Position numbers and translations under genes: made by a program
Part shown: in pieces, positions 1 through 6,025 of the stretch
How the letters are laid out: each line of letters starts with the position of its first letter
How positions within the stretch are numbered: position 1 is the first letter of the stretch
IMG/VR virus record: IMGVR_UViG_3300020030_000133
Span: 1 to 6,025 of that record
DNA length: 6,025 nucleotides
Strand: one strand, 5' to 3'
From: a virus
Notes under the pieces: generated by a model
Databases searched by the model: none
What the model saw: the letters and a program-made list of their open reading frames with translations, nothing else
Told to the model about the DNA's origin: nothing

Positions 1-121
1 ACCAAAGCCAAGGTAGCAACATGAGCCAAAGCCAAGGCGGGGGACAGAGTACATCCACGAGCGTTGGCGGCACAAACGACAAGCAGATCATGGACTACCT
101 CAACAAATACTATCAATGGCA
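1..121. repeat. Left copy of an exact 121-nt terminal overlap (identical to 5905..6025), marking a circular genome of 5904 nt
   Basis: Read by eye: accaaagccaaggtagcaacatgagccaaagccaaggcggggg...aaatactatcaatggca occurs at both ends of the window at offset 5904. The VP2 frame is continuous across the junction. Confidence 0.95.
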
Positions 122-737
122 GGGCGGGCAAAACGCTTTCCAAAGCAAAACGAACCGCCAAAACATGTTAATGCAGATGGGCTATAATACGCTATCAGCA
201 ATTCAGCAAGGCATTTATAACCACATCGAGAACAACGCCGCAATGCAGTACAACAGCGCAGAAGCACTGGCAAACAGACAGTTTCAAGAGCGTATGAGCA
301 GTACAGCATACCAAAGAGCCGTTGAAGATATGCGAAAAGCAGGATTAAATCCTATTTTGGCATTCGCACAAGGCGGAGCAAGCACGCCGGGCGGAGCGGG
401 CGCTACAATCACAGGCGCAAGTATGGGAATGCCAACGTCAAGCGCACTGGGAGTATCCACATTAAACGGCAACGTACCGAACAGCTATTTCAGCAAAAGT
501 GAAAGTAAGTCACAGTGGTACCAGCTAGCCGAAGCCGTAGGCAGTCAGATGAGTACAGGCTATAGTAGTCCGGTACAGTTGACAGAAGATTTGCTCAAAA
601 CCTATAAGCAGATGGAAAAGACAGAAAAAACAGTACCAACTGCGAAACCGAAAAACAAAGAAAGCAGAGCAATGAAGCCGCAGGACAAAACAGGAGCATA
701 CGGAGAGAAGAGAAAGCCGGGTGATTATCTGAAATGA
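1..737 (+). CDS. VP2: DNA pilot / minor capsid protein VP2, 3' portion (5'-truncated by the window start; same gene as 5778..6025; full gene 864 nt, 287 aa on the circle)
   Basis: The frame is open from the window start (first full codon at 3) to TGA 735..737. The track ORF 21..737 begins at an internal Met. It contains [23 protein letters not shown], which I recognise as the conserved core of gokushovirus VP2 proteins, and a Gly/Ser/Gln-rich N-terminal region. It shares an ATGA stop/start overlap with VP4. Confidence 0.85.
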
Positions 738-1753
738 GTTGTTACAAGCCGTTAATAAGGCTGTACAACCCGAATGATAAAGAACAGAGCGGGCGGGTAT
801 ATTCACTCGCCCGCTTTTCTCAGCTAAGCGGGAAACAGCTAAAATATGAAGATTTGATGTATAATCCAAAAGTCATGTTAATTCCATGCGGACAATGTAT
901 TGGATGCAGAATCAGACAACGAGAAGATTGGACAACGAGAATAGAGCTAGAAGCGCGAGACTATCCGAAAGAAGAAGTTTGGTTTATAACACTAACTTAT
1001 GACGATGAACATGTACCGGGCATGATAGTAAAAACAGGTGAAATCATGCGCAAAGTACAGTACACATGGAAGCCGGGAGAGAAGCGCCCTAGCAGTGTTC
1101 AGATTTTGCTATATGAGGATATTCAAAAGTTCTTAAAACGTCTCAGAAAGGCTTACAGGGGCAAATTACGCTATTTTGTGGCTGGTGAGTATGGAGAGCA
1201 GACAGCAAGACCGCATTATCACATGATACTATACGGATGGAGACCAAAAGACCTAGAAAACCTGTACAAAATCCATCACAACGGATACTATACCAGTAAA
1301 TGGTTAGCAGACCTATGGGGAATGGGTCAAATACAGATAGCGCAAGCAGTTCCAGAAACCTACAGATATGTTGCAGGGTACGTTACAAAAAAAATGTACG
1401 AAATAGACGGCAAGAAAGCAAATGAATACTATGAACTAGGGCAAACAAAACCATTTGCATGCATGAGCTTAAAGCCAGGACTCGGAGATCACTACTATCA
1501 AGAGCACAAAGCAGAAATCTGGCGGCAAGGATACATTCAATGCACCAACGGAAAACAAGCGCAAATTCCAAGATACTACGAAAAACAGATGGAAGCAGAA
1601 AACCCACAAAGGCTGTGGAGAATCAAACAGAACCGACAGAAAAACGCAATGAAGCAGAAGAGACTACAGTTAGAAGGTCAGGACTATAAAACCGTCCTAG
1701 AGACCAAAGAGCGTGTCACCAAAAAACAAACGAAAAAACGTGGCATTTTGTAA
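734..1753 (+). CDS. VP4: Replication initiation protein VP4 (HUH-superfamily rolling-circle endonuclease, phiX174 protein A analogue)
   Basis: 339-aa ORF. N-terminal MSCYKPL and Cys cluster PCGQCIGCR. Motif 1 FITLTY, motif 2 PHYHMILYG (HUH), motif 3 [11 protein letters not shown] (catalytic Tyr pair). Basic K/R/Q-rich C-terminus. The start overlaps the VP2 stop (ATGA). Confidence 0.95.
786..818 (+). terminator. Intragenic GC-rich hairpin followed by TTTT, about 55 nt into VP4 (candidate attenuating terminator or cis-acting DNA element)
   Basis: agcgggcg (788..795) pairs perfectly with cgcccgct (808..815). The stem can extend by G796.T807 and G797-C806, leaving the loop tatattca. It is followed by tttt (815..818). 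Confidence 0.35.
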
Positions 1754-1766
1754 TTGGTGTCACCTA

Positions 1767-1808
1767 GCCCAGTACCTATCAAGTAAGGTACTGGGCATTT
1801 TATTATTT
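1767..1808 (+). terminator. Rho-independent terminator downstream of VP4
   Basis: Perfect 10-bp stem gcccagtacc (1767..1776) / ggtactgggc (1787..1796) with a 10-nt loop, followed directly by attttattattt. It begins 14 nt after the VP4 stop codon. Confidence 0.8.
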
Positions 1809-1809
1809 A

Positions 1810-1848
1810 GCACGCACGCACGCGCGTTAAATCGCACGTGCACGCGTG
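1810..1848. other. Two perfectly alternating purine/pyrimidine (CG/CA) tracts forming an imperfect hairpin
   Basis: gcacgcacgcacgcgcg (1810..1826, 17 nt) and cgcacgtgcacgcgtg (1833..1848, 16 nt) are separated by ttaaat. The inner 8 positions pair 7/8. The second tract contains overlapping palindromes CACGTG, GTGCAC and ACGCGT. Confidence 0.6.
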
Positions 1849-1935
1849 AGGTAAAGTGAGAGAACGTTCTACCCTATAATCCCTATTCGCTACGCTTCAA
1901 GGGATAACGCTTTGCCTTTATTATATAACTTGTTG

Positions 1936-1950
1936 TAGTAGTAGTAGTAG
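1936..1950. repeat. (TAG)5 trinucleotide microsatellite
   Basis: tagtagtagtagtag read directly, preceded by ttgttg. Confidence 0.95.
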
Positions 1951-1954
1951 AGGA

Positions 1955-2120
1955 TGTGGAAAAGTTGAAAACTACTTTTTCTTTACGTTGGTACGAAGAA
2001 AAAGTAGCAAAAAGAATGTTAAAAGATTTGTTGAAAACTTGTTGAATTGTTGAAACACTCTGTTGTGCTAAAGTTTAACAATGTTGAAATGTTGAAAACT
2101 ACGTTGAAAATGTTGAAAAC
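1955..2120 (+). repeat. Array of same-orientation (T)GTTGAA(A)(A) iterons
   Basis: Exact GTTGAA starts at 1964, 2030, 2041, 2049, 2083, 2091, 2103 and 2112. Degenerate copies: tgtggaaaa at 1955, tgttaaaag at 2017, tgttgtgc at 2061. The 12-mer gttgaaaactac occurs twice (1964, 2091). Spacings within the clusters are 8-12 nt. Confidence 0.85.
1972..2007. repeat. 12-bp perfect inverted repeat (hairpin) embedded in the iteron array
   Basis: ctactttttctt (1972..1983) is the exact reverse complement of aagaaaaagtag (1996..2007). An inner cgt/acg stem (1986..1988 / 1993..1995) closes a ttgg tetraloop. Confidence 0.8.
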
Positions 2121-2157
2121 CCAATAGAAGCAGTCCGGAATCGAACGGGAAAGTCAC

Positions 2158-2204
2158 GGCCGCGCTTCGCTGGAAGTTGCGCCGCGTAGCGCGCAACAGC
2201 GGCC
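2158..2204 (+). other. GC-rich nested stem-loop element
   Basis: Outer all-GC 6-bp stem ggccgc (2158..2163) / gcggcc (2199..2204) encloses a perfect 7-bp stem gttgcgc (2176..2182) / gcgcaac (2191..2197). Several GCGC blocks allow alternative folds. It lies between the AT-rich iteron array and the promoter. Confidence 0.5.
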
Positions 2205-2208
2205 ATCT

Positions 2209-2260
2209 AATGAAAAATTTCTGCAGAAGACTTGACAATTGTAAAGAGCTGTGATATAAT
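2209..2260 (+). promoter_or_regulatory. Full-consensus sigma70-type promoter with extended -10 and an UP-like A/T tract
   Basis: TTGACA (2232..2237), 17-nt spacer, TG-n (2252..2254), TATAAT (2255..2260). The A/T tract gaaaaattt (2212..2220) sits at about -56 to -48. An 8-bp palindrome acaattgt (2235..2242) overlaps the -35. The first SD and ATG follow within about 25 nt. Confidence 0.8.
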
Positions 2261-2285
2261 AGAGTCAGAAAGAGAGGTAAGCAAT

Positions 2286-2465
2286 ATGATGTACGAATAC
2301 ACTGAAAACAAAAAGGTAAAATGGTACAGATCACCCATTGACAACAGCATAAGAATGCCTTATACTTACAACAAGAAAACGAAATTTTGGGAAAACAGAA
2401 CATGCCAACTGACGAGACAAAGAATCCACCAGCTAGAAAAAGAAAACAAAATAATGTGGATGTGA
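2286..2465 (+). CDS. Hypothetical small basic, aromatic-rich protein (59 aa), first gene after the promoter
   Basis: ATG 2286 is preceded by gagaggt (2272..2278) at 7-nt spacing. The track's TTG start at 2232 coincides with the -35 hexamer and is therefore unlikely. The stop at 2463..2465 lies 12 nt before the next start. No motif recognised. Confidence 0.5.
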   Translation: MMYEYTENKKVKWYRSPIDNSIRMPYTYNKKTKFWENRTCQLTRQRIHQLEKENKIMWM

Positions 2466-2477
2466 CAGGAGGCCAAC

Positions 2478-2861
2478 ATGAAGCACATAAACTACATAAA
2501 AGCAAACTTCGGAAAAGTAAGCGAGCACTTCAAAGCAAAAGAGTTTCAGTGCGGAGACAAAACAGAAGGGCTGCTGGTAGCAACCGAACTAATTGAAATA
2601 CTGGAAAAAATCCGAAATCACTTCAACGCACCGGTCATTATCAACAGCGGATACCGTACACCAAGCTGGAACAGCAAAGTAAACGGAGCATCAAACAGCT
2701 ATCACTGCAAAGGGATGGCGGCAGATATCGTAGTAAAAGAACACAGCAGTAAAGAAGTCGCAAAGTACGCAGATGAAATCATGGAGCAAGGCGGCGTAAT
2801 CAGATACACAAACTTTACACACATTGACGTGCGCGAAGAAAAATACAGAAAGGGGGTGTAA
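2478..2861 (+). CDS. Peptidase M15-type zinc peptidoglycan hydrolase (D-Ala-D-Ala carboxypeptidase / L-Ala-D-Glu peptidase-like fold); candidate endolysin
   Basis: 127 aa. AGGAGG (2467..2472) lies 5 nt before the ATG. Motifs: EFQC, INSGYRTPSWNSKVNGASNSYHCKGMAAD (an SxHxxGxAxD zinc-ligand motif with His76 and Asp83) and FTHIDVR (His115, Asp117), arranged as in Peptidase_M15_3-type proteins. No signal peptide or transmembrane (TM) segment is visible. Confidence 0.88.
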   Translation: MKHINYIKANFGKVSEHFKAKEFQCGDKTEGLLVATELIEILEKIRNHFNAPVIINSGYRTPSWNSKVNGASNSYHCKGMAADIVVKEHSSKEVAKYADEIMEQGGVIRYTNFTHIDVREEKYRKGV

Positions 2862-2864
2862 CCC

Positions 2865-2969
2865 ATGGCATTGATTAAGGTCAAAGACCTGCGAGAAGCA
2901 ATCCAGCTAATCAAGACGGTTCTGGAAAAGCTCGACCAGATCTACCACATCCTGAAGGAAAAGGAGTAA
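2865..2969 (+). CDS. Hypothetical 34-aa amphipathic helical peptide
   Basis: ATG 2865 is preceded by aggggg (2851..2856). It encodes MALIKVKDLREAIQLIKTVLEKLDQIYHILKEKE. It starts 4 nt after the peptidase stop, and its own stop lies 3 nt before the next ATG. It is too short for the ORF track. Confidence 0.4.
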   Translation: MALIKVKDLREAIQLIKTVLEKLDQIYHILKEKE

Positions 2970-2972
2970 AAC

Positions 2973-3194
2973 ATGGTAAACAAAACATGGAATGTGCGAG
3001 ACCAGACCGAAGAAACACTCAGATTAGAGGCCGAAAGGCTATACAAGCAGATAGAAACCGGATACAAGATGGTAAAAAAAGTGTCCAAGCTAGAAGAAGC
3101 CGAAAGGATCATTGAACGAATCTGGGTTATGAAGAAATGGGCCAACGACATCGAGCTAGAACTGCTCAGAAGGGAGTACAACAATGAAGCATAG
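2973..3194 (+). CDS. Hypothetical 73-aa charged helical (coiled-coil-like) protein
   Basis: AAGGAG (2961..2966) lies 6 nt before ATG 2973. The sequence is E/K/R/L-rich and helix-prone. Its 3' end overlaps the next gene start by 11 nt. Confidence 0.6.
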   Translation: MVNKTWNVRDQTEETLRLEAERLYKQIETGYKMVKKVSKLEEAERIIERIWVMKKWANDIELELLRREYNNEA

Positions 3195-3303
3195 GCAGAG
3201 AATGCCGGTACACACTGACAAGCGCATGTTCAACGTAACGGCACGCAAAACAAAGAGTATCAACCTCAGCCAGAAACCCATGCGGGGCGGCATCAGAATG
3301 TAA
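3184..3303 (+). CDS. Small highly basic protein (39 aa), J-like / gokushovirus ORF8-like putative DNA-condensing packaging protein
   Basis: Translated by hand: MKHRQRMPVHTDKRMFNVTARKTKSINLSQKPMRGGIRM. agggag (3171..3176) lies 7 nt before the ATG. About 11 K/R plus 2 His against 1 acidic residue. The C-terminal MRGGIR resembles, from memory, the C-terminus of chlamydiaphage ORF8-type proteins. It is positioned ahead of the VP5/VP3/VP1 module. Confidence 0.65.
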   Translation: MKHRQRMPVHTDKRMFNVTARKTKSINLSQKPMRGGIRM

Positions 3304-3315
3304 AGGAGAAAAAAC

Positions 3316-3558
3316 ATGATTCACGGATACTATGGCATCTACGACAGCGTAGCAAAGAGCTACTGCTACATCGGCGAAAACAAGAGCAACGAGACGTTTG
3401 CACGGATGTGCAATATCATGGCAAAGGACGAGAAGACGTTCCTGGGCCAGTCGCCTGAAGACTACAAGGGCTACCACATCGCAAACTTCAACGATGAAAC
3501 CGGCACGTTTGAGAGCATCGAGCCGGATAAAGTCTGGGAGGGCAAGCCGCATGAATAA
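3316..3558 (+). CDS. VP5: VP5-like non-structural protein (gokushovirus ORF5 family, tentative)
   Basis: AAGGAG (3303..3308) lies 7 nt before the ATG. 80 aa. The pattern IYDSVAKSY...ARMC...PEDYKGYHIANFNDETGTF matches my recollection of the VP5 family pattern (hydrophobic-YD-x-KA ... G-x-FD-x-x-TG). It sits immediately upstream of VP3, overlapping it, as in gokushoviruses. Confidence 0.65.
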   Translation: MIHGYYGIYDSVAKSYCYIGENKSNETFARMCNIMAKDEKTFLGQSPEDYKGYHIANFNDETGTFESIEPDKVWEGKPHE

Positions 3559-3985
3559 ACGATACGAGGAAGGGCGAGAGCCCTTCTTTTCAAATCCGGG
3601 CGAGAAACTGCGCAAACAGTACGTATGGGGCAAGGACGAAAAAGGCGAAAAAAAGCTGATTGAGACAGAGCCAATCGACATTCAGGCCGAAATCGAAAGC
3701 TATGCAGACGAATGCGACATCAAAAACATCGTCCGAAAAGCAAGCTTTGACCCTGAGTTTGCCAAAAGTCTAGCAGACAGCGCAAAAACGGATGAAGTTG
3801 TTGATATCACGGAATGGCCAACCAACATTCACGAGTATCACGCCATGATGGCAACAGCGCAAGCCAAGGCAATCGAACTGCAGAAGATGCAGGAGGAAAA
3901 GAAAGCAATCGAACAGCAGGAGACGCAGGAGGAAAATAAGGCAATCGAAACAAAGAAACAGGAGGAAAGCAATGAACAGAAATAA
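3551..3985 (+). CDS. VP3: Internal scaffolding protein VP3 (144 aa)
   Basis: The start is chosen at ATG 3551 (ggagg 3537..3541, 9-nt spacing; ATGAATAA overlap with the VP5 stop) rather than the track start 3398. IQAEIESYADECDIKNIV and DITEWPTNIHEYHAMMATAQ resemble conserved VP3 blocks. The C-terminus is acidic, Q/E/K-rich and repetitive. It overlaps the VP1 start by 14 nt. Confidence 0.8.
   Translation: MNKRYEEGREPFFSNPGEKLRKQYVWGKDEKGEKKLIETEPIDIQAEIESYADECDIKNIVRKASFDPEFAKSLADSAKTDEVVDITEWPTNIHEYHAMMATAQAKAIELQKMQEEKKAIEQQETQEENKAIETKKQEESNEQK
3869..3976 (+). repeat. Roughly 36-nt imperfect tandem repeat (three full copies plus a partial one) within the VP3 3' end and the VP1 start
   Basis: gcaatcgaa at 3869, 3905 and 3941 (period 36), then gcaatgaa at 3969. 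gcaggaggaaaa at 3889 and 3925, then acaggaggaaag at 3958. Encodes KAIELQKMQEEK / KAIEQQETQEEN / KAIETKKQEES. Confidence 0.85.
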
Positions 3986-5720
3986 TGAGCGACACTTCAA
4001 CAGTGTACCGCAGACACATGTAAGTCGAACGCGTTTCAAACGAGACCAGAACATTCTCACGACCTTCGATGCAGGAAAGCTCATTCCGTTTTACGTAGAT
4101 GAAGTTCTTCCGGGCGATACATTCAACGTGAGTACAGCGGCAATCATCCGAATGACTACACCGAAATATCCCGTTTTCGATGATGCATACATCGACTTTT
4201 ATTACTTCTTCTGTCCAAACAGGATCTTATGGGACAACTTCAAGCGTTTCATGGGAGAAGCAGACGATAGACCTTGGATGCCAACAATAACTTATGCAGT
4301 GCCAAAAATCAAAATCGCATCAAACGCAGAAACAGAAGGGCACGATAACCTGAAAGGGCCAAAAGAACAGAGCATTCTGGATTACATGGGAGTGCCGACA
4401 AAAATCAACGAAAAAGCAGGAGCCCAAGAGACGCTCATAAACGCACTGCCAATTCGAGCATATGTAAGAATTTGGAACGAGTTTTTCAGAGACCAGAACG
4501 TAGGAAATCCGGCGGCAGATTTTAAAGACGAAACATTGATACAGTATACGGACTTGAACGATGATAATGACGAAGAAGGAATTCTGAGAGATGCAGTGAG
4601 TGGTGCACGTTGTCTTCCGGTAAGTCGCTTCCACGACTATTTCTCATCCTGTTTGCCGTACCCTCAGCGTGGGCCGGAAGTGACAATCGCACTAACGGGA
4701 AATGCACCGTTAACAGCCTACAGCGAATCAGGACTGATCAACAAAAAAATAGGAACAGGATATTTCAACAACGAATATAACAGCGGAGTCGTAAATCACA
4801 CAAGCATCACATTCGGAAAATCAGGAACGAAATTCAACGTAAACCAAAACAACAACGGGAACAATGCACCGTTAACAGAAGGACAGTACATCCAGACAAT
4901 GAGCCAAGACGATGCAAACTTCCTTAACGCATGGTTAGGAACAGACCTAAGCAATATCGAAGCCGCAACCATCAACCAGCTGCGAAATGCTTTTGCAGTT
5001 CAGCACTATTACGAAGCACTGGCACGTGGCGGCAGTCGATACCGCGAACAGGTACGAGCACTGTTTGGCGTAACAATCAGCGACAAAACCGTTCAGGTGC
5101 CTGAGTATCTGGGTGGCGGACGCTATCACGTAAATATTAACCAGATCGTACAGACCAGCGGACAGCAGACCGAAAACGACACGCCAATCGGCGAAACGGG
5201 CGCAATGTCAGTAACTCCTATCAACGAAAGTTCCTTCACAAAGAGCTTTGAGGAGCACGGCTTTGTTATCGGTGTCATGTGTGTACGTCACAACCATAGT
5301 TACCAACAGGGCTTGGAACGGTTCTGGAGCCGTAGTGACAGACTAGACTACTATTTCCCGCAGTTTGCAAATTTAGGCGAACAGCCTGTCAAGAAAAAAG
5401 AAATCATGTTAACCGCAACGGCAGAAGACGACGAAACCTTCGGATACCAGGAAGCTTGGGCCGACTATCGCATGAAGCCAAACAGAGTAAGTGGTAAAAT
5501 GCGGAGCAATGCGGAAGGGAGACTCGACTTCTGGCACTATGCAGACAACTACGACACAGTGCCGACACTCAGTCAAGAGTGGATGAACGAGGGCAAAACA
5601 GAAATTGCAAGGACACTGATTGAACAGAACGAACCGCAATTTTTCGGAGCGATTCGAGTAATGAACAATACGACAAGATGCATGCCTCTCTACAGCGTAC
5701 CGGGGCTCGAGAAACTCTAA
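3972..5720 (+). CDS. VP1: Major capsid protein VP1 (Microviridae F-protein family)
   Basis: 582 aa. ggagg (3961..3965) lies 6 nt before the ATG. Hallmark blocks: FDAGKLIPFYVDEVLPGDTF, FFCPNRILWDNFKRFMGE, INQLRNAFAVQHYYEALARGGSRYREQVRALFGV and GFVIGVMCVRH. Confidence 0.97.
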   Translation: MNRNNERHFNSVPQTHVSRTRFKRDQNILTTFDAGKLIPFYVDEVLPGDTFNVSTAAIIRMTTPKYPVFDDAYIDFYYFFCPNRILWDNFKRFMGEADDRPWMPTITYAVPKIKIASNAETEGHDNLKGPKEQSILDYMGVPTKINEKAGAQETLINALPIRAYVRIWNEFFRDQNVGNPAADFKDETLIQYTDLNDDNDEEGILRDAVSGARCLPVSRFHDYFSSCLPYPQRGPEVTIALTGNAPLTAYSESGLINKKIGTGYFNNEYNSGVVNHTSITFGKSGTKFNVNQNNNGNNAPLTEGQYIQTMSQDDANFLNAWLGTDLSNIEAATINQLRNAFAVQHYYEALARGGSRYREQVRALFGVTISDKTVQVPEYLGGGRYHVNINQIVQTSGQQTENDTPIGETGAMSVTPINESSFTKSFEEHGFVIGVMCVRHNHSYQQGLERFWSRSDRLDYYFPQFANLGEQPVKKKEIMLTATAEDDETFGYQEAWADYRMKPNRVSGKMRSNAEGRLDFWHYADNYDTVPTLSQEWMNEGKTEIARTLIEQNEPQFFGAIRVMNNTTRCMPLYSVPGLEKL

Positions 5721-5747
5721 AAATAGTGCAAAATGACGAAAGGAGGA

Positions 5748-5773
5748 AGCCCGGAGAAATCCGGGCTATTTTA
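5748..5773 (+). terminator. Hairpin with GAAA tetraloop and short T-run between VP1 and VP2 (candidate partial terminator and/or RBS-bridging structure)
   Basis: agcccgga (5748..5755), gaaa, tccgggct (5760..5767): a perfect 8-bp stem followed by atttta. It starts 28 nt after the VP1 stop and ends 10 nt before the VP2 ATG. Confidence 0.55.
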
Positions 5774-5777
5774 GAAA

Positions 5778-6025
5778 ATGGCAGGATTAGGAGCAATGCT
5801 ATCAAGTGCTGGCACGTGGCTCGCAAGTCATCCAGAAATCGTAACGACAGGAATGTCACTGATAGGAAATGGCCTATCAAGCATGTTTGGACAGCATAGC
5901 CAGAACCAAAGCCAAGGTAGCAACATGAGCCAAAGCCAAGGCGGGGGACAGAGTACATCCACGAGCGTTGGCGGCACAAACGACAAGCAGATCATGGACT
6001 ACCTCAACAAATACTATCAATGGCA
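5778..6025 (+). CDS. VP2: DNA pilot / minor capsid protein VP2, 5' portion (runs off the window end; continues at position 122 of the first copy)
   Basis: ATG 5778 is the first start after the in-frame TAG at 5772..5774. Hand translation [61 protein letters not shown]... joins in frame to the 21..737 ORF through the terminal overlap. Confidence 0.85.
   Translation, partial: MAGLGAMLSSAGTWLASHPEIVTTGMSLIGNGLSSMFGQHSQNQSQGSNMSQSQGGGQSTSTSVGGTNDKQIMDYLNKYYQW
5905..6025. repeat. Right copy of the exact 121-nt terminal overlap (identical to 1..121)
   Basis: Same as for 1..121. Confidence 0.95.

Follow-up and report, generated by a model that had tools for sequence, protein, structure and literature searches.

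The best explanation, with a probability of roughly two in three, is that the GTTGAA repeats in the gene-free region of this microvirus genome are DnaA boxes in the dialect of the host and that, together with adjoining DnaA-trios and an AT-only tract, they make up a self-contained copy of the basal unwinding system (BUS) of the host oriC, at which host DnaA opens the replicative form. The genome behind the window, the whole 6,025-nt stretch of DNA analyzed, is circular and measures 5904 nt; the other 121 nt are a terminal redundancy. Its gene-free stretch spans 1754–2285 (Table 1). As it belongs to a microvirus genome, where VP4 and a small ORF flank it, the element is in our reading a BUS-type element carried by a phage and not an oriC. 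VP4, in which an HUH motif (HYH) and a YxxxY motif could be read by eye, is the context of the module rather than a part of it.

Table 1. Features in and around the gene-free region (window coordinates)
Feature	Position	Strand	Basis or remark
VP4, rolling-circle replication initiator	734..1753	+	Pfam REP_ORF2-G2P, E=6.7e-17; ORF list
11-bp hairpin followed by T-run, terminator-like	1767..1796	+	DNA fold -13.2 kcal/mol, z=-5.9
GC-rich alternating purine/pyrimidine block with CGCACG-type repeats	1811..1848		direct repeat and palindrome found
AT-only tract, DNA-unwinding-element-like, far side of trios	1917..1928		composition conserved in 134 modules
TAACTTGTTG, near-invariant 10-mer directly 5' of trios	1926..1935	+	129–134 of 134 at each position
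Five DnaA-trios, 5'-TAG-3' x5 (= 3'-GAT-5')	1936..1950	+	strand and side agree with published BUS tables
4-nt spacer AGGA	1951..1954		length fixed, sequence free
Trio-proximal DnaA box TGTGGAAAA	1955..1963	+	reverse complement TTTTCCACA, perfect TTWTNCACA match
Second co-oriented BUS box AGTTGAAAA, the first of the clustered GTTGAA copies	1963..1971	+	abuts first box
Palindrome/hairpin CTACTTTTTCTT ... AAGAAAAAGTAG	1972..2007		DNA fold -11.4 kcal/mol, z=-4.8
First distal box group: TGTTGAAAA 2029–2037, TGTTGAATT 2040–2048, TGTTGAAAC 2048–2056, and degenerate copies	2017..2080	+	
Second distal box group: TGTTGAAAT 2082–2090, TGTTGAAAA 2090–2098, CGTTGAAAA 2102–2110, TGTTGAAAA 2111–2119	2082..2119	+	
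GC-rich structured block	2134..2206	+	fold -18.8 kcal/mol, z only -1.1
Perfect extended sigma-70-type promoter, 12/12, TTGACA-17-TGTGATATAAT	2232..2260	+	context of the module
59-aa ORF	2286..2465	+	poorly conserved

The initial annotation had drawn attention to eight same-strand copies of GTTGAA within 157 nt, and all eight are present on the + strand (1964, 2030, 2041, 2049, 2083, 2091, 2103 and 2112), with a single further + strand copy elsewhere, at 321. Start-to-start spacings of 11 and 8 nt in the first cluster and of 8, 12 and 9 nt in the second likewise agree with its description, and the degenerate copies that it mentioned lie at 2017–2025 (TGTTAAAAG), 2061–2069 (TGTTGTGCT) and 2072–2080 (AGTTTAACA). 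The genome-wide comparison with shuffled sequences that it had proposed bore out the enrichment: both strands together hold 16 copies, versus 3.96 expected, and none of 200 shuffles reached 16. Among 5000 first-order Markov sequences of genome composition, the largest same-strand cluster per 160 nt was 3, versus 8 observed; when only the non-coding region set the composition, counts per 532 nt went no higher than 4, again versus 8. The span originally assigned to the array, 1955–2120, holds real repeats but is too narrow, as the functional unit starts at about 1917 and takes in the AT-only tract, TAACTTGTTG and (TAG)5. The repeat unit is the 9-mer TGT(T/G)GAAAA (reverse complement TTTTC(A/C)ACA). 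These 9-mers match DnaA boxes, in line with the proposal that the direct repeats are binding sites of an origin-type element, which they probably are. The label of iterons has to be given up: the units are 9-mer DnaA boxes in host dialect joined to DnaA-trios, not plasmid-style iterons. Intrinsic A-tract bending, also suggested at that stage, is not required to explain the array.

In B. subtilis, the BUS corresponds to DnaA-boxes 6/7 and the DnaA-trios of incC (Richardson 2016/2019; Pelliciari 2021, PMC8287927). It has been defined by a trio-adjacent DnaA box with at most two mismatches to the consensus; a second, co-oriented tandem box with up to four mismatches, no more than 3 bp away from the first; at least three trios (NAN, preferably 3'-GAT-5') on the 5' side of the TGTGGATAA-reading box strand; a distance of ∼4 nt from the proximal box to the first trio, and of at most 16 from the best box; an AT-rich unwinding region beyond the trios; and binding and strand separation by DnaA-ATP that require boxes and trios alike (Pelliciari et al. 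2021, PMC8287927). In the phage module, the proximal box TGTGGAAAA (1955–1963) has no mismatch to TTWTNCACA and one to TTATCCACA. The second box, AGTTGAAAA (1963–1971), completes an arrangement of an 8-mer and a 9-mer like that in the entries for B. subtilis and Clostridium. (TAG)5 occupies 1936–1950 on the correct strand and side, and the spacer AGGA measures 4 nt. Read 3'->5', the segment 1936–1971 runs AAAAGTTGA, AAAGGTGT, AGGA and GATGATGATGATGAT; the published BUS of B. subtilis runs AATAGGTGT, TTAGGTGT, CCGG and GATGATAAT..., and that of C. acetobutylicum runs AATAGTTGT, TTAGGTGT, GAGG and GATGATGAT... Strand and order in the phage also agree with the required trio-bearing 5' tail and with the B. 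subtilis trio complement CTACTATTACTTCTACTA. The G-to-T variant of the box is present in published origin entries (AATAGTTGT, 155 tokens; AAAAGTTGT, 41), and the Ruminococcus albus oriC has two tandem TGTTGAAAA boxes. Trios plus box arose as a combination in none of 5000 random sequences.

The phage module shares with the BUS its tandem co-oriented 8-mer and 9-mer boxes, a 4-nt spacer and at least three 3'-GAT-5' trios on the TGTGG... strand; the AT-only tract beyond them may be the counterpart of the AT-rich unwinding region. Origins of Ruminococcus- and Oscillospiraceae-type Clostridia have this geometry too. The complementary strand, CTACTACTA..., also contains TnnT motifs, those recognised by DnaD. 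Unlike a bacterial BUS, the module belongs to an ssDNA phage of 5.9 kb with rolling-circle replication, away from dnaA and dnaN, and behaves as an invertible, relocatable cassette of ∼205 nt; its boxes nearly all point one way, its AT tract is short, and it carries the phage-specific, invariant TAACTTGTTG. Two tandem BUS boxes are followed by seven further co-oriented boxes, separated from them by a spacer (48 nt in most variants listed) within which the palindrome at 1972–2007 lies.

We scanned bacterial genomes with the phage core pattern TAGTAGNNNNNGTKGAAAAGTTGAWAA and obtained 36 matches, where by our own estimate ∼0.3 would be expected by chance. In 34 of the 36, dnaN and/or dnaA directly flank the match; both genes were seen at 27 loci and only one at 7, mostly since the loci end nearby, and Pfam confirmed the flank assignment on seven proteins. 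All 34 come from Clostridia (for the most part Ruminococcus, Oscillospiraceae and Lachnospiraceae), where they fall in the dnaA-dnaN region, and no microvirus genes were found at the bacterial origin loci with the pattern. The dnaA-dnaN intergenic regions contain GTTGAA/GTGGAA arrays in the same dialect as the phage, and position weight matrices of phage distal boxes and host oriC boxes correlate with r=0.94 (positions not fixed by the search). The trio-box spacer of host oriCs is likewise 4 nt, mostly GGGC (CCGG in B. subtilis, GAGG in C. acetobutylicum). By sequence, then, the counterpart in the host is the intergenic region dnaA-dnaN of Ruminococcus-/Oscillospiraceae-type Clostridia, and from the motif dialect alone such bacteria are the likely hosts of the phage. 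In their DnaA, three of six base-contacting residues (list as quoted in PMC7561715) differ from canonical DnaA, which hints at an altered box specificity.

Host origins and phage modules differ in box orientation and in the AT tract. Per module, 7.5 boxes face one way and 0.16 the other, versus 6.5 and 2.6 per host origin; this one-sidedness means that full bidirectional origin function is not implied for the phage. In host oriCs, AT makes up 80% of the 30 nt that precede the trios, whereas the phage AT-only tract is 12 nt long (1917–1928) and bounded by GC-rich DNA. We count the shortness of this tract, 12 nt plus TAACTTGTTG versus ∼30 nt in hosts, against the BUS reading.

Among relatives, over 130 distinct sequences of gut gokushoviruses conserve the module of ∼205 nt, with ∼10 co-oriented boxes each. 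When loci were retrieved by VP4 alone, 67 of 83 had the strict core, and the rest were mostly truncated or had variant cores; the spacer was 4 nt in 66 of these 67 cores, in many different sequences. Across 134 distinct modules, the boxes vary only between G and T at position 4 and between A and T at the W position, with spacings of 8, 9, 11 or 12 nt. Variation of the second BUS box, AGTTGA(A/T)AA in relatives, falls at the W position; in the first distal group, corresponding array positions hold either TGTGGAAAA or TGTTGAAAA in relatives. Of the trios, the three next to the boxes hardly vary, and the fourth does (NMG). In the AT tract (columns –28 to –20), nearly every base is A or T and none is fixed, so that composition, not sequence, is under conservation. 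This pattern agrees with purifying selection on precisely the parts of the BUS. The palindrome is imperfect in relatives and centred on ACG-N4-6-CGT, with different arms.

The module is also mobile. It occurs at different intergenic sites and in either orientation, and with VP4 proteins only 35–46% identical to this one; TAACTTGTTG is kept in those lineages. In the inverted variants, which also set the module boundaries (the end being the box group at 2082–2119), a discrete segment of ∼212 nt is flipped between collinear flanks; we saw no long inverted repeats by eye at the boundaries of the inverted segments. Strand composition skew stays constant despite the inversion: the excess of A over T at four-fold sites, which may reflect coding or translation bias, is equal in direct and inverted genomes. 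Because the segment inverts in this way with no flip in skew, the module probably acts on duplex DNA. The distant microviruses L260 and L265 (VP4 28–29% identical) have a BUS in the canonical GTGGATAA dialect, and viral contigs without microvirus genes also carry a BUS. The classical gokushoviruses Chp2, phiMH2K and SpV4 have neither trios nor BUS, so the module is not essential for the subfamily.

DnaA is the likely binder of the boxes, since the module is shared across divergent VP4 proteins, positions and orientations, and since boxes of this kind fill host origins. Of the candidates named at the outset, a host factor therefore stands, whereas VP4 and the 59-aa protein encoded downstream find no support. 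It is very improbable that the repeats are iterons bound by either phage protein, or operators for the promoter at 2232–2260, even though they are direct repeats in non-coding DNA upstream of the strongest promoter. A homologue of the 59-aa protein, which we reject as the binder, is encoded by just 6 of the 96 near-complete genomes with the module. For VP4 the role is very unlikely: modules are common to phages whose VP4 is 35–46% identical, a BUS occurs on contigs that lack VP4, and the same boxes fill chromosomal dnaA-dnaN regions. In iteron-type origins, the repeats are typically 17–22 bp, are bound by the element's own initiator and co-vary with it; here the unit is a 9-mer, and one and the same module accompanies divergent VP4 proteins. 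The array does lie between a terminator-like hairpin with T-run (1767–1796) and the strong promoter, as first described. Yet the module changes place and orientation from relative to relative, so that neither distance nor orientation to any promoter is kept, and a promoter-centred role is thus unlikely. A cluster of Spo0A boxes that silences the phage in sporulating hosts, as in phi29, can be considered because TGTTGAA is one base from TGTCGAA, which we take to be the 0A box, and because the hosts are presumably Clostridia. This idea is effectively refuted: the 134 modules contain 887 TGTTGAA, 157 TGTGGAA and no TGTCGAA. Position 4 is only ever T or G, as suits DnaA boxes, and the CG core of the 0A box is thereby lost; trios and spacing, too, would be left unexplained.

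Two other possibilities accept DnaA as the binder. The boxes might be a sink or sensor, with the multicopy replicative form titrating DnaA and so delaying or shutting down host chromosome initiation, or sensing the DnaA level, and with unwinding unused. Some ten co-oriented boxes per module in the exact host dialect would suit this, as would the free orientation and position, which a pure binding sink predicts. Moreover, the box regions of B. subtilis oriC are named inc, as plasmid-borne copies inhibit chromosome initiation. Titration clusters such as E. coli datA and the DnaA-box clusters of B. subtilis are likewise dense in boxes outside oriC, but they lack both an AT-only tract and trios conserved at a constant distance of 4 nt. 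A sink needs boxes alone, whereas proximal trios, spacer length and AT-only tract are kept in the 134 modules while neighbouring bases drift, which argues for selection for strand opening. We therefore regard a pure sink as unlikely. Also to be counted against opening as the function, clustered DnaA boxes on a replicative form present in many copies would titrate DnaA in any case, and the data fit opening or sequestration. Alternatively, DnaA melting might only license rolling-circle replication, making TAACTTGTTG single-stranded for the VP4 cut, in which case the module would be the plus-strand origin; the BUS reading includes this as one special case. TAACTTGTTG is as conserved as the trios, is microvirus-specific (it precedes the trios in none of 34 host oriCs, and is missing in L156 and L207) and sits where a DnaA filament would open the DNA. 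HUH nucleases require single-stranded substrates, and AACTTG coincides with the core of CAACTTG/ATA, the site at which gene A of phiX174 cleaves. As a hypothesis only, TAACTTGTTG is a candidate site of VP4 cleavage or recognition. A nick site inside the module, however, would make inversion flip the packaged strand; such a flip found no support, as the A>T four-fold-site skew is the same both ways, and strand-specific flanks hold their orientation when the module is inverted, which weakens the case for an in-module nick. In addition, AACTTGTTG is missing from L260 and L265 and from the contigs devoid of microvirus genes, all of which have a BUS, and it arises trivially at box-box junctions (e.g. 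2036–2044). Licensing as the sole function is accordingly quite unlikely.

The most likely function of the BUS-type module is DnaA-driven opening of the double-stranded replicative form, which would start or license phage replication; we infer DnaA binding, unwinding and the steps after unwinding from the sequence. Host DnaA-ATP would bind the boxes on the replicative form, oligomerise one way onto the trio strand and melt the adjoining AT-rich tract, and the phage would use this opening to start or license replication of its own DNA. Host helicase might be loaded, giving theta-type amplification of the replicative form, with the trio complement supplying TnnT motifs for DnaD; or single-stranded DNA might be exposed to the VP4 HUH nuclease; and both routes may act together. 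Against this counts that the catalytic motifs of VP4 are preserved: rolling-circle replication is thus retained, and a second initiation system is not obviously needed. More tentatively, replication of this ssDNA phage could be controlled by host DnaA, with opening of a captured oriC module either being obligatory for exposing a VP4 site (TAACTTGTTG being the candidate) or loading host helicase, so that the replicative form would replicate in the manner of an oriC minichromosome. If so, persistent gut microviruses would gain a carrier state like that of a plasmid and coupled to the cell cycle of the host.

Other origins offer partial parallels. P1 oriR, pSC101, F and RK2 use their own Rep on 17–22-bp iterons, with few auxiliary DnaA boxes. 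They resemble the phage module as mobile elements that recruit host DnaA via origin-region boxes; unlike them, the whole phage array consists of DnaA boxes and trios, and Rep iterons were not seen in it. To our knowledge, no DnaA-trio module has been described for these four origins. The phiX174 origin is a 30-nt gene A site (CAACTTGATATTAATAAC...), with a primosome assembly site for complementary-strand synthesis. This phage belongs to the same family, has a VP4/A-type HUH initiator and has AACTTG adjoining its trios; unlike the phiX174 origin, its element is intergenic, repetitive and matches the host chromosomal origin. A phiX174-type 30-nt plus-strand origin (CAACTTG/ATATTAATAAC) is absent, with no CAACTTG or ACTTGATA on the + strand, where AACTTG alone occurs, at 1927 and 2036. 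The A site of the ABC primosome (R6K; the work of Masai and Arai) is reportedly an ssDNA hairpin with a DnaA box base-paired in its stem, and the likeness is that a single-stranded replicon assembles its primosome with the help of DnaA. No TTCAAC that could pair with the boxes occurs in the 700 nt following VP4; the sole candidate pairing is an imperfect one of 9 nt (2046–2054 with 2074–2082). Such a function on packaged ssDNA is unsupported, given the want of a box partner and the occurrence of the module in both orientations.

Replication origins of gokushoviruses are essentially uncharacterised, and models for Microviridae all come from phiX174, with its own nuclease plus Rep and PriA. A complete DnaA unwinding module of host type would be a different way to start or license replication of the replicative form. 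The initial annotation knew of nothing of this kind in Microviridae; nor did we find, in the literature, a relevant link of microviruses or phages to DnaA boxes or DnaA-trios, or any prior description of an oriC-type opening core in this family. BUS-type modules appear to be a recurrent phage origin cassette whose dialect tracks the host, and similar modules on large viral contigs suggest that phage capture of the oriC opening core is widespread and overlooked. Published BUS assays can test the module directly. Dialect that tracks the host could let BUS modules predict hosts, and box dialect with BUS geometry offers sequence-only host assignment for uncultured gut microviruses.

Presence and position of the promoter differ among relatives and are uncoupled from the module. 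The product of the 59-aa ORF matched no Pfam family. The GC-rich block at 2134–2206 varies as a cassette among relatives, with constant orientation when the module is inverted (collinear flank); that it is a strand-specific signal is speculative. A tRNA or attachment site at the 'ggaatcgaac' stretch (2138–2147) was considered and rejected, as ARAGORN found no tRNA, and Rfam gave only a sub-threshold Termite-leu match, inside VP4. On the other side, the block at 1811–1848 directly abuts the AT tract of the module in most relatives. The hairpin at 1767–1796 keeps its orientation where the module is inverted (collinear flanks in the inverted variants); its loop, TATCAAGTA, is conserved and its stem covaries in distant relatives, and the hairpin of MG945135 has the loop TATCAAGAAGA on a different stem.

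The window is a circular gokushovirus genome of 5904 nt with a 121-nt overlap at its ends (1–121 is identical to 5905–6025), VP2 spanning the junction and every gene lying on the + strand. Its nearest GenBank records are gokushoviruses of human, pig and monkey gut, with ~76–81% identity over parts of the genome. No convincing ORF was found in 1754–2285. The initial annotation had drawn attention to GTTGAA iterons in this region, and the array is real: eight copies occur on the + strand at 1964–2117, with only one further + copy (at 321), and the two strands of the whole genome hold 16 copies versus 3.96 expected. None of 5000 random (Markov-1) sequences had more than three same-strand copies within 160 nt, versus eight observed; when the Markov-1 model was given only the non-coding region's composition, the count reached at most four.

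Features of the window around the GTTGAA array
Feature	Position	Strand	Remarks
VP2, VP4 (REP_ORF2-G2P), M15 peptidase, VP5, Chp2-type scaffold protein, VP1 (Phage_F)		+	Genes
Hairpin with T-run	1767–1796		One edge of 1754–2285
TAACTTGTTG	1926–1935		Almost invariant, conserved like DnaA-trios (134 modules)
(TAG)5, DnaA-trios	1936–1950		5′ of AGGA
Trios, spacer and two boxes, read 3′→5′	1936–1971		Distal AAAAGTTGA, proximal AAAGGTGT, spacer AGGA, trios GATGATGATGATGAT
AGGA spacer			Directly 5′ of box 1955–1963
Proximal DnaA box TGTGGAAAA	1955–1963		Just upstream of first GTTGAA copy
Perfect promoter TTGACA-17-TATAAT	2232–2260		Other edge of 1754–2285

Aligned in register, the copies read (T)GTTGAAA(A/C/T). 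The proximal box has a reverse complement, TTTTCCACA, that perfectly fits the DnaA-box consensus TTWTNCACA. In relatives, TGTGGAAAA and TGTTGAAAA interchange at equal array positions and are therefore two forms of one site. Together with the adjoining TAG repeats (a DnaA-trio, 5′-TAG-3′, is 3′-GAT-5′ in literature notation), these boxes resemble the basal unwinding system (BUS), a known bacterial element that forms the DNA-opening core of oriC. We compared the window with the supplementary tables of predicted BUS in Pelliciari et al. 2021 (PMC8287927), which are written 3′→5′ on the trio strand. There, B. subtilis has distal box AATAGGTGT, proximal box TTAGGTGT, spacer CCGG and trios GATGATAATGAAGATGAT; C. 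acetobutylicum has AATAGTTGT, TTAGGTGT, GAGG and GATGATGATAATGATGAA; and C. botulinum has AATAATTGT, ATAGTTGT, TCGG and GATGATGAT... (PMC8287927). The window shows the same order, strand, 8-mer-plus-9-mer layout and 4-nt spacer. The complement of the B. subtilis trios is CTACTATTACTTCTACTA, which confirms the polarity of the window's trios. Clostridial entries share the G-to-T box variant with the phage repeats, a form that recurs often in the published tables (AATAGTTGT, 155 tokens; AAAAGTTGT, 41). The oriC of Ruminococcus albus contains TGTTGAAAA-ACC-TGTTGAAAA. The combination of (TAG)3, 0–16 nt and TGTGNAWAA occurred in none of 5000 random genomes.

To find bacterial counterparts, we scanned one genome per bacterial or archaeal species (GTDB) with the pattern TAGTAGNNNNNGTKGAAAAGTTGAWAA, for which we estimate ~0.3 chance matches. 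The scan returned 36 loci, most on long chromosomal contigs and nearly all from Clostridia (Ruminococcus, Oscillospiraceae, Lachnospiraceae, Butyrivibrio, Christensenella). dnaN and/or dnaA directly adjoin the match in 34/36, oriented as expected for a Firmicutes origin; both genes are present in 27 loci and one only in seven, mostly because the locus stops close by. Seven flanking proteins were confirmed as DnaN or DnaA by Pfam, and no microvirus genes were seen in the matched bacterial loci. The host intergenic order is (TAG)2-5, a 4-nt spacer (mostly GGGC), T-GT(T/G)GAAA-AGTTGAAAA, followed by arrays of the kind GTTGAAactGTTGAAagattGTGGAAaaaatGTTGAAagattGTTGAAaacttg. For boxes outside the searched part, the phage and host weight matrices correlate at r = 0.94 over the positions that the search left free; because of this correlation, we read the phage repeats as DnaA boxes in the dialect of these Clostridia. 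Judged by box dialect, Clostridia of this origin group are the likely hosts. In the bacteria richest in GTTGAA origin boxes (loci L092, L093, L097–L099, L109, L116 and L118), DnaA carries GGRDHSTIVYA where the E. coli, B. subtilis and Aquifex proteins have (G)(R/K)DHTTV(L/I)HA. With T435S, H439Y and a displaced P423, three of six base-contacting residues differ, a possible reason for the TGTTGAAAA dialect.

Conservation among relatives, which the iteron proposal had called for, was also found. In loci fetched by VP4 protein similarity alone, and judged where enough sequence was present, 5–11 GTTGAA copies lie within 700 nt after VP4. The strict core (trios, spacer, two boxes) is present in 67/83 of these loci, the remainder being mostly truncated or variant cores; its spacer is 4 nt long in 66 of the 67. 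One close relative, L047, is a clear exception, with no module in the fetched part; this contig (8781 nt, oversized for a microvirus) has an AT-rich foreign segment after the VP4 hairpin, from 3520. A motif scan of IMG/VR found at least 119 contigs, almost all of microvirus size, and at least 136 distinct modules were gathered in total. Column by column across 134 microvirus modules, positions –28 to –20 are A or T only, with no fixed base; the trios read TAG, NMG, TAG, TAG, TAG; the four spacer bases are free in sequence; and the boxes read N-GT(G/T)GAAA-A-GTTGA(A/T)AA, with variable sequence beyond. Some box and trio positions were preset by the search pattern, and the VP4-retrieved set, free of that bias, agrees. 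Boxes are spaced by 8, 9, 11 or 12 nt, with a mode of 10 per module. That trio identity, spacer length and AT composition are all under selection speaks for strand opening in addition to binding.

A segment of ~212 nt, from the AT tract through the last box, is inverted in five relatives (L024, L043, L046, L051, L074), in which the surrounding elements (hairpin, CG-rich block, downstream GC-rich block) remain collinear. Within the VP4 clade of the window, 130 of the gathered modules are direct and 4–5 inverted. At four-fold degenerate sites of the coding strand (the window and relatives L003, L024, L034 and L239–L244), A is in extreme excess over T (34–53% versus 9–14%), the opposite strand being correspondingly T-rich; the AT skew (+0.46 to +0.70) is equal in direct and inverted genomes. 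We infer that the module works in both orientations and hence would act on the double-stranded replicative form. Modules also occur in GenBank gokushoviruses with VP4 35–46% and VP1 39–46% identical, where they carry TAACTTGTTG, lie after VP4 or between VP2 and VP4 and are often inverted; none of these records annotates the region. In two more distant microviruses (L260, 62–260; L265, 2334–2540; VP4 28–29% identical), the BUS is antisense to the genes and has (TAG)5-6 and a canonical dialect with GTGGATAA boxes. Box dialect thus varies by phage lineage, as would be expected if it matched each host's DnaA.

BUS-like modules are also found on contigs without microvirus genes. In two such IMG/VR contigs, L207 (~2300–2700) and L156 (~2050–2313), the module has (TAG)4, a spacer and GTTGAAAAGTTGAAAA, accompanied by additional GTTGAA boxes. 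Among the genes of L207 are those for topoisomerase II-like subunits, ThyX, dCMP deaminase, a phosphoesterase and an RNA ligase; this contig is probably a large dsDNA phage. Some 18 putative viral contigs of 8–275 kb (L245–L263) combine (TAG)n, a 4–5-nt spacer and tandem boxes of the GTGGAT type. Many of them hold additional GTGGATAA boxes, and neither dnaA nor dnaN was detected in the fetched stretches. Modules like the BUS may be a common feature of dsDNA phages, these contigs being putatively viral.

VP4, the 59-aa protein encoded downstream and a host factor had been suggested as binders. The 59-aa protein is a poor candidate, with a homologue in only 6/96 module-carrying genomes, and a host factor common to all module-bearing elements, microviruses and contigs without microvirus genes alike, appears the best fit. 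Spo0A boxes are excluded, as TGTCGAA occurs 0 times in the 134 modules versus 887 for TGTTGAA and 157 for TGTGGAA. A hairpin-borne DnaA box on the packaged strand is unsupported: the 700 nt after VP4 in the window hold no complementary box partner. The boxes could possibly serve as a sink that titrates host DnaA, a role that could coexist with origin function, but titration leaves the conserved trios and spacer length unexplained. The idea that module opening serves VP4 cleavage only is attractive, since TAACTTGTTG is invariant, microvirus-specific and absent from 34 host origins. It loses weight because the skew stays unchanged on inversion and because the BUS modules of L156, L207, L260 and L265 lack TAACTTGTTG.

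What the sequence establishes is the architecture, its correspondence to host origins and a footprint of selection; how a DnaA-opened module would operate can be proposed. DnaA-ATP would bind the co-oriented boxes on the replicative form, grow onto the TAG strand and open the AT tract. The complementary CTACTACTA... strand would offer paired TnnT motifs, the target of DnaD in B. subtilis, which makes it plausible that the helicase is loaded and the replicative form amplified by theta-type replication; access for VP4 is likewise plausible. VP4 keeps its HUH and YxxxY motifs (by eye), and progeny strands are presumably still made by rolling-circle synthesis. In a literature search with most subscription journals outside its range, we found nothing on DnaA boxes or DnaA-trios in Microviridae, or on DnaA-trios in any phage.

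Several other features were seen. The loop of the hairpin after VP4, TATCAAGTA, is kept as TATCAAGAAGA just after VP4 in MG945135 (L241; VP4 46% identical), where the stem differs completely; loop conservation of this kind would not be expected of a plain terminator. Read on the opposite strand, the loop is ACTTGATA, the central part of the site that gene A of phiX174 cleaves, and the hairpin could act in replication or packaging as a strand-specific signal. An alternating purine/pyrimidine block at 1811–1848 (CACGCACGCACGCGCG ... CGCACGTGCACGCGTG), of a type kept in relatives and usually abutting the module AT tract, could form Z-DNA or a barrier to unwinding. Many close relatives, such as L003 and L007, lack the ~65 nt at 1850–1914 between this CG-rich block and the AT tract, which suggests an insertion. 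A 12-bp perfect inverted repeat (1972–2007) lies in the spacer that separates the BUS boxes from the distal array and measures 48 nt in most variants listed; relatives have an imperfect palindrome centred on ACG-N4-6-CGT, with differing arms and 0 to –14 kcal/mol. The 59-aa ORF, itself poorly conserved, contains a second, near-perfect promoter-like site (TTGACA-17-TATACT, 11/12) at 2338–2366. At 784–871, Rfam gave a Termite-leu match below threshold (26.4 bits versus a gathering score of 51), which stems from a strong GC hairpin plus T-run (GCGGGCGGG...CCCGCCCGC, ~787–815) inside the start of VP4; as an RNA family the match is probably chance, but the hairpin itself is notable. Finally, IMGVR_UViG_3300045988_007630 (L186/L053; 10917 nt) holds two microvirus gene sets, with VP4 86% and 36% identical, and is either a chimeric assembly or a co-integrate.

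Follow-up and report, generated by a model that had tools for sequence, protein, structure and literature searches.

A predicted M15-type peptidoglycan peptidase fixed in a clade of gut gokushoviruses in which no conserved holin, signal sequence or amurin-like membrane protein was found

Few phages of the mammalian gut are as abundant as the gokushoviruses, and the question is how they lyse their hosts. Here, we analysed a stretch of viral DNA of 6,025 nucleotides (positions 1 to 6,025 of IMG/VR record IMGVR_UViG_3300020030_000133; hereafter the window) and its relatives. A 127-aa product of the window is, judged by its sequence, an M15-type (LAS-fold) zinc peptidase of peptidoglycan, for which hydrolysis is predicted. 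The gene is a fixed core gene of its clade, and the step that would take the enzyme from the cytoplasm to the wall is explained by nothing encoded in the genome. We think it somewhat better than an even chance that the peptidase is a soluble cytoplasmic endolysin, derived from phages of Clostridia, which reaches the wall through a non-canonical lesion.

Peptidase genes of this kind have been reported in the Microviridae before, and their presence alone is not new, as an earlier note made from the letters of this DNA had stated. Roux et al., 2012 (PMC3394797) described M15_3 peptidase genes in 11 human-associated Microviridae, five Gokushovirinae among them, showed that microviral peptidase genes had been acquired horizontally, and found four gokushoviral copies to be nearest to those of Faecalibacterium and other Clostridiales. 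They proposed that the peptidase is an endolysin that dissolves the wall at the end of infection; they did not analyse the missing holin, and they noted an ORF on the complementary strand. Kirchberger 2022 (PMC9239249) treated peptidases as typical lysis-associated accessory genes of microviruses in a study that explicitly omitted overprinted genes, and Zhang 2024 (PMC11499846) made the same functional assignment to lysis. The only microvirus enzyme with muralytic activity established by experiment is the unrelated Gp7 of phage Ebor (PMC11980548). Relatives of the window's gene are already annotated in GenBank, as 'peptidase M15' in KX513868 and as 'similar to peptidase' in MG945447 and MG945233. 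The M15_3 peptidases of gut Gokushovirinae and Alpavirinae (Roux et al., 2012, PMC3394797; KX513868, MG945447, MG945233, KT264792) share with that of the window their Pfam family, virus group and habitat, and in the relatives mapped here their genes occupy the same slot between VP4 and VP5. The peptidase of KT264792 is 76% identical to the window's and that of KX513868 47%, and we see no essential difference between these enzymes and ours. The peptidase gene itself is not new, and that of the window adds one more example to a kind already described and annotated. What is added here is the fixation of the gene throughout a clade, the selection acting on it, its operon signals, a survey of its holin-less status and a transmembrane (TM) mini-protein in a sister lineage.

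When the window was compared with itself, bases 1-121 proved identical to bases 5905-6025, and the window is therefore a complete circular gokushovirus genome of 5,904 nt whose ends are an assembly overlap. Because of the same repeat, VP2 resumes at window positions 122-737 after crossing the circular junction. All recognisable genes lie on the + strand (Table 1), and its closest matches in GenBank, at approximately 78% nucleotide identity, are gokushoviruses from the gut of humans and pigs.

Table 1. Genes and expression signals of the window, in window coordinates.
Feature	Position	Strand	Basis or remark
VP4 replication initiator	734-1753	+	
Terminator-like hairpin, ~10-11 bp, then T-run	1767-1806	+	directly after VP4 stop
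Sigma-70-type promoter, TTGACA-17-TATAAT, extended TG	2232-2260	+	12/12 hexamer matches
59-aa basic ORF	2286-2465	+	variable accessory slot 5' of peptidase
Second promoter-like site	2338-2366	+	11/12 matches
Shine-Dalgarno AGGAGG	2465-2470	+	7 nt 5' of peptidase ATG
M15_3 peptidase, 127 aa, ATG start	2478-2861	+	Pfam PF08291, PHROG 894
34-aa amphipathic-helix ORF	2865-2969	+	motif LxxLDxIYH
73-aa helical-hairpin ORF	2973-3194	+	AF2 model, two helices
39-aa highly basic protein, tentatively ORF8/J-like	3184-3303	+	composition and position only
VP5	3316-3558	+	
VP3 scaffold	end at 3985	+	
VP1 capsid protein	3972-5720	+	
VP2 pilot protein, 287 aa	5778..737, across circular junction (5778-6025, then 122-737)	+	circular ORF; PHROG 8742 pilot protein

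The 127-aa product matches Pfam Peptidase_M15_3 (PF08291; MEROPS M15, LAS clan) over the whole domain (profile positions 2-108 of 108, E=5.8e-25, 88 bits against a cut-off of 23.2) and PHROG 894, 'endolysin', at E=8e-37. The complete M15-type zinc signature that the earlier note had read in the sequence, consisting of His76, Asp83, His115 and Asp117, is in place, and the numbering of its residues (SYH76CKGMAAD83 and TH115ID117VR) was confirmed. The zinc triad H-x6-D...H, a neighbouring acidic residue and the SxxR substrate-binding motif are all present, and the H-x6-D segment aligns with that of the Zn DD-peptidase of Streptomyces albus (1LBU). Six residues, H76, D83, H115, D117, S57 and R60, do not vary among 26 close homologues, nor among nine divergent ones from microviruses and tailed phages, at 36-57% identity. 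We regard H76, D83 and H115 as the putative metal ligands, accompanied by D117, R60 and S57. In structure prediction, which had been proposed as a check on the family, the best Foldseek matches in the PDB all have the LAS fold (Hedgehog-N (Shh-N), 1LBU, VanY, Ply500, LysECD7 and EndoT5), but the AlphaFold (AF2) model, built on a shallow alignment, is of moderate quality (pLDDT 70.9, pTM 0.70) and the matches are statistically weak (E 2.6e-3 or worse, TM approximately 0.5). The solved LAS/M15 enzymes (1LBU, the Ply500 catalytic domain 2VO9, EndoT5 2MXZ, LysECD7 8Q2G and VanY) have in common with the window's peptidase the zinc triad of H-x6-D and a distal His but only 16-27% sequence identity, which does not tell whether the bond cut would be L-Ala-D-Glu, DD or LD. 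Purifying selection acts on the gene, whose median dN/dS is 0.125 as against 1.18 when its +1 frame is taken as a control.

Our sample consisted of 211 related microvirus genomes, GenBank records included, of which 136 bear the peptidase and 75 lack it. Genomes of the window's clade were recruited through the peptidase, through the 73-aa protein or through VP1 at an identity of at least 66%. Whatever the route, the peptidase was present in 89 of 89 complete circular genomes of the clade (136 genomes in all), and the only loci without it among those recruited by the window's VP1 or 73-aa protein were three, all on truncated contigs. Since every complete genome of the clade carries the peptidase, it is a fixed core gene and not a sporadic passenger. 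A query with the single sequence returned a family of more than 650 clusters at 90% identity, and almost all of the matches listed at the top lie on contigs no longer than a microvirus genome.

The peptidase itself offers no export signal. Its first 30 residues are hydrophilic and basic, its best segment of 17-21 aa has a KD score of -0.29, and a hydrophobicity scan found no Sec signal, SAR or TM segment anywhere in the 127 aa. Database peptidases with N-terminal extensions (136-176 aa) were considered as bearers of hidden signal peptides and rejected, the extensions being hydrophilic or basic; these longer starts are most likely mis-called. A stretch of 17 residues with one charged residue or fewer is absent from VP5 and from each of the 59-, 34-, 73- and 39-aa proteins. 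We then surveyed every + strand ORF of at least 20 aa, overprinted ORFs included, in the complete peptidase-bearing genomes (82 at KD 1.6 and 89 at KD 1.2). At a KD of at least 1.6, no hydrophobic ORF recurred beyond 12 of the 82 genomes. As this threshold would miss the lambda S105 and T7 gp17.5 sequences used as controls, the survey was repeated at a KD of at least 1.2, where just two items recurred among the 89 genomes, namely the N-terminus of VP2 (29/89) and a pseudo-ORF in the terminator hairpin (16/89). Across these 82-89 complete genomes and all + frames, no conserved holin with at least one TM segment was found alongside the peptidase, and no conserved overprinted or E-like membrane protein was found either. 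The scan was able to detect TM proteins elsewhere: it picked up holin-like ORFs and signal sequences of homologues in Clostridia, an Rz/Rz1-like pair of a tailed phage and the TM peptide of the sister lineage, all described below.

These results uphold what the earlier note had claimed, that the peptidase has no N-terminal signal or signal-anchor sequence, that the neighbouring 59-, 34- and 73-aa ORFs have no TM-length segment, and that no holin, signal peptide or amurin is visible, and they make the absence general for the clade. Indeed, no holin, signal peptide, SAR domain or overprinted membrane protein is conserved that would account for the route to the murein. The further statement that the VP2 N-terminus is the sole hydrophobic stretch of the genome holds in essence when VP2 is followed across the junction, but three overprinted + strand ORFs (1713-1859, 4610-4780 and 5248-5346), which are not conserved, exceed it in hydrophobicity. 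The VP2 segment is Gly-rich (MAGLGAMLSSAGTWL...) and weak (KD approximately 1.1), and VP2 is a virion protein.

The overprinted ORFs were each considered as membrane proteins and rejected. The E-like ORF 4610-4780 inside VP1, which has a hydrophobic N-terminus and a basic tail, is intact in only 9 of 23 relatives, and ORF 5248-5346 in 15 of 42. ORF 1713-1859 is intact in 6 of 11; its core 'CHLAQYLSSKVLG' is followed by stops in many relatives, and the conservation of this core is only apparent because it coincides with the terminator-like hairpin. A very hydrophobic antisense ORF of 145 aa just 5' of the peptidase (2068-2505, - strand), reminiscent of the one on the complementary strand in Roux et al., 2012, was rejected too, being intact in none of seven full-length matches; its hydrophobicity is due to the T-rich minus strand.

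In addition to the signals listed in Table 1, AAGGAG or GGGGG sites lie 6-8 nt 5' of the starts of the 34-aa, 73-aa, ORF8-like and VP5 genes, and in the genes that follow the peptidase the stop and start codons are tightly packed or overlapping. This arrangement suggests one operon that would begin at the promoter, take in the peptidase and then the morphogenesis genes, and extend as far as VP4. Strong Shine-Dalgarno sequences and consensus -35/-10 signals suit Firmicutes or Proteobacteria, not Bacteroidota. In a genome profile scan, the eight closest cellular homologues of the peptidase (41-53% identity) were all from Clostridia, namely Oscillospiraceae, Lachnospiraceae, Dysosmobacter, Alkaliphilus, Clostridiaceae and Christensenellaceae, in keeping with the horizontal acquisition that the earlier note had mentioned. 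Gut microvirus clades are targeted by CRISPR of Firmicutes (PMC8530359). Promoter and Shine-Dalgarno usage, the clostridial homologues and the published CRISPR evidence together point to an uncultured host among the Clostridia, probably of the monoderm type. The cellular genome scan with the peptidase alignment found no microvirus prophage, and so gives no direct link to a host.

Among known systems, tailed phages (Faecalibacterium phages FP_oengus and FP_Toutatis, K1-5/SP6-like coliphages, and Klebsiella and Vibrio podoviruses) have stand-alone M15 endolysins of approximately 120-135 aa that are 40-45% identical to the window's peptidase, have identical metal-site residues and likewise have no signal peptide; the homologues of FP_oengus, FP_Toutatis and K1-5 are annotated as endolysins. 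The window's peptidase is also a free-standing catalytic domain, with no structural module fused to it. The difference lies in the company that the homologues keep. One tailed-phage homologue is situated directly 5' of an Rz/Rz1-like pair, whereas the microvirus encodes none; three homologues in prophage cassettes of Clostridia stand beside multi-TM holin-like ORFs, of which the microvirus has none; and two cellular homologues begin with signal sequences, which the window's peptidase lacks. The holin-like neighbours and signal sequences of the clostridial homologues indicate that the target of the enzyme lies outside the membrane.

In the model that we favour, an ancestor of the gut gokushovirus clade would have captured the peptidase gene from a phage or prophage of Clostridia, after which the gene became fixed. 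The consensus promoter would drive its transcription along with that of the morphogenesis genes, and with a strong ribosome-binding site for its translation the peptidase would accumulate in late infection. Made in the cytoplasm, the enzyme would cut the stem peptides of peptidoglycan, presumably at exit rather than at entry, and would gain access to the wall through a non-canonical membrane lesion. A candidate for the origin of such a lesion is the Gly-rich hydrophobic N-terminus of VP2, the sole recurrent one, the alternative being a host-dependent leak. Should the peptidase work without export, it would represent a new lysis principle; should it need VP2 or a host function, it would represent a new release route for an endolysin.

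The case for exit is strengthened by a sister lineage. Genomes related to KT264788 have the same backbone as the window's clade, with which they share the VP1, VP2, VP3, VP5, 34-aa and 73-aa genes (VP1 being approximately 55% identical to the window's), but the peptidase is absent from them. A conserved ORF of 32-38 aa, whose product has a single clear TM helix and the tail I[DN]IIK[DEN]W (for example, MNVIITVGAGATIIAMCSATFALIVMGIDIVKNWRKNK), occurs in 38 of the 75 peptidase-less genomes and in none of the 136 that bear the peptidase; in KT264788 it lies at 4756-4872. The 32-aa variant examined begins, just 5' of VP5, at a GTG that overlaps the stop codon of the 39-aa basic gene, and the pN/pS of the mini-protein is 0.43 as against 0.81 in a control frame. 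In the window, the basic gene ends in ATGTAA 13 nt before VP5, which leaves no room for the TM mini-gene. This distribution fits the peptidase and the TM mini-protein being two alternative lysis devices on one backbone, and its complementarity argues for a role of the peptidase at exit over one at entry; the pattern spans two clades and may represent a single evolutionary switch. The peptidase and the TM peptide are thus two compact candidates for a lysis device in uncultured phages whose hosts are probably Clostridia, and either could be useful against gut Firmicutes.

We consider it unlikely that the peptidase is instead an entry enzyme, of which a few copies in the virion would open the thick Clostridia wall locally for a tail-less particle of 25-30 nm or for a VP2 conduit, lysis being brought about by something else. 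The host is probably a monoderm of the Clostridium type, so that a tail-less phage would face a problem of wall penetration, and the peptidase gene appears to be co-transcribed with structural genes. There is also a parallel in phage Ebor, whose Gp7 is likewise a muralytic enzyme encoded by a microvirus, with activity on peptidoglycan shown, and is found in virions in trace amounts (PMC11980548). Gp7 belongs, however, to another enzyme family (HHpred match 6SSC; 'lysozyme' in the methods), its host is alphaproteobacterial, and in Ebor a membrane protein of 45 aa, Gp1, is predicted as well (PMC11980548). Given that the window's peptidase has no structural or capsid-binding module and is laid out identically to soluble endolysins, that the sister lineage, with the same virion genes, enters its hosts without a peptidase and carries a lysis-type TM peptide, and that an entry enzyme would leave the clade without any lysis gene, this role is disfavoured. 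The stand-alone architecture, which is that of soluble endolysins in tailed-phage lysis cassettes, and the phyletic alternation with the TM mini-protein both weigh against it.

Less probable still is that the endolysin is assisted by a partner without a TM segment, in which the 34-aa helix, the 73-aa hairpin or a bundle of them would permeabilise the membrane or chaperone export, as Gp1 of mycobacteriophage Ms6 does for LysA. The two genes follow directly 3' of the peptidase with coupled stop and start codons, and both are genuine. Among relatives with full-length matches, the 34-aa ORF is intact in 41 of 41 (dN/dS 0.111) and the 73-aa ORF in 42 of 42 (dN/dS 0.15), which speaks for purifying selection on each. 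The 34-aa peptide is strongly amphipathic (muH 0.68), with a hydrophobic moment that exceeds that of melittin or magainin in the same calculation, and neutral amphipathic lytic peptides do exist, such as staphylococcal delta-lysin and the PSMs. Nevertheless, at a net charge of +1 the peptide is nearly neutral, and its heptad-like pattern is more typical of a coiled-coil partner. The 73-aa protein has no Pfam domain and no TM segment; its AF2 model is a confident hairpin of two helices (pLDDT 92.5), but fold searches with it returned only generic helical hairpins or uncharacterised microvirus proteins, and hence no functional match. Weak Pfam and NCBIfam matches of the 34- and 73-aa proteins were dismissed as noise. 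The family of the 73-aa protein comprises more than 5,600 clusters, and the contigs of almost all the listed matches have the size of a microvirus genome or less. Above all, neither gene is tied to the enzyme, since both also occur in the peptidase-less sister lineage, where an HMM found homologues of the 34-aa gene with its LDxIYH motif. They are therefore backbone genes and not dedicated partners of the peptidase, and the 34-aa gene was rejected as its specific partner. The suggestion in the earlier note that the 34-aa peptide is an amphipathic membrane disruptor is not supported if it is taken as specific to the peptidase, as the peptide is nearly charge-neutral and is present where the peptidase is not.

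The comparison with phiX174 E brings in the alternative that we rate lowest. Like phiX174, the phage of the window is a small one with an ssDNA genome that apparently devotes a single gene to lysis and lacks a holin. The E protein and other amurins differ from the device encoded here, E being a membrane protein that is overprinted in gene D and inhibits MraY without acting as an enzyme, whereas the window has a soluble hydrolase in a frame of its own and no conserved membrane ORF. It is conceivable, though quite improbable, that the peptidase reaches the same end by catalysis, following the logic of phiX174 E, Qbeta A2 and LysM of phage M: it would stay in the cytoplasm and hydrolyse murein precursors (D-Ala-D-Ala, UDP-MurNAc-pentapeptide or the stem peptide of lipid II), and growing cells would burst. 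Such an enzymatic amurin would remove the topological paradox, as it needs neither holin nor signal. The M15 clan includes VanX, a cytoplasmic enzyme that cleaves precursors, and VanY and the S. albus DD-peptidase, the latter being the closest solved relative in sequence, act on the pentapeptide terminus. Small phages with known lysis genes all hit precursor synthesis, and the sister lineage apparently uses a single small membrane protein, so that single-gene lysis would suit the group. On the other side, the homologues of the same architecture, at 40-53% identity, act outside the membrane in the company of holins or signal peptides, no feature of the sequence marks a precursor-specific pocket, and we know of no precedent for an enzymatic amurin. 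If true, it would explain how a clade of more than 130 sampled genomes manages without a holin, signal or membrane protein while the sister clade relies on a tiny membrane peptide, and it would give the 'protein antibiotic' strategy of lysis in small phages its first catalytic representative.

Two minor observations concern the remainder of the genome. An Rfam search gave just one match, to Termite-leu and below threshold. The basic 59-aa ORF that precedes the peptidase is poorly conserved, with a homologue in 13 of 46 relatives that is intact in seven.

A conserved mini-protein of 32-38 aa with a single transmembrane (TM) segment and the tail I[DN]IIK[DEN]W is encoded by 38 of the 75 gokushoviruses compared that lack the peptidase, whereas none of the 136 peptidase-bearing genomes encodes it. 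In the variant that we examined, of 32 aa, the gene lies immediately before VP5, and its GTG start codon overlaps the stop codon of the gene for the 39-aa basic protein; in the two GenBank records inspected the mini-protein carries no annotation. We regard it as a candidate for a single-gene lysis protein. IMGVR_UViG_3300045988_042857 also has a small TM-like ORF (...MYICIGTAAILIAIEILTK) just upstream of VP5 and is the only peptidase-bearing genome with such an ORF at the position that the TM mini-protein occupies in the sister lineage, the peptidase-less relatives of KT264788; its sequence is unrelated to that family.

A nearly invariant hydrophobic ORF of 27 aa, with an ATG start, occurs after VP4 in peptidase-less genomes without the TM mini-protein. 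Because this ORF sits in an AT-rich repeat region, its conservation may be at the level of the DNA instead of the protein.

Features located in the window and in related gokushovirus genomes
Feature	Genome	Position	Remarks
TM mini-protein	L193 (KT264788)	4756-4872	
TM mini-protein	L195 (MG945657)	2265-2363	
TM mini-protein	36 more loci among L197-L259		
27-aa ORF MLNTMNFYPWNDIFWLILMLILLWITC	L198, L211, L216, L230, L234-L255, others	post-VP4 region	
27-aa ORF MLNTMNFYPWNDIFWLILMLILLWITC	L195	1099-1275	
Hairpin GCCCAGTACC...GGTACTGGGC, then ATTTTATTATTT	window	1767-1806	~10-11 bp; directly after VP4 stop
TGTTGAAA repeat array	window	2029-2118, also 1957-1972	+ strand; exact repeats

In the window, the DNA that follows VP4, the replication initiator gene, begins with a hairpin whose core is nearly invariant among 41 relatives. 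Together with the ATTTTATTATTT that follows, the hairpin is terminator-like, but it could also serve as a complementary-strand origin. Further along this non-coding region stands an array of five exact TGTTGAAA copies within 90 nt, bringing the total in the window to six (0.32 expected by chance). The array, which translates as a pseudo-ORF 'MLKHSVVLKFNNVEMLKT...', is kept in 36 of 46 relatives; its copies may be iterons or protein-binding sites, possibly tied to the origin. A GC-rich island (ggccgcgcttcgctggaagttgcgccgcgtagcgcgcaacagcggcc) at 2125-2205 is set within otherwise AT-rich intergenic DNA, and the island's self-complementarity is evident from the sequence of the window.

The peptidase is also found in IMGVR_UViG_3300029374_000071, a distantly related gokushovirus with a VP1 38% identical to that of the window. 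Its peptidase is 55% identical to the window's, and the 34-aa and 73-aa genes are absent, a gene content that fits the account in Kirchberger 2022 (PMC9239249) of the peptidase passing from one microvirus lineage to another.

The VP3 scaffold gene contains three tandem 36-nt repeats (window 3866-3966), which lie where it codes for the C-terminal part of the protein and encode repeated (K/E)AIE(L/Q)Q(K/E)(M/T)QEE(K/N) units.
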